From: Nitrosopumilaceae archaeon
Lineage (GTDB): Archaea; Thermoproteota; Nitrososphaeria; Nitrososphaerales; Nitrosopumilaceae
Direction: 5' to 3'
NCBI GenBank assembly: GCA_965208905.1
Contig: OZ242365.1
Coordinates: 64,001 to 128,000 of the forward strand
DNA length: 64,000 bases
Part shown: piece after piece, positions 1 through 64,000 of the stretch
How the letters are laid out: the number at the start of each line of letters is the position of its first letter
How positions within the stretch are numbered: position 1 is the stretch's first letter
Notes under the pieces: generated by a model
The model's database searches: none
The model's input: only the letters and a program-made list of their open reading frames with translations
Told to the model about the DNA's origin: nothing
Made by a program: the position numbers and the translations under genes

Positions 1-522
1 GGGCTCGCGATCCAGAATATCTTCCTTGTATGTAATGTGTATCTCATTATACCTTAACAGTACAGTCTTTGGCGTTCTGCCAGGCTTGGTGAGCTCATCT
101 ACCACATATGGTGGTACAGGAAAGGCCAGCCATAACTTATCTGGACGACCCCTGCCGTATATGGGTACATGTATTGATGGTGTACCGTTCCACCGTTTTG
201 ATGTATTATCAAATGCCAGCTCGAACCTATCTGTCTGCGCTACAGGGTTGTGATAGTGTGGGGCACATGCATGCACATTAATCAACTGATTCGTACACCA
301 TGCCTTGTGGTTTCCATGCACGTTTTGTATTATATAGTCGGCGAAGCGCGAGTGGTATACGCCGGTATGGTGCACCGCCATACGATATAGTTTCTTGCCG
401 CGCACACCCCTGCGTAATGCCTTCGCAGTATGATTGGATGCCGCCCCCACATAATGTAACAAACCGCCCAAAAGATGCCCGTTGCCATGTGTTACATGGA
501 TGGTGCGCATTATTGTACCCAT
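1..522 (-). CDS. TnpB-like protein, N-terminal 174 aa (runs off left edge)
   Basis: Manual translation from ATG 522: MGTIMRTIHVTHG...APHYHNPVAQ...LWLAFPVPPYVVDEL...IHITYKEDILDREP, open to base 1. Resembles EPVFRNPVVK...MIAIPVSSDVV...YTITY of the TnpB at 29028. TATA-like ATAAATA ~25 bp upstream. The RuvC region would be outside the window. Confidence 0.55.
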   Translation of the reverse strand, partial: MGTIMRTIHVTHGNGHLLGGLLHYVGAASNHTAKALRRGVRGKKLYRMAVHHTGVYHSRFADYIIQNVHGNHKAWCTNQLINVHACAPHYHNPVAQTDRFELAFDNTSKRWNGTPSIHVPIYGRGRPDKLWLAFPVPPYVVDELTKPGRTPKTVLLRYNEIHITYKEDILDREP

Positions 523-622
523 GCATATGATATGTGGTTTGTGGTATTTATATGTACGGTATTATACCTTATAATTCGATTACGCATAAACTTTATTGTA
601 TTGGTGATGTGAATAGTCAAAC

Positions 623-1423
623 ATGATCTTGATAAAGTTGGGAGGCTCAGTTATTACAGACAAGTCTGTTCCACTCTCGTTTAGCAAGGATGTGGTATAC
701 AAGATGGGCGAGGCCATATATGGCCTATCTGAATCTGAACCTGTAATCTTGGTGCACGGCGGTGGCTCATTTGGGCATTACTATTCTGTACAATACGACA
801 TGCATACTAAACCCAGACGGTACAGTCTGGATGGATTTGCCATTGTCCGTAATTCCATGGTAAAACTGAACAGTCTGATACTTGATGTACTGGCGCAGTG
901 CGGTTTGAGAACATACTGCTGCCCACCATCCGTACTGGTGTATAGTAATGATGCCCCGTACCATGATGGTAGTATAACAAACAAATACAATGCAATACCT
1001 GAACGGGTGCAGGAGTTGCAGACCATTGCAAAATCTGGCATGTGTCCTGTATTGTACGGCGATGCTATGTGGCACAAAGACAAGATGTCGTATATACTGT
1101 CCGGCGATGTTATTATGTCGATGCTCTCAGAGATGCTACACCCACGATTGGCAGTATTTACAATGGATGTGGATGGTTTGTATACATCCATGGAGTCTAA
1201 AAAGATCATACCAAAGGTGGACGCTCAAAGACTAGCTGAATTTAATATTACTGATGATACGCAAAAAAACGACGTGACTGGAGGCATGGTTAGAAAGGTA
1301 CGTGCGGCCACGGAGATATCCAGCAATGGTGCTGATGTATTCTTTGTAAATGGAAAGAAACCAGACCGGCTCACCAACATACTACATAACAAATATGCAG
1401 GTACATACTTTTCTTCAGACTGA
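623..1423 (+). CDS. ipk: Isopentenyl phosphate kinase (amino-acid kinase family)
   Basis: MILIKLGGSVITDK, VHGGGSFGH, ILSGD, DVTGGM motifs. Confidence 0.9.
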   Translation: MILIKLGGSVITDKSVPLSFSKDVVYKMGEAIYGLSESEPVILVHGGGSFGHYYSVQYDMHTKPRRYSLDGFAIVRNSMVKLNSLILDVLAQCGLRTYCCPPSVLVYSNDAPYHDGSITNKYNAIPERVQELQTIAKSGMCPVLYGDAMWHKDKMSYILSGDVIMSMLSEMLHPRLAVFTMDVDGLYTSMESKKIIPKVDAQRLAEFNITDDTQKNDVTGGMVRKVRAATEISSNGADVFFVNGKKPDRLTNILHNKYAGTYFSSD

Positions 1424-2077
1424 TGTAAAGGCATACGCCAACTCTTCAAGAATCTGCAAGGGGTCATCGGCTTTGACCACGCCACTGGCGACTAGTATAC
1501 CACTGGAGCCTAACTTTAGAGCCGTACTTACATCTGAACCATTGACTATTCCGGCACCACATAGTAGTTTGGTCTGTACGTTTAGCTTATCTATACTACT
1601 ACGTGCATCCCGTATCAATGCTGGCTGCTGTGTGGATATGGATTTACCTGTACCAATAAGTTCTGGCGGTTCTATGGCTACATAGTCTGGTTCTAATTTG
1701 GCACATGTTATGGTTTCATCGACAGTCTGTGTGCAGACTACCGATACCATGTTTAGTTTGTTTAATGCGTCTATGATCTTTGTTATGTGACTTAGGGGCA
1801 CTCGATGTTCGCTGTGGTTTATTATGGCTCCATATATGCCTGAATTTTTTAACAGAGTTGGTACTATGTGTCCTGTGGAGCTACCAGGTTCAGCAATATC
1901 TACATGTTGAGCCATTATCTTGGTATCAAGATCAGATAGCCATTTGAGCAGATGCTGGGGTGGCGCTATGACTATCTCTGTACCACTGGCACGGGATATA
2001 TTATATGTGCTCTTGACAAACTCTCTTGTGTCATCATCTGACATTTTGGTATAGTTTTTGCAGTTTATCAATAACAT
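1415..2077 (-). CDS. tpiA: Triosephosphate isomerase, archaeal type
   Basis: INCKNY, NHSEHR, AIEPPELIG, GILVASG motifs; start placed at MLLINCKNY. Confidence 0.93.
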   Translation of the reverse strand: MLLINCKNYTKMSDDDTREFVKSTYNISRASGTEIVIAPPQHLLKWLSDLDTKIMAQHVDIAEPGSSTGHIVPTLLKNSGIYGAIINHSEHRVPLSHITKIIDALNKLNMVSVVCTQTVDETITCAKLEPDYVAIEPPELIGTGKSISTQQPALIRDARSSIDKLNVQTKLLCGAGIVNGSDVSTALKLGSSGILVASGVVKADDPLQILEELAYAFTSV

Positions 2078-2157
2078 TGTACTATTGTGGTGTATGATCC
2101 TCACTTATAGAGATTGTGTGTATGTGACATTGTTGTAAATTCGGCTGATGAGATATA

Positions 2158-3267
2158 TAGTTAGGTGCATAAATAACCCGACACCAGTTTTACACCGGCA
2201 GGATTCTGTCCAAATTTCTGAACAGAATATTGCGCGGATCAAACTTTATTTCCAGTGACTCGTATATCAGCATGATTTTTCTTCGGAAATATCTTTTGGC
2301 CGGCCGCCTGAAAGTTCGCCGTATCCTTGCCTTGCCGTTGAGCCATAACCATTCGGCTGGATTTAAAAACGGCGAGTATGGAGGCAAGAATATCAGTTTG
2401 ACGAAATTATTATTCTTTTTCAAGTATCGCTTTACACGACTAGAGTTGTGATATGCGGCATTGTCCAGTATTACGGCAACCTTGCCGAACCGTTTTTTTG
2501 TCTTGTTTAAATACCTGATAAAGGACCTGTCGTTGGCCTTGCTAGCGGCCATATAGCATGTCTGCCCGTCCAGCGTGATGCCGCCGTATATGGTCTGGCG
2601 CTGGTTGCCGAGTGGTGTTTGTACCGGTATGGCATCACCGCGTGTATAGACTGCGCCGCTGCCAAACATGCTCAAATTTTGGTGGCTTTCATCCGACATT
2701 ATAGGCGTGAATCCGTCTTTTTCCAATGTTTCTATCTCATTTTTGGCATCTTTCTGCCAGATTTCGAGATCTTTCCTTGGTGGAATTCGGTCGGATATCC
2801 GGGGAGTCTTCCGTATGGTAAACCCAAGAGACCTAAGGATACGGCGCGCTTGCGATTCGCTGTATTTTATGCCGGTCTTTTTCTCAGCCAGTTTAACAAA
2901 TCCGTAGGCGGTGAATTGTTTGGTATTGTTAATTATATTCTCTAATGTGTGGCGCGGTACGAAAGATGGACGGCCAGGCCTCGCACCATCGGCGAGGCCA
3001 TCCAGGCCTTTATGGTCGTAGACATTAAGCCAATCATATATGGTGCTACGATCTACACCAAGCACATCCGCTGCCGCAGAGACGGTATATCCTTTAACGC
3101 GCACCATATTTACGGCTACGATACGGGCGTATTGCGTTGTACTCTTAGTCTGTTTTAGGGCAGCCTTTATTTTTTGGGCATTAGTTTGGTTATTCATATA
3201 ATTAGGTAATAATTTTGATCATTTATGCCTTTCTAACAGAATGTAGGATTATTTATGCTCCCAACTA
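2158..3267 (-). mobile_element. IS630-family insertion sequence, complete
   Basis: TIRs TAGTTAGGTGCATAAATAA / TTATTTATGCTCCCAACTA (17/19), flanked by TA dinucleotides. Confidence 0.9.
2190..3197 (-). CDS. IS630-family DDE transposase
   Basis: N-terminal HTH, GRP motif, SDES, ILDNAAYH, LPPYSPFLNPAE. Confidence 0.93.
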   Translation of the reverse strand: MNNQTNAQKIKAALKQTKSTTQYARIVAVNMVRVKGYTVSAAADVLGVDRSTIYDWLNVYDHKGLDGLADGARPGRPSFVPRHTLENIINNTKQFTAYGFVKLAEKKTGIKYSESQARRILRSLGFTIRKTPRISDRIPPRKDLEIWQKDAKNEIETLEKDGFTPIMSDESHQNLSMFGSGAVYTRGDAIPVQTPLGNQRQTIYGGITLDGQTCYMAASKANDRSFIRYLNKTKKRFGKVAVILDNAAYHNSSRVKRYLKKNNNFVKLIFLPPYSPFLNPAEWLWLNGKARIRRTFRRPAKRYFRRKIMLIYESLEIKFDPRNILFRNLDRILPV

Positions 3268-3488
3268 TAACCAAGTAATAGCTTCGTTTTTGAGATATTA
3301 TTTATCACAAATACAGGTTTATTGGCATACTCAAAACAACCATGTACATGCTTAAGACGAAATGAAAAATCGTTGTTCTGAAGCTGTAACATGAAGCATA
3401 ATGCCATCAGTCGGATTTGCAACAATGCCTCGGCACAGCATGCGCAAATCCATAATGTACACCATAATGTGGTCAGACATTTTTTTAA

Positions 3489-6400
3489 CTAATAAAAATA
3501 TTGATCCAAAGACGTCTGTTTTGGTTTACCTAACACTGACTCAAAGTCCATGTTTAATGGGGCCATTATTTGATCTAATGTTGACTCCATAAATTCAAGA
3601 TACTTCTTTACGTCTATATCTTCTGGCTTTGCCATGGATAGCGGCTTTACGCCGGTACGGCTGTTGGTCTTGACATATGATATTATGGTGCCACGTTTGA
3701 TATCTTTATTATTATCCAAAAGTTTGGCGGCCCTTACGTGCTGTGGTATGGTCTTTGTGTAATCTTCTAAATTCCTGCTCAGCATAATATTGAACGCCAA
3801 CTCTTTCATGGGTATAGTCTGGTCTTCCAGACGTTTTGCACTCTCTGCTATCTTTGTTGATATGGAATTCCGGGCTAACTCAAACTCATTTTGGTCTTGT
3901 ACTGATGAGAGTATGCCTGTTATGTCAGTAAATAATGTCTTGATAAATTGTGGTGTGTGGGATTTTTTACCTGTTAAACCTTTGACATCTACCCACCCTT
4001 CTTTTAATACGCCAAAATAATTCTTTTTTCTATTAGACAACACACAATATCGGTACTCTTTGTCTACTTCTAAATCGACACCATGGTTCTTTTTGGCTGT
4101 GTCTATGACATGTTTAATCTGTTCTTCACTGGGATTCTTTAAGAATAGAGAGTCTGTATTGTGTAGCAGAATATTGCCAATACCTCCACAGAAATGATGG
4201 TTTGCAGTTTCAACATCATATACATAGTCGTTTGCATCCTGTACTGTAATACTCTTAATTTTATGCGGATTTGTAATGTTGTGCAGCCCTAGTGTAATTC
4301 TTATTATGCTCACAGACGATATATCAAATGAGTATGCGATACCTGCCATGTCTAATATAGTGGTTATATGTTGTATAATGTAACACTCGTCTTGCTTGAT
4401 GTCTATGTGATTACTGTGTTGTCTTTGATACTGTTCTATGCCACTAGTAAATATTTTATTGTCATATTCTAAACAGTGTGATTTTAAAATATTAGATGTA
4501 TAATCAAGCAGAGTGCCACGGCTTGTACTAATCTCTGAAATACACGCTGTAATAAAACCACACCAGTATGCCACCTTCTCTGGAACATCAATCTTGTATG
4601 GTGTATTGTGTAATGGAAATTGATTTACTGTATCTCCATTACACAATTCGGTGGGTTTTGTCTCTCTATTATTTATGACGAGGCTGTGATCTTCGGTACA
4701 TTGCACAAAACCCGTGTTGGTAAGTATGCTGTATATCTTCTTTTGAGTCTTGTGTCTGTATACGTGTTTTATCTGTTGAAAGCCATTTTCGGTCCATATC
4801 TGGATATTATGTTTAGTAATAATATTGAATAACTCTTCAATGGGAATTATCTTTATGGTATTATTCATTAATATCGTAACGGGTGTACTTCCCACAACAC
4901 TATCTCCATACAACACCTTTATTCCTGCATCATCGCATAGCTTGGCAGTCTCTTGTATGGTGTATCTGCCCACGGCGGTCGTGGCTTCTGCTGCAGGTAA
5001 AAAGTATAATGGAAATATCTGAGCTCCCATTACACCATAGCTGGCGTTTAGTATTACTTTAAGCGCTTGCGTAATTACTGCATACTGTTGTCTGTCTTGT
5101 TCGCTGACATCTGGCGATTTGGATAGTGTCTTGTAGTAGTTTACGCGAAGCTCGCGTAGTGATCCTATAATCAAAGCAGTTAGGCCATTCTTTTTACCAC
5201 ACACCCAATGTTTGGTCTTTGGTATGGTGTTTTTTTGACATTCGGGGTGCGAGCATCGGACGGTCTCATACGACAGATTCTTCACCTTTATTATGCTGGG
5301 ATATAGGCTTGCAAAGTCCATGACAACGACCGTAAAGTGTACCCCCTCTATGGGCTCTATGACCAACCCACCACGATATTTTTTATCTTTAATTACCGCA
5401 TCTGCTGTGACATCTTTAGAGCGTTCTTGCAGCTCACTCTGTTGTGGAATCAGTGCATTCATCTTGCGATGCTCAAAGTATAACAAACTACGAATCCACT
5501 GTGAGACTCCTAGACGTGCTATATCATCAACAGGCATCCTACCTATTCTGCTTATTATAATCAATAAATTCATCAATAAATTATTATTAAATGTAGTAAG
5601 CTTTAGTGTAATTCTAGCATCATTCCAACAGTAGTTGGCAGTCTCGTATAGTGTTAGTTCATTTAATTTTTTTCCATAGTCTATCTTTTTTTCGCCTATT
5701 AGAGCTTCGGCCACCGCATCCAAACCAAACGTATTGTACTTTCCAGAGAATGCATATATCTGGAATGACCTATTCGACATGGTACGATACAAATCCAGAT
5801 GTACACCCTCTTTTAGTGTGGCAGAGTTCTTCATCATGTATAGTGGATTATCGCTGTCGGGAATTCCCAGCCGTTTAGCCCTATAATACAGGTATGGTAA
5901 ATCAAATTCATCCCCATTATACGTTAATAAAAATGGAAAATCCTTCATTATGTCAAACGTATCCTGTATCATTGTTTTTTCATCGGCGTAAAATTTTATT
6001 TTTACATCAGAGTTTAGTTCATTATTCCCACGTGTGACACCGGTCTCCAAAACAAATACCTGACTGAAGTTATCCGTGCCATCAAAACCAACCGCCGTTA
6101 CTTTTTTTTCAGCTAATTTAGGATCTGGTATACGTCCCTCATCTGCATCCACCTCTATGTCTACAGCAACCCGTCGTATGGGTGGTATGGGTTGGTTTAG
6201 GAGATTGGCCCACTCATTTATGAACTCCTGAAACTGCTTTGTATCCACCATCTCATCACTGGCTATATTGTCCCAGAGAAGAGATTTTAGTGCCATTTTG
6301 ATATCTTTAGATATATTTTCATCTTGACTGTGTATCCTTGAATCTTTTATAGAGTAGTATTTACCAATTATGAGTCTCTTGTCATACAGATAGTTTTCAT

Positions 6401-6773
6401 AATACTTGATGTCCGACTCCCATGTGTTTATTACATTTCGTATACTTTTATCGCTGTTTGTGCCACCTATTGCTAGAGGGTCTTCGGTGATTATCTTTGT
6501 CATTGTCACCTGCTGGTCCTTTGCCAAATCTTGTAGTGTAAAAGGTACCACATCAACTATGTCAGAACGATCACCTAATTTTATGCCTACCTCTTGAGGA
6601 GTCAAATCTGTGTAACAGTACGGTTTGTGCCCTGTAGTGTCATTCCATAGTATGATCTTTTTTGATTCTGGCTCGTAAAACTTTAAGACCGCCGACTTTG
6701 CCACACCGTCGTATGTGGCTGAGACCAGCATGGACCGGGGAACGTCTTTGGCTTGTATCGTATTAGACGACAT
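3489..6773 (-). CDS. polB: Family B DNA polymerase (PolB1) with intein
   Basis: DIEV and YNGDEFD exonuclease motifs, DFASLYPSII, KVILNASYG; YGD/TDS split by an insertion. Confidence 0.95.
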   Translation of the reverse strand: MSSNTIQAKDVPRSMLVSATYDGVAKSAVLKFYEPESKKIILWNDTTGHKPYCYTDLTPQEVGIKLGDRSDIVDVVPFTLQDLAKDQQVTMTKIITEDPLAIGGTNSDKSIRNVINTWESDIKYYENYLYDKRLIIGKYYSIKDSRIHSQDENISKDIKMALKSLLWDNIASDEMVDTKQFQEFINEWANLLNQPIPPIRRVAVDIEVDADEGRIPDPKLAEKKVTAVGFDGTDNFSQVFVLETGVTRGNNELNSDVKIKFYADEKTMIQDTFDIMKDFPFLLTYNGDEFDLPYLYYRAKRLGIPDSDNPLYMMKNSATLKEGVHLDLYRTMSNRSFQIYAFSGKYNTFGLDAVAEALIGEKKIDYGKKLNELTLYETANYCWNDARITLKLTTFNNNLLMNLLIIISRIGRMPVDDIARLGVSQWIRSLLYFEHRKMNALIPQQSELQERSKDVTADAVIKDKKYRGGLVIEPIEGVHFTVVVMDFASLYPSIIKVKNLSYETVRCSHPECQKNTIPKTKHWVCGKKNGLTALIIGSLRELRVNYYKTLSKSPDVSEQDRQQYAVITQALKVILNASYGVMGAQIFPLYFLPAAEATTAVGRYTIQETAKLCDDAGIKVLYGDSVVGSTPVTILMNNTIKIIPIEELFNIITKHNIQIWTENGFQQIKHVYRHKTQKKIYSILTNTGFVQCTEDHSLVINNRETKPTELCNGDTVNQFPLHNTPYKIDVPEKVAYWCGFITACISEISTSRGTLLDYTSNILKSHCLEYDNKIFTSGIEQYQRQHSNHIDIKQDECYIIQHITTILDMAGIAYSFDISSVSIIRITLGLHNITNPHKIKSITVQDANDYVYDVETANHHFCGGIGNILLHNTDSLFLKNPSEEQIKHVIDTAKKNHGVDLEVDKEYRYCVLSNRKKNYFGVLKEGWVDVKGLTGKKSHTPQFIKTLFTDITGILSSVQDQNEFELARNSISTKIAESAKRLEDQTIPMKELAFNIMLSRNLEDYTKTIPQHVRAAKLLDNNKDIKRGTIISYVKTNSRTGVKPLSMAKPEDIDVKKYLEFMESTLDQIMAPLNMDFESVLGKPKQTSLDQYFY
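4158..4901 (-). mobile_element. Intein (248 aa) in PolB motif C, degenerate LAGLIDADG
   Basis: Inserted at YGD|TDS. Starts SVVGSTP; block B VQCTEDHSL; ends YVYDVETANHHF...LLHN followed by T. AYWCGFITA looks like a homing-endonuclease remnant. Confidence 0.9.
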
Positions 6774-6776
6774 GGG

Positions 6777-7289
6777 TTACTCCACATGAGTGGATGCCAG
6801 CCTGTTTATCCATCGACTTATACGTGCCCTATCCATTAAAGTGGTCTCTACACCTGCGTCTCTAATCAGAGAGTTTGTATCTTGTGAATACTCTGTCATG
6901 TATACTATACGTTTGATTCCTATTGTAACGGCCAACTTTGTGCATTGTAGACACGGAGACAAAGTGCTGTATAATGTAGCTCCATTGGTGGTACTAATTC
7001 CCAGCATTGAGCAATGTATTATGGCATTGGCCTCAGCATGTGTACACATACATCTGTCTAGTTGCTCACCGGATTTGATCTTTCCCTGTACCCTATCGTG
7101 GCATCGTTTACACCCACCATCGCAACAGTTTGTTATTCCTGGTGGTGTTCCGTTGTATCCTGTTGCCAACTGCCTATTTCCTTTGGCAATGACGGCGCCT
7201 ACCTGTCTGGCGATACAGTTAGAGCGCAAGCTTGCTAATTCTGCTTGAATCATAAAGTATTCATCCCAGTCTGGTCGTTCAAACTTCAT
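6777..7289 (-). CDS. dCMP deaminase
   Basis: RPDWDEYFM, GYNG, HAEANA, PCLQC. Confidence 0.9.
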   Translation of the reverse strand: MKFERPDWDEYFMIQAELASLRSNCIARQVGAVIAKGNRQLATGYNGTPPGITNCCDGGCKRCHDRVQGKIKSGEQLDRCMCTHAEANAIIHCSMLGISTTNGATLYSTLSPCLQCTKLAVTIGIKRIVYMTEYSQDTNSLIRDAGVETTLMDRARISRWINRLASTHVE

Positions 7290-7625
7290 TGTATTGTGTA
7301 GTATATCTTTAAGATATATTTCATTTGTTGTATGGGTTCCCCTCCAAAGTTTAATGCTAGTTAACTAGTGAATAAGGTTGAATTACGATCTTTAATAGCT
7401 TAAATTATTACAATAGATATGTTGTGTAGTGTGAAACCCCAAAACAACGAACCTTGGTATGTTGTCTTCATAGAACTGTATAATCTATGTGATGTATGGA
7501 TTTTGAGGAGACTGCATCCAAACTGAAAAAGAGTATCGCGGAGGCTGATGGATTAGGTTTAGATGATGGGGATGTGCTTCGTGATGAGGCAAAGCTCCTA
7601 CGGATGGTGAGGCGGAATTTCAAAA

Positions 7626-7856
7626 ATGCATCCGGAAAGGATCTCTAAACTATGTAGAAAACTAGAAGGTATAAACCAGAGATTAAACAAGGACTATGAT
7701 GAATATGATCATATCACATTACGTATAGCCGAGCATTATAATAATATAGAATTATTACGGCAGGATCGAAGCCGAGTCCGTCACACAAAAACAGATATCT
7801 ACAGTTCCACCCTCAAGATGGAAGTAATAATCCAGCATAATGACATCAACAAGTGA
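7626..7856 (+). CDS. Small hypothetical protein
   Basis: 76-aa coiled-coil-like ORF overlapping an upstream 50-aa ORF (7496-7648); no motif recognised. Confidence 0.3.
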   Translation: MHPERISKLCRKLEGINQRLNKDYDEYDHITLRIAEHYNNIELLRQDRSRVRHTKTDIYSSTLKMEVIIQHNDINK

Positions 7857-8003
7857 TAATTTGTAGTGTGGTCTTTTCACACGCATCGACTTTTCATAGA
7901 CTTCCGGCACTTAGTATGAGCATTTGAATGATGTTCTATTCAGTCTAATTCCCTGATATTTTGTGTAATAACTAATTAATCGGGTATACTATCTCTGATT
8001 GTA

Positions 8004-9506
8004 GTGAAATATATAGAGAAAAAGTACATACGCCAAGATACAATAGAGCATAGGGACTATCAGATAAATCTCGCTCATGATGCTGTCAATGAAAACTGTA
8101 TTGTTGTTCTACCTACTGGTCTGGGCAAGACCACCGTGGGATTATACGTTATGGCAGACTACTTGGCACGAAATACTGGCGGTTCACTGTTTTTAGCTCC
8201 CACCAGAGTGCTGGCCAGTCAACATTACAATTTTCTTAAAGATGCGATGACTTTGGATGATATATCGCTGGTGACCGGTGAGGACTCTGTACAGAAGAGA
8301 AAGCAGCGATGGATTGCCAGTGTGGTCTGCGCAACACCTGAGATTGCCCGGAACGACTTTGAAAGAGGCGTGGTGCATCCCAGTCAGTTTAATCTGGTTA
8401 TATTTGATGAGGTACATCGTGCCGTGGGAGATTATGCGTATACTGTCATTGCGCAGAGATTTGTTGGCAGAGACGTTCGTATCATGGGTATGACTGCCAC
8501 ACTACCCAGCGAGATGGAAAAGGCCACTGAGATTGTTACACGGCTTCGGATATCCAAGGTGGTTGAACGTACGGACACAAGTGATGATGTAAAGCCATAC
8601 ATTCAGGATACTCAAACACAGTGGGTTATGATTGACTTGCCACCAGAGATGATTCGCATGCAGCGAGATCTCAAGCGAGCCTTGACTGACAGGTATAATA
8701 TACTGAAAAGCAATGGTTCTCTGAGTTTGGGCACGCCTTCACTCTCCACACTACTTCGTATACGTCAACGTATATTCTCACAGTATCGTGGCCTGATAGT
8801 ACCGTTGATGAGTGCAATTCGCATACATTATGCCCTGAATATATTGGAGGCCCATGGCATAACACCGTTTTTGAACTTTTGTGCTCGTACCCGTAAGAAG
8901 GGCGGCCCTGGGACTATTGACTTGTTGGACAACGACAAGTTCTTTTCCCGAACAGTTCAATCCGCCACACAGTACCAGTCTCAGGGGCTTGAACACCCCA
9001 AGATTCCAAAACTACGTGAACTATTGGCTAAGATACCTGGCAAGGTCTTGATATTTGCCAGCTACAGGGATACTGTGGATGTCATATATGACAATCTACA
9101 AAAGATGAATATTCCATCAGCAATATTGATAGGTAAGGCTGGTGAGACCGGCTTAAAACAAAAAAAGCAGATTGAAACAGTACAAAAGTTTCGAGATGGT
9201 CAATACAGGGTACTGGTTGCTACTAGAGTAGGCGAGGAGGGACTGGATATAGCCGAGGTGAACCATGTGATATTTTATGATAATGTGCCCAGCTCAATAC
9301 GCTACATACAACGAAAAGGCCGCACAGGAAGAAAGAATACTGGAAAACTAATAGTTCTAATTGCCAAAAATACCATTGATGAGACCTATTACTGGGTTGG
9401 AAAGAGAAAGGTAAAGGCTGCCAGTAATGTTGGTAGTAAGATGACCCGCCTATTAAACGAAAACAAGAGAAAACCTGCGCAGACCAGCATGGATGCGTTC
9501 ACCTGA
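8004..9506 (+). CDS. Hef/FANCM (Mph1)-like SF2 helicase lacking nuclease domain
   Basis: PTGLGKT, DEVH, TAT, EEGLDI, QRKGRTGR. Confidence 0.88.
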   Translation: MKYIEKKYIRQDTIEHRDYQINLAHDAVNENCIVVLPTGLGKTTVGLYVMADYLARNTGGSLFLAPTRVLASQHYNFLKDAMTLDDISLVTGEDSVQKRKQRWIASVVCATPEIARNDFERGVVHPSQFNLVIFDEVHRAVGDYAYTVIAQRFVGRDVRIMGMTATLPSEMEKATEIVTRLRISKVVERTDTSDDVKPYIQDTQTQWVMIDLPPEMIRMQRDLKRALTDRYNILKSNGSLSLGTPSLSTLLRIRQRIFSQYRGLIVPLMSAIRIHYALNILEAHGITPFLNFCARTRKKGGPGTIDLLDNDKFFSRTVQSATQYQSQGLEHPKIPKLRELLAKIPGKVLIFASYRDTVDVIYDNLQKMNIPSAILIGKAGETGLKQKKQIETVQKFRDGQYRVLVATRVGEEGLDIAEVNHVIFYDNVPSSIRYIQRKGRTGRKNTGKLIVLIAKNTIDETYYWVGKRKVKAASNVGSKMTRLLNENKRKPAQTSMDAFT

Positions 9507-9547
9507 CACAAATTTTAGAATTTAGCGTATCAAACTTTACAAATAAT

Positions 9548-9713
9548 TGTAACAGCTCGCCGTTGTGAAGCTAGGAGTGAAAAAACCTGATACTTGGTCA
9601 GGTTATGTCTATTTCTTCAAGCAAAAGACTGCTTTTTACGCATGGATGCCATGCTGGCCTGACCAAGTATAATTTTAGTATATACACCAACTTCACAACG
9701 GCGAGCTGTTACA
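9548..9713. mobile_element. MITE, 166 bp, TGT...ACA ends (IS481-like)
   Basis: Perfect 23-bp TIR TGTAACAGCTCGCCGTTGTGAAG; 6-bp TSD AATAAT (9542-9547, 9714-9719); internal 13-bp IR ATACTTGGTCAGG. Confidence 0.85.
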
Positions 9714-9751
9714 AATAATTATATTATACTCAAACATCACTTGTATTTAAT

Positions 9752-12121
9752 ATGAAAATTCTTACAGTGACAATTGTTGCAATGTTTGCAATTACATTGA
9801 CTAGTGGCGCATTTGCGCAGACTGATGACAAAATGATGATGATGGATGGAACGCCCTTATCTGGACCTATAACCATCGGCGGTCTATTTCCACTCACAGG
9901 TCAAATAAGCTCCAGTGGTTTGGGCGTTCATGCTGCAGCCGAGTTGGCAGTTGAGGACTTTAATGCATACCTTGAAGAAGCAGGTGCTCAGTGGTGGCTT
10001 GTACTGTCCTCAGAAGACACAGCCACCAATCCTACAATTGCATTAGAAAAGACACAAACCCTCTATGCACGAGGAATTAGTAACATAATAGGACCATCAA
10101 CGAGCGGTAATACACAAAACATCAAGAGCTATGCTGACAGCAATAACATGTTGATAATAAGCTGTTGTTCAACAGCACCCAGTCTAGCTATACCTGGAGA
10201 CAGTATCTATAGATTTGTACCAGATGATAGAAACCAAGGCAGTGCGTTAGGTAAGATTCTTGTCAGAGACGATATTAAAGCATTGGTTCCGGTTTGGAGG
10301 GGAGACACATATGGTGATGACCTGCGAGATGAAACCGCAGCTAGCTTTGAGTCTAGAGGTGGCGAAGTACATCCTGGAGTAAGGTATGCACCTGACACGT
10401 CCGAACTGTCATTAGAGATGGCTCTCTTGGCAAAGTATGTGCAAGAGGTGGCTGATGAACATGGCACCGAAAACGACGTAGCGGTCTTTGTAATCGCATT
10501 TGATGAAATTACTAGTTTAATTCAATCTGCCTCACAATACCCAATACTTGAAAATGTATCTTGGTATGGAACAGAGGCTACCGCTGGCTCGGACGAACTA
10601 ATTGATGATAGAATTGCATCTGCATTTACCGAAAAAGTAGGCTATACGGCGTTGCGAATCTTGCCTAGTTCTGGTCCTGAGAGAGAAAATATTCAAGACC
10701 GTTTGACAGAACAGTTGGGTAATGAACCTGACGCATTTGCTTATACGGCATACGATTCTGTATGGGTATTGGGTAAAGCCATAATGAAGGCAAACAGTGC
10801 TGATTCTGCATACGTCAAGAACGTACTGTATGATGTGGCAGCAGCCCATAGTGGTGCTACAGGCTCCACAGAGCTTAACGATGCAGGTGACATAGCAATA
10901 GCTAACTACGAAGTGTTGAAGATAGAAGATGGTGCTTGGATACAAACTGACAAGTACGCTGCGGCTAGAGATCTGCTAATACCTAGTAATCAACTCACTG
11001 GCGAGATAACGGTGGGATCGCTTTACCCACTTACGGGTAGAAGCTCTTCTACTGGTTATGCCACACGCGAAGCTACTGATCTGGGTGCAGAAGATTTTAA
11101 CAAATTTTTGCAGTCGATAAATGAAGAATGGCATTTGAAGGTGGTTTCTGAAGACTCCACATCACTTCCCACAATAGCATTAGAAAAGATTCAGGGACTG
11201 TTAGCAAAGGGTATTGATATTGTAATCGGTCCTAGACCGTCTGGCGAAGTAACACAGGTAAAATCATATGCAGATACCAACAACATGATGATTATAAGCT
11301 GTTGTTCAACCGCTCCGACTTTGGCTATAGCCAATGATAGTGTATTCAGGATAGCCGTAGATGACGTTCATCAGGGTGCTGGAGTGAGCAAATTGTTTGA
11401 AGTAGAAGGCATAACGGCAGTAGTCCCGATATGGTTGGGAGATGCATACGGTGATGGTTTAGTCAACGAAGTCATTGACAGGGCAGAAACAAGAGGTTAT
11501 GTAGTTTCAGACGGCATACGTTATGAGCCACTGTTACCTGATTTCGCCGTCTCAGTATCCGGACTAGCTGATCAAGTTCAGGCACAGGTAGACAAATACG
11601 GGACAGATAAGGTAGCAGTGTTCATGACATCGTTTGACGAATCAGTACCAATAATGCAAGCTGCTGCTAGATATGATGTACTAGGTGAAATTCGATGGTT
11701 CGGATCAGAGACATTTGTGCCTAAGACCAACATTCTAGATGATCCAATAACGAGCAGCCTAGTCAAATCCGTACAATTTACTGCAATGAGACCTGCCGAT
11801 GTTGATACTGGTGCACACCACCACGTACAAGATCACTTCTTGGAAGTACATGGAGAGATACCAACGGGTTACATATACAGTGCATATGATGCCACATGGC
11901 TTGTTGGTTTATCTATGTTGCAATCTGGAGCCACAGATGCAGATACCATTAAGACAGTATTCCGAGATGTGTCATCCACTTATGTAGGAGCCAGTGGAAA
12001 CACTATATTGAATGAGGCGGGAGATCTGACCCCCCGAAACTATTCCATATGGATCATAGATGAAGATGGGTGGATGTTGACAGATCGACAGTACAATCCA
12101 ATAGATGATGACATTTCCTAA
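9752..12121 (+). CDS. Secreted substrate-binding protein with two tandem LivJ-like (PBP1) domains
   Basis: Signal peptide; duplicated motifs IT.G.L.PLTG, ISCCSTAP.LA, AYD..W, LN.AGD. Confidence 0.85.
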   Translation: MKILTVTIVAMFAITLTSGAFAQTDDKMMMMDGTPLSGPITIGGLFPLTGQISSSGLGVHAAAELAVEDFNAYLEEAGAQWWLVLSSEDTATNPTIALEKTQTLYARGISNIIGPSTSGNTQNIKSYADSNNMLIISCCSTAPSLAIPGDSIYRFVPDDRNQGSALGKILVRDDIKALVPVWRGDTYGDDLRDETAASFESRGGEVHPGVRYAPDTSELSLEMALLAKYVQEVADEHGTENDVAVFVIAFDEITSLIQSASQYPILENVSWYGTEATAGSDELIDDRIASAFTEKVGYTALRILPSSGPERENIQDRLTEQLGNEPDAFAYTAYDSVWVLGKAIMKANSADSAYVKNVLYDVAAAHSGATGSTELNDAGDIAIANYEVLKIEDGAWIQTDKYAAARDLLIPSNQLTGEITVGSLYPLTGRSSSTGYATREATDLGAEDFNKFLQSINEEWHLKVVSEDSTSLPTIALEKIQGLLAKGIDIVIGPRPSGEVTQVKSYADTNNMMIISCCSTAPTLAIANDSVFRIAVDDVHQGAGVSKLFEVEGITAVVPIWLGDAYGDGLVNEVIDRAETRGYVVSDGIRYEPLLPDFAVSVSGLADQVQAQVDKYGTDKVAVFMTSFDESVPIMQAAARYDVLGEIRWFGSETFVPKTNILDDPITSSLVKSVQFTAMRPADVDTGAHHHVQDHFLEVHGEIPTGYIYSAYDATWLVGLSMLQSGATDADTIKTVFRDVSSTYVGASGNTILNEAGDLTPRNYSIWIIDEDGWMLTDRQYNPIDDDIS

Positions 12122-12146
12122 ATATTTTTATTTTTTATAAACTTGG

Positions 12147-12300
12147 TGTGGCTAACGCCGTCAGGAGACAGATCCGCGATGCACATTTTAGTGAAGGGGG
12201 ACAGTCAAGGTATAATGGACAAGAAATCACGGCGGAGTACGGATGAAAAAATTCACATCGTACTCCAGATCTTTAATCCACAGACAGCATGGTGGAGATA
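12147..12300 (+). pseudogene. IS3/IS481-like transposase 5' remnant
   Basis: TGT-starting end, then ATG 12215 MDKKSRRSTDEKIHIVLQ resembling an HTH_Tnp N-terminus; truncated. Confidence 0.35.
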
Positions 12301-12842
12301 TCATCTTACCGAATAGTAAACCTAACTGTCTATTAATCGGCAGAATCGTGTGCCAAAAACGATTGCGCTGTGTTATCGATCAATAAACTTATTGCTGCAT
12401 ATCTAGAACGGGACGCTACTACATGTGGTATTATAAGAGGCGGCCGCCCATACCCAACCACTTGGAGATATCCAGCCTCATCGTACCCAATATCTTAGAC
12501 TAATATTCATTTGTTGTGATTCGGGCCCTAGTTACATAGCGATGGCATATATAGCATGCTGGCTGGTTGCATCGTTTAATGAAATATCGTATTTGTCCCT
12601 TAGTGAGTCCGGTAGGCGCGCCATCCTTGTGGGGGAGCCTGCGCATAATACTTTAGATTGGATTGAATTTTACGGTTTCGAACGACCTCTGAGGCCGACG
12701 GCATGTAGATAATTAGATAATCCTAAGAATTCCAATAATGGCCGTACCGGTGAGATGTCAGTTGATGACTGTTTGGTTATGTTTGTGGGACACAGCCACG
12801 TGCTTAAATAAAATTAAATATGTGTCATTGCATATGATCCGC

Positions 12843-14234
12843 ATGATAAATTCATCACGACAACGAAGTGTAACTAAGCGTAAAAAAAAGCACGACATAC
12901 AACTAGATCTGGCCGTTACAAATTTTGGGCCCATACGTGAAGGTAAAATTCATTTAAAACCACTTACAATTTTCATGGGCCCCAATAATTCTGGTAAATC
13001 ATACATGGCAATATTAATTCATTCAATATTGGGTGCCCGTGTAAATTTGGAAAATATATTTAATATGGTGAAACCTGAGCACATATCCAAGATCCGGCAA
13101 AAGTCACGGAATAGTCCGAACGTGACAAATGATATTACCATTCCACTCATCTTCAAGACGATGGGTAAGAACATACACGAAAACATATCCAAAAACTTTT
13201 CGGCCGAGCTATCTAATCTCATAAAAATTGGGGAGGCGCAATGCAGTATGGATATTACTACCAGTATTATCAAAACCAAAATTTTGCTTACAAAAGAAGA
13301 GATAAAATGCAATACTGCAAATACTAGTGACAATATATTGAGAGTCGGTATACGACAAAACAATGAAAAGCCTACATACGAAAAAGATGGCATTATTAAC
13401 ATAACATATGTTGAACATGACAAAGATTCTGAATCAGTAAGTGATAGTATTAATAGTCGCTTATTTACTAAGTTGATAAAAAAATTTCCCTTTACATTAT
13501 ATATTCCGCCGTCTCGGTACGGCATCATACAGGCTCAACAAGTACTAGCCGCCAGTCTTCTGCATTATGTTCCACATGCTGGCATTTCGCGTTTTACAAT
13601 ACCAGAGATGCCCGGAGTGGTGAGAAATTTCCTAAGTCATTTGCTATTTCCTTACACTGATGCACAAAACAAAAATATTGTTGAGTATTTGGAGGCATCT
13701 ATTCTTGATGGTAAAATAAAAGTCGAACCTAGTAGTTGGAAGGCACCTAAAAAAATGGAATATGTTCATAAAGAGGTTGTCATGCCACTTCACATGGTAT
13801 CCTCTAGCGTGTCGGAGATGATCTCACTAGTGATATATCTACAACACTTGGTTCGCCCAGGATGCCTGCTGATAATCGAAGAGCCTGAATCTCATCTTGA
13901 TCCACAAAACCAGTTACATCTCGCAAAGTGTATTGTGAATCTTATACGCATTGGTGTAAATGTACTAATCACCACGCACAGTCCATATATGGTGGAACAA
14001 TTAGGCAATTACATGCAGATAGGTGGACTTAAAGATAAAAGATCAATTAATGTCGACAAGGATGATTATATACTGCCAAATGAACTTGTCGTGTATGATT
14101 TTGAGCGTGATGGTGACGGCGTTATAATAAAACCAGCTGACGTTTCAACTGTTGACGGCATAACGCAGCGACTGTTTACCGATACATACGAGAAGATAAG
14201 TGAACTAGCATACAGTTTGGAAGATGCACAGTGA
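12843..14234 (+). CDS. ABC-type ATPase (AAA_15/AAA_21-like)
   Basis: NFGPI, Walker A GPNNSGKS, SSSVSE signature, Walker B LIIEEPE, TTHSP; start uncertain. Confidence 0.85.
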   Translation: MINSSRQRSVTKRKKKHDIQLDLAVTNFGPIREGKIHLKPLTIFMGPNNSGKSYMAILIHSILGARVNLENIFNMVKPEHISKIRQKSRNSPNVTNDITIPLIFKTMGKNIHENISKNFSAELSNLIKIGEAQCSMDITTSIIKTKILLTKEEIKCNTANTSDNILRVGIRQNNEKPTYEKDGIINITYVEHDKDSESVSDSINSRLFTKLIKKFPFTLYIPPSRYGIIQAQQVLAASLLHYVPHAGISRFTIPEMPGVVRNFLSHLLFPYTDAQNKNIVEYLEASILDGKIKVEPSSWKAPKKMEYVHKEVVMPLHMVSSSVSEMISLVIYLQHLVRPGCLLIIEEPESHLDPQNQLHLAKCIVNLIRIGVNVLITTHSPYMVEQLGNYMQIGGLKDKRSINVDKDDYILPNELVVYDFERDGDGVIIKPADVSTVDGITQRLFTDTYEKISELAYSLEDAQ

Positions 14235-14695
14235 CATCCGATATCATAAACAAAATCAAGAATAAATACAACTATGCACGCACTGAAAAGTGTTGTGAGA
14301 GCGGTTGCTCCGTTAAGATTGATCGCATAAGTCCACGTGTAGTACTTAGAGGCGAAACCTTGGCGCGTGAGTTACAGAATAATCCTGAAAAAGCATGTGA
14401 CTGTATAATTTTTACGCACACTACCGCGGTTGCCATAACAATGGTTGAACTTAAGGGCCGTGTATCTACAGTAAAAGGCATTTTAGAAAAATTTGAAAAC
14501 AGCGCCGATATTTTATGTCGGATTTTAAAAGAACAGGGCATTAAAGATTATAAAATCAGTGCTATATTGGCCAGCAAATCATTTGGTAAACGCCCTTCGC
14601 TTTATAATGGCCTGCTCCGAAAAATAAAAATTGGTAATACAACGCACACGGTGCGAAAGATCAAATGTGGAAGCCATTTGGCCGACTTTGCATAA
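14231..14695 (+). CDS. Small basic protein, putative PD-(D/E)xK nuclease
   Basis: CDCIIF...MVELKG motif; GTGA overlap with the ATPase stop. Confidence 0.6.
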   Translation: MTSDIINKIKNKYNYARTEKCCESGCSVKIDRISPRVVLRGETLARELQNNPEKACDCIIFTHTTAVAITMVELKGRVSTVKGILEKFENSADILCRILKEQGIKDYKISAILASKSFGKRPSLYNGLLRKIKIGNTTHTVRKIKCGSHLADFA

Positions 14696-14736
14696 TAGAG
14701 ACTGTGCGTAATCTATCTTAATCGCTCATCTGTGGA

Positions 14737-15257
14737 GTGTTGGTGGTAAGTGAAGCCCCGCACCAAGCGCGTTGCGGCGGGGTTGATATCGTCCGGTACT
14801 ACCGATACCAGGGACACATTCAGAGGTACACGTGCAAGGGCTGCCGCCGGACCTTCAACGACAAGACCGGGACCATTCTTCACTACCGGCACGTCCGGAT
14901 GGGAGACTGGATGATGCCGGTCTGGATGTTCCTGTGCGGGCCGCCCAACGGGATATCGATAAACTATATTGCAACTTCGATAGGCCGCGCCTACTGTACC
15001 GTCTACCAGATGTACCGCGACATCATGCGGAAGGTGGGCGAACTGCCGGAGGGTAAGCTGTCTGGGACGGGCGAGACCGACGAGGGATATATTGTAGACG
15101 GCTCCAAGGTGGTGTCACTGGGCAGCAACGGCGAGAACCGGACTGTCTCCAGCCGCCGCCGGCTGCCCCGCGGCCCGGGCAGGGGCACCTTCGAGAAGAA
15201 TGTACCGATGGTCACCATCTACCGTCAGCGGGCCACAGAAGACGAACCGGATGTGAC
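14737..15257 (+). pseudogene. IS1595-family (ISH4-like) transposase fragment
   Basis: QRYTCKGCRRTFNDKTGTI Zn-ribbon, ETDEGYI, GRGT..K; GC-rich; 3'-truncated. Confidence 0.75.
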
Positions 15258-15503
15258 ACTAACGGTAAGCTGGAGCGTTTCCACCGGAGCATAGAGGAGG
15301 AGATGGCCCACTATGAGAGCCTGCCAGAATACATCGAGTATTATAACGAAAGGAGACTTCACTTTTCACTGGATATTGCTAACTATGAAACTCCCATCAA
15401 GGCATTCTGTGTCAGGAAGGCGACAGAAGAAGTCAGGTCTAATGACCCCAACTGGATGGAGGCGGAGTCAAATGACTAGCGGACATAATTTTCGTATACT
15501 ACA
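15258..15503 (+). pseudogene. IS481-family transposase 3' fragment with right end
   Basis: Manual translation TNGKLERFHRSIEEE...YIEYYNERRLHFSL...ETP; ends GACATAATTTTCGTATACTACA. Confidence 0.75.
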
Positions 15504-15832
15504 CATTAGTCATGAACTGATACGTTGCGATTGCCCAATACTGATATGATATTTTGGATTGTTGCATGACTGTGCCGACTTTGACTGAAAAGTACGTTTT
15601 ACATTTGGAACAATAGTATGGCATTTTTGGATGTTTACACTCTATTGTATCGTCATGTTTGCAGTTGGGACATTTGCGGCCATCTCTCCATATGTGGCTT
15701 TCAAACCACTTCATGGCCGTGTGATTATCAGGGAACATCTTGATTAATTCCGTTAGTGTTATTCCTTCACGGTGGCTTTTACCTGATGCTTGTTGCATAC
15801 CATACCTTAGAATTATGGAGTATGTAAATCCT
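15504..15832 (-). pseudogene. IS1595-family transposase 5' fragment with putative left end
   Basis: LIKMFPD...W.DGRKCPNC...YYCSKCKTYFSVKVGT..QSK; cut by the IS481 end; terminus AGGATTTACATAC (15832-15820). Confidence 0.75.
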
Positions 15833-15862
15833 ACTCATCCCTATAATTCTCATAATTTAATA

Positions 15863-15925
15863 GGGGGGGGGCGCATAGGGTATATCATGAGACCTGTTAC
15901 CGACGGTCCGCCCACGGGGGGGGGG
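15863..15925 (+). repeat. Two poly-G tracts (G9 at 15863-15871, G10 at 15916-15925)
   Basis: Directly visible. One lies between the TATA-like TTTAATA and ATG 15887; the other lies in the putative 5' coding region. Confidence 0.85.
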
Positions 15926-15929
15926 AGAA

Positions 15930-18900
15930 GTGATTGCCTATACGGTTATCGTGGCGATCGCGGTGCTTGCTCTACTGTTGGCAGGTAGTAATGATGCGCT
16001 TGGGCTGGAGACGAGTGATTCAGGCACAAGATACCAGATATACGGGAATGTGTCTGTCATACCGGTACTAACTGACTTGGAAGCGCCCTGGGATGTGGCG
16101 TTTGGTGATAACGGTTGGATGTACGTATCCACTAGGCCTGGAGTGTTGTATGGTATGTATGAGGGAAATGTGACAAATTTATTGAACCTTCGAGTCTCTG
16201 GTGGAGAGGGCGGTATGTTGGGAATTGCCACACTTGGAGATATGTTGTATATATACCACACTGATCCGGAGAACGGTAACAAGATCAGCCGATATATCCA
16301 TGGGGAGTCGGGCCTCTCGTACAACACCACAATAATAGAGAATATTCCTGCGGGAGCATATCACGATGGTGGACGGATACGGTTCGGACCAGACTCAATG
16401 TTATATGTGACTACCGGTGATGCAGGTCGTAACGTGAACTCTTGGCTCACATCATCGCTGGCAGGCAAGATACTGCGACTCAATCCAGACGGTTCCATTC
16501 CATCTGACAATCCGTTTCCGGACAGTCCCGTATATGCATACGGACTACGCAATCCGCAAGGACTGGCATGGGATTGGCATGGCAATCTTTACGCAACGGA
16601 TCATGGTACAAGTGGACAAGACGAGATAAACCTCATTATAGCTGGTGGTAATTATGGATGGCCGTTTTCACGCGGAGACCGTATAGTTCCCAACACCCTC
16701 CCACCGTTGATACACTCCGGCAACGACACTTGGGCGCCCTCAGGTTTAGTCTTTGCCGGGACGGAAATTCCGCAGTGGGAGGAGACGCTTCTGTATGGGG
16801 CTCTGCGTGGAGAACATTTGGGAATAGTGCGGACAGATGGATCCGGACATAACATGGCGTATGCTGGTGAATTCGGCCGCATACGCACGCCCATAAAACA
16901 TCCCAATGGAACTTTGTATCTGCTGACTAGCAACAATGATGGGAGAGGTACTCCAAATGCAGGAGATGATAAGCTCCTGCGTCTTGAATATGATGTCTAT
17001 GCCAAGGCACAAGTTACAGCCAGTACGCCAGTTGCAGGAGAGGATATCGTAGTCACCATCACTTTGGACGCCGCTGCGCCCATAGACAATCATTTTATTG
17101 TACAATTGTATCGATGTGATCAAAATGGCTACATAAAGGATATGAACCTATGTTCTGGCGATAAAACGGTTACATATGATGATATTGTCTCGACATATAC
17201 ACCAGAACCGGGTCATCCTAGCAGCACTTCGCTAAATCTCCCCGCAGGTATCTTGGACATAAAAAATGGCACAACAACAGGCACATTATCTTTTGGCACA
17301 ACACATGATGGTGATGAGGACCAAGAATCCCTAATTATCTCTGTGGCACCGCGTGTTGACAAGAGAGGATGGCACCCATTTTATTCATTTAATGACCGAC
17401 TAAAGTTGGCATGGGTTGACCTATCTACCCCGTTTGTGGGAGGAAGTCATGGTTTTGCCTACTGGAAGACTTCAATTCTCCCCTCGCCGGATCAACCTCA
17501 AGTCGTAGAAATTTCCGGCCTCCACAGTGTGAATGAGGGTGACTCTATACCTATCTTTATAGATGCCAAGCCGGCTCCGTCGTCACCATTGGACATAAAC
17601 GTCACAATCGCCCAGGTGGGAAACTTTGTGAATTCTAAATATATAGGATCACAGACAATAACACTCCATACAAACGGATCTGCATCAATGACGATACCGA
17701 TTGATAACGACATCGTAGATATTCTGCGCCGCATTGGATATTCTAGTGGCCATATTGTGACTATACCAACTATTGATAACAACATTGTGGGTGAGCCAGA
17801 CGGTAGAGTCACAGTAACACTGAATCAAGGTTTGGGGTACAAGCCTGCCTCCTCAAAGACATGGTCAGTCGGTGTATATGATGACGATGACGGCAAACCC
17901 GTGGCAGTATCACTTACAGCAGCAAAGACATCCATCTTCGAGGGTGGTAAGGGCAATTTTACAATCAAACTGAACCGTCAGTTAGAGCCGGGCGAAACCG
18001 TCACCGTGCCATTTGATGTGGAAGGCGGTACGACACCCGAGCACTGGTCTGTCAGTCTCAGTGAATACAGTACAGGGGCAGAGCTAACTGCGTCTGGCGC
18101 CAAACCCGTTGTAGTATTTACCAGAGGGGGGCAAACCGCGATGCTTGTGCTTACTGTCAACCAAGACAGTGACGCTGTAGACCATGCACTCACCGTATCA
18201 CTTGGAACCGGTGACAGGCGCCCAACATCAATCGGGGTTGCAGGCGGGACAATACTGGGCGATGTTACATCACTTACAATTGACATTATAGATGATGACA
18301 AGCCGGCTCCCACCATAAACATACAGGGGGATAATCCCGTACGGCTGTCTGTAGGGGGACAGTACGTTGATGCTGGCGCCACCTGTACAGATCACACCAA
18401 AAGTCCCATCACGCCCACAGTCAACGGCTCTGTCAACACGCTCGTTCCAAGTACATACACCATACACTACTCTTGCGCAGATGACACAGGCAAAAAGTCA
18501 TCTGCAGCCAGGATAGTAGTTATACAGGACACCGCACCGCCGACGCTGACCATACCAAATGTGTCGGCCGAGGCCACCGGACCATCAACGCCTGTAGACA
18601 TTGGATTCCCCACCATACAGGATGCCTCCGGTGGGCCCTATATTATAACACACAACGCCACCGGAACGCCCCAGACTGCGACCTCTGATGTCACCGTATC
18701 TCTTGCCGTCGGCACCCATACAATACAGTGGAATGCTACAGATGCATCACACAACACCGGTACGACACACCAGACTGTATCTGTTTCAGACACCACGCCG
18801 CCCACACTAACACTGAACGGCAAGGCCTTAGTCTACATACTTGTGGAAGATACGTATACCGATGCGGGGGCCACATGTACAGACAGTGTGGACGGCACCC

Positions 18901-20120
18901 TGAAACCTGTAGTCCAGAGTAATGTCGATATATCGGGTGCAGGGCAATACACCATACAATACACCTGTCTTGATACTAGAGGCAATGCAGCGCCACCGGT
19001 CAGCCGGATTGTGTCCGTGGATGATGCCACACCACCAGTGCTTTCAATATCTGACGTGTCGGCCGAGGCCACCGGACCGGCGACACCGGTCAACCTCGGC
19101 TTCCCCCTTGTACAGGATGCCTCCGGTGGGCCCTATATTATAACACACAACGCCACCGGTATACCTCAGACAGCCACATCTAGTGTCACCACGCCTCTTG
19201 CCATCGGCACTTATACAATACAATGGAATGCTACAGACATATCTAGCAATACTGGTACGACACACCAGACTGTGTCCGTGGATGATGCCACACCACCAGT
19301 GCTTTCAATATCTAACGTGTCGACCGAGGCCACCGGACCATCAACGCCTGTAGACATTGGATTCCCCACCATACAGGATAATTCTGGCGGTCCTTATACC
19401 ATAACACACAACGCCACCGGAACGCCCCAGACTGCGACCTCTGATGTCACCGTATCTCTTGCCGTCGGCACCCATACAATACAGTGGAATGCTACAGATG
19501 CATCACACAACACCGGTACGACACACCAGACTGTATCTGTTTCAGACACCACGCCGCCCACACTAACACTGAACGGCAAGGCCTCAATCTCCATACCTAT
19601 GGGTAGTACATATACGGATGCGGGAGCCGCATGTACAGACAGTGTGGACGGCACAATAAAGCCCACTCTAAGTGGCAATGTCAACTCATCCATCCGTGAC
19701 ACATATACAGTTACATACACATGTACGGACACGGCAAGAAACAGTGCCTCTCCCGTAACCCGAACAGTTCAAATCGCTCTCCCAACCATTATGCCAACAG
19801 TTTCTATTACTGGAGATACAACAGCAGTGGAGGGAAGCAGTCTGGACTTTGTCATAAGCCTGAATCACCCGTACGCACAGGCTATTGACGTCTATTACAT
19901 TACATTAGATGGAGGGGCGATAGCCGGAAGTGACTATACGTTTGCTCACGATTTTGTAAGATTTAATCCAGGATCGATAGAGCACACGGTCAGTATTGAA
20001 ACCACGGCAGACGACATTTTGGAAGATGAGGAGGAGATGTACTTTGAGATTACCTATGCTGTTGGTGCCAAGATCAGCGAAAAACAATGGGTTGCCACCG
20101 GTACCATATCAGATCCCTAA
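15930..20120 (+). CDS. Large secreted/surface protein: PQQ-dependent sugar dehydrogenase-like propeller plus Calx-beta, DUF5011 and HYR-like Ig domains
   Basis: Signal peptide; GEGGMLG, HDGGRIRFGPD, GKILR, YGLRNPQG, NYGWP; repeated DTTPPTLTLNG/YTDAGATCTD and AEATGP modules; C-terminal DG.A.AGSDY. Confidence 0.85.
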   Translation: MIAYTVIVAIAVLALLLAGSNDALGLETSDSGTRYQIYGNVSVIPVLTDLEAPWDVAFGDNGWMYVSTRPGVLYGMYEGNVTNLLNLRVSGGEGGMLGIATLGDMLYIYHTDPENGNKISRYIHGESGLSYNTTIIENIPAGAYHDGGRIRFGPDSMLYVTTGDAGRNVNSWLTSSLAGKILRLNPDGSIPSDNPFPDSPVYAYGLRNPQGLAWDWHGNLYATDHGTSGQDEINLIIAGGNYGWPFSRGDRIVPNTLPPLIHSGNDTWAPSGLVFAGTEIPQWEETLLYGALRGEHLGIVRTDGSGHNMAYAGEFGRIRTPIKHPNGTLYLLTSNNDGRGTPNAGDDKLLRLEYDVYAKAQVTASTPVAGEDIVVTITLDAAAPIDNHFIVQLYRCDQNGYIKDMNLCSGDKTVTYDDIVSTYTPEPGHPSSTSLNLPAGILDIKNGTTTGTLSFGTTHDGDEDQESLIISVAPRVDKRGWHPFYSFNDRLKLAWVDLSTPFVGGSHGFAYWKTSILPSPDQPQVVEISGLHSVNEGDSIPIFIDAKPAPSSPLDINVTIAQVGNFVNSKYIGSQTITLHTNGSASMTIPIDNDIVDILRRIGYSSGHIVTIPTIDNNIVGEPDGRVTVTLNQGLGYKPASSKTWSVGVYDDDDGKPVAVSLTAAKTSIFEGGKGNFTIKLNRQLEPGETVTVPFDVEGGTTPEHWSVSLSEYSTGAELTASGAKPVVVFTRGGQTAMLVLTVNQDSDAVDHALTVSLGTGDRRPTSIGVAGGTILGDVTSLTIDIIDDDKPAPTINIQGDNPVRLSVGGQYVDAGATCTDHTKSPITPTVNGSVNTLVPSTYTIHYSCADDTGKKSSAARIVVIQDTAPPTLTIPNVSAEATGPSTPVDIGFPTIQDASGGPYIITHNATGTPQTATSDVTVSLAVGTHTIQWNATDASHNTGTTHQTVSVSDTTPPTLTLNGKALVYILVEDTYTDAGATCTDSVDGTLKPVVQSNVDISGAGQYTIQYTCLDTRGNAAPPVSRIVSVDDATPPVLSISDVSAEATGPATPVNLGFPLVQDASGGPYIITHNATGIPQTATSSVTTPLAIGTYTIQWNATDISSNTGTTHQTVSVDDATPPVLSISNVSTEATGPSTPVDIGFPTIQDNSGGPYTITHNATGTPQTATSDVTVSLAVGTHTIQWNATDASHNTGTTHQTVSVSDTTPPTLTLNGKASISIPMGSTYTDAGAACTDSVDGTIKPTLSGNVNSSIRDTYTVTYTCTDTARNSASPVTRTVQIALPTIMPTVSITGDTTAVEGSSLDFVISLNHPYAQAIDVYYITLDGGAIAGSDYTFAHDFVRFNPGSIEHTVSIETTADDILEDEEEMYFEITYAVGAKISEKQWVATGTISDP
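18561..19584 (+). repeat. Intragenic ~260-bp repeats (18561-18828, 19056-19316, 19317-19584)
   Basis: 18645-18828 is identical to 19401-19584; patchwork identity among the copies. Confidence 0.9.
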
Positions 20121-20288
20121 TTTTTATTTGGCCAGCAGGCGCAAAAATTGGTGTTTTGTACATATGAGATGCCCTCAATTGCAGCAAGTTCGGGGCACTT
20201 GATCAGGTCAGCATGGCATCCATGCGTCAAAGCGGTCTTTTGTTTGGAGAAATAGGCATAACCTGAGGTACTTGATGTATTATGACTA

Positions 20289-21383
20289 TAGTTGGAATCA
20301 TAAATAACCGGACAAACCCGCAAGATCTTAATAGGACGAAATTTTAATCGGTTCCATGACTACAACAGAGATGAAAGACGCGCTAAAACGCGCCAAAAAC
20401 AAGAGTGAGTACGCGCGCATTGCAGCGGTAAACCTGGTATTGAACAAAAACGTCAGTGTTGATACAGTATCTGATGGTTTCTGCGTTAGTCGTGGAACCG
20501 TCTACGCATGGCTTGCAGCATACGACCACAACGGGTTGGACGGCCTCGCTGATGATGTGAGGCCGGGCCGCCCTCCTTTCATACCACACAACAGGTTGAA
20601 GAAGATAATCGGAGATGCCAAACAGTTCACCGCATACAGGTTCGTCAAACTGGTCGAGAAGGTGACTGGTGTAAGATACAGTGAGCCGCACGCGCGCCGT
20701 CTTTTGAGATCTCTTGGCTTCGTGGTCAAGAAGACTCCCCGGATAGCCAACCGCGTTCCGCCAAGGGAGGAGATCGAAATTTGGCAGAAAGACATCAAAA
20801 AGGAGATCAAAGCGCTTGAAAAGGACGGTTTTACTCTGGTAATGGCCGATGAAAGCCACCAGAACGCGAACCTGTTCGGATCCGGAGCCGTCTATATATG
20901 CGGCGATGCCGAACCGATACAGATGCCCCTGGGCAACCAGCGGCAGACCATCTATGGTGGGATAACTCTGGATTGCCAAACTTGCTATATGGCAGCCAAC
21001 AAGGCAAACAATAAGTCGTTTATCGGGTATCTGGACAAGCTGCGGCGCCACTTCAGTAAGGTGGCGGTGGTTATTGACAACACTGCATACCACAATACAA
21101 AACGCGTCCGACGCTACCTTGAGAAGAACAATGATTTCGTCAAACTGATATTTCTACCGCCGTACTCACCGTTCTTGAATCCGGCCGAACATTTGTGGCG
21201 GGAAGGGAAGGCAAGACTGCGCAGGATGTTCCGGCGGCCGGCGAGGAGCTATTTCAGGCGGAAGGTGATACTCGTGTACGAGTCGCTTGAAATAACGTTC
21301 GACCCGCGCAACATTCTGTTCAGGAGTTTAGACAAACTGTATCCGGCATGAAAAGTTTGTCCGATTATTTATGCTCCCAACTA
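20289..21383 (+). mobile_element. IS630-family insertion sequence, complete
   Basis: TIRs TAGTTGGAATCATAAATAA / TTATTTATGCTCCCAACTA, flanked by TA. Confidence 0.9.
20356..21351 (+). CDS. IS630-family DDE transposase
   Basis: ADESHQ, VIDNTAYH, LPPYSPFLNPAE; diverged paralog of 2190-3197. Confidence 0.93.
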   Translation: MTTTEMKDALKRAKNKSEYARIAAVNLVLNKNVSVDTVSDGFCVSRGTVYAWLAAYDHNGLDGLADDVRPGRPPFIPHNRLKKIIGDAKQFTAYRFVKLVEKVTGVRYSEPHARRLLRSLGFVVKKTPRIANRVPPREEIEIWQKDIKKEIKALEKDGFTLVMADESHQNANLFGSGAVYICGDAEPIQMPLGNQRQTIYGGITLDCQTCYMAANKANNKSFIGYLDKLRRHFSKVAVVIDNTAYHNTKRVRRYLEKNNDFVKLIFLPPYSPFLNPAEHLWREGKARLRRMFRRPARSYFRRKVILVYESLEITFDPRNILFRSLDKLYPA

Positions 21384-21551
21384 TAGTCATGTATCAACAC
21401 TGCATGCCCATGTCATGCACGGCCTGCAGTTCATGTCATACTGGTCAGTGAACAATTCTGTGTCATAATTCTGTTCGCATGTAAGTCGAACTTTGGTATG
21501 TAGCACTCAACTCATACTCTACATGCCTCCTGCCAACTCGCGAGCTATTCT

Positions 21552-21767
21552 ATTTGGCACTATTCAAGCCTGGATGATTATATCGAGTACTACAACACTG
21601 ACCGCCTACATTTCTCGCTTGACATAGACAACTATGAAACTCCATTAATGGCATTTCACAAAAAGAAGGCAACTGTTGAAACAAGAAGTCAAAACCCTAC
21701 ATGGATGGAGGATGATATTCGTGACTGACGACCAGAATGTAGCGCGACATGATTTCCGGACGCTACA
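21552..21767 (+). pseudogene. IS481-family transposase 3' remnant with right end
   Basis: IWHYSSLDDYIEYYNTDRLHFSLDIDNYETP...NPTWME; ends GACATGATTTCCGGACGCTACA; homologous to 15258-15503. Confidence 0.7.
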
Positions 21768-21814
21768 ACACTAACACAAAACAAATTTATGGATTGTGTG
21801 ATGGAAAAAAAATT

Positions 21815-22327
21815 GTGGACCTGCGCAGTCTAATATCTGATCATGCCGACTTTCCAAAGAAAGGAATACTCTTTCATGACTTTGCACCCATACTCAAAGA
21901 CCCACAAGCACTATCGTACGTTATAGATGAATTTTCAAACCTATACGATATGAATAATGTGGATGTCATAGTCGGCATAGAGTCCCGCGGTTTCATACTA
22001 GGCGCGGCCATGGCAGTCAGACACCAGAAGGGCTTTACAATGATTCGAAAGGCTGGCAAAACTCCCGGTAGAACCATAAAAACATCATATGAACTAGAGT
22101 ATGGGAGTAGTACCATAGAGATGAGATGCGATGCATTAGACAAGGGTCAGAGGGTTCTGTTGTGTGATGACTTGTTGGCTACCGGCGGTACCATGAAGGC
22201 GGCCGCGGACCTTGTAAACAGCATGGGAGCTATAATATCTGGAATGGCATTTATCATAGAGTTGACTGATTTGAATGGACGAAACACAATAGGAGACTAC
22301 AACATACACAGTCTGGTGAAGTATTAG
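21815..22327 (+). CDS. apt: Adenine phosphoribosyltransferase
   Basis: DFPKKGILFHD, IESRGF, RKAGK, DDLLATGGT; GTG start inferred. Confidence 0.92.
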   Translation: MDLRSLISDHADFPKKGILFHDFAPILKDPQALSYVIDEFSNLYDMNNVDVIVGIESRGFILGAAMAVRHQKGFTMIRKAGKTPGRTIKTSYELEYGSSTIEMRCDALDKGQRVLLCDDLLATGGTMKAAADLVNSMGAIISGMAFIIELTDLNGRNTIGDYNIHSLVKY

Positions 22328-23116
22328 ATGAATACAGCAGAGATTGGAATATTTGGCGGTACTGGCATATATGACTCTGATTTACTATCAGATGTACGAC
22401 AGGTGTCAGTACAGACACCATATGGCAGTACGTCTTCAGAGATAACACTAGGTGTTTTTGATGGGATGAATGTAGCATTTCTGCCCCGGCATGGCAAAAA
22501 GCACTCTTTGGCACCTCACATGATAAATTACCGGGCTAATGTATGGGCGTTTAAAGAGCTGGGGGTACAACGTATAATATCCCCATCGGCCGTGGGGAGT
22601 CTAAAGTTGGATATAGAGCCCGGACATTTTGCCATACCGACTCAATTTATAGACAACACAAAGGGACGAAAGACATCATTTACATCCGAAGGCAATGTCA
22701 TACACATATCCGTTGCCGACCCGTTCTGCCCCCAACTACAAAATGTCATATATGATATATCTGATACAATACCAACAAAACTTCACCCTGACTGTACCTA
22801 TGTGTGTATAGAAGGTCCTAGGTTCTCTACAAAGGCAGAATCAAATATGTATCGTACATTGGGCGCCGATATCATTGGAATGACCGTGGTACCCGAAGCT
22901 CAATTGGCCCGCGAGGCTCAAATGTGTTATGTTTCTATATCCATGGTTACCGACTATGATGTCTGGGCAGAGAGACCAGTTACGGCAAAGGAGGTTGCCG
23001 CCACAGTCTCCCAAAACTCTGAGACATTCTCTGCTATGCTAGGTGCACTACTAAATAACATGCCAAAACAGAGAGAGTGCTCATGCGCAGATGCACTACA
23101 AGATGCCACCCTTTAA
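22328..23116 (+). CDS. mtnP: 5'-methylthioadenosine phosphorylase
   Basis: GIFGGTG, RHG, EGPRFSTKAE, GMT, TDYD. Confidence 0.92.
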   Translation: MNTAEIGIFGGTGIYDSDLLSDVRQVSVQTPYGSTSSEITLGVFDGMNVAFLPRHGKKHSLAPHMINYRANVWAFKELGVQRIISPSAVGSLKLDIEPGHFAIPTQFIDNTKGRKTSFTSEGNVIHISVADPFCPQLQNVIYDISDTIPTKLHPDCTYVCIEGPRFSTKAESNMYRTLGADIIGMTVVPEAQLAREAQMCYVSISMVTDYDVWAERPVTAKEVAATVSQNSETFSAMLGALLNNMPKQRECSCADALQDATL

Positions 23117-23400
23117 CTGTCTGCAAAACTCTCTTTTTGTAGCCCTTCTGGAAGATTGATGTTTCCCTGCACCAAATTATGTTGAAGCGTGTCTATTATG
23201 TTATCTATATCATAACCTAGGGATTTTATCTCTTTGATGGTCTTTTTTGTAAGTTTGGCTCCAATGTTTTGACCTCCAATCCTTCCAAATGCAATGGCAC
23301 TAAACCCAAAAGAGTTACCATCCATCTCAAATCTACCTGTTACCTTGGCGGCCATCTGGCTGCCATCTACCGACTCTACGTACACATCCATATCCGTCAT
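23113..23400 (-). CDS. Hypothetical protein
   Basis: 95-aa ORF in an overlapping minus-strand run of small genes. Confidence 0.65.
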   Translation of the reverse strand: MTDMDVYVESVDGSQMAAKVTGRFEMDGNSFGFSAIAFGRIGGQNIGAKLTKKTIKEIKSLGYDIDNIIDTLQHNLVQGNINLPEGLQKESFADS

Positions 23401-23828
23401 ATCTCTACAGCTTTGTTTACATGATCATCAATTAAAAAACTCCAATAACCCTCCTCGGTCACCTGATAGTTCTCCACTGCTATGTCTACAATCTCGTCAT
23501 CTATGCGTTCGTGCTTTATTATACCATTTTCAGGAAGCCTCACCAGAGACCAACGGTCCTTACCTTTTTGAAGTTTTGATATTAGAACGCCCCACTTTTC
23601 ATCAGGTTCTATATGCGGCATACCCACTATGTCTGCTATGGCCTCTATTCCCAACTGCTTCTCCTCACAGAATCTCTTTTTACAGGCACCACAACGCCAT
23701 ACATCTACAGAGCCTATTGTGCGCTCATTGATGTTTATGTTTACTACTCCAAAGTATACTGGCTGATGTGTGCAGGACTCCGAGTCCATGACATTTGCAT
23801 TATTATGATGCCTATTTAGTCCTTGCAT
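23397..23828 (-). CDS. Hypothetical protein, possible Zn-binding
   Basis: C.H...CGAC motif; real start may be MDSESC. Confidence 0.65.
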   Translation of the reverse strand: MQGLNRHHNNANVMDSESCTHQPVYFGVVNININERTIGSVDVWRCGACKKRFCEEKQLGIEAIADIVGMPHIEPDEKWGVLISKLQKGKDRWSLVRLPENGIIKHERIDDEIVDIAVENYQVTEEGYWSFLIDDHVNKAVEI

Positions 23829-24177
23829 TATCGTATGACTCCTCTAAGACTACGCCGATATTATCTACTGCTTTGTTGCGCACAAACGGAACGTTTCGCC
23901 TCTCACACTCTCTTCTGTACATATTTACAGCAGTAAATCTAGGATGCATTGCTTCATACTCTGCCTTGCCATACTCTATGAATCCGCCCAGTGATATAAG
24001 AGACTCTGCTGTAGACTGTGCCTCCTGATGGGATGTCTTTAACATCTCTGATATTTTATGCGCATCCATTCTGCCAGTGGTGTTAACCAAGAGGTACACT
24101 CTTGTCTGCATATGATTCAGGCCAACCTCCTGCATCAGAGTTCTCTCCAAATCTTTGATTTTACTATCTGTTGTCAT
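23812..24177 (-). CDS. TrmB-like winged-HTH protein
   Basis: GLN..QTRVYLL...G.M.A..IS...L...G pattern. Confidence 0.6.
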   Translation of the reverse strand: MTTDSKIKDLERTLMQEVGLNHMQTRVYLLVNTTGRMDAHKISEMLKTSHQEAQSTAESLISLGGFIEYGKAEYEAMHPRFTAVNMYRRECERRNVPFVRNKAVDNIGVVLEESYDNARTK

Positions 24178-24382
24178 CTGTTTGTTTCACAAATATCCTT
24201 TTTGCCAATTTATATGCGAGTATCATGGTTGCAAAATGAACTGCTGCCGCTACAATGGCAGGCATAACCATTTCTCCAGTTAGATACCATAATATTAAAA
24301 ATGTCGATACCGATGGAACAGTTATTATCGCTCCTAGTATGGAGCCCCGAACAAATATGTCCCTGGTGGATAACTTTTCCAT
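24164..24382 (-). CDS. Small membrane protein
   Basis: MEKLSTRDIF..., two hydrophobic helices. Confidence 0.6.
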   Translation of the reverse strand: MEKLSTRDIFVRGSILGAIITVPSVSTFLILWYLTGEMVMPAIVAAAVHFATMILAYKLAKRIFVKQTDDNR

Positions 24383-24704
24383 GTTCTCACAATATAAGAT
24401 GCTATAATAAAAACTACCGTTGTATTTAATGGGAATTCTATAGCACATAGAAATCATATTATTGTTAGGTCCAGAACTCCAAAACATGATACTGGGTTTT
24501 AAATAAAGTAGTCTTAACCACAGCTTGGTTATTCTTGCTAGTGTTTGCAATTGTAGCCATAATGGCCCCATCCAATGAACGAAACAATATCTAAAATACA
24601 ACATGTTATGCCACATGAGAGGTATCTAAAGACAACTATATTTTTTAAAGTGGTTTAATCCCTTTCATATACAAAGGCTCGAATCTGTAAATGTATCGTC
24701 TTGT

Positions 24705-26789
24705 TTACTTTCGTTCGAAATCATACGTGGTCTGTGCAGTGTTTGTTCCGTCCTCAACTATTATGGTGTATATGCCTGATGTTTTGATTGTCCAGGGCAG
24801 TATTCCTGTGCCATCTGTAGTGATGTATGACCTTGATGGCCCGTCTATGAGGGTGTCCCCAGCAAGTATTCTCACAGTCACCTGCGAGCCACTTGCGCCA
24901 CTTACCACAATGGATGTATCCTGACCAACAGTCCTGATATTTACAGAGAGGTTATTCTGTTGCGCATCATCTACGATAACACTAATTATATCTGATGTCT
25001 GTCCGCTGGACATTTTGATGGTCCAGTCTCCGTTTATGGCATTTAGCGGTATGCGAACCTGTCTCTCTGATACTAGACCTGTTCTATCTGAGAAGGTATC
25101 TATCGTCTGCACTATGTCGCCATTCGGATCCAACAATGTAATCCTGATTATGACATTGGGTGTGACCGTACCAAGTATCTGTACCTGCTCGCCCGGAGAG
25201 TATCTATCCTTTATGGTGTCTATCTTTATCTCTGATGCGCTCATGGAGAGACCGACACCAAATCTGTAGCTGGTCTGGGCAGTCCCCTTCTGTGCTATTG
25301 CTGTATATACGCCGGTGGAAAAGTTCTGTATACTCATTTCGTATACTGCCCTGCCGTTGCTTTGCAGCTCTATGGTGTCTCTGAACACGATGGTGTCGGT
25401 GGGGTCGGTCACCAAAAATGTAACCATCTCATTTGGCATACTCTCGATTGTAACTTTGGGTCTGTCAGAATGAAGATAGTTGGACTGATCAAACGTTATA
25501 CGGACGGGCACTTCTACCTCGCTACCTAGACCGGCATATGTGACATGACGCTCTGAGCCCTGTGTGAGTATCAACGTGTATGTTCCCAACAGTGAGTTTG
25601 TCTGTGTCGGGTACTCCCACTGTATTGTACCATCAGCGCCCACCTGTATGGTATCTATTGCAACGTCATTGCCGTTGGGACCCTGTAGTATCAATGATAC
25701 ATCAACATTTGGTGCAACTTCGCCCTCAAACCGTAACGTCTGGCCGGACTCAAAGACTGAACGTACGGCTTTCACTAAAATCTGTGTGTCTGACTCAACA
25801 GTCCATGTACGACTAATGATGCTACTTCCATCAGTTATCTCTATGGTGTATTCGCCAAAGTCCGAGCTCAGAGGTATTACCATACTATCGCTTAAACTCC
25901 ACAGGCCATCCGAACTTATGCTTACGGGCACACTACTTACAGCTTCTCCCTGCGGATTGATTAGTGTGGCTTTGATAGTTGTACCCGTGGGACCAGTTCC
26001 CGATATGTCTACGAAATCCCCAATACGATGTGTATCCTTGATGGATGTTATGGCTAGTGTGGTGTCTATGCTTGTATCCGGCGCAGCCTCCAACCTTAAA
26101 CTCAACGGAATTGACTCATTACCGATCTCGTCGGTTATTACAAACTCAATTCTGTCCTTCAGGTTTTCTGGGAGCGTCAATGTTGTAACAAAGCCCCCAC
26201 TCGAATCTGTCATGAACGAGCTCATCTTGATATCTTGTATGAACAACTCTAGATTGTGATTGGGTACAAAGTCGACCCCCACCACACGTATGGTGGCACC
26301 AACTATGGGTTTTGATGGTATAGTATAGAATGTAGACTCTGAAAGTATGCCATCTGAACTTGTCGACGTAACTTCGGGTGGCTCCTGAGGCGTTTCATCT
26401 AATGTCTCATGCCGTATTATCCAGCCTTGCTCAAGTATGTCATCCCCACTAGCCATTAGCCAGGCTAATTGAGCGCCCTCTCCCTGAAACTTTAATCCAA
26501 CCTTTACGGTTTGGTTAGGCTCAAGCATACCGTTTATCATTTGAAGTGTCTGCTCATCGGATACGACCCTCCAACCAGGCTCTGCTACATATGACTGTAT
26601 ATTATGATCAGTTGTAAACCATATTGCAATGCGGTCTATATCAGTATCATATATGTTGGTGAACTCTGTTAGTATACTGTTGTCTAGAATTGATACATCT
26701 GTCTGTGCATAGACATTTGCCACCGCAATAACACACAGTGCCGATATGACTACACCTAGTATCATTATATGCTGATGTATAATAATCAC
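24705..26789 (-). CDS. Secreted acidic beta-rich (Ig-like repeat) surface protein
   Basis: Signal peptide; repeated L..P.G and G.YT motifs. Confidence 0.75.
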   Translation of the reverse strand: MIIIHQHIMILGVVISALCVIAVANVYAQTDVSILDNSILTEFTNIYDTDIDRIAIWFTTDHNIQSYVAEPGWRVVSDEQTLQMINGMLEPNQTVKVGLKFQGEGAQLAWLMASGDDILEQGWIIRHETLDETPQEPPEVTSTSSDGILSESTFYTIPSKPIVGATIRVVGVDFVPNHNLELFIQDIKMSSFMTDSSGGFVTTLTLPENLKDRIEFVITDEIGNESIPLSLRLEAAPDTSIDTTLAITSIKDTHRIGDFVDISGTGPTGTTIKATLINPQGEAVSSVPVSISSDGLWSLSDSMVIPLSSDFGEYTIEITDGSSIISRTWTVESDTQILVKAVRSVFESGQTLRFEGEVAPNVDVSLILQGPNGNDVAIDTIQVGADGTIQWEYPTQTNSLLGTYTLILTQGSERHVTYAGLGSEVEVPVRITFDQSNYLHSDRPKVTIESMPNEMVTFLVTDPTDTIVFRDTIELQSNGRAVYEMSIQNFSTGVYTAIAQKGTAQTSYRFGVGLSMSASEIKIDTIKDRYSPGEQVQILGTVTPNVIIRITLLDPNGDIVQTIDTFSDRTGLVSERQVRIPLNAINGDWTIKMSSGQTSDIISVIVDDAQQNNLSVNIRTVGQDTSIVVSGASGSQVTVRILAGDTLIDGPSRSYITTDGTGILPWTIKTSGIYTIIVEDGTNTAQTTYDFERK

Positions 26790-26798
26790 AAATAAGTA

Positions 26799-28844
26799 TT
26801 AGTCGCTTTTGTATTGGTTTACGTGCTCTGCTATGGTCCTGTATAGTGACCTAAAGTTGTCCCGTGTCTGACTACTGAGAAAGTCTGTCTGACGGGTGGA
26901 AATCTTGTCGCATATGTAACGAGTTATGTCCAGATGATCAAACTCTCCCCAGTCATCATCGTAATGTTCGCTCCATATCTCTGATAGTGACTTGACTATG
27001 CCGCCATCCCCGTCCACCAAATCAGAGGGTATGTCGGTGTACCTCTTACCTCGAAGCTTGACCTCATATGTCTGGTTTACCGCGTACAGATAGTCATTAC
27101 GGGCAATATAATCCTCTATTGACTCTAGTTTTTTACCATCTCTCTCATAGAATACTGTCTGTATGCTTGAGAATCCATTTTGAGCCAAGGCTGCCGCTAT
27201 GTGACGTGACTCTATTGTGTCGTCTAGCAATATTATTGTCTTGTAGCCATGATCCCTATAGAATATGGATAGAGGTAGGACTGCATCCTTTGAGTGACTG
27301 GCCACTACGTTTAGCGGGTTCATGGATATGCTGGGATCTTGAACAAACTTATCAAATGCATTCAGATACATCGCATCAGACATGGTTTCCACTATGACTA
27401 CGGGTCGGGAGTTGGTACCAATACTTGTGTCTGTTATGGACTGAACCAAACCCCGTGACAAACCATACAGTATTGGTGTCAATGTCTTACTGTCTGCATT
27501 CCAATAGTCATAGAAGATTCTACTAAGGTGTCGCCGTCTGTCCAACTCCACCACTAACAGATTACCTGGATTATAATCAAATATCATAAAGGGTGAGTGT
27601 GTTGCGTATAATACCTGATTTGAACCTGCCAGATCCCTGAGCAAGTCTGCTATGCCCAACTGTTGTGTCGGGTGCAGATTACGCGCCGGCTCATCAAGTA
27701 GCAGTATGGCCTCTTTTAGCTCTGCACGTTGTGTCTCAGCAGCAAAGTTGACTATAAATGAGAATGTCCACTTGAATCCTTCGGCCCGACGATTCAACAG
27801 TCCTGTATTGGTAATGGTCCCATCATGGTGTACGTCTGATATGACAAGACTCATTATATTTCCCGGATTATATCTCAAATCCACACGTATGGGGTCCCCC
27901 TTCCAGGTGGGATTCAGTCTCTTTGTCAGTCGGTTGCTGGAAGTGTTCAGTATCTTTATGAGTGTGGAGGGACTGTCCTTGAAAGACTCCAAAGCGTCCA
28001 AATCCAGCTCTGCTAAATAGAACAAATTCCTCACAGTCTCTGCCTTGTCGAACTCTTCCACATACTCTATGGCATCCCTTCTCTTTTCTCTTTGATCATC
28101 ACTAAACTCATTGAGATTGATATTTCCATGTATCTTTTTGTAGTCGGAGAAGTAGACAAATCTAGGATGTAACTCTGCACTGATAAAGTTCTCCAATGTC
28201 TTTCTCTGGCTCATGCCTTCCATTATACTCTCAAAACTGTTCTGAGGGCTCTCGTATATTGCAGCCCACTCTTTCAAGACCTGATCCTCCCGCATGGCTA
28301 TTGTTCTTATCTGCGTATTCAAATGATTAAATCCTGCATCAAACTCCTGTGATGTCTGTGGTTGAGGCGACTCAAGAAAGGTTGAATCTATCTTTTCTCG
28401 TATGTGATTGGGTATGGTACTCAAAAAAGTCTGAACATCATTTACAAAGTTACTCCAAGATCTGGAGTCAGGCTGTATGGTCTCATCAATCTGTACATCT
28501 CCAAAACTATACTGCACTTCTGAAGATTTGTTGGTACGAAAGAGCTTTATCTCTCTTATCTCTGGCATGTCTGGAAAATTTTCTTGTATTATGGTAGTCT
28601 CTGTCTGTGTCAGCTCAAAATTGCCTTCTGCCAGTACTATCTCAGACTTTAACTCCTCGGACATCTCATCACACAAGTCCAGCTCTGAGGCGTGTCCATC
28701 CTTGTTTAGAAGTGTGAGGGCTTCTAGTATTGTGGTCTTGCCACTCTCATTGCGCCCCACAAATGTGGCCAAATCTCCCACTGATATCTCGCCAGAGTCA
28801 TGTATACATCTAAAAGCCCTGATACGGAATTTGCGCAATCGCAT
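26799..28844 (-). CDS. OLD-family-like ATPase (ABC ATPase plus TOPRIM-like C-terminus)
   Basis: GRNESGKT, LLLDEPA..LHP, ATHSPF, VIVE..SD, ILLDD, IED. Confidence 0.8.
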   Translation of the reverse strand: MRLRKFRIRAFRCIHDSGEISVGDLATFVGRNESGKTTILEALTLLNKDGHASELDLCDEMSEELKSEIVLAEGNFELTQTETTIIQENFPDMPEIREIKLFRTNKSSEVQYSFGDVQIDETIQPDSRSWSNFVNDVQTFLSTIPNHIREKIDSTFLESPQPQTSQEFDAGFNHLNTQIRTIAMREDQVLKEWAAIYESPQNSFESIMEGMSQRKTLENFISAELHPRFVYFSDYKKIHGNINLNEFSDDQREKRRDAIEYVEEFDKAETVRNLFYLAELDLDALESFKDSPSTLIKILNTSSNRLTKRLNPTWKGDPIRVDLRYNPGNIMSLVISDVHHDGTITNTGLLNRRAEGFKWTFSFIVNFAAETQRAELKEAILLLDEPARNLHPTQQLGIADLLRDLAGSNQVLYATHSPFMIFDYNPGNLLVVELDRRRHLSRIFYDYWNADSKTLTPILYGLSRGLVQSITDTSIGTNSRPVVIVETMSDAMYLNAFDKFVQDPSISMNPLNVVASHSKDAVLPLSIFYRDHGYKTIILLDDTIESRHIAAALAQNGFSSIQTVFYERDGKKLESIEDYIARNDYLYAVNQTYEVKLRGKRYTDIPSDLVDGDGGIVKSLSEIWSEHYDDDWGEFDHLDITRYICDKISTRQTDFLSSQTRDNFRSLYRTIAEHVNQYKSD

Positions 28845-28953
28845 TAATGTTTTGTATATATACAGAGCGATTTAATTCCTTCGGGAGTGTGCGCAATCAG
28901 GAGGTCTGTATCCGATAACTAGAACAATAATAACTTACATATTTTATCAATAA

Positions 28954-30570
28954 AGGTTTCTCCCGCAAAGTCGGGTGGTGGTTGATGTGTGTTGGATAGC
29001 GTTAAATACGCCATTAAACCGTACTATATGATGACTCTTGTAAAAAATAGCAGGGCGATAACACGTCCATACACAAAAAATTTGGGCATGCGGCATGTGT
29101 TTGAACATGTCAGGAAGGTGGCAGAAGTGGCGTACATTATAGCGAATAATACAGGGAGGAATACCTATGATGTTAACGCATTGATGTATCGTATAATGCG
29201 CGGTCCTGACCCCAAAGTATATTCGTCCATAACGCAGACCGCCATACGGGACGGGGTTGCCACCCATAAAACGTACAATACAAAGACTGCGCAGGGCATG
29301 AAGGTATCTGAGCCCGTGTTTCGCAATCCGGTTGTAAAGTTAACAAATCAAAGTTGGAGGCTGAATCCGATAGCGGGCGGATATATGGCTATTGCAAATG
29401 TTGGCTCATCAAAATACCCACATATGATAGCAATTCCCGTCTCTTCAGATGTGGTACGTAAAATAGGACAAAATGAGTTGGGCGAGTTGTGGATTACGCC
29501 AACTACATACACCATAACATATTACAACAAAGTGCCCGAGGTTGAAAAGCCCCACCCACACGGCAAGTCAGAGATTATAGAGTTGCTTACGGATGTGGGT
29601 TGTGTGGGCGGCACACCAAAGGATGTAATTGGCGTGGATATTAATGAAAAGAACATCACCGTAGGCGACAAGAATACAATGGTACGGTTTGATCTATCAG
29701 ATACGATACAAGCCATTGAGGAGGCAAAGACTGAGGATATAAACAATACGTATACCCGTACACATGATGATGCTGTATATGCGGCACGTACCGGAAGGCG
29801 CATTACACACAAGAAAGAAGAGGAGCGCAGAGAAAAGCAACAAGTCACATATGGCGGCCCCAAACTACACAACAAACTCAAACGCAGATACAGGAAACTC
29901 AAGAGGGCCGGTAAGCTCAAGAGGGCCGCGGAGATAAAGAAGCAGATGAACAGATGCATACTGAGCATACAGCATAACCACACAAAGTCAAGGAAGAATG
30001 CTAAAAAGCGCAGGGTGACCAAAGCCGTGCGCCACCACGAACATGTGCTGAGTGTGATAGCGTTATGTATAGCACAGTGGGCTGCACAATCCGGGTGTTT
30101 GGTGATGTTGGAGGATTTAACTCACATATCGTATAATTGGCAGAAGGGGGGAAAGTTTGGACGCAGTATGCGTCGCAGGCTATACTCTGCCATGATGCGA
30201 AAGGCATCGGATTTAATTTATGAAAAGTCCCGGTTTTTGGGAGTGGAGGCATTACATATGCGTCCACACAACACATCCAAGCTATGTGCTGCATGTAGAA
30301 CCATACTAACTGGAACTTATCATAAAAAAGACTGCACCCACTGCCATATAATTGGCGTAGATCGCGACGTCAATGCAGTGGAGAATATACGGCGAACAAG
30401 TGCCGTATCCCGATACGGTCGTCAGGTTTCGGCCAGTCTGAGCGAAGTCCGTCGTGGTGTGGATGTAATACTCGATCCCACACCACTCATACAGGGTTGC
30501 TGGAGCAACTGGGCTGACAGACTATCCCGCGTGGCGGGGGTGTAATCACCCGACTTTGTGGGAGGAACCT
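28954..30570 (+). mobile_element. TIR-bounded non-autonomous cassette carrying only tnpB
   Basis: 26-bp IR AGGTTTCTCCCGCAAAGTCGGGTGGT (28954-28979) vs reverse complement of 30545-30570 (23/26); no transposase; no TSD seen. Confidence 0.75.
29028..30545 (+). CDS. tnpB: TnpB-family RNA-guided endonuclease
   Basis: RuvC-I GVDINEKN, RuvC-II LEDL, TSKLCAAC..CTHC Zn finger, RuvC-III DRDVNAVENI; TATA-like GTTAAATA at 29001. Confidence 0.85.
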   Translation: MMTLVKNSRAITRPYTKNLGMRHVFEHVRKVAEVAYIIANNTGRNTYDVNALMYRIMRGPDPKVYSSITQTAIRDGVATHKTYNTKTAQGMKVSEPVFRNPVVKLTNQSWRLNPIAGGYMAIANVGSSKYPHMIAIPVSSDVVRKIGQNELGELWITPTTYTITYYNKVPEVEKPHPHGKSEIIELLTDVGCVGGTPKDVIGVDINEKNITVGDKNTMVRFDLSDTIQAIEEAKTEDINNTYTRTHDDAVYAARTGRRITHKKEEERREKQQVTYGGPKLHNKLKRRYRKLKRAGKLKRAAEIKKQMNRCILSIQHNHTKSRKNAKKRRVTKAVRHHEHVLSVIALCIAQWAAQSGCLVMLEDLTHISYNWQKGGKFGRSMRRRLYSAMMRKASDLIYEKSRFLGVEALHMRPHNTSKLCAACRTILTGTYHKKDCTHCHIIGVDRDVNAVENIRRTSAVSRYGRQVSASLSEVRRGVDVILDPTPLIQGCWSNWADRLSRVAGV

Positions 30571-30574
30571 GTTG

Positions 30575-30757
30575 TTACTTTCGTCGTCGTCTCTGCCCAG
30601 GCTTATTCTGCCCAGGATATCTACTTAATAGTATTCTTTTACGATAGTTATTCTTGTTCTGTAGACTGGAGTTTGTGCCGATTCTTTTACGACCATCTAT
30701 CTTTGGTGTCTGACCTCGAACTTTACCTGCCTTTGTAAGCGAACCGTGAGTTGCCAT
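30575..30757 (-). CDS. rps30e: 30S ribosomal protein S30e
   Basis: HGSLTKAGKVRGQTPK. Confidence 0.95.
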   Translation of the reverse strand: MATHGSLTKAGKVRGQTPKIDGRKRIGTNSSLQNKNNYRKRILLSRYPGQNKPGQRRRRK

Positions 30758-30789
30758 TATACATTATAGTTATTTTAGTTGAAATTTAA

Positions 30790-30986
30790 TTGTTGTGCAA
30801 AGAACAACGTTTCACAATTCACATGCCTCCCGGCTGCAGGTCTGTATCGTGGACACCTACGGACCGGCAGATTGATAGGCATATGGCGCGCCATCTGAAT
30901 ATCAAAATCATAGCCAGACAAAAGGATCCAACGACCAACCTCGCCCCGTACGGCATTAGTAATGTGTATCATTGTATATAATTCCC
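30790..30986 (+). mobile_element. Orphan downstream end of the GGGAATTAT-TIR tnpB cassette family
   Basis: TGTGTATCATTGTATATAATTCCC (30963-30986) matches the TIR at 21/24; reading frame ends VYHCI* like the cassette TnpB VYFCI*. Confidence 0.6.
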
Positions 30987-31186
30987 TAAACTGCTGAACC
31001 ATACAACAGGTGTCGTCAAAAACTCGCCGATATTCGCTCCGGGCCAAAATGCATACGCTACCCCCCGCCCCGCGTGGCCCGGGATCCGCATCGCGGCCGG
31101 ACTGTCCAGGTCACGTTAGGCCACGAATTATGAGGCGCTGTCCTCGATACACTATTTTTAAATTGGGACATTACACAGAATACAAC

Positions 31187-31951
31187 ATGGTGGATGGCAT
31201 CAAATTAAGATTGAATCGTATTATGCGAGATGGAAAGATGTTGTGTGTTCCCATGGATCATGGCATATCAAATGGCCCCATACCTGGTCTTGAAAGACCT
31301 GAGGATGTAATACAAAAGTGTAAGGGTCTTACTAGTGTAATTATAAACAAAGGTATACTAAAATCATTATGCCGCCCGCCGGATGTGGGCATACTTGTAC
31401 ACTTTTCTGCCAGCACATCCCTCTCACTTAGCCCCAATCGCAAGATGCTGACCGGCAGTGTAGAGGAGGCCGTTCGCATGGGCGCAGACGGTGTCTCATT
31501 GCACATAAACGTAGGTGGTAAGGAGGAACCAGAGATGCTGTCCCAACTAGGGGAGGTGGCTGATCACTGTCAGATGTGGGGTATGCCACTACTGGCTATG
31601 ATGTATCCTAGAGGTGAAAATATACAAGACCCACATGATCCCGATATAGTGGCCCATGCGGCCCGTATTGGCGCCGAATGCGGTGCCGATATAGTAAAGA
31701 CAGTATATACAGGCGATGTGAAGTCTTTTGCCAAAATAGTACACAGTACACCAGTACCCATAGTAGTGGCAGGTGGTCCACGAGTCGACGGTGATCACGG
31801 TATACTACAGATGACACAAGACATAATGGAGACAGGCGCCAAAGGTGTTACATATGGCAGAAACATATTCTCCCATAGAGACCCACCAGCCATAACCACT
31901 GCATTATCTCGTATAATATTTGGCGGAGAGTCCGCAGGATCGGTGATGTAA
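31187..31951 (+). CDS. aroA': 2-amino-3,7-dideoxy-D-threo-hept-6-ulosonate synthase (class I aldolase)
   Basis: PMDHG, MYPRG, GADIVKT.YTG, GRNIF; first gene of the aro cluster. Confidence 0.88.
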
Positions 31952-31952
31952 A

Positions 31953-32981
31953 GTGTCTGAGAATAAAAATATTATAGTGGCCCCCACCAAAGTCGACCCG
32001 AAATTTCTTCAAAATATATATGAATTAGGCATTAGGACCATATTTGCCGATACAGTTAACACATTTGATGTTCCATTAAATGTGATACGTCCCAGCGGGG
32101 ATTCTACATATGTCTGGGAAAGTGATAATAATGAGCGAGCAGGCAGGCGCTATCATATACTGTCTAATGCCGACATACAGATTATGCTCAATGACGCATC
32201 TGCTGGGCTAGACTTTGTTATAGCTGATGTGGATGACTGGAAGATAATACCATTAGAGAATACAATTGCCAAACTGCACGATGTGGACTCAAAGATACTG
32301 GTTGTGGCCAAGACGGCCGATGAGGCGCGCAAGATGTTCTCCATACTGGACATTGGTGTGGATGGTGTCATCTTGGAGACAGACTCTATACAGGAGGTCT
32401 CAAATACAGTATCCCTCCAAGACCAGTCATCCTTTGAGATGATACCTGCCCGAGTTACCGCAGTTCGCGAGGTCGGTGATGGTGAAAGGGTCTGTGTTGA
32501 TACGGCATCCATCCTACACATGGGTGAAGGGCTATTGGTGGGCAACCGTTCAAACTTTCTATTCCTAATACATAACGAGTCGGTAGGCTCATCCTTTACA
32601 TCCCCCCGCCCGTTTCGTGTAAATGCTGGTGCCGTCCACTGCTATACACTATCTCCTGATGGTACAACCAGGTATCTATCTGAGATAGAGAGCGGCTCTG
32701 AAGTAGTAGTAGTCACAAAGAGTGGTGCTTCACGTCGCGCCATAACCGGACGCTCAAAGATAGAGCGGCGACCCATGCTGTTTGTTACCGCTACCACATC
32801 TTCAGAGTCTGGAGGAATAATTGCCCAAAACGCTGAGACAATACGATTTGTACGTCCTGATGGTGAGCTGGTGTCGGTGACACACCTAAAGGAAGGAGAT
32901 GAGATAATGGTACATGCTACACCTGCCGCCGGACGTCACTTTGGCATGAAGGTGGCAAGTGAGTATATACTGGAGAAATGA
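31953..32981 (+). CDS. aroB': 3-dehydroquinate synthase II
   Basis: WKIIPLEN, RVCVDT, RPFRVNAG, GRHFG. Confidence 0.92.
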   Translation: MSENKNIIVAPTKVDPKFLQNIYELGIRTIFADTVNTFDVPLNVIRPSGDSTYVWESDNNERAGRRYHILSNADIQIMLNDASAGLDFVIADVDDWKIIPLENTIAKLHDVDSKILVVAKTADEARKMFSILDIGVDGVILETDSIQEVSNTVSLQDQSSFEMIPARVTAVREVGDGERVCVDTASILHMGEGLLVGNRSNFLFLIHNESVGSSFTSPRPFRVNAGAVHCYTLSPDGTTRYLSEIESGSEVVVVTKSGASRRAITGRSKIERRPMLFVTATTSSESGGIIAQNAETIRFVRPDGELVSVTHLKEGDEIMVHATPAAGRHFGMKVASEYILEK

Positions 32982-33643
32982 AGTATACCACATGCGTCTC
33001 CATAGCTAACCAGTCCCCCGAAGCTATACTGTTGCAGATTGATGAGGTGTTAAAGTCATCCAAATATGTGGAGCTGCGACTGGACTATTTGAAATCTACT
33101 GATGATGTGATGTATCTTCTAAAGAAGGCTACTCCATATATGGGTAATGTAATCTGCACCCTAAGACCCAAGCGTGAAGGAGGTCTGTACGATGGTACAG
33201 AATCCCAGCGAATACAACTACTAAAAACTATATCTGAGTACAAACCTTACCTTTTAGATGTGGAGTATTCTACTATAGCAAAGACCAATCTTGCCGATGA
33301 TCTATTATCTGACATAATGGTGTCTTGGCATGATTTTGAAGGCACCCCAAAATTAAATACGCTTATACATCAAATGAACCAGATGGCCGACTATTCAAAT
33401 GTAGTAAAGATAGCTACATTTGCCAAGAGTACTATGGATGTCGCCAAAGTCTTGGCATTATACGCTCATGCAAAGACACCTTCTCTGGTAGCCTTTGCCA
33501 TGGGTAATACAGGCCGATACAGCCGGCTCTGTGCAATGCATATGGGTAGCCCGTTCATGTATGTTTATGTGGGCAAGGCTGTGGCGCCTAGCCAATACTC
33601 ACTTCAAGATGTACGGAAGATAGAAGAGGAAGGTGTGCTATAA
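32978..33643 (+). CDS. aroD: Type I 3-dehydroquinate dehydratase
   Basis: ELRLDY, R...EGG, SWHDF..TP, FAMG. Confidence 0.9.
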   Translation: MKYTTCVSIANQSPEAILLQIDEVLKSSKYVELRLDYLKSTDDVMYLLKKATPYMGNVICTLRPKREGGLYDGTESQRIQLLKTISEYKPYLLDVEYSTIAKTNLADDLLSDIMVSWHDFEGTPKLNTLIHQMNQMADYSNVVKIATFAKSTMDVAKVLALYAHAKTPSLVAFAMGNTGRYSRLCAMHMGSPFMYVYVGKAVAPSQYSLQDVRKIEEEGVL

Positions 33644-33647
33644 GATA

Positions 33648-34472
33648 ATGACTGTCAAAAACACAAAAGCATTTGCCATAATAGGCGACCCCATCGACCA
33701 TTCTTTGTCGCCGACAATTCACAATGCAGCGTATAGGCGCTTGGGTATGAACTGCATGTATATGGCGTATCGTGTACGGGCCGATGAGTTAGAGGAGGGC
33801 GTAGAGTCACTCAAAGAGGCCAATATACAAGGGTTCAATGTTACAATTCCCCATAAGGTAAGTATAATGAAGTATTTAGATCATTATGATCAAACATGTA
33901 ATATCATAGGCGCAACCAATACTGTACGTATGAAAGATGGCGTATCATACGGGTACAACACAGATATGGACGGATTCTTAAAACCTCTGATAGATAGGAA
34001 GGTTCAACTCAAAGATGCAAACGTATTGCTTTTGGGGGCGGGCGGTTCGGCGCGGGCCGCGGCATTTGGGTTTATCAAACATAAAGTGAACAGCATACGT
34101 GTATGTAATCGTACAATAAGCAAGGCCGAGTTACTCTCTGAATTTTGTCGTGAATACGGGGTGTCATCAGATGCGGGACCCATACCTGATAGCATACATG
34201 CTGAATTTGATATAGTGGTGAATAGTACCTCGCTGGGAATGGGTGGCGGACAACCTACAGATGTAAAAAATATATCGCCAAACACGACAGTATATGATAT
34301 AGTGTATAGGCCTATAACCACGCCCCTACTGAAACAGGCCTCTGAGGCCGGGGCGCAGATCATACCCGGATGGGAGATGCTACTACATCAGGCAGAGTTG
34401 GCATTTGAGATACTCACAGATGCAAAGGCGCCCAGTGATGCCATGCGCCGTAGTCTTTTGGGAGGCTTTTGA
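33648..34472 (+). CDS. aroE: Shikimate dehydrogenase
   Basis: HSLSP, NVTIPHK, NTD, GAGGSA, DIVY. Confidence 0.92.
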   Translation: MTVKNTKAFAIIGDPIDHSLSPTIHNAAYRRLGMNCMYMAYRVRADELEEGVESLKEANIQGFNVTIPHKVSIMKYLDHYDQTCNIIGATNTVRMKDGVSYGYNTDMDGFLKPLIDRKVQLKDANVLLLGAGGSARAAAFGFIKHKVNSIRVCNRTISKAELLSEFCREYGVSSDAGPIPDSIHAEFDIVVNSTSLGMGGGQPTDVKNISPNTTVYDIVYRPITTPLLKQASEAGAQIIPGWEMLLHQAELAFEILTDAKAPSDAMRRSLLGGF

Positions 34473-35320
34473 TGAGGAGTGCCCTGGCTACTACGCATGG
34501 GGCCATATCTTTGGTGAATGCAATAGGTACCGGACATGGTGTTACCATGGGCACATCACTTACCACAACTGTTCGTATGTCGACTGTGCCTGGTAAAGGC
34601 ATTACTATACACACGCGCAACCAGAGCTCAAAGATGATAGCCTTTACCATACAGAACATAGTGCCTTCTCATGAATTGGGGCGCAACAAGATAAACGTCT
34701 GGGTGGACTCACAAGTGCCCGTTGGTTGTGGTCTTAAAAGTTCCAGCGCAGTTTCTACTGCAGTGGCCATGGCATGCTCTAACGTATTTGATCTGGATGT
34801 GCCCGAAAAGAAGTTGTTAGCGGCCGGAATGGATGCATCCATTCGTTCTGGTGTCAGTATAACGGGGGCATACGATGATGTCTGTGGGTGCTACTATGGA
34901 GGAATAAATCTGGCGTACAACTACAAGGCAATCCGATTTCGTCGAGATCGTATATCTTCAGACCTCAAGGTGGTGTTGTTCATACCTAATAATCGTACCC
35001 GCAAGAATCCCAGGAACTTGAAGAAGATGGCACATGTGCTGGATGCTGCATGGCGGCTGGCCAAGGATGGGCGTTATTGGGATGCCATGCTGATGAACGG
35101 TCTGGCCGTCTCGCCTATACTGGGGCCGGATCCCTACATATTGAATATGTTGTTGAATGCTGGAGCTGTTGGCGCGTCATTGTCTGGGAATGGGCCAACT
35201 ATAGCTGCAGTGGTTTATGGTGGTGAGGTACGTGATGTTGAGAAGGTATTTCAGACATTACCGGGGCATACTATAATAACTGCCATAAACAACACAAAGG
35301 CATACTCTCATGAATTGTAG
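34469..35320 (+). CDS. aroK: Archaeal shikimate kinase (GHMP family)
   Basis: P.GCGLKSSSA, TGAYDD, SGNGP. Confidence 0.9.
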   Translation: MMRSALATTHGAISLVNAIGTGHGVTMGTSLTTTVRMSTVPGKGITIHTRNQSSKMIAFTIQNIVPSHELGRNKINVWVDSQVPVGCGLKSSSAVSTAVAMACSNVFDLDVPEKKLLAAGMDASIRSGVSITGAYDDVCGCYYGGINLAYNYKAIRFRRDRISSDLKVVLFIPNNRTRKNPRNLKKMAHVLDAAWRLAKDGRYWDAMLMNGLAVSPILGPDPYILNMLLNAGAVGASLSGNGPTIAAVVYGGEVRDVEKVFQTLPGHTIITAINNTKAYSHEL

Positions 35321-36572
35321 TGTATCAAAGTCCATACTCTCTGGTAGTATTACATGTCCGCCCAACAAGAGCTATACCCATAGGGCAATATTTTTGGCGT
35401 CATTGGCAGGGAGGGATAGCCGTGTTACAAATGTATTAGTATCTGGTGATACGATGGCCACAGTGCAGGCATGCAGGGCAATGGGAGCATCTTTGGATAT
35501 TCAGAATGATGACCTCACAGTTCATGATGCTATATGTCCATCTGGGGATGTATCCATCGATGCGGCAAACTCGGGCACAACAATACGGTTGGCATCTGCC
35601 ATATCTGCTGTATATCCATGTACTGCCAGACTATATGGAGATGAGTCGTTACAGAAGAGGCCCATGCAGCCACTCTTGGACTCGTTGGAGATGGTGGGCG
35701 CTAAATGCTCATCAACAGATGGCTGTGCTCCGTTAAGTGTATCTGGCCCTATGAACGGAGGTGCTGTATCCGTACAGGGTAACTTATCCAGTCAGTTTGT
35801 CTCGGCCCTAATGATGGCTGCTCCTCTGACCAGCCGTGGCTTGGATGTGACTATTCAGGGCGAGATGGTGTCAAAGCCGTATCTGGATATGAGTCTGGCT
35901 ACAATGCGCCACTTTGGTGTTGGTGTTAGAACAATACTGCCGTACAAGCGATATGAGATACAACCTCAAATGTATAGGCCCGCCTCTTTTACCATTCCCA
36001 TGGACTACTCTAGCATGGCATTGTTGCTATCTGCAGCAGTTCTTTGCGGGAATGATCTAGAGATATTGGGCTGCATGGATGACCTTCCACAGGGAGATGA
36101 GGTCTTTATAGATATATTAGACATGTTGGGCGTTGACGTATATACTGGCAATGACTCCACCCGTATATCCAATGATGCTAAATTAAACGGAGGTGTATTT
36201 AATCTGGGCAACTCTCCAGATCTACTACCGCCATTGGCAATTCTTGCATTAAAGACCTCAAAACCGATAACCATAACAGATACGAGCCATGCTCGACTCA
36301 AAGAGACTGATCGTATATCTATAATATCCTCTGAGCTGACTAAACTGGGTGTTAAAGTAAAAGAGAACCCTGATGGCATGGTGTTGTATCCATCTGACTC
36401 ATTACATGGAGCCACATTAAACTCGCATGATGACCACAGATTATTCATGGCTTTCTGTATCGCTGCTATGTATGTGGGCGATTGTACAGTTACTGGTGCC
36501 GAATCTGCAGCAATATCATATCCAAATTTTGTAAATGATCTAAAGAGTATTGGTGCCCGAATAGATATTTGA
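35310..36572 (+). CDS. aroA: EPSP synthase
   Basis: KSYTHR, NSGT, SSQF, KETDR, DHR. Confidence 0.93.
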   Translation: MNCSVSKSILSGSITCPPNKSYTHRAIFLASLAGRDSRVTNVLVSGDTMATVQACRAMGASLDIQNDDLTVHDAICPSGDVSIDAANSGTTIRLASAISAVYPCTARLYGDESLQKRPMQPLLDSLEMVGAKCSSTDGCAPLSVSGPMNGGAVSVQGNLSSQFVSALMMAAPLTSRGLDVTIQGEMVSKPYLDMSLATMRHFGVGVRTILPYKRYEIQPQMYRPASFTIPMDYSSMALLLSAAVLCGNDLEILGCMDDLPQGDEVFIDILDMLGVDVYTGNDSTRISNDAKLNGGVFNLGNSPDLLPPLAILALKTSKPITITDTSHARLKETDRISIISSELTKLGVKVKENPDGMVLYPSDSLHGATLNSHDDHRLFMAFCIAAMYVGDCTVTGAESAAISYPNFVNDLKSIGARIDI

Positions 36573-36574
36573 GG

Positions 36575-36840
36575 TATCAGGGACGTGTTCTGTGGATGGT
36601 TACACAAAAATTCCCGTACTTGTGCATGTCCATAGAACCAGTCAAGATAATTCCCAAAGATGCGAAAGTAAATCCCCTAGGCAGATGAGTATTACGCCAT
36701 ATGTGTGGGAAGTGAGATATGGTGTCAGCTGATGCCCGTGCTAGAAAGAAGGAAGGTATGCGCCTAAAAGGTCATAGACACGTATACTGACAGCCACCAT
36801 AAGACAGTAATCTTTGGACTCATGACCTCCAACGCAACTA
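36575..36840 (+). pseudogene. Degraded IS630-like transposase remnant
   Basis: Fragment VIDTYTDSHHKTVIFGLMT; multiple stops and frameshifts. Confidence 0.3.
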
Positions 36841-37087
36841 AAGGTTCAGTGTGGGAGACTGCGCACGGTTTTTGGAATTAATAATGCACATGATGGGGAA
36901 TCTGCACTCTATACCTAAACGTCGTGTACAACACCACATTCAAAGTGTAACAATGAAGACGATTGCAATCATTAGTTGTCTGTACTTTTACCATGCTGTA
37001 TATTCACATCGAATCCATGCACATACAAATGAGTATGTGCCCCCATGACAAGAAGGACTCAAATAATATAATTATACATGCGTTGTA

Positions 37088-37471
37088 ATGGACGAACCAG
37101 TAGCAGATATACGTAGTCGGCTTACGCCAGAACAGTATGATGTATGTTTTAACAAGGGTACCGAACCACCATTCACTGGCAAATACTACAACCATAAAGA
37201 GTCAGGAATGTACATCTGTGTATGTTGTGGCGCTTCACTCTTTGAATCCACATCAAAGTTTGACTCTGGTACCGGTTGGCCCAGCTTTACAGAGCCGTCA
37301 AGAGACGACTCGGTACAATTCCATCAGGATGCATCATATGGAATGATTCGCACCGAGGTGACGTGTAAAAGGTGTAATGCACATCTAGGACATGTCTTTG
37401 ATGATGGCCCGGGCCCTACACGACTTCGATTCTGCATTAACTCTGCATCTTTGAATTTTAGGGATGATTAG
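37088..37471 (+). CDS. msrB: Peptide methionine sulfoxide reductase B
   Basis: [31 protein letters not shown]. Confidence 0.95.
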
Positions 37472-38487
37472 AACCACTTATCTAGCGTCTCACTCTTTTT
37501 TGATATCGTCTTCTTCATTCTGTTTAGTGTTTGTAGTGTTCTTGTCTCTGCAAAGCTTCGTTCAGTCATATACTTGAGTATCTCTTCGTACCGAATACTA
37601 CCAAAAGTAATATCTTTTACATCTGCTACATCCGGCTCCAAAAATATGCGACGAATCTCCTGATATGGAATGTCTGCCAAATCATCCTGTATGCGAGGTA
37701 TGTCTTCCAAACCAGCATGCTTTTTGATCATTTTGATGGCGGTCTTTGGGCCTATGCGCGGTATGCCTGATGGATTAAAGTCTGTACCGATCATTATTCC
37801 GACATCCACCAACTGTTCACGACTGATGCCGTGCGATTCTAAAATGCTGGTAAGATGTATGAGTTCCGGTTCAACTGTAATGTAATAATTTTGGTTGGGT
37901 ATCTTGCGTCTTCCGCCACTGGTAAAGTTACGCACCAGTCTCTGAGCTCCAAACAGCACCGAGTCATAGTCTTGGCTAGCCGATGCCCAGGCCTGCCCTG
38001 TAGTAGTTAGGTGGGCTGCCGTGGCTTCCCCCTCGGATGGTGCCTGTATTGTGGGTATGCCGAACAAGTCCAGTAACTCTTTTGACTCTTTGATCATGGA
38101 ATCTTGTATTACCGTGGTCTGCTGAGCATACTTTTTTGCCAACTCCACATCTCCTTCTAGGCGTGCCTGCTCGTATCGTATACTTGCCGTCATCTTTGAT
38201 GCCTTACGCCTCTCAATTTCAGCGGCTTTAAGTGATGGGGGCTTACCATCAAATATCCAGACAGGTTTTATTCCCATGGATAAAAAGTTGGCGTTACGAT
38301 GTAACAGACCGCTAAGGTGGCTGGTAATCTGATCGTTTAGGTCAGAAAGCAACTGACCATCGCTACCCCGAATTGTAGTTAAAAACTGGTAGAGTGAGTT
38401 ATAGGCATCTATGGCAACTATCTTTCCGTTAAATACTTCAAGAGATGTCTTCTCTCGCACAACTATGTCTTTGAGATTTAGACCCAT
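37468..38487 (-). CDS. fen: Flap endonuclease 1
   Basis: IDAYN..YQFL, FDGKPP, EGEA, SQDYD, GTDFN, C-terminal PIP-like TLDKWF. Confidence 0.95.
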
Positions 38488-38672
38488 GAATAATCCTTCA
38501 TCTTCATCTATTTTGAGATTGTGGTGTATGTCTCCTGCAAATATATGGAATTATTGTAGTGTATGTACAACTCGAGAATTATAGAGAAAAAAAAGATTCC
38601 GATGGGCTAAATATGAAGATCAAACTTGCAGGAGGCACTCTACTATATAGGGGATATCGATTGTAATAGTTT

Positions 38673-38755
38673 GTCAGGATAGCCAAGTGGTTACGGCGGC
38701 GGTCTCGAAAACCGCTACGCGCAAGCGTGCAAGGGTTCAAATCCCTTTCCTGGCG
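38673..38755 (+). tRNA. tRNA-Ser(CGA)
   Basis: Acceptor GTCAGGA/TCCTGGC, anticodon arm GCGGT-CTCGAAA-ACCGC, long variable arm, GGTTCAAATCC. Confidence 0.93.
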
Positions 38756-38956
38756 CTACTCATAGAAACTATATAGTTAAGGACAAATCATGTATAACTC
38801 TTAAATACTCTTTTGGTCTATATACTATGAAGAGAAATGCCATATGAAGAAGTTTGTTACCAGAGACTAGAAAGAGAAAATCCGGAGGAATACCGGTCAT
38901 TACGTAACAAAAAATAAAACTCATCTCTTTTTCTGACATGTCTGATGTGTTCTTAA

Positions 38957-40422
38957 GGGAATTATATACAAAAGTACACAGCCTCGGCTGTACACTCATG
39001 CCTTTTCTGACGGCCTCGTTGTATGGAGCGGAGCATGGCGGGTGTTGGCTTGTAGTCCTCCTTGTGCCCCGGCCGTCTTAGGACGACGTTCCCCGCCGCC
39101 CTATACAGAATATTCCAGGCGGCATTGACATCCGCGTGGAATACCCCGGTACAATTAGTGCAAATGAACTTATCGCGTGATATACGCGACTCTGAATCTA
39201 CGTGACCACACACATGGCACATCTGGCTCGTATATTTGGCCGATGCCCCCAACAGCGGTATGTTGTGCATCTCACACCACTGCGCAAGCTTGCGCAGGAA
39301 CTCCCCAACATGGTTCTCCCGCATTGAACGGTTCATGGCGCGTTTGTAATTCCCGCCATGTGTGGTCATGTCTTTTACGGAGAGCGACTCGACCACGACT
39401 GCGTCCATACCATTAGTTATCTGCGCAATCGTCTGATTTATGGTGTTCGCAGCTATGTTGTTGGCCTTCCTGTATAGCCGCTTTATTTGATCATTCAATA
39501 TATGCCACTTCCGGCCATGCCGTGTCTTGCGGTCGCGCAAACTCTTGAGAGCGTCAATATCCCGCAGGATTGCTCTATGGCGGGTGTTGTGTATTGTAAC
39601 GTTGCCGTCCGTATCTACCGTGACGGCGAGATGCTTGCCGCCCACATCAACGCCACGCATTACACCCGTAGTATGGTGCGACTCTACCGGTTCATGTATG
39701 GCAATATGCAGCTCAAACATGTGGTCTGATGGTTTGGTATGCTTGTCTATACGTTTGGTGACATCAACTATCTTGAATGAGCGCATGTCCCATAATACAT
39801 TGATGGGCTTGGCGGTCTCTGCAATACCATATCCGGGGATATGTATGGTGCGCTCACCTTTTCGTACAGGCGGATTTACACTGTATAGTATGATGCGGCC
39901 GTCTTTGCGGCGGTATGGCGCATGGCCGGAGTTGTCATCCATGACTATCCTACATGCGACGGATGCATCTTGTATGGCGCCCCTGCCAAACACCATAGGC
40001 AAGTCAGATACCCATACATGTTCAGCGCGCCACTCCGTAAGCTGCTTGAACATGCCGTACTTTAATGCCATCTTTGACGGCCCAAAATCATATGTATGGT
40101 AGTCATCGTCCAGCATACCTGATGTAAAATCCAGCTTGCCCGGCAGTTTGAAGGGCTGCAGGATGTCCACTACCACCCTCTCCATATATTCGCCACCAAA
40201 CAAATACTCTGATACGGCGCGGTTGTACACATATCTTGACGCATGATTCGTGCGGTGCGCCCACTCTGCAAACAACACAGCCCTCCGTAGTGGTACCTTA
40301 ACTATCCGTACCATAATATATAATACGGTATGCTGGTATTTAAAGGGAGTTGTATGGACGCGATCCGTGGTTCAGGCATTAACTCTCAGAATCGGGGTTG
40401 TGTACTTTTGTATATAATTCCC
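38957..40422 (-). mobile_element. Non-autonomous TIR/TSD cassette (IS1595-like ends) carrying only tnpB
   Basis: Perfect 24-bp TIR GGGAATTATATACAAAAGTACACA (38957-38980, 40399-40422); 8-bp TSD GTTCTTAA (38949-38956, 40423-40430). Confidence 0.92.
38962..40314 (-). CDS. tnpB: TnpB-family RNA-guided endonuclease
   Basis: SRYVYN, GVDVGGKHLA, VVESL, TSQMCHVCG..CTNC, HADVNAAWNI; TATA TTTAAATA ~25 bp upstream. Confidence 0.92.
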   Translation of the reverse strand: MVRIVKVPLRRAVLFAEWAHRTNHASRYVYNRAVSEYLFGGEYMERVVVDILQPFKLPGKLDFTSGMLDDDYHTYDFGPSKMALKYGMFKQLTEWRAEHVWVSDLPMVFGRGAIQDASVACRIVMDDNSGHAPYRRKDGRIILYSVNPPVRKGERTIHIPGYGIAETAKPINVLWDMRSFKIVDVTKRIDKHTKPSDHMFELHIAIHEPVESHHTTGVMRGVDVGGKHLAVTVDTDGNVTIHNTRHRAILRDIDALKSLRDRKTRHGRKWHILNDQIKRLYRKANNIAANTINQTIAQITNGMDAVVVESLSVKDMTTHGGNYKRAMNRSMRENHVGEFLRKLAQWCEMHNIPLLGASAKYTSQMCHVCGHVDSESRISRDKFICTNCTGVFHADVNAAWNILYRAAGNVVLRRPGHKEDYKPTPAMLRSIQRGRQKRHECTAEAVYFCI

Positions 40423-40426
40423 GTTC

Positions 40427-40741
40427 TTAACTATGGTGTCCCGGACCCACCATGTCTTCGGCCGGCACTTCGTTGTCCCATTTACCTCTATATCCCTTAA
40501 CCAAAGCGAATATTCCGGCACCGATCAGTCCCAACACCAATCCAAAGAATGCCATCGAATATGATGCGCCAACGCCACAATCGGCAGGTTCGGGCGGACC
40601 ATCTTCAGAGTAATTCATACAGTCGTTGAACTCTGCATTCTGTACATTGATGTCACGGTATTGGTCTCCAAAGACGCCCAACACCAAAAATCCAGCAAAC
40701 ACCAAAGCCACACCGACCATAATAAAACGTATATCACTCAT
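40427..40741 (-). CDS. Small two-TM membrane protein
   Basis: Two hydrophobic helices; stop codon lies in the TSD. Confidence 0.7.
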   Translation of the reverse strand: MSDIRFIMVGVALVFAGFLVLGVFGDQYRDINVQNAEFNDCMNYSEDGPPEPADCGVGASYSMAFFGLVLGLIGAGIFALVKGYRGKWDNEVPAEDMVGPGHHS

Positions 40742-40759
40742 AGTATAGATGCCACATAC

Positions 40760-40993
40760 TCACTTTTTAAGTATGGGATTACCTTCACCATCATTTGCCC
40801 TCTCTGCATCGAATGGCTCCATGTGGGCTGCCTCACGATGCATATAACTGTGGGTCGCCCCCATCTCCTTCCTACAAAATTTTTTGTGGATGGCCGTTTC
40901 TACCTTCAAAGTGGTTTCATTCTCATGATAGAGACGAATTCCGCAATCCTTGCATACGAACTCGGGCATATCATAATTAAAGAAAAAATCCAT
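40760..40993 (-). CDS. Small putative Zn-finger protein
   Basis: CKDCG...H..FC. Confidence 0.55.
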   Translation of the reverse strand: MDFFFNYDMPEFVCKDCGIRLYHENETTLKVETAIHKKFCRKEMGATHSYMHREAAHMEPFDAERANDGEGNPILKK

Positions 40994-41054
40994 ATATTTG
41001 TTTCAAATAGGATCAAAAGGCTTGATGCAAGCCCAGATGTATAAAAATAGAAAA

Positions 41055-41864
41055 TTAAAGTTTAGGAACCAAAGAGAGTCTAGACCGTGCTGATAATACT
41101 ATTATGGATGTTATGGCTCCAGCAAGAACCACAACGGCAATTGTACCAAACTCGGGAACGGCTACGGATGTACCGACTATCTCTATCTGACTAGTACCGG
41201 CATAAAACTCAACGTTTATTGTGCGACTATCGGCACCAGACGACATCTCATCATAGGGTACTTCTTCACCATCTACAAGCACAAAGAATTGATCATCGGT
41301 ACCATCTGCTAACTGAGAGTCTATGAGTTCACGCGGCAGTGTTATGGTGATATGTCCATCGTCTGCGGACTCTATATCTATGAGCATTGAGTTGGTCTGA
41401 GGATTGGTATACATGGCCATCACACTACCGCCCATAATGTCGTACTGGGGCTCAAACTCAGTCCCATCGACCATCATTCCTGGTGTGTGCATTGCTGTAT
41501 ACATAAACGTCGTCTGTCCTATTCGGGGTGAGTTGACATGTAGTGAATATGTGGCTGTGACTGTGTACATTCCATCATGTCTCATTGTGTCCCCGGCGAG
41601 CAGTGTAAATGTGAACATGTTGTCCGGGCCGATCATTGGTTGACCTATGGCCACCAAGTCATTGTTCGGCGAGTGTACTTGTATTGTTATGCCGCCAGTG
41701 TGCCTCTGCAAGACCTGACCAGTGATTACTATGACATCTCCGTCTGCATATGACTCCATGTCCGTAGATACTGTTACGTACTCGCTCTGCTGCGCAGAAG
41801 CAGGCGCCAGCGCAAGACCTGTCATCATTGCAATTGCCAGTATTGCTGCTAAAGTTATCTTCAT
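41055..41864 (-). CDS. PEFG-CTERM sorting-domain surface protein
   Basis: Signal peptide MKITLAA; C-terminal VPEFGTIA plus TM helix and basic tail. Confidence 0.88.
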   Translation of the reverse strand: MKITLAAILAIAMMTGLALAPASAQQSEYVTVSTDMESYADGDVIVITGQVLQRHTGGITIQVHSPNNDLVAIGQPMIGPDNMFTFTLLAGDTMRHDGMYTVTATYSLHVNSPRIGQTTFMYTAMHTPGMMVDGTEFEPQYDIMGGSVMAMYTNPQTNSMLIDIESADDGHITITLPRELIDSQLADGTDDQFFVLVDGEEVPYDEMSSGADSRTINVEFYAGTSQIEIVGTSVAVPEFGTIAVVVLAGAITSIIVLSARSRLSLVPKL

Positions 41865-42017
41865 TATAATATCCCCTGTCACTTTTTTATTTAAATGTGT
41901 AATCAATATTCGTTGGCTTTTAGCTCAACTTTTTTAATCTAACTTTAAATCTAATTAACTATATATAGAGACCTTATGTTTGTACATTAACTTTGTGTGT
42001 TGCTGAGGTAGGTATTA

Positions 42018-42269
42018 GTGGTAGTTAGAAGAAATAAAATTTTGGTACCGGATCATGAATACGTCCCTGTACATGAGATAATGACCAGAGAAGAAGCTCA
42101 AGAGGTGCTTGATAGATACAACTGTACTCCAACTGAACTACCTTTGATCTATGTGACGGATCCTGCAATAGTTGGTTTGGGTGTTCGGCCTGGAGATATG
42201 ATCAGAATCCTGCGCAAGAGTCCCACGGCAGGTGAGAGTATATACTATAGGTATGTGGTGGATGTATGA
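42018..42269 (+). CDS. rpoH: RNA polymerase subunit H (Rpo5)
   Basis: HEYVPVHEI, LP.I...DP, R.SPTAG. Confidence 0.95.
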   Translation: MVVRRNKILVPDHEYVPVHEIMTREEAQEVLDRYNCTPTELPLIYVTDPAIVGLGVRPGDMIRILRKSPTAGESIYYRYVVDV

Positions 42270-45200
42270 ACGAAGCATCAAAATGGTGGCCAGTAATTCA
42301 TAATATACTAAAGAGTGAGGGCACGGCGCGTCAGCACCTCAACTCTTTCAATGACTTTTTGGAGACGGAACTTCAAAATATAATAAATGACGTAGGTCAA
42401 GTGGAGATTGAAAATGCCGAGTACCCATACAGGATACAGATGGGCCGAATAAAGTTACTGGAACCCCGCATGATGGAGTTGGATGGCTCCATCACTCATA
42501 TAATGCCCGGTGAGGCACGACTTAGAAACGTATCTTATGCTGCCCCCATAATGATGGAGACCATAGTTGTAGAGGAAGGTAAGATACTAGAGTCCAGATA
42601 CGTACACATCGGTGATATGCCCATCATGGTAAAATCTAGTAAATGCATATTGAATAATCGTACAGACAAGACCCTTATAGAATATGGTGAAGATGCTAAT
42701 GACCCGGGTGGCTACTTTATCATAAACGGCTCCGAGCGGGTCATTGTGGGCTTGGAAGATCTCTCGTATAACAAGATAATGGTGGATCATGAGACTGTGG
42801 GTGGCAACCCCGTGTATAAGGCCAAAGTATACTCTTCCATAACCGGCTTTCGTGCAAAATTGGAACTGACAATGAAGATGGATGGCCTAATTCTGGTAAA
42901 GACGCCTAACACGCCGGTAGACATACCGGTGGCCATACTGATGCGTGCATTGGGACTTGAAACCGACAAAGAGATTGCTGATACTGTATCACTAATAGAT
43001 GATATACAAGACCAGATGGAGACCTCGTTTGAAAAGTCCAGTGATGTATCTACCACAAAGGATGCCATAGTATACATCAGTAAGAGAATCGCCCCGGGCA
43101 TGCTTGAAGAGTTTCAGATAAAACGTGCCGAGACACTCTTGGATTGGGCCCTACTGCCACATCTGGGTAAGAAACCAGAGAATCGCCGACAGAAGGCTCA
43201 ATTTTTGGGTGAGGCCGTCTGTAAACTGTTGGAGCTGCGCATGGGCAAGATAATCCCAGATGATAAGGACCACTACGGCAACAAGGTGATAAAGTTTGCT
43301 GGCCATCTCCTCTCAGAGATATTTAGGACTGCCTTCAAGAACCTGATTCGTGATATGAAGTACCAATTGGAGAGATCTGGTCAAAAACGTGGAATCAGTG
43401 CAGTCTCTGCTGCCATACGACCCGGCATAATCACCGACAAGATGAATAATGCCATCGCCACTGGAAACTGGGGTCGTGGGCGTGCTGGCATAACACAACT
43501 GTTGGATCGTACCAACTACCTGTCTACGGTCAGCCATCTTCGTCGTATACAGTCACCATTGAGCCGCACACAACCCAATTATGAAGCACGTGATCTACAC
43601 TCTACACACTTTGGACGAATATGTCCTAGCGAGACTCCTGAAGGTTCCAACTGTGGCCTAGTCAAAAATCTGGCCCTATCGGCGATAATATCGGTGGACG
43701 GTCCTAGTGAAGAGATAACTGAAAAGATATACGAGCTAGGCGCCCTACCCTTTGATGAGGCAGGTACACTGCGAAGAGATGGTACGCGGGTATTTGTGGA
43801 TGGCAAACTGGTGGGTTACTATAAAGACGGTGATGAACTATCCTTTACACTACGTGAGTTGCGTCGCGAGGCCAAGATACATCATCATATTGGCATATCG
43901 TACCATCCGGCCGAGATGGAGGGTGCTGCTAACAGAATATATGTGAACTGTAATGCTGGTCGTGTACTGCGGCCACTCTTAGTAGTGAAAGATGGCAAAC
44001 CGCTTCTGGATGACTCCATTCTGGAGAAGGTGGATACTGAACTGACATGGAGAAATCTACTCTCCATGGGTGTCATAGAGTTGGTGGATGCCAATGAGGA
44101 GGAGAATACCTACATTGCCATGTCCCAGAGAGACCTCACAGCACAACACACTCACATGGAGATATTCCCACCATCAATTCTAGGAGCGGGGGCATCCACG
44201 ATTCCCTATCCAGAACACAACCAGTCTCCCCGTAACACCTATGGATCGGCCATGGCAAAACAAAGCTTGGGATTCTCCACACCAATAATGAACACCAGCA
44301 CGTATGTGCGTCAACACATAATGCTGTATCCACAGATACCCATAGTGAATACTAGGGCCATGGGTCTGTTGGGACTTGAAGATAGACCTGCTGGACAAAA
44401 TTGCGTTGTGGCAGTATTACCGTTTGATGGGTATAATATAGAAGATGCCATAGTACTCAGTCAGGCATCTGTGGATAGAGGATTGGGCAGAACCTTCTTC
44501 TTTAGGATATATGATGCCGAATCAAAGCAGTATCCCGGCGGCGAGCGAGATAACTTTGAGATTCCCAGCGCCGAAGATCGTATTCGTGGTTATAAGGGGG
44601 ATAGGGCATACGGCCTACTTGAACAAGACGGCTCTGTGGCATCCGAGTCCAAGGTGGAGGGCGGAAACATTCTGATAGGAAAGACCAGCCCACCTAGATA
44701 CAATCAAGAGTTTCGTGAAGTTGAGATGGTGGGCCGTGAACGCCGTGACACATCCATAGGTGTTAGACCATCTGAGAATGGCTATGTAGATACAGTAGTC
44801 ATGACACAGTCCAGTGAAGGTGGTAAGATGTACAAGATACGAGTGCGCGATATGCGTATCCCTGAGATTGGTGATAAGTTTGCATCAAGACATGGTCAAA
44901 AGGGAGTTTTGGGCATTTTAGCCAAGAATGAGGATCTACCATATACTGCTGATGGTATATCTCCGGATGTCTTGATCAACCCACATGCATTTCCCTCTAG
45001 AATGACGGTGGGGATGTTCATGGAGTCCATCTGTGGCAAGGCTGCAGCTCTACGGGGCAGTAAGTTTGATGGCTCTGCATTTGTGGGTGAAAAGATGGAC
45101 GAAGTCAGAGAAGCCATGGATGCAGCAGGCTTCCAATACTCGGGCAAGGAGATTATGTATGATGGACGTACAGGAAAACAGTTCCCCGTTGAGGTCTTTA

Positions 45201-45607
45201 TCGGAGTTGTATATTATCAAAAGTTACACCACATGGTGGCCGATAAGATTCATGCTAGGTCTCGAGGTCAGGTCCAAATGCTTACAAAACAACCCACAGA
45301 AGGACGGGCCCGGGGTGGCGGATTGAGATTTGGGGAGATGGAGAGGGACTGCTTGATAGCCTATGGCGCCTCTATGATACTAAAAGATAGACTCTTGGAC
45401 GAGTCAGACAAATCTGACATATTTGTATGTGAAAGATGTGGACTGGTTGCATATCAAGAACAGAAACACAACAGATACGTCTGCCGCGTGTGTGGAGATA
45501 AAGCAAAAGTTTCATCAGTATCTGTAGCATATGCCTTCAAACTATTACTTCAAGAGATGCAAAGTCTTAATGTGGCCCCCCGACTGCTAATTCGGGAGAA
45601 GGTGTGA
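42266..45607 (+). CDS. rpoB: RNA polymerase subunit B (Rpo2), unsplit
   Basis: GGYFIINGSER, ETPEG, GDKFASRHGQKG, RFGEMERD. Confidence 0.97.
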   Translation: MNEASKWWPVIHNILKSEGTARQHLNSFNDFLETELQNIINDVGQVEIENAEYPYRIQMGRIKLLEPRMMELDGSITHIMPGEARLRNVSYAAPIMMETIVVEEGKILESRYVHIGDMPIMVKSSKCILNNRTDKTLIEYGEDANDPGGYFIINGSERVIVGLEDLSYNKIMVDHETVGGNPVYKAKVYSSITGFRAKLELTMKMDGLILVKTPNTPVDIPVAILMRALGLETDKEIADTVSLIDDIQDQMETSFEKSSDVSTTKDAIVYISKRIAPGMLEEFQIKRAETLLDWALLPHLGKKPENRRQKAQFLGEAVCKLLELRMGKIIPDDKDHYGNKVIKFAGHLLSEIFRTAFKNLIRDMKYQLERSGQKRGISAVSAAIRPGIITDKMNNAIATGNWGRGRAGITQLLDRTNYLSTVSHLRRIQSPLSRTQPNYEARDLHSTHFGRICPSETPEGSNCGLVKNLALSAIISVDGPSEEITEKIYELGALPFDEAGTLRRDGTRVFVDGKLVGYYKDGDELSFTLRELRREAKIHHHIGISYHPAEMEGAANRIYVNCNAGRVLRPLLVVKDGKPLLDDSILEKVDTELTWRNLLSMGVIELVDANEEENTYIAMSQRDLTAQHTHMEIFPPSILGAGASTIPYPEHNQSPRNTYGSAMAKQSLGFSTPIMNTSTYVRQHIMLYPQIPIVNTRAMGLLGLEDRPAGQNCVVAVLPFDGYNIEDAIVLSQASVDRGLGRTFFFRIYDAESKQYPGGERDNFEIPSAEDRIRGYKGDRAYGLLEQDGSVASESKVEGGNILIGKTSPPRYNQEFREVEMVGRERRDTSIGVRPSENGYVDTVVMTQSSEGGKMYKIRVRDMRIPEIGDKFASRHGQKGVLGILAKNEDLPYTADGISPDVLINPHAFPSRMTVGMFMESICGKAAALRGSKFDGSAFVGEKMDEVREAMDAAGFQYSGKEIMYDGRTGKQFPVEVFIGVVYYQKLHHMVADKIHARSRGQVQMLTKQPTEGRARGGGLRFGEMERDCLIAYGASMILKDRLLDESDKSDIFVCERCGLVAYQEQKHNRYVCRVCGDKAKVSSVSVAYAFKLLLQEMQSLNVAPRLLIREKV

Positions 45608-45608
45608 T

Positions 45609-48600
45609 ATGTCCGTAGAGACTGTAAAATCAATTAACGGTATACGATTTTCGGTCTGGTCTCCTGCAGAGATACGTAAATACTCGGTGGCTGAGATAAC
45701 CGCACCTGAGACATACGATGAGGAGGGCTCGCCGGTACACGGTGGCCTGATGGATGGCCATTTGGGAGTTTTGGAACCGGGCCAGAGATGCCTCACATGT
45801 AACAAGACCACTGCTGAGTGTCCAGGGCACTTTGGCCGTATAGAGCTCTCTGAACCCGTTATGCACATAGCATTCATCAATCATATACACAGGCTATTAC
45901 AGTCCATGTGTCGCACCTGTTCTCGATTGAAGGTGCCACAAGAGACACTAGATGAGTTTCTGCGTATACGTAACAAACAGGCCGCATATGCCCTAATGTC
46001 ACAGAAGAAGATACCTGATCAAATAGTCGACAGAGCCCGCAAGGCTAAAGAATGTCCTCATTGCGGCGCACCACAACAGGAACTATTATTCACAAAGCCC
46101 ACTACATTTGTCGAAAAAACCGACGAGGAGGAGAACCGTCTGCTCCCCGGTAATATACGTGATCGTTTCGTCAAGATAACTGATGATGATCTCTTGTTGT
46201 TGGGATATGATCCCAGCACTGCTCGGCCTGAGTGGTTCATACTACAAGCCTTACCTGTACCCCCAGTCACTGTACGACCATCCATAATACTAGAGACTGG
46301 CATAAGGTCTGAGGATGATCTGACACACAAACTAGTAGACATAATACGAGTGAATCAACGACTCAAAGAGAGTAAGGAGGCAGGCACCCCACCTCTTATA
46401 GTTCAAGATTTAATCGACCTGCTACAGTATCACTCTACTACATACTTTGATAATGAAGTGTCTGGCATACCCCAAGCACATCATCGTTCTGGTCGCCCTC
46501 TAAAGACACTGACTCAACGCTTAAAGGGAAAAGAAGGACGTTTTCGAGGTTCATTATCTGGAAAGCGAGTAGACTTTTCCAGCAGGACTGTCATATCCCC
46601 AGATCCAAACCTGGATCTCTCCGAAGTGGGTGTCCCTGTATCCGTTGCGACTAAGCTGACTATTCCCGAGGTGGTCACTGAGTGGAACATTGAGAAGATA
46701 AAAAAATTAGTGATCAACGGTCCTAATACGTATCCTGGTGTCAACTATATAATGAGACCTGATATGATCAAAATACGCCTAGACTTTGTGGAGGATCGAA
46801 GTGGTATTGCTGATAATATAGAGGTGGGTTACGTGGTAGAGCGGCATCTAGCTGATGGCGATGTTGTAATGTTTAACCGACAACCCTCTCTACACCAGAT
46901 GTCGATAATGGCACACTACGTAAAGGTACTACCAGGGAAAACATTCCGACTACATCCATCTGTATGCCCACCGTATAATGCAGACTTTGATGGAGATGAG
47001 ATGAATCTACACGTGCCACAGAGCGAGGAGGCCAGGGCCGAGGCAATACTTTTGATGCAGGTACAAGATCAGTTGATATCTCCCAGATATGGCGGACCCA
47101 TAATTGGCGGCCTTCGGGATTTCATAAGCGGCTCGTATCTACTAACCAAAGACGATACAGTTCTACATGCAGATGAGTTCTCCAATTTGGCCATGTTAGG
47201 TGGCTATGAGGGCAAACTGCCCGAACCTAAAGTCCAAAATTCTGACGTGCCATTATACACGGGCAAGCAACTATTCTCACTATTCTTGCCCAGAGACTTT
47301 AACTATACAATGACATCAAAGTGGTCGAAGGGTACCAGCGGTGCAGAAAAAGATATTGTAATCAAGAACGGTCAGCTGATACAAGGCGTAATTGACAAGT
47401 CTGCCATTGGTGCTGAAGAGCCTGAGAGTGTCTTACATCGTTTGGCCAAAGATTATGACAACGCCACTGCCAAAAAGTTTCTCAACTCTGTTCTAATAAT
47501 AGTAAAGCAGTTCATCACGCACTATGGCTTCAGCTATGGGTATGGCGACTTGGTCATACCTGAAGAACGTAGACTATCAATCCTTGATGATATCGATTAC
47601 TCGTACTCACAAGTAGACTCTATGATACGGAGTTACAAAGATGGTAAATTTACCGCTAGTCGTGGAATGTCACTTAAGGAGACTCTGGAGTCAAAGATAG
47701 TTGGTGAACTTTCAAAGGCTCGTGACTCTGCAGGAAATGCTGCTGATAAGGCTATGGATGAGACCAACCCAGCTAGAATCATGGCTACAACAGGTGCTCG
47801 AGGCTCATCATTGAATATTGGCCAGATGGCTGGAGCACTAGGACAGCAGTCCCGGCGCGGAACTAGATTGGATGTGGGGTATAACAACAGGGCCCTGCCC
47901 CACTTTGTACAGAATGATAAAAATCCTGACGCACATGGCTTTGTTCGCGCCAACTACAGAGACGGACTATCCACATTGGAGTTCTTCTTTCATGCCATGG
48001 GTGGTCGTGAGGGGCTTGTAGATACGGCGGTGCGTACTCAACAGAGCGGATACATGCAACGGAGGCTCATAAACGCTCTGGAGCATATACGATTAGAGTA
48101 TGATAATACCGTACGTGATCCACATGGTCACATAATACAATTTCTGTACGGTGAAGATGGCATTGATGTGGCAAAGAGCGATCATGGTGAAGCCTTTAAC
48201 ATTGAAAGAAAGATAGAGTCTCAAAGAATGGTAGACTCCGGTCCGCCCGCCACCGAGGAGCAGATTGAAGAAGTGATCAACAAATATACAAAGACGTTCA
48301 ACCCACGTCTAAAAGAGACTGTAACAAAAGCAATACAGAACTCTAACCTATCCAATGATGGTATAGAGCATGTGTGCCGTCAGGGGTTGGAGTTATACAA
48401 CAAGGCCAAAGTAGAACCTGGCCAAGCTGTGGGCATAGTCACTGCCCAATCAATAGGTGAACCTGGTACTCAAATGACTCTACGTACTTTCCACTTTGCG
48501 GGAATTCGAGAACGCAATGTTACTCTGGGATTGCCAAGATTGATAGAACTAGTAGATGCGCGTAAAAACCCAAACACCCCCATCATGGACATATCTTTAG

Positions 48601-49412
48601 ATGAGGAGTCGTCCACCTCCAAAGACGCAGCGTTATCTGTAGCAAAGAATATCATGCAGACGCGTCTATCTGATGTTGTCCTGGATACAGAGACTGACTA
48701 TCTCACATGGATCAGATTTACGCTAAACGAGAGGATTATGAAAGCCAGAGACATCACCATGGATGACATACTAGAGATACTATCATCTAGTAAAAAGTTC
48801 ACCATAGAGACATCGCCAATGCAACTACTGCTGCGACTCACCGAAGAGTCGGATGCTTCGGCAGTCATAACCCTACGCGACAAGTTAAAAAAGACACTTA
48901 TCAAAGGGGTTGCCAATGTTGGCAGAGTATCCTTGGTGCAGAAAGGAGATAAATGGATGATACAGACTATTGGTTCTAACCTCTCCAAAATATTGACTGT
49001 CGCTGGAGTTGCCAACACCCGTGTCAAGACTAATAATGTATTTGAGATTGCCGAGACACTGGGCATAGAGGCGGCTCGTAACTCTCTGATATACGAGATA
49101 CATAATACACTTGAAGATCAGGGCTTGGAGGTTGATGTTCGATATATAATGTTGGTGGCTGATTTGATGTGTGCGCAAGGCCACATGCAACAGATAGGCC
49201 GACACGGTGTGGCTGGCACAAAAGATAGTGTGCTAGCCCGAGCTGCATTTGAGATTACAGTACCCACTATAGCTCATGCTGCATTGGCCGGAGAGGTGGA
49301 GAATCTACGCGGCGTAACTGAAAACGTAATTGTTGGTAGTGACATCCCCATTGGAAGTGGAACTGTGGACTTGTACATGCATGTCAACAAGAAGCGTGAC
49401 ACTGACAAATAA
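45609..49412 (+). CDS. rpoA: RNA polymerase subunit A (Rpo1), fused A'+A''
   Basis: CPGHFG, NADFDGDEMN, and GEPGTQMTL in one ORF. Confidence 0.97.
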   Translation: MSVETVKSINGIRFSVWSPAEIRKYSVAEITAPETYDEEGSPVHGGLMDGHLGVLEPGQRCLTCNKTTAECPGHFGRIELSEPVMHIAFINHIHRLLQSMCRTCSRLKVPQETLDEFLRIRNKQAAYALMSQKKIPDQIVDRARKAKECPHCGAPQQELLFTKPTTFVEKTDEEENRLLPGNIRDRFVKITDDDLLLLGYDPSTARPEWFILQALPVPPVTVRPSIILETGIRSEDDLTHKLVDIIRVNQRLKESKEAGTPPLIVQDLIDLLQYHSTTYFDNEVSGIPQAHHRSGRPLKTLTQRLKGKEGRFRGSLSGKRVDFSSRTVISPDPNLDLSEVGVPVSVATKLTIPEVVTEWNIEKIKKLVINGPNTYPGVNYIMRPDMIKIRLDFVEDRSGIADNIEVGYVVERHLADGDVVMFNRQPSLHQMSIMAHYVKVLPGKTFRLHPSVCPPYNADFDGDEMNLHVPQSEEARAEAILLMQVQDQLISPRYGGPIIGGLRDFISGSYLLTKDDTVLHADEFSNLAMLGGYEGKLPEPKVQNSDVPLYTGKQLFSLFLPRDFNYTMTSKWSKGTSGAEKDIVIKNGQLIQGVIDKSAIGAEEPESVLHRLAKDYDNATAKKFLNSVLIIVKQFITHYGFSYGYGDLVIPEERRLSILDDIDYSYSQVDSMIRSYKDGKFTASRGMSLKETLESKIVGELSKARDSAGNAADKAMDETNPARIMATTGARGSSLNIGQMAGALGQQSRRGTRLDVGYNNRALPHFVQNDKNPDAHGFVRANYRDGLSTLEFFFHAMGGREGLVDTAVRTQQSGYMQRRLINALEHIRLEYDNTVRDPHGHIIQFLYGEDGIDVAKSDHGEAFNIERKIESQRMVDSGPPATEEQIEEVINKYTKTFNPRLKETVTKAIQNSNLSNDGIEHVCRQGLELYNKAKVEPGQAVGIVTAQSIGEPGTQMTLRTFHFAGIRERNVTLGLPRLIELVDARKNPNTPIMDISLDEESSTSKDAALSVAKNIMQTRLSDVVLDTETDYLTWIRFTLNERIMKARDITMDDILEILSSSKKFTIETSPMQLLLRLTEESDASAVITLRDKLKKTLIKGVANVGRVSLVQKGDKWMIQTIGSNLSKILTVAGVANTRVKTNNVFEIAETLGIEAARNSLIYEIHNTLEDQGLEVDVRYIMLVADLMCAQGHMQQIGRHGVAGTKDSVLARAAFEITVPTIAHAALAGEVENLRGVTENVIVGSDIPIGSGTVDLYMHVNKKRDTDK

Positions 49413-49443
49413 TTATATTTGAAACACATATTGTATAGAACGT

Positions 49444-49548
49444 AGCCCGATAGTCTAGCGGTCAATTGAATTCAGGCCAATGATCTCGCGCTCTGGACAT
49501 GATACAGAGGGATACGCGGGGACGGCAGTTCGAATCTGCCTCGGGCTA
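49444..49548 (+). tRNA. tRNA-Gln(CTG) with two introns
   Basis: Acceptor AGCCCGA/TCGGGCT. Removing 49466-49480 (D-loop) and 49497-49513 (37/38) gives a 73-nt cloverleaf with CTG anticodon; BHB-like pairings. Confidence 0.85.
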
Positions 49549-49593
49549 TCTTTATTGTTTGGAGCTACGAAATATTTGAACTGTATCTATTTT

Positions 49594-50193
49594 TTATCTG
49601 GATGCTAGAGCTATACGTTCTAACTCATTCTTCTTTTTGACCGAAGGGGCTGCTGGATCGTTCTTTGATGCCAATATCAGGTGTTCTGCCATCCATTCTT
49701 CCACCGGCTTTGGATTGGCGTACGCTTTCTCTTTGATGCCATCAGCAATAAACCGTAGCGCTAAATCCACTCGGCGAATGGGCGCCACATCCACAGATAG
49801 GTGATATGTGGTACCGCCGTATACAATACGGGTGGTATCCTCGTTTGGTGCAGAATTTTCAATGGCCCTAACAAGCACTTCGATGGGATTTTTTCCTGTC
49901 TTTAATGATATTATCTCAAAGGATGTCTTTACTGTGTTGATGGCGCGGGTCTTTTTACCTGCCATTCGACCAGTATTCTTTGCATACCGCTTACCAAAAT
50001 GCATTATTTTGTTGCATAATCGTTCTACTATGTTGACATCGGCCTTGTTGTACCTCTTTAGGGCGGAGCGACCAAATGTATATGGAAGTATCTGCTTGCG
50101 CAGAGAGATGGATGTCTTTAGACCTGGATCTCTAATCTCTATATTGCTTGTGTCGTATTTGCGAAACAGAAGCATATTGTTGGGCTCGCTCAT
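49594..50193 (-). CDS. rps7: 30S ribosomal protein S7
   Basis: IVERL, NSAPNEDTTRI.YGG, RRVDLALR. Confidence 0.95.
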   Translation of the reverse strand: MSEPNNMLLFRKYDTSNIEIRDPGLKTSISLRKQILPYTFGRSALKRYNKADVNIVERLCNKIMHFGKRYAKNTGRMAGKKTRAINTVKTSFEIISLKTGKNPIEVLVRAIENSAPNEDTTRIVYGGTTYHLSVDVAPIRRVDLALRFIADGIKEKAYANPKPVEEWMAEHLILASKNDPAAPSVKKKNELERIALASR

Positions 50194-50198
50194 TATCT

Positions 50199-50636
50199 CT
50201 ACCTTCTGGGCTTCTCCTTCTTACCCGTAACTAGTTCATGTAACGATGTTCCATTCACTTTAAAGACTTTGAATCGAACACCGGGTATATCTCCCATGGC
50301 ACCTCCTTGAGTGGCGCCCATACCTTGTATGTGAACCTCATCATGCTCATCAATAAAGTTCAGTGCACCATCTCGTGGCAAAAATGCCGATACTGACTTG
50401 CCATTCTTTATGAGTTGCACCCGCACGCATTTCCTTACCGCCGAGTTTGGTTGCTTGGCGGCAACACCTATCTTCTCTAAAACTATTCCTCTGGCCTGGG
50501 GGGCGCCTGCCAATGGATCTGCCTTTTTGTCTATACCTAACTTACGACGTTTATAGGATGATATGGCCCAGCGTTGCTTCATTCTCTTTGTTTTGAGAAC
50601 TCGACCTGCAAATAATCCTAAAGGCGACTTTGTCAT
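50199..50636 (-). CDS. rps12: 30S ribosomal protein S12
   Basis: [25 protein letters not shown]. Confidence 0.96.
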
Positions 50637-50640
50637 GCTA

Positions 50641-51102
50641 TCACTCTAACAATTGTTTTGGAGGGCTATTTATCATTACGTATCCGATATCAAAGTAGCG
50701 TTTGACCAATAACCGTGCCTTTTCGGCATTTTTACCCTCGCGGCCTACGACTATGCCCTTTTTACCTGCCTCCACAGTCACCAGGGCCTGTTTTGTACCG
50801 TCAGGCCGTAAAGTTATCTTGACATCATGTACCAGTTCCTTATTCAACATATTTTTTAAGAATTTTTCTGGCTCTTTGTGAAATTCTACAAGCTCAATAT
50901 TTCGTTTGATCAAATTTTTGAGCGACTTTATGTTGACTCCGCCACGGCCTATTGCCAGACCCATCTTGTCAGCCTCTACCACAAATATCACCCTATCCTT
51001 CTTCTCATCATCGATACAGTCACGCGCGGTGGACTTTGTGACTTTTTGGAATAATGACATCATTCTTATCTGTTCGCTGGTGAGTCTTATAGCCTGCATC
51101 AT
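50641..51102 (-). CDS. nusA: Archaeal NusA (two KH domains)
   Basis: AIGRGG, VGREGKN; conserved position. Confidence 0.9.
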
Positions 51103-51146
51103 ATATCCCGACTAATTCCACACCTGTATATATATAATGTTCAATA

Positions 51147-51449
51147 TTATTTATTCTCCCTTAGTATTGACTGTACAATGGAACTATTTACATCCGTTAA
51201 TGATAGTGCCGAGACTCGAAATTGTAAACCACACATCTTTCCTAGCGCCACGGATGTGCCATCAAACCGTAATGTTGGCACATTGGCCTCTTGCGCACTC
51301 TTCTCTATCTTGTCTAGTTCTGAGTTTGTCCGATTAGACAGTATCACCAAACTGGAATTTGACGCTGAACTTGCTACTTGCTTGATACCCAAAACCAGCT
51401 GTTTCTCTTTTACGGCATCCTTTAATGTCTTGTTTAGTAGCTTTTGCAT
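51147..51449 (-). CDS. rpl30e: 50S ribosomal protein L30e
   Basis: LVLG, LGKMCG..F; upstream of nusA. Confidence 0.88.
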   Translation of the reverse strand: MQKLLNKTLKDAVKEKQLVLGIKQVASSASNSSLVILSNRTNSELDKIEKSAQEANVPTLRFDGTSVALGKMCGLQFRVSALSLTDVNSSIVQSILRENK

Positions 51450-51499
51450 ACGCTATGGTGAAATTTATTGAATTTAAAGTTTGGTAATTAAAACCGTTT

Positions 51500-52513
51500 T
51501 TATGCTTTTGCAACCTTTAAGAGGTCTGACATTTTTATATCCATACCAAACCTGTCTTCGTTCTTTTTCATGTATCTATAGATGGATATGACATCTAAAA
51601 TAGAGTAAAGCATGTTGAATCTATGGTGAATCTTATTTTGTACAAATTTAAACACAGTATCGTATATTTTGTAGTGCTGTTCAACGGCCACTTCATATGC
51701 CTGAAAATCATCCATATTCTTTAATAATATCTCAACACACTGCATACTGGGTATTATTCCCTCTCCTAGTAATGCATATACAGTTCCAATGGACTCTCCT
51801 GCTCCTACTACCTTACCTGAGTAGTAAGGCTTACAATGGCCCGGTGTAGCTAAACGGATGGGGCGGCCTTTTGTAGCCAATATCTTGCCTCCATACTTTT
51901 TTAGGAATGCGTCAGTTGCCTTTACATGATTCTTTTTGTAGTCCCCTGCTCCAATATGCGCCATATTATTCCCCAATGGAAAGTACCAAAAATACCCAGA
52001 CATTCCTGGAAATGGTTCTATGTAGAAATCATCAAATGGAACCCCATTCTCATATACGACCTTGTACTCATATGTGGGAAGAAAAAAATCTTTTTTTAGT
52101 TTTGGCAGGTAACCACGATGAAACCCTGTGCAATCTACAATCATATCGTACTCCTCATTCAACCAATCTAGTTTGGGGGCTTGGCCATATACGACCTCTG
52201 AATCACGAATAAAGTCTTGAATGAGTCCCAGTTTATTATACGTACATAGCCCCTTTAACCCAATACCAAACTCTACATTGTTGCTCATCTTGACATCCAT
52301 GCGACTACCATCATGTATTAAGAAATCATCAAAGTTTCGATTGGTCTTTCTGCAATACTCTTCTAGTACGGGCTTTATTGTTCCCCATGCGCATATGGAG
52401 TCATGGCGCTGTTGCGTACTTCGCTCGTATCCCACGACATGGTGTTTAGAGTTGTGTAGGCGCGCCATCAAATAACTACCTGCCACACCCATCCCCATTA
52501 CGGCTATCTTCAT
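51500..52513 (-). CDS. FAD-dependent oxidoreductase, geranylgeranyl reductase family
   Basis: GMGVAG, GYFWYFP, GESIG.V..L.GEGI. Confidence 0.82.
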   Translation of the reverse strand: MKIAVMGMGVAGSYLMARLHNSKHHVVGYERSTQQRHDSICAWGTIKPVLEEYCRKTNRNFDDFLIHDGSRMDVKMSNNVEFGIGLKGLCTYNKLGLIQDFIRDSEVVYGQAPKLDWLNEEYDMIVDCTGFHRGYLPKLKKDFFLPTYEYKVVYENGVPFDDFYIEPFPGMSGYFWYFPLGNNMAHIGAGDYKKNHVKATDAFLKKYGGKILATKGRPIRLATPGHCKPYYSGKVVGAGESIGTVYALLGEGIIPSMQCVEILLKNMDDFQAYEVAVEQHYKIYDTVFKFVQNKIHHRFNMLYSILDVISIYRYMKKNEDRFGMDIKMSDLLKVAKA

Positions 52514-52543
52514 GAGCTCAGTCTACCTTGCACCTAATAAAAA

Positions 52544-54013
52544 GGGAATTATATACAAAAGTACACAGCCTCGGCTGCACACTCAAGCCTTTTCTGACGA
52601 CCTTGTTGTATAGAACGGAGCATGGCGGGTGTTGGTTTGTAGCCCTCCTTATGCCCCGGCCGTCTTAGGACGACCTTCCCAGCCGCCCGATGCAAAATAT
52701 TCCAGGCGGCATTAATATCCGCGTGGAATACCCTGGTACAATTAGTGCAAATGAATTTGTCGCGCGTGATACGCGACTCTGAGTCTACGTGTCCGCACAT
52801 ATGGCACGTCTGGCTCGTATATTTGGCCATCACCCCGCATAGCGGAATTCCCTCCCTCTCACATCGCTGCGCCAACTTCCTTAGAAACTCACCAAGTCTG
52901 TTCTCCCGCATGGAGCGATTCATGGCGCGTTTGTAATTCCCGCCATGTGCAGTCATGTCCTGTATAGATAATATCTCGGCTATGATGGCATCCGCACCTT
53001 GTACGATATATGATACCGTCTGGTTTATGGTGTTTACGGCGATGCCATCAGCCTTCCTGTATAATTGCTTTATTTGGTCGTTTAAAACACACCACTTCCG
53101 GCCATGCCGTACCTTGTGGTCGCGTATACTCTTGAGAGCGTCTATCTCCCGCAGTATTTCTCTGTGGCGCGTGTTGTGTATTGTGACATTGCCGTTTGTG
53201 TCAACAGTGACTGCCAAGTGCTTACCTCCCACATCCACACCCCGTACTACACCCGTATTACGGTGCGGCTTTACCGGTTCATGCACTGCGATATGTAATT
53301 CAAACATGTGGTCGGACGGCTTTGTATGCTTGTCCACCCGTTTGGTGACATCAACTATCTTGAATGACCGCATATCCAATGATGTATTGATTGGCTTGGC
53401 GGTCTTTACTATACCATATCCGGGTATTCGTACAGTATGATCATCCTTCCGTACAGGTGGGTTTGCGCAACTAAGTATGATGCGGCTGTCTTTACGGCGG
53501 TATGGAGCGTGGTTGGAGTTATCATCCATAACTCTTCTACATGCGATGGAGGCATCCTGTATGGCGCCACGGCCAAACGATACAGGACATTCGCGCAGCC
53601 ATGTATGTTTGGCGCGCCACTTCGTAAGCTGTTTATACATGCCGTACTTTAGTCTCCTCTTTGATGGACCAAAGTCATATACCTGGTAGTAATCGTCCAG
53701 TGTACCGGATGTAAAACCATCTAGTGTGTTTGGTAGTTTGAATGGCTGCAGGATATCAACTACCACCCTCTCCATATATTCACCACCAAACAAATACTCT
53801 GAAACGGCGCGGTTGTACACATACCGTGTAACATGGCCCATGCGGTGCGCCCACTCTGCAAACAACTCATCCCTTCGCAATGGTACCTTGACTATCCGTA
53901 TCATGATGTGTCATACGGTATTATGGTATTTAAGGGGATTGTTGTATCACGAAATCTGTGTTGGGTCAACATTGACTCTCAAAACAGAGACTGTACTTTT
54001 GTATGTAATTCCC
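52544..54013 (-). mobile_element. Second GGGAATTAT-TIR tnpB cassette
   Basis: TIR 52544-52565 vs 53992-54013 (21/22); same layout and size as 38957-40422; no TSD. Confidence 0.88.
52549..53904 (-). CDS. tnpB: TnpB-family RNA-guided endonuclease
   Basis: GVDVGGKHLA, IIAEIL, CHMCG..CTNC, HADINAAWNI; paralog of 38962-40314. Confidence 0.92.
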   Translation of the reverse strand: MIRIVKVPLRRDELFAEWAHRMGHVTRYVYNRAVSEYLFGGEYMERVVVDILQPFKLPNTLDGFTSGTLDDYYQVYDFGPSKRRLKYGMYKQLTKWRAKHTWLRECPVSFGRGAIQDASIACRRVMDDNSNHAPYRRKDSRIILSCANPPVRKDDHTVRIPGYGIVKTAKPINTSLDMRSFKIVDVTKRVDKHTKPSDHMFELHIAVHEPVKPHRNTGVVRGVDVGGKHLAVTVDTNGNVTIHNTRHREILREIDALKSIRDHKVRHGRKWCVLNDQIKQLYRKADGIAVNTINQTVSYIVQGADAIIAEILSIQDMTAHGGNYKRAMNRSMRENRLGEFLRKLAQRCEREGIPLCGVMAKYTSQTCHMCGHVDSESRITRDKFICTNCTRVFHADINAAWNILHRAAGKVVLRRPGHKEGYKPTPAMLRSIQQGRQKRLECAAEAVYFCI

Positions 54014-54155
54014 AAATTTTTTCAAATACTCATACCGTCTCTAGTGCCAACACCTCGCAATAATGCATACTGCGAACAATTTGCATATGTGATACACTTG
54101 TGGTCTCACTAATTGTGTAGAAAAATTCTTAAAATGGTGCATCTTAAGTGGTGTT

Positions 54156-55358
54156 ATGAATTTGATGTATATCGCTATGTTGATGGCTGTGGTCTTGTCT
54201 GGCTCCATGGCATACGCAACTTCGGGAACTACTAGTGGTGGCAGCTTGGATGTGGAGATTGAATTTGATGAATCTTACATGATAATAGAATTTATCAATC
54301 CGGCCACCGGAACCCTCCAAGAACATGTAGATTATACTGTAAGCGTAACAAATGGCGATGATGATCTGTTTGGCCCCATCCCACTAACCCACACTACCCC
54401 CGGCAAGGTGAACATTCCAGTTACACTGGCTGATGGAACCAACGACATCACCATAGATGTTAGGGGAATACTGTTTATACCAATTGATAGCGAGACGCTG
54501 GTGTTGCAGGTGAATGTGGGTGATGTTGCAATACCTGATTGGATCAAGACCAATGTGGATTGGTGGGTCCAAGGACATCTTGATGATGATACATTTCTAA
54601 ATAGTATTCAATATCTGATAGGCGTTGGTGTAATCCCGGTAGAGAATACATCCGACAAAGAGTCTGATGCTCCTGTGCCTGATTGGGTTAAGGATACTGC
54701 TGACTGGTGGGTTGAGGGACTGGTCTCTGATAACGAATTTCTAAACGCTTTGGGATATCTGATTGATCAGGGCATATTGTCTGTAGGGTTTGAATCATCT
54801 GATGTACTGGTTATAGGAGGTGTGGATTTGAGTCGCGCATCACCCTTGTTGGGGGATACTGATGCACCGATAACCATAATTGAGTTTGGAGATTATCAAT
54901 GCCCTAACTGTAAAAAATGGTTCACCGAATCAAGACCAGCATTGGAGTCTAATTATATAGAACCGGGCCTGGTTAGTGTCTACTTTGTGGATTTGGCTTT
55001 TATAGGTGAGGACTCGAATCGTGCTGCAGCTGCATCATACTGTGCTCAAGAGCAAGGCCTGTATTGGGAGTATCATGATGTGTTGTATGAGCGCCAAGCT
55101 GGAACAAACTCGGGTTGGGCATCAGATGAAAATTTGGCACAATTTGCTGCAGATGTTGGATTGGATGTAGCGATGTACCAGTCGTGTATGGACTTGGATC
55201 ATCAAGAGAGAGTATCCTTTAATCTGTCACAAGCTACGCAGAACGGCGTCAGTCGTACACCTTCGTTCATTATATTTGGTCCGGGCGGCACTGAACAGAT
55301 ATCAGGTAACCAGCCGTATGCAGTGCTTGACAGTGTCCTTCAGGATATGTTGAACTGA
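54156..55358 (+). CDS. Secreted DsbA/thioredoxin-fold protein with thaumarchaeal IPDWIK repeats
   Basis: Signal peptide, two (I/V)PDW.K...WW..G repeats, DYQCPNC, TPSF, QPY. Confidence 0.85.
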   Translation: MNLMYIAMLMAVVLSGSMAYATSGTTSGGSLDVEIEFDESYMIIEFINPATGTLQEHVDYTVSVTNGDDDLFGPIPLTHTTPGKVNIPVTLADGTNDITIDVRGILFIPIDSETLVLQVNVGDVAIPDWIKTNVDWWVQGHLDDDTFLNSIQYLIGVGVIPVENTSDKESDAPVPDWVKDTADWWVEGLVSDNEFLNALGYLIDQGILSVGFESSDVLVIGGVDLSRASPLLGDTDAPITIIEFGDYQCPNCKKWFTESRPALESNYIEPGLVSVYFVDLAFIGEDSNRAAAASYCAQEQGLYWEYHDVLYERQAGTNSGWASDENLAQFAADVGLDVAMYQSCMDLDHQERVSFNLSQATQNGVSRTPSFIIFGPGGTEQISGNQPYAVLDSVLQDMLN

Positions 55359-55393
55359 GACTCCATCATTTTCCAAACCTGCAAAGATATACT

Positions 55394-56068
55394 GTGGTAC
55401 GTCGAGTAAGCAGATTTTCGGTAATTGTACGTAATGATGAGGGTGAATATTTGGCTCATCTTACTAATAGTGGCCGTCTTTTAGATTTGATATTTCCTGG
55501 AAGTTCATGTCTGTGTGTTTCAAAGCGACCTGCCAAGACCACACTAAAAATTGTGGGTGTTCCAGTATCAAAAGAGTGGGCCGTCTTAATTGATCCCCAT
55601 GAGCAGACTAGATGTTTTGTTAATGCAGCTGATGCTGGAGCGATTCAATGGTTGGATGGTTGGCGTATTACAGGTACCGAAGTTAACTGCGATGAATCTC
55701 GAATAGACTACAAAATCACCAGATACGAGGATAACAGTATAGGTTTTATCGAGACTAAATCCGCAGCCATGCTGTTATCTGGAAACGTGGGTTCGTTTCC
55801 GGACTGTCCCACCATACGAGGCCGCAAACACGTAAAGACAATGCTCCGTCTTGCCGATAAACATAGAAGTATTATACTATTTTTGGTACAACACCCTGAT
55901 GCAGAATCATTCTCTCCTAGCATTCAAGGCGACAAACAATTTGTCGCGGATTTGGCAGATGCAGTCGACGACGGGGTTGAGGTGCGAGCCGTAAAGATGT
56001 CTTTGAATTTAGATGGTGATGTAATACTGTTTAATTCTGATTTAAAGTGTATTATTCCTCAATTATGA
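55394..56068 (+). CDS. sfsA: SfsA-family nuclease
   Basis: AHLTNSGRL, SRID, ETKS, FPD.PT.RG.KH. Confidence 0.88.
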   Translation: MVRRVSRFSVIVRNDEGEYLAHLTNSGRLLDLIFPGSSCLCVSKRPAKTTLKIVGVPVSKEWAVLIDPHEQTRCFVNAADAGAIQWLDGWRITGTEVNCDESRIDYKITRYEDNSIGFIETKSAAMLLSGNVGSFPDCPTIRGRKHVKTMLRLADKHRSIILFLVQHPDAESFSPSIQGDKQFVADLADAVDDGVEVRAVKMSLNLDGDVILFNSDLKCIIPQL

Positions 56069-56808
56069 TGGAATTTTTGACCATTCTGCTAATTAAAAAA
56101 ACTGTTTAACACTTTTCAATAATCTTTGGATATTAAATAGAGTTTTGCCATACTCTAGGTATAAATCTCAAAAGATAGTCAAATATTTATCTAAAATGTT
56201 AATTAAAATTGTTAATAGAACGATCTTTTTTGGTTAAATGATCAAACAAACTTCACCTATATAGTGGCGGGTATATAATTTCATGACGTACACCATCAAA
56301 ATATTGCCGCGCTGTCTATTATTTGTAATATTCTTATTTGATACAGTCTTGGTATTTTGTCTATGACTGGGAATATGCAATTCTGTTGTACATATATCCA
56401 AATTTAATCACCTATCACGTATAGCAGTAAAGCTGTATGGTATATTGGCTGCCATGCCAAAGAGTAGAGATGAGCAGTCTCTATCTTCTACATTTAACCA
56501 TAAAATAATATTCGATGATTATGTTGTCAACAAATCTCCTGTGCAATGAAGACTATGTCCGCCAATGTGCGAGTGTGCGTACTACACAAAGTGTAGGTGT
56601 AGCATATGGCCACAGCAGAATAACTGATGGTGGCCAAAACATAATGTAGATGCGCCTAAGAAAATACGCTGGTAGGCCCACATGGACCTGTTCTAATTAT
56701 TCATTATACAATTTAGAGGCATTTAGATCATCACTCGACCTTGGGGGCCGAACCTTACATTATAAGTTTTTTATACTATAAACAATATAGATGTATATGG
56801 ATAATGTC

Positions 56809-57075
56809 ATGCGTAAGGGATCGTGTAGAGGAATTTGTGGGGCATACCGTGTCAAAAAACCACACGGCGCCACTCGATATGGTTCTGGACAAGGACGCTG
56901 TCAGATATGTGATGTTTGGATAGATCACCGTGGTTGCCATGTCAAAGATGGCTCTCAGGCAGCGAAAGATACTATTGGATGGTTCTGTAACTGTTGCAAT
57001 TATCGGGTTAGACAAAAACCACGCAATAAAATATACAAAGAGAAATTAAACAGCTACAAACAGAGTATTATGTAG
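56809..57075 (+). CDS. Small Cys-rich Zn-finger protein
   Basis: C.GIC, RCQIC, CNCC...R.KPR. Confidence 0.65.
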   Translation: MRKGSCRGICGAYRVKKPHGATRYGSGQGRCQICDVWIDHRGCHVKDGSQAAKDTIGWFCNCCNYRVRQKPRNKIYKEKLNSYKQSIM

Positions 57076-57108
57076 CTATATATGATCAGTTAAGGGGCGA
57101 TTTATCAA

Positions 57109-59145
57109 CTATATCCCACTTTTATCGATACTTGTGAGTTTGTCACGCCGTCTCTTCAATACGGCGAATATGGCAATAATTGCAGTAATCCATACAGTTG
57201 CGAATATTACATTGGAGAAGTTCACGTATAGGTAAGGAATTGCCTCTATCAAATTCTTCTGCATTGTATCGGCACGACCATTTATGTCCATCATGGCGAC
57301 ATGATACGCCGAGCTATCCAATGGCAGTGTTTCGGCAACGGCCAAACTCGTACGCATGTGTTGTAGATCAACTTGTATGCTATTCAGGTCTGTAGTTATG
57401 GTGGGGAATATCCATACCGGATTACCATTGGGAATTTTATCCAACACTTTTGTAATATCTGTATCAATCGCATTAAGGTGCGACTGTATGACAGCGGTAT
57501 CTGACGATCGTAGTATGCCGTTTAGGTGCCCGCGCATGCGGTCTACAGGGTATATGTCTTCACTGTATCCTTGGAGTGCTAGAATGGTGCCTGCCACTAT
57601 TATTCCTATGATGCCCACCATTGCAGCTTTATAGATTCTATTTGCCATCTTCTCTTCCTTTGTAGGTGTGTGGTGTATCGCCGATTTATGTCTTTTAAAT
57701 CTGGAGTGGGCCAAGCTCAAGTATGTAACGTAAAAGTATCCTATGGTCTGTATTGCAATAATGGGTACAAAGACAGGATATCCATATAACATGGCGATCA
57801 TTATGCCCAACACACCATATAAGGCAAAGAATATCTCTAGTAGTGTGACTTTAGTGAATGGCAGGTTGTATGCATTTTCCTTCCAATCGTCTCGGGATTT
57901 GAGAGTGCCATACTTTGGTGTGCGATGAAAGACATTCTTCTTTCCCACAATGGCATCAAAAACGGCTACGGTGTTGTTCACCGAAAGCCCCGCATTATAT
58001 ATCAAGAGAAACGGCAATGTCTTGGCCTTCTTCTTCCATGAGTCATGATAGACATTCTGCATTATCATAAGATATGCGCCAGGTCCCATCATAAGATATG
58101 CCGCTATTGTCAGAGATGGCAAAAAGCTGAGTAGGTACAAATCTACGCCCTGTGTTAATAAAAGCGGCAACGCAAGAAACTGTATCAACATGAACGGATA
58201 CACTATATGGCGTGTCAGCTGTACAAACGCCTGTATCTTGGCGTTGATATTAATTCCCCGCTTTATGACTATGTTGGACAATAACTTTAGGGCACACTGT
58301 ATGGATCCTTTGGCCCATCGAAACTGCTGCCTTTTGGCGGCATTCATCTGTACTGGCAACTCTGCATCAACAACCACATCGGGTAGAAATACACACTTCC
58401 ACCCCTTCATCTGGGCCCTATAGCTGAGATCTAAATCCTCTACTAGTGTGGCGGTGTGCCACCCGCCTGCATCATCTATGCACTCCCGGCGCCATATGCC
58501 TGCAGTCCCATTAAAGTTCATAAATAGTTGTGAGTTACTCTTGGCCTTCTGTTCAACCAAAAAATGAAAGTCTAGACTAAGAGCTTGTGCTCGCGTTATA
58601 GCTGAATACTCCTCATTTGCATGACCCCACCTACACTGGACCAATCCTATCTTGGAAGATGAGAAGTGTGGTATGGCCTTTCTTAAGAACCATGTGGGAG
58701 GCATAAAATCTGCATCAAATATTGCCACAAATTCAGTATCTGTAGTATACATGGCATTCTTTAATGCACCTGCCTTGTAGCCGGCTCTACTATCTCGACG
58801 CACATATTGTATCTGAAATCCCTGCCGCTGATATGATTTTGTTACGTCCATGAGTAGCGTGGATGTCTCATCGTTTGAATCGTCAAGTACCATTATTTTC
58901 ATCTTGTCTTTGGGATAGTCCATGGCACAGACCGCATCAACCAATCGTTTGGCTACATACTTTTCATTATATACGGGGAGCTGTATTGTAACTGACGGAG
59001 TACCTAAGTCTGCTACTGAGTTTGTGTCTTTACGACGGGCTGCCAGTACGGCCAGGTAGTAAAAGTTGCACGTATATGTTGTTATGATTACGGCTGAGAG
59101 TATAAAGATATCTAGTATGAATTGAAAGAATGGGTTTCCGACCAC
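57109..59145 (-). CDS. GT2 processive glycosyltransferase (cellulose-synthase-like)
   Basis: QLPVYNE, DDS, KAG, FDAD, EDLD, QQFRW, multiple TM helices. Confidence 0.88.
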   Translation of the reverse strand: MVGNPFFQFILDIFILSAVIITTYTCNFYYLAVLAARRKDTNSVADLGTPSVTIQLPVYNEKYVAKRLVDAVCAMDYPKDKMKIMVLDDSNDETSTLLMDVTKSYQRQGFQIQYVRRDSRAGYKAGALKNAMYTTDTEFVAIFDADFMPPTWFLRKAIPHFSSSKIGLVQCRWGHANEEYSAITRAQALSLDFHFLVEQKAKSNSQLFMNFNGTAGIWRRECIDDAGGWHTATLVEDLDLSYRAQMKGWKCVFLPDVVVDAELPVQMNAAKRQQFRWAKGSIQCALKLLSNIVIKRGININAKIQAFVQLTRHIVYPFMLIQFLALPLLLTQGVDLYLLSFLPSLTIAAYLMMGPGAYLMIMQNVYHDSWKKKAKTLPFLLIYNAGLSVNNTVAVFDAIVGKKNVFHRTPKYGTLKSRDDWKENAYNLPFTKVTLLEIFFALYGVLGIMIAMLYGYPVFVPIIAIQTIGYFYVTYLSLAHSRFKRHKSAIHHTPTKEEKMANRIYKAAMVGIIGIIVAGTILALQGYSEDIYPVDRMRGHLNGILRSSDTAVIQSHLNAIDTDITKVLDKIPNGNPVWIFPTITTDLNSIQVDLQHMRTSLAVAETLPLDSSAYHVAMMDINGRADTMQKNLIEAIPYLYVNFSNVIFATVWITAIIAIFAVLKRRRDKLTSIDKSGI

Positions 59146-59191
59146 ACTGTATATGACTATCTATCAAATATTTATATTTGGAAGTGGGCGA

Positions 59192-60148
59192 TTAGGACTT
59201 TTGCTCAAAGATCTTTATAGCTTGTGGCGGACATACGCCCTCACAGGCTAGACAGAATATGCAATCTGGTTCCTTTGACATTAGCGGTTTTTTATCCGAT
59301 GCGGCATTTCCTGGCGTATCAAACCATTCATAAACGTCTACCGGGCAGGCATCAATACATGCTCCATCTGCCACGCAGATGTCATAGTCCACTGAGACAA
59401 ACTCGCCCCACACCCCCATTACCTGATTGTCTTCACCTTTGCGACCCCAAGTCTTGATGGTGTGTCCTTCCACTGCATAGGGTTTGGATGTCTTCGTGTG
59501 CGACTTGAACTCTATGTCTATGGGACCAGGCTTGGCTCCATCTGGAACCTCAATCTCTTCTTCTATGGGCGCCGCAGGCCCTCCAGACTTTGCCACTGGT
59601 TTTGGCTTAGGTTTTGCGTTCGGTACTATCTTTGCCAAAGGCGTTAACTCCAACAATCTTTCATATCCCTCTTTATCTCCTATCTTTTCACGTTTCTTTA
59701 ACGCCTCAATCATTTTGTCTCCCATTACGGTATTGCGGAGTGCAGTATCAATCATCATCTTTGCAAAATAGTCTGCTTTCTTTCTATAGTCCTTGACCCA
59801 TTGCGGATCGCCAAACTTTTCAATGGGGAATATCTGGTATATGATATCAACTACCTCGCCGGTGACTATCTCGACAGTAACTGATAACTCCACCTCCTCA
59901 TATCCTGGCGCATCCTCATCTGGCATACTCTTCTCTGTCCAACGATATGTCATGTATATACGATCAGCGTAGGCATCCATCTCGAATGTCTTCTTTAGGC
60001 CATCATGTATGGATTGTATGTCAGTGGGTTCATCTACTGTGATGGGTAATCTGTACAGACCAAGTTTGAAACCATGTAGTGGATATACCCCACGCTTGGC
60101 AGTGGGCGCCTCCATAGACCAAACTCTATCTTTGAGTAACAAAGACAT
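59192..60148 (-). CDS. Protein with C-terminal ferredoxin (Fe-S dicluster) domain
   Basis: CVADGACIDACP and CIFCLACEGVCP. Confidence 0.85.
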   Translation of the reverse strand: MSLLLKDRVWSMEAPTAKRGVYPLHGFKLGLYRLPITVDEPTDIQSIHDGLKKTFEMDAYADRIYMTYRWTEKSMPDEDAPGYEEVELSVTVEIVTGEVVDIIYQIFPIEKFGDPQWVKDYRKKADYFAKMMIDTALRNTVMGDKMIEALKKREKIGDKEGYERLLELTPLAKIVPNAKPKPKPVAKSGGPAAPIEEEIEVPDGAKPGPIDIEFKSHTKTSKPYAVEGHTIKTWGRKGEDNQVMGVWGEFVSVDYDICVADGACIDACPVDVYEWFDTPGNAASDKKPLMSKEPDCIFCLACEGVCPPQAIKIFEQKS

Positions 60149-60206
60149 AATATTGTATACTCATTTTGGTTTTAAAAAGTTATCGATAGTTTCAGCGTCT
60201 TTCTGC

Positions 60207-60344
60207 TAACGTACTTGCACATGCCCCGGGTTTGTCTTGGGACCGCCTTTATTTTTTCAGATTCGGTTTGGTTGTCCATGCGCCGGGCAGGAATTGAGAT
60301 CATTAATCCCTTACGCAATGCGAGGTTATTTTTGATTTCAACTA
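60207..60344 (-). pseudogene. IS630 left-end remnant
   Basis: TTATTTTTGATTTCAACTA (60326-60344) is 17/19 to the IS630 TIR; MDNQTESEKIKAV resembles MNNQTNAQKIKAA. Confidence 0.7.
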
Positions 60345-60640
60345 GAATAATCTGGGCGATAAGGTATATTTTGATGATGCGACTCCCAAGTGGTATGTGG
60401 ATATATTCGCGCCCCATACTCCAAAGATTGTCGAACAACTCCAAAAAAAAGAAGATACGCTGCCGTTTGTATCCAAGACCCCCCCACTTTCAGAAGGTAG
60501 CATCATCGTATGTTGATGAGTCTGAATTTGAAAACACCGAAAGACATCACAGAAGAGGACTCTATCTGCCTTCCACCACCAATATATCGGATGAGGATGT
60601 GATGTATGTGGCCCAGGAGGTAGTACATGCCATCTCTTGA
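60345..60640 (+). pseudogene. DegT/DnrJ/EryC1 sugar aminotransferase, C-terminal fragment
   Basis: PKWYVDIF...EQLQKK, frameshift at the A-run near 60443-60450, then IRCRLYP.P.HFQ...GLYLPS...DV.YV. Confidence 0.65.
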
Positions 60641-61787
60641 ATACAAAATCATTGCGCAGAGAATAGAAGAGTTCATCAGAAAGCAAGTGTCTGATGCAGG
60701 AGTTGACGGAGCGATATTTGGACTCAGTGGTGGTATAGACTCGGCGGTCACTGCTTATCTCTGCAGTAGGGCTCTAGGTAGCAATAGGTGTCTGGCATTG
60801 ATTATGCCAAACTCTGCGTTCACCCCTTCATCTGAGACGGCAGACGGCATATTTGTAGCTGAAAGTATTCCTATACAACACAAAATAATACAGATTGACC
60901 CTATTTCGGAGGCTGTTACACGAGATGACACACTAGAGTCAACATTCGATAAAAATCACACACTGATGCAGTATGCGATTGGAAACATGAACGCCCGTCT
61001 AAGAGCTGTCTTGTTGTATTATGAGGCACAAAAACGCAACTATCTGGTGGTGGGTACAGATGATAGAAGCGAACACATGATAGGCTACTTTACAAAGTAT
61101 GGGGATGGTGCATGCGATATTCTACCAATAGCAGGCCTTTACAAGACTGAAATTTGGGATCTGGCCAAGTTTCTGGGCGTACCCTCTCAAATTGTAGATA
61201 AAGAACCCAGCCCCCACCTGTGGCCAGAACATGCGGCGTCAGATGAACTAGGTCTAGACTATGCTAAAATAGATTCAATCTTGCAACATATACGTGATGA
61301 TGCTTTTGTAATATCATCCAAACTGGGCATAAACCAAGACAAGGTGGAACGTATACTCGACCTCCATGCGTCCAGCGAACACAAACGCCGCTTACCCCCC
61401 ATGGCATATCTACACCAAGAGTCGAATGATATTATACCGACAATGCACAAACCACCTAATCCAGTAAAAATCTCCCAGTCTTGGGGATACCTTGAGAGGT
61501 TTGCTCTGAACGAAACACCTATTGTCAAACTTATACATATAAGACCTGACGCGTCCCTCCCCCTACAATTACACAATAAACACTCCAAGTTCTGGAGGGT
61601 CATCTCGGGCAGTGCGACGGCTGTAGTGGATGATAAAACAGTCAAACTACATCCTGGCGATGACCTCTTTGTACCGCCGGGATCAGTTCATCGACTAACT
61701 GGTGACAAAGAGGCTGGAGTTCAGATACTAGAAATTATGATCGGGGATTTTTCAGAAGATGATGTAGTCAGGCTTGATGATGGGTGA
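60627..61787 (+). CDS. nadE: NH3-dependent NAD synthetase fused to ManC-type cupin
   Basis: GLSGGIDSAV, NARLR, GYFTKYGDGA, SEHKR; C-terminal WG...LQLH...W.V.SG...VHRL...EDDVVRLDD. Confidence 0.8.
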   Translation: MPSLEYKIIAQRIEEFIRKQVSDAGVDGAIFGLSGGIDSAVTAYLCSRALGSNRCLALIMPNSAFTPSSETADGIFVAESIPIQHKIIQIDPISEAVTRDDTLESTFDKNHTLMQYAIGNMNARLRAVLLYYEAQKRNYLVVGTDDRSEHMIGYFTKYGDGACDILPIAGLYKTEIWDLAKFLGVPSQIVDKEPSPHLWPEHAASDELGLDYAKIDSILQHIRDDAFVISSKLGINQDKVERILDLHASSEHKRRLPPMAYLHQESNDIIPTMHKPPNPVKISQSWGYLERFALNETPIVKLIHIRPDASLPLQLHNKHSKFWRVISGSATAVVDDKTVKLHPGDDLFVPPGSVHRLTGDKEAGVQILEIMIGDFSEDDVVRLDDG

Positions 61788-62059
61788 GACTGTAAGTGAT
61801 GCTACACACTGTAAACACATCCATAACGATTAGCGGTGGTACAAGTCTGTAGTATGTTGATCTGGACCCCGCCGGATCCGTTGATACCGACTCTCAAAAT
61901 TACTACATAAGCGCAGACTCGTTCCCGAGTGCGAATCTTGACGTGTGTTGGTCTCCGGCGGCAATTCGCCAAGATCGTCGGATACCGCCAACGTTCTAGC
62001 TCAGTGGATTGAGTTATTACCTTCAGAGTCATGGATTAGACAAGTGGGAAGCGAAAAAA

Positions 62060-63547
62060 ATGGACGACATACGTGTCACATATTCAGGTCTGTTGGGCTT
62101 TGCCGTCGCCATGGGCGGCATGGTTGCCGGACTGGCATTCACCATTATAGTGACGCGGCAGCTCTCCCCCGAAGAGTTTGGAGTCTGGGCTGTCATAGGC
62201 AGCATGACCTCCTATTCTCTCTTCGCCGAACCTGTCATCTCCTACTGGACCACGCGCCAAGTTGCCCGAGGGAAGCCTGTCGGAAAGACATCTATGGTAT
62301 CCACCTCAATGTTTGCCGGCGGCTCCATTCCGGTCTACTTGATATCTATCTACCTCTTCGCCAGCATAGAGTCGACCTTCTTTGATTCAATGTTGCTTGG
62401 GGCGCTGCTTGTTCCGGCGTTGTTTGTCAAATACACACTCTCGTCTATCAACATGGGATACCGTCCCCACGTAGTGAGCGTCGCCATCGCTGCCTTACAA
62501 GCAACCAAGATACCGGCAGGGTTGGTGCTGGTCTTCTTCTTGGAACTGGGGCTGGATGGTGCCATCTTGGCAATCTTTGCCGCCTATTTGGTTGACATAG
62601 CAGTCCAACTGCGCTACGCACATCCCCGCTTGGCCGTCCAGTTGGATTTCACTTACTTGTGGGGATGGATCCGACAGTCTTGGATGCCTCTCTACGGCAG
62701 AATATCCGGCGTGCTCAGTACCTTTGACATCATATTCTACACGGCGATCACCAGCTCGGTGGTAGGCGCCGCCTACTACGCTGCCGCCTTAGTGGCTGCC
62801 AAGATGGTAATTTACACAAATCAGGTATCCCAAGCTCTATACCCTAAACTGTTGGCCGAGGGCAGTAGGCGCCATGTATCCGAGAACTTTACCCTGCTGA
62901 TGTACTTTGCCATTCCCTTTCTGGTATTGTCGGTGCTCTTCTCCCGTCACACAATGTTCCTCCTTAATCCTGAATATGTCGTCGCTTGGGCCGCTGGCGC
63001 ACTACTGGCCGTCGCCATGTTCCTCCAAGTCCTCATGAACTTTGCCCGGAGCGTGCTCAGGGGCATTGATGATGTAGACCTTGAGGAACGACCGTCGTAC
63101 TCTGCACTACTGAAGAGCAAACTCTTTCTTGTGGCAACCATGGACAATGTCTACCATATCGTGTATCTGGCCGCGCTGGCCGTATCTCTGTACGTCTTCC
63201 GGGATATGCCCGAATCCACGCTGGTCATGGTGTGGGCATCTGTAATGCTGGCAGTCTCCAGCCCATTTTTGCTGTATTTCACGCTACTGGTCCGGAGGCA
63301 TTCGCCCTTCCATCCATCTGGCAACATCCTTCGATATGTGGGTGGTGCGGCAGGCATGGCGGCAGTCTTTTTTGCCACCAATGACCTCGTGGTGGTCTTT
63401 GACGTCAGTGTCTACTTGTACCTTCCTGGACTGTTGTCGGAGCTGGCCATTTGCTGTCTGACGTATCTTGGCATCACCTATGCCATCGATAGTAAGACTA
63501 GGCTACTGTTTAGGCGTGTAATATCCGAAATAGTCTCGCGCCGTTGA
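62060..63547 (+). CDS. Polysaccharide flippase (Wzx/MATE-like)
   Basis: R.LSPEEFG motif, many TM helices, next to a glycosyltransferase. Confidence 0.8.
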   Translation: MDDIRVTYSGLLGFAVAMGGMVAGLAFTIIVTRQLSPEEFGVWAVIGSMTSYSLFAEPVISYWTTRQVARGKPVGKTSMVSTSMFAGGSIPVYLISIYLFASIESTFFDSMLLGALLVPALFVKYTLSSINMGYRPHVVSVAIAALQATKIPAGLVLVFFLELGLDGAILAIFAAYLVDIAVQLRYAHPRLAVQLDFTYLWGWIRQSWMPLYGRISGVLSTFDIIFYTAITSSVVGAAYYAAALVAAKMVIYTNQVSQALYPKLLAEGSRRHVSENFTLLMYFAIPFLVLSVLFSRHTMFLLNPEYVVAWAAGALLAVAMFLQVLMNFARSVLRGIDDVDLEERPSYSALLKSKLFLVATMDNVYHIVYLAALAVSLYVFRDMPESTLVMVWASVMLAVSSPFLLYFTLLVRRHSPFHPSGNILRYVGGAAGMAAVFFATNDLVVVFDVSVYLYLPGLLSELAICCLTYLGITYAIDSKTRLLFRRVISEIVSRR

Positions 63548-63670
63548 GACAGTTCTAGGGCACCTCCTTGTCGGCAAAAAATAAGGTATTATAGAGGGGA
63601 TGCCCATAGTGCTTGGGGTGAACAACTTTTTGAATTTCACGGAGCGGATTATGCCATGACCCACACTGAC

Positions 63671-64000
63671 ATGCGGCTTCTCATGGGTGCTGGCACTTCC
63701 AAGCTATTCCACGTAAAAGAACTTGCGGCCGCGCTCTCTAGGCTTGGGGCTGAGTGCAGGGTGGTCGTGGCCTCTCAGGTGCATGACGGATTTCCCAACC
63801 GTAGGGTGTCATCGTGGTTCCAGACTGCAGGCCGAGCAAACACACTCTTCGCCGAGTTTAAACCAGACGCGGTGTTTGTAGACGAGGTAGGGCACTTTTC
63901 CAAGGCGGTACTTGATGACGGGCTGCCGCTGCTCTCGCACCTGCGGGGCGACTACTGGTCGGAGATGCAGTGGTACATGGAGACGTTGGGCCGGGGTCCT
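63671..64000 (+). CDS. Glycosyltransferase (GT4-like), N-terminal part, runs off right edge
   Basis: Manual translation MRLLMGAGTSKLFHVKELAAAL...FKPDAVFVD...HLRGDYWSE, open to window end. Confidence 0.65.
   Translation, partial: MRLLMGAGTSKLFHVKELAAALSRLGAECRVVVASQVHDGFPNRRVSSWFQTAGRANTLFAEFKPDAVFVDEVGHFSKAVLDDGLPLLSHLRGDYWSEMQWYMETLGRGP

Follow-up and report, generated by a model that had tools for sequence, protein, structure and literature searches.

A tnpB gene as sole cargo between IS6/IS240-like ends in a Nitrosopumilaceae archaeon, and a short flanking motif at the position expected of a TAM

The 64,000-nucleotide stretch of Nitrosopumilaceae DNA analysed here (the window) contains a tnpB-like gene enclosed by inverted repeats, raising the questions of what kind of element this is, which enzyme moves it, and whether the encoded nuclease has any part in where its copies are found. 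An initial annotation had described it as a TnpB gene bracketed by a 26-bp inverted repeat. Read by eye, this repeat indeed matches at 23 of 26 positions, its outermost A/T pair lying outside the element, and the arms at 28954-28977 and 30547-30570 are complementary at 22 of 24. The tips (Table 1) were fixed by (i) multi-copy alignment, (ii) 8-bp target duplications, and (iii) a contig from an RNA library in which position 28954 is joined to 30570, the 1,615 bases 28955-30569 being absent. The genome bearing the element (G000, 99.6% complete; G002, G005, G007 and G009 are congeners) holds 12 full-length copies of 86-92% identity, one 5'-truncated copy and four fragments or deletion derivatives, here called family A. 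Homology among them ends exactly at the terminal inverted repeats (23-26 bp), and since the same ends bound 12 full-length copies, a chance inverted repeat is excluded; the concern that the true boundaries might lie away from the repeats is thus removed. The tnpB gene is the only gene of the element, with no transposase gene inside.

Table 1. Coordinates of the features at the locus, numbered from the first nucleotide of the window
Feature	Position	Strand	Remarks
Family A element, non-autonomous	28955..30569	+	1,615 bp, GG...CC tips; homology limits of 12 full-length copies
Left flank	TTA 28944-28946, then 8-mer TCAATAAA 28947-28954	+	family motif at the usual distance
Left TIR	28955..28977	+	IS6-like: GG tip, CAAAGT motif, internal CCCG/CGGG palindrome
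tnpB-like gene	28989..30545	+	518 aa from GTG; 505 aa from ATG 29028
TATA-like box TTAAATA	29001..29008	+	~24 nt upstream of ATG 29028; read from sequence
RuvC codons	D217 = 29637-29639, E375 = 30111-30113, D460 = 30366-30368	+	read from sequence
Presumed guide-RNA (omega/reRNA) scaffold	30215..30569	+	overlaps the tnpB 3' end
Right TIR; presumed end part of the guide-RNA scaffold	30547..30569	+	
Presumed guide-encoding flank TGTTGTTACTTTCG...	30570..30589	+	position by analogy with TnpB systems

The encoded protein agrees with its first description as a TnpB of about 505 residues with an intact RuvC D/E/D triad, its length when read from the ATG being 505 aa. In an alignment of 35 sequences, conservation reaches 90% or more for D217, E375 and D460, and C436 and C449 are near-invariant. 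Homologues align from around residue 19 of the 518-aa frame, residues 1-15 of which show pLDDT values below 50 in the AlphaFold model. A Zn-finger TNB domain (Pfam Cas12f1-like_TNB, PF07282) was recognised at aa 409-467 with 29.6 bits (cut-off 26.3); the sequence-only models guided_TnpB and PF01385 gave no match to the protein, and a PDB sequence search returned chance-level hits only (integrin I-domains, E ~0.007; one Cas12m, 0.025). The AlphaFold model (pLDDT 84.2, pTM 0.75) retrieved AsCas12f (E 1.4e-14), Fanzor2 (2.3e-11) and ISDra2 TnpB (8.9e-10) with Foldseek over ~500 aligned columns, and the overall WED-REC-RuvC fold is present in the predicted structure. The Lys/Arg-rich stretch noticed earlier is also found (~aa 255-335), folding as helices in the model, and the stop codon (TAA 30543-30545) overlaps the 26-bp right arm, as had been reported, by one base. 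A frame of at least 518 aa is kept in 9 of the 12 copies, among which diversity amounts to 0.064 at codon positions 1+2 versus 0.148 at position 3. The protein thus appears to be under purifying selection; a master-copy history could also give dN < dS with no selection acting on the individual resident copies. As judged from its sequence, it is a divergent TnpB/Cas12f-like protein with intact catalytic residues, for which activity is predicted. The TATA-like box inside the left end may be an internal archaeal promoter yielding a near-leaderless mRNA.

The family of the ends, left unresolved by the initial annotation, could be identified as IS6/IS240-like. Family A ends exhibit IS6 features in their short inverted ends, GG tips and caaa motif, the cTGTt motif of IS6 ends not being kept in the G000 copies (congeners carry GGTTCTATTGCAAA...), and the left TIR, compared by eye, is identical at 22 of 23 positions with the ends of autonomous IS240-type elements of congeners. 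G000 contains a frameshifted IS240-like gene inside a 1,536-bp element whose ends are those of family A, and DNA homologous to this element occurs in 8 of 10 genomes of the genus, G000 included. In congeners, intact elements of 1,442 and 1,482 bp with the same ends and 8-bp duplications contain ORFs of 396 and 393 aa, respectively, the former reaching 31.8 bits with PF13610 (cut-off 27) and the latter only 20.1. The proposed search for an autonomous partner was therefore successful in congeners but yielded in G000 only the frameshifted copy. The same end type, slightly different in sequence, bounds a second TnpB family (family B). One TnpB element and the IS6 pseudogene lie 8 nt apart with a single 8-bp direct repeat flanking the pair, which indicates that one enzyme used both kinds of ends; in addition, the IS6 pseudogene itself carries both A-type and B-type ends, and a B+C composite was mobilised as a single unit.

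Regarding other possible enzymes, no match to Y1_Tnp (PF01797) was found in the 99.6%-complete G000, control genomes giving matches, and none to Resolvase (PF00239). G000 has 13 intact PF13610 ORFs, but no A-, B- or F1-type ends (F1 being the other cassette family of the window) occur within 3 kb of them, so that these ORFs are not nameable as the mobilising enzymes. A search for inverted repeats around them gave nothing convincing apart from one unrelated pair of 39-41 nt, at 1100833/1102465. Indirect signs of possible replicative (cointegrate) transposition comprise an inverted pair in G009 with 8-mers in inverted orientation on its flanks, two F5 copies that have exchanged flanks, and flush adjacent deletions. 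On sequence grounds, family A is a non-autonomous IS6/IS240-like derivative that has kept the 23-bp ends and carries tnpB in place of the transposase; the best reading is that an IS240-type DDE transposase mobilises it in trans, making 8-bp duplications.

Such duplications had been reported as lacking, together with a transposase. Both statements hold for the window copy, which has no transposase gene inside and no target duplication, since only 2 of 8 flank bases match, but the second does not extend to the family: among 14 two-ended elements, 10 display a perfect 8-bp duplication, one has 8/9 at a 9-bp offset, and three have none. Unoccupied orthologous sites with a single-copy target were found for copy c239k in G005 and for two G005 insertions in G000; the site orthologous to copy c2201k in G005 consists of 158 nt of unrelated sequence with no clean empty site, and no clean empty site was found in G000 for the G005 insertions L066, L069 and L070. 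The three duplication-less copies, including that of the window, show flush adjacent deletions, the window copy having lost its duplication via a 30-bp deletion flush with one end. In all three, TA immediately precedes, in the unoccupied allele, the 8-mer that now forms the right flank; at the window locus this allele reads ...CTTTA followed by TGTTGTTA.

Flanks of family A share a motif on one side only. W-T-A stands directly 5' of the duplication at the left ends: 14 of 15 carry T at -2 followed by A at -1 (binomial p 1e-15), the 15th has TTA at a 9-bp offset, and no signal is seen 3' of the right duplication. In family B the motif is TTG, with G at -1 in 6 of 9 (A versus B, Fisher p 1e-4), and in F1 it is A-T-N-G, with G at -1 in 11 of 12. 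Homologues of family A show TTA in G005 (5/5; 35-43% identical) and ATA in G002 and G007, the single G009 homologue having GCA or CAC and no TA. The triplets of B-like congener homologues are to be taken as leads, given that automatic end-finding gave none at 9 of 19 loci and several duplications were shifted by hand by 1 nt. As a control, the flanks of 12 autonomous copies (from other species, mostly G009) present no preference at -1 (T3, C4, G3, A2), although T occurs on the transposase-upstream side at -3 in 9/12 and at -2 in 8/12, so that part of the motif may be a transposase preference; moreover, since A and B ends differ slightly, distinct transposase paralogues with distinct preferences are conceivable. 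With two to three fixed bases only, the family A motif is short for a TAM. Nonetheless, its place directly 5' of the left duplication suggests that it occupies the position expected of a TAM, and the occurrence of copies behind a fixed motif suggests that the nuclease influences where they land or survive. In the literature searched, no account was found of such a motif, differing by lineage and confined to one side, that abuts the left duplication at the TAM position.

Evidence for a guide-RNA scaffold was sought at the 3' end. Third-codon (synonymous-site) diversity among the 12 copies is lower in the last 330 nt of the ORF than in the rest (0.094 versus 0.163; Mann-Whitney p 3e-4). The 3' hairpins initially noticed reappear in folds, with a fold z-score of only -2.33. 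An Rfam scan of 28800-30800 with E up to 1 gave no match, and RNAalifold on 15 right ends detected few stem changes, mostly uncompensated, the copies being too similar for covariation to be claimed.

Considering these observations together, we lean with moderate confidence towards a trans-mobilised IS6-type tnpB cassette with a right-flank guide and a W-T-A TAM, homing into empty alleles. The scaffold would consist of the last ~300 nt of tnpB plus the right repeat, and transcription out of the right end would provide each copy with a guide made of its own right flank, that is, the 8-bp duplication and downstream DNA, the W-T-A directly 5' of the left duplication acting as the putative nuclease TAM. 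With such a TAM and guide, the RNP would recognise the unoccupied allele (TAM, 8-mer and downstream sequence) and not its own site. The cut unoccupied allele would then be repaired from the occupied chromosome and the element copied in, a homing step that presupposes suitable host ploidy and a capacity for DNA exchange. Since the donor site is never emptied in the replicative transposition of IS6-type elements, this would be homing into naive alleles rather than restoration after excision. Insertions, as well as later flush deletions, would be retained only if competing alleles have a TAM before the sequence that makes up the new right flank. As a tentative generalisation, in which we place less trust, a replicative, non-excising IS6-type DDE transposon may, within this genus, repeatedly have swapped its transposase for a TnpB whose TAM decides copy placement, either because homing into naive alleles retains TAM-adjacent insertions alone, in the manner of a natural gene drive, or because the nuclease steers integration.

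The flank motif might instead be an oriented target preference of the DDE transposase or transpososome, TnpB having no placement role and being directed at another target or being decaying cargo. This we regard as unlikely, despite the one-sided T at -3 and -2 in TnpB-less autonomous copies, the non-identity of A and B ends, and the fact that intramolecular transposition into a favoured site of TA followed by N8 would leave flush deletions like the three observed, in which TA precedes the new flank. The absence of a -1 preference in autonomous copies is at odds with it, family A having A at this position in 14/15 and family B having G in 6/9, as are the pseudogene carrying both kinds of ends and the B+C composite. 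Likewise, motifs of 3-6 bases, restricted to the gene-upstream side and differing by TnpB lineage, fit TAMs, and the protein shows signs of purifying selection, with 9/12 frames intact. Alternatively, TAM-bound TnpB could join target capture, the 8-bp stagger of the DDE enzyme starting right after the TAM, so that the motif would be set at insertion. The very sharp spacing, with the motif abutting the duplication without a gap in 14/15, would suit this proposal, as would the motif tracking the TnpB lineage and recurring as TA next to all three flush deletions. It nonetheless appears rather improbable: no TnpB-DDE transposase interaction is described in the pertinent passages of PMC10691335 and PMC13565253, and selection through homing accounts for the same data, deletions included, since in the undeleted allele the guide of the deleted copy would find its target preceded by a TAM.

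A promoter requirement, by which the gene would be expressed, and the copy retained, only behind a TATA-like flank, has in its favour that the motifs (TTA, ATATTG, ATAG) are A/T-rich and lie ~45 nt upstream of the start codon. It is nevertheless very improbable, given that (i) the motif is placed with single-base precision, which a promoter would not need, (ii) the G at -1 of B and F1 is not TATA-like, (iii) a TATA-like box already exists inside the left end, ~24 nt before the ATG, and (iv) for the three duplication-less copies, the TA seen in empty alleles precedes the sequence of the right flank, a long way from where the gene begins. Finally, an IS200/IS605-type (IS1341-like) element moved by Y1 peel-and-paste on single strands, its inverted repeat being incidental, might be thought of because TnpB-only elements are classically filed there and each repeat contains a small palindrome (CCCG...CGGG). 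This reading is refuted, and we give it almost no credence, as the inversion of the ends is genuine and extends to the loop and the outer 7 bases, unlike the asymmetric ends of the IS605 type, 8-bp duplications are present, the genome gives no Y1_Tnp match, and autonomous elements with the same ends carry an IS240-type DDE gene.

Homing by a cassette with a TAM-like flank can be set against systems already known. DDE-linked solo TnpBs have been published, and the present element is an IS6-type variant of them: in those described by Altae-Tran et al. 2023 (PMC10691335), TnpB likewise lies between the inverted repeats of a DDE transposon with the gene 3' end at most 250 bp from the transposon end, and the resemblance of solo TnpB ends to those of transposase-bearing elements implies mobilisation in trans. 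Families named with TnpB are IS630 in the text of PMC10691335 and ISL2, IS630 and IS1031 in section 6.2 of a 2026 review (PMC13565253); IS6/IS240 is unnamed in section 9 of the former and in that section of the latter, and the corresponding passages of both describe no TAM-like motif preceding an 8-bp duplication of variable sequence. The restorative homing rationale is inapplicable here, IS6-type transposition being replicative. Searches for IS6 with TnpB returned nothing relevant, whole-word IS6 matches being resistance-plasmid papers by title or abstract, and no report of IS6-type ends carrying tnpB as sole cargo was found in the literature searched. With IS6/IS26 as treated in the parts of Varani et al. 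2021 (PMC7986276) concerned with these features, family A and its relatives have in common GG tips, the caaa motif, 8-bp direct target repeats and an IS240-type DDE enzyme. They differ in that the autonomous relatives are of 1.44 kb with a ~395-aa transposase, against 0.7-0.9 kb and 213-254 aa, in that cTGTt is replaced in the G000 copies, and in that tnpB replaces the transposase outright, whereas the one passenger-carrying member given there is ISDsp3. No marked target preference is expected of IS6/IS26, in contrast to the W-T-A flank of family A.

IS200/IS605 TnpB-omegaRNA systems (ISDra2, IS608), according to the sections of PMC13565253 that deal with them, use an RNA-guided RuvC nuclease, as is predicted here from sequence, and also take the guide from DNA abutting the right end, with a left-side motif as TAM and the empty site as target, as proposed for family A. 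However, the IS605 transposase itself inserts 3' of a TAM-like motif without duplication, and according to section 5.1 IS200/IS605 elements have neither inverted ends nor duplications, while in family A a DDE enzyme makes an 8-bp duplication, which would supply the guide with its initial 8 nt, and no excision is expected. In the eukaryotic Fanzor1 and Fanzor2* elements presented in Yoon et al. 2023 (PMC10711439), a TnpB-type nuclease is also the sole gene of a non-autonomous transposon with TIRs and TSDs, and the right repeat contributes to the guide-RNA scaffold, as is presumed in family A. There, though, the duplication is fixed in sequence, part of the TAM and folded into the scaffold, whereas in family A it varies from copy to copy, the constant motif standing next to it.

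According to PMC13565253, in its discussion of the subject, the benefit of TnpB is thought to be tied to clean excision, as in IS605 and IS607, and this has been used to explain its rarity with DDE enzymes. Several TnpB lineages have here colonised an IS6-like DDE element that is not expected to excise, in a genome without Y1 or serine transposase. If the motif is a TAM, TnpB would benefit a replicative transposon by homing into naive alleles, independently of excision, the TAMs of such compact nucleases would be readable for each TnpB lineage from the genome 5' of the 8-bp duplication, and transposase, ends, nuclease and empty alleles would constitute a natural system for testing the effect of a nuclease on DDE target choice; if it is a transposase preference only, the locus would still be a clear case of IS6-type ends with tnpB as sole cargo. 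The recurrence of TnpB capture suggested at the outset was confirmed, at least four lineages (A, B, F1/F5 and F7) lying between inverted repeats with 8-bp duplications. The accompanying view that the window copy differs in TIR from the other two cassettes of the window requires correction, as GG tips, a CAAA(A)GT motif and 8-bp duplications are common to both, and these repeats probably belong to the same superfamily.

Concerning RNA from the locus, contigs of 90-99% identity over parts of the element were found in four sponge metatranscriptome runs from two studies, those over 30168-30558 having word depth above the gene-body contigs; these are Logan contigs, which break at repeats and hence show neither transcription, RNA ends nor level. 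The guide predicted by the initial annotation does come from the flank at the rps30e 3' end, but begins TGTTGTTAC..., one base earlier than stated, the flank starting at 30570. The presumed guide flank overlaps the stop and last codons of rpS30e, encoded on the minus strand at 30575-30757.

The tnpB element studied here belongs to family A, which comprises the 1,615-bp copy in the window and its relatives in the same archaeal genome (G000; single contig, 2.21 Mb, 45.6% G+C), in which the window spans C1:64001-128000. A BLASTN search of G000 with the element extended by 200-bp flanks yielded 12 alignments of at least 1,600 nt, including the window copy, at 86-92% identity, together with a copy truncated at its 5' end and four fragments or deletion derivatives. 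All full alignments end at window 28953-28957 (left) and 30569 (right), and the element boundaries thus coincide with the inverted repeats, whose 26-bp form in the initial annotation was recovered by eye from the sequence (23/26 complementary); the tips are GG...CC. A frame of at least 518 aa is retained in nine of the 12 full-length copies, and nucleotide diversity among copies is 0.064 at codon positions 1 and 2 vs 0.148 at position 3. Among the 14 elements with both ends, 10 are flanked by a perfect 8-bp direct repeat, one shows 8/9 at a 9-bp offset, and three, the window copy included, show no duplication; the earlier statement that there is no target-site duplication holds for the window copy, not for the family. 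In the congener G008, a degraded remnant of the right end is still present at the orthologous position of the window copy.

Coordinates of the features discussed (window positions unless a genome and contig are named)
Feature	Position	Strand	Remarks
AAA_15 ATPase gene	26799-28844	minus	left neighbour of family A window copy
Inverted repeat bracketing the tnpB-like ORF	arms 28954-28977 / 30547-30570		22/24 complementary
tnpB-like ORF	28989-30545		518 aa from GTG; 505 aa from ATG at 29028
rpS30e	30575-30757	minus	right neighbour of family A window copy
Stretch in DeoC-family ORF	31065-31143		~78 nt
F1 cassette	38957-40422 (G000 102957-104422)	minus	
F1 cassette	52544-54013 (G000 116544-118013)	minus	
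IS240-type ORFs, examples of 13 loci	G000:C1 18770-20035, 1337783-1339051, 2095856-2097160		
Family B and C pair (L085)	G000:C1 924780-927837		
1.64-kb TnpB elements	G000:C1 1455264-1456902 and 2049469-2051107		F1-type ends
IS3-type element, example copy	G000:C1 1526238-1527484		1,247 bp
Unoccupied c239k site (L117)	G005:C1:1817930-1822430		orthologue of G000 239553 insertion site
Paired IS6-like ends (L110)	G009:C1:2338900-2342900		ends at locus 1330 and 2674

The family A protein is weakly detected by sequence models: its only Pfam match is Cas12f1-like_TNB (29.6 bits, cut-off 26.3), an NCBIfam match to Cas12f2 lies below threshold, and no usable match to the PDB was obtained by sequence. 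A search of 1.84 billion representative proteins returned 127 at E <= 1e-3, of which only P0001-P0004, P0006 and P0007 come close to full length and also match in the N-terminal part, the others being fragments or ordinary TnpBs matching about residues 310-480. D217, E375, D460, C436 and C449 are at least 90% conserved in a 35-sequence alignment. The AlphaFold model (pLDDT 84.2, pTM 0.75) resembles Cas12f, Fanzor2 and ISDra2 TnpB over ~500 columns (E 1.4e-14 to 8.9e-10; 88 chains at E <= 0.001 in the structure search). The protein is a complete, though divergent, nuclease of the TnpB/Cas12f type in which the Lys/Arg-rich helical segment that separates RuvC-I from RuvC-II is enlarged.

G000 contains 75 occurrences of the terminus GGTTCCTCCCGCAA... 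(up to two mismatches), which bounds three families: A; B, with nine 1.5-kb copies encoding a canonical TnpB (NCBIfam guided_TnpB 2.5e-42; Pfam OrfB_IS605 and TNB); and C, one 1,536-bp element whose three frames match piecewise about residues 60-430 of the G000 IS240-type ORFs at 22-51% identity, and which therefore holds a frameshifted IS6-type transposase gene. Family C-like DNA is found in eight of the 10 genus genomes, G000 counted. Congener copies of 1,442 and 1,482 bp have 8-bp duplications, ends 22/23 identical by eye to the family A consensus, and intact ORFs of 396 and 393 aa, the former scoring 31.8 bits against DDE_Tnp_IS240 (cut-off 27) and the latter only 20.1. A review characterises the IS6 family by GG tips, a 'caaa' motif and 8-bp repeats, and lists only one passenger-carrying member (PMC7986276). 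At L085 a family B copy and the family C pseudogene face each other head to head across 8 nt (AGCGTTGA), and a single 8-bp direct repeat, TTAAACTC, flanks the pair, so that one enzyme acted on a B end and a C end at once; this locus is a composite moved as a unit, one end from each element. The G000 genome has 77 TNB-domain matches in 2.2 Mb and none to the Y1 HUH transposase domain Y1_Tnp or to the serine-recombinase domain Resolvase, for which matches were obtained in control genomes. It also encodes 13 intact IS240-type DDE ORFs (open frames 356-501 aa, 64-82% mutual nucleotide identity) with no recognisable A-, B- or F1-type inverted ends nearby, which may be domesticated or have ends too diverged to see. 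The window element is an IS6-type cassette with an intact TnpB, mobilised in trans; the initial observation of an enclosed TnpB is confirmed, and the capture proposed for it is supported and sharpened.

Left (gene-upstream) ends were all oriented by the gene, and the positions preceding the first duplicated base were numbered from -1 backwards. Of the 15 family A left ends, 14 read TA at positions -2 and -1 (background TA frequency 0.070, binomial p 1e-15) and 14 carry T or A at -3, while the first duplicated base is a pyrimidine in all 15; the remaining end, the one that lacks TA, shows TTA at a 9-bp offset, and no base is conserved 3' of the right duplication. Family B exhibits A-T-A-T-T-G, with G at -1 in 6/9 (TG p 1e-5), and the two families differ in the base at -1 (Fisher p 1e-4). 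The window's other two cassettes belong to F1, a 23-member family probably also IS6-like by its sequence, with 8-bp duplications, end GGGAATTATATACAAAAGTAC and ends GGGAATTATATACAAAAGTACACA carrying a GG tip and a CAAAAGT motif; in the 12 left ends caught by pattern, the remaining members having different left ends, A at -4 (10), T at -3 (9) and G at -1 (11) form a one-sided A-T-N-G before the duplication. A homologue in G005 (35-43% identical), whose five copies of 1,704 bp are bounded by another type of IS6-like end, is preceded by TTA in 5/5 (duplications 8/8 in four, 7/8 in one); further homologues have ATA (G002 and G007) and GCA or CAC (one of G009). Congener B-like homologues likewise have IS6-like ends, and their triplets differ among sub-lineages (TTA x3, TTG x4, TCA x2, TGT, TTC; partly hand-corrected and leads only).

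Three explanations of this motif besides a TnpB target requirement were considered: an oriented target preference of the transposase, direct steering of integration by TAM-bound TnpB, and a promoter requirement. Autonomous IS6-like congener copies served as a control: among 23 end pairs, the 12 with a duplication of at least 7/8, once turned to the direction of the transposase gene, show T at -3 in nine and T at -2 in eight, with no preference at -1 (T3, C4, G3, A2) and nothing on the other side. T-richness may therefore belong to the transposase, whose oriented preference is a possible explanation; what tracks the TnpB lineage is the base at -1, together with the longer motifs. Direct steering is likewise possible. 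The promoter reading is unlikely because the left end already contains a TATA-like box of its own, ~24 nt upstream of the ATG.

All three family A copies without duplication (window copy, c838k and c945k) carry flush adjacent deletions, and in all three unoccupied alleles TA lies directly 5' of the 8-mer now right of the element. For the window copy, the unoccupied allele is a 263-nt contig of a sponge metatranscriptome run from a related strain (flank differences 3/55 and 5/71 letters), in which 28954 and 30570 are joined by 22 other letters; it reads ...CTTTA, then TGTTGTTA, the 8-mer now abutting the right end. In G005, 9 nt ending ...CTA precede TGCGACAT between the c838k flanks, and 378 nt ending ...ATA precede CGTCCGCT between those of c945k. 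TA plus 8 nt is retained in the G000 left flank of all three copies. The simplest history is a normal insertion between TA and N8, then a right-end-flush deletion drawing in another TA-preceded sequence, the window deletion being 30 bp (8-bp duplication plus 22 letters). Clean single-copy targets were found for c239k in G005 and for two of the five G005 insertions in G000. The c239k orthologue, L117, reads ATG before CATTATCA vs ATA in the occupied allele; this G at -1, a single case, may reflect chance or an allele resistant to cleavage.

Over the last 330 nt of the gene, third-codon diversity falls to 0.094 from 0.163 elsewhere (p 3e-4) and diversity at positions 1 and 2 to 0.046 from 0.069 (p 0.008); folding of the last 240 nt gives z = -2.33. 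By analogy with IS605 TnpB, we infer that the guide RNA is made from the 3' part of the tnpB gene and runs past the right end, so that each guide would consist of the right duplication followed by downstream DNA (TGTTGTTACTTTCG... for the window copy); the initial annotation likewise drew its guide from the right flank, placing its start one base too late. A matching target preceded by W-T-A would be present only in the unoccupied allele, whose cleavage would be repaired from the occupied chromosome, copying the element in. Considering that IS6-type transposition is replicative, this would be homing into naive alleles rather than repair of an excision site. Homing would also explain the flush deletions, since the guide of a deleted copy would find a TAM-preceded target in the undeleted allele and the reverse does not hold.

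TnpB linked to DDE transposases, solo copies included, is already known as a kind: Altae-Tran et al. 2023 describe six DDE-associated branches with inverted ends, with solo TnpBs having matching ends mobilised in trans, the family named being IS630 (PMC10691335), and a 2026 review names ISL2, IS630 and IS1031 and argues that TnpB should chiefly benefit excising transposons (PMC13565253). In Fanzors of TIR transposons a fixed duplication is part of both TAM and scaffold (PMC10711439). In the literature searched we found neither a link of TnpB to IS6/IS240 ends, although supplementary lists of PMC10691335 may name such a branch, nor a TAM-like motif outside a variable duplication. What makes the element a noteworthy variant is its carriage by an IS6-type transposon, how many independent captures one genus contains, and a one-sided, lineage-specific motif that outlasts flush deletions; its mechanism is directly testable.

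Other mobile elements were also recorded. F2, a 14-member TnpB family of G000, has no obvious inverted ends. The 1.64-kb pair has swapped flanks, the 8-mer GGAAATTA lying right of one and left of the other, which indicates recombination or inversion between copies. The IS3-type element, with ends TGGTGGGGACCCC..., has two overlapping frames and an rve-like integrase; its 13 copies are ~99.7% identical, and among the insertion sequences of G000 it seems to have been active most recently. In G009, the outward-facing IS6-like ends of L110 enclose a 1.3-kb segment with mutually reverse-complementary flanking 8-mers (ATTGACCA / TGGTCAAT), a classic mark of inversion through intramolecular replicative transposition. 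Also in G009, the IS6-like copies at L106 and L108 reach 3.1 kb because inserted DNA splits their transposase gene; it encodes a protein of 372-403 aa, IS110-type transposase-like by eye.

Next to the window copy, the left-neighbour ATPase (681 aa, AAA_15/AAA_21, OLD/AbiEii-like matches) is a candidate defence gene; its orthologue adjoins the same intergenic region in G008 and is absent there in G005. Sequences 78-90% identical to the stretch at the start of the DeoC-family ORF, just within its annotated 5' part, are found at many places in G009, G007, G005 and G000, and the stretch may be a small repeat or MITE; if so, the true start of that ORF would lie further downstream.
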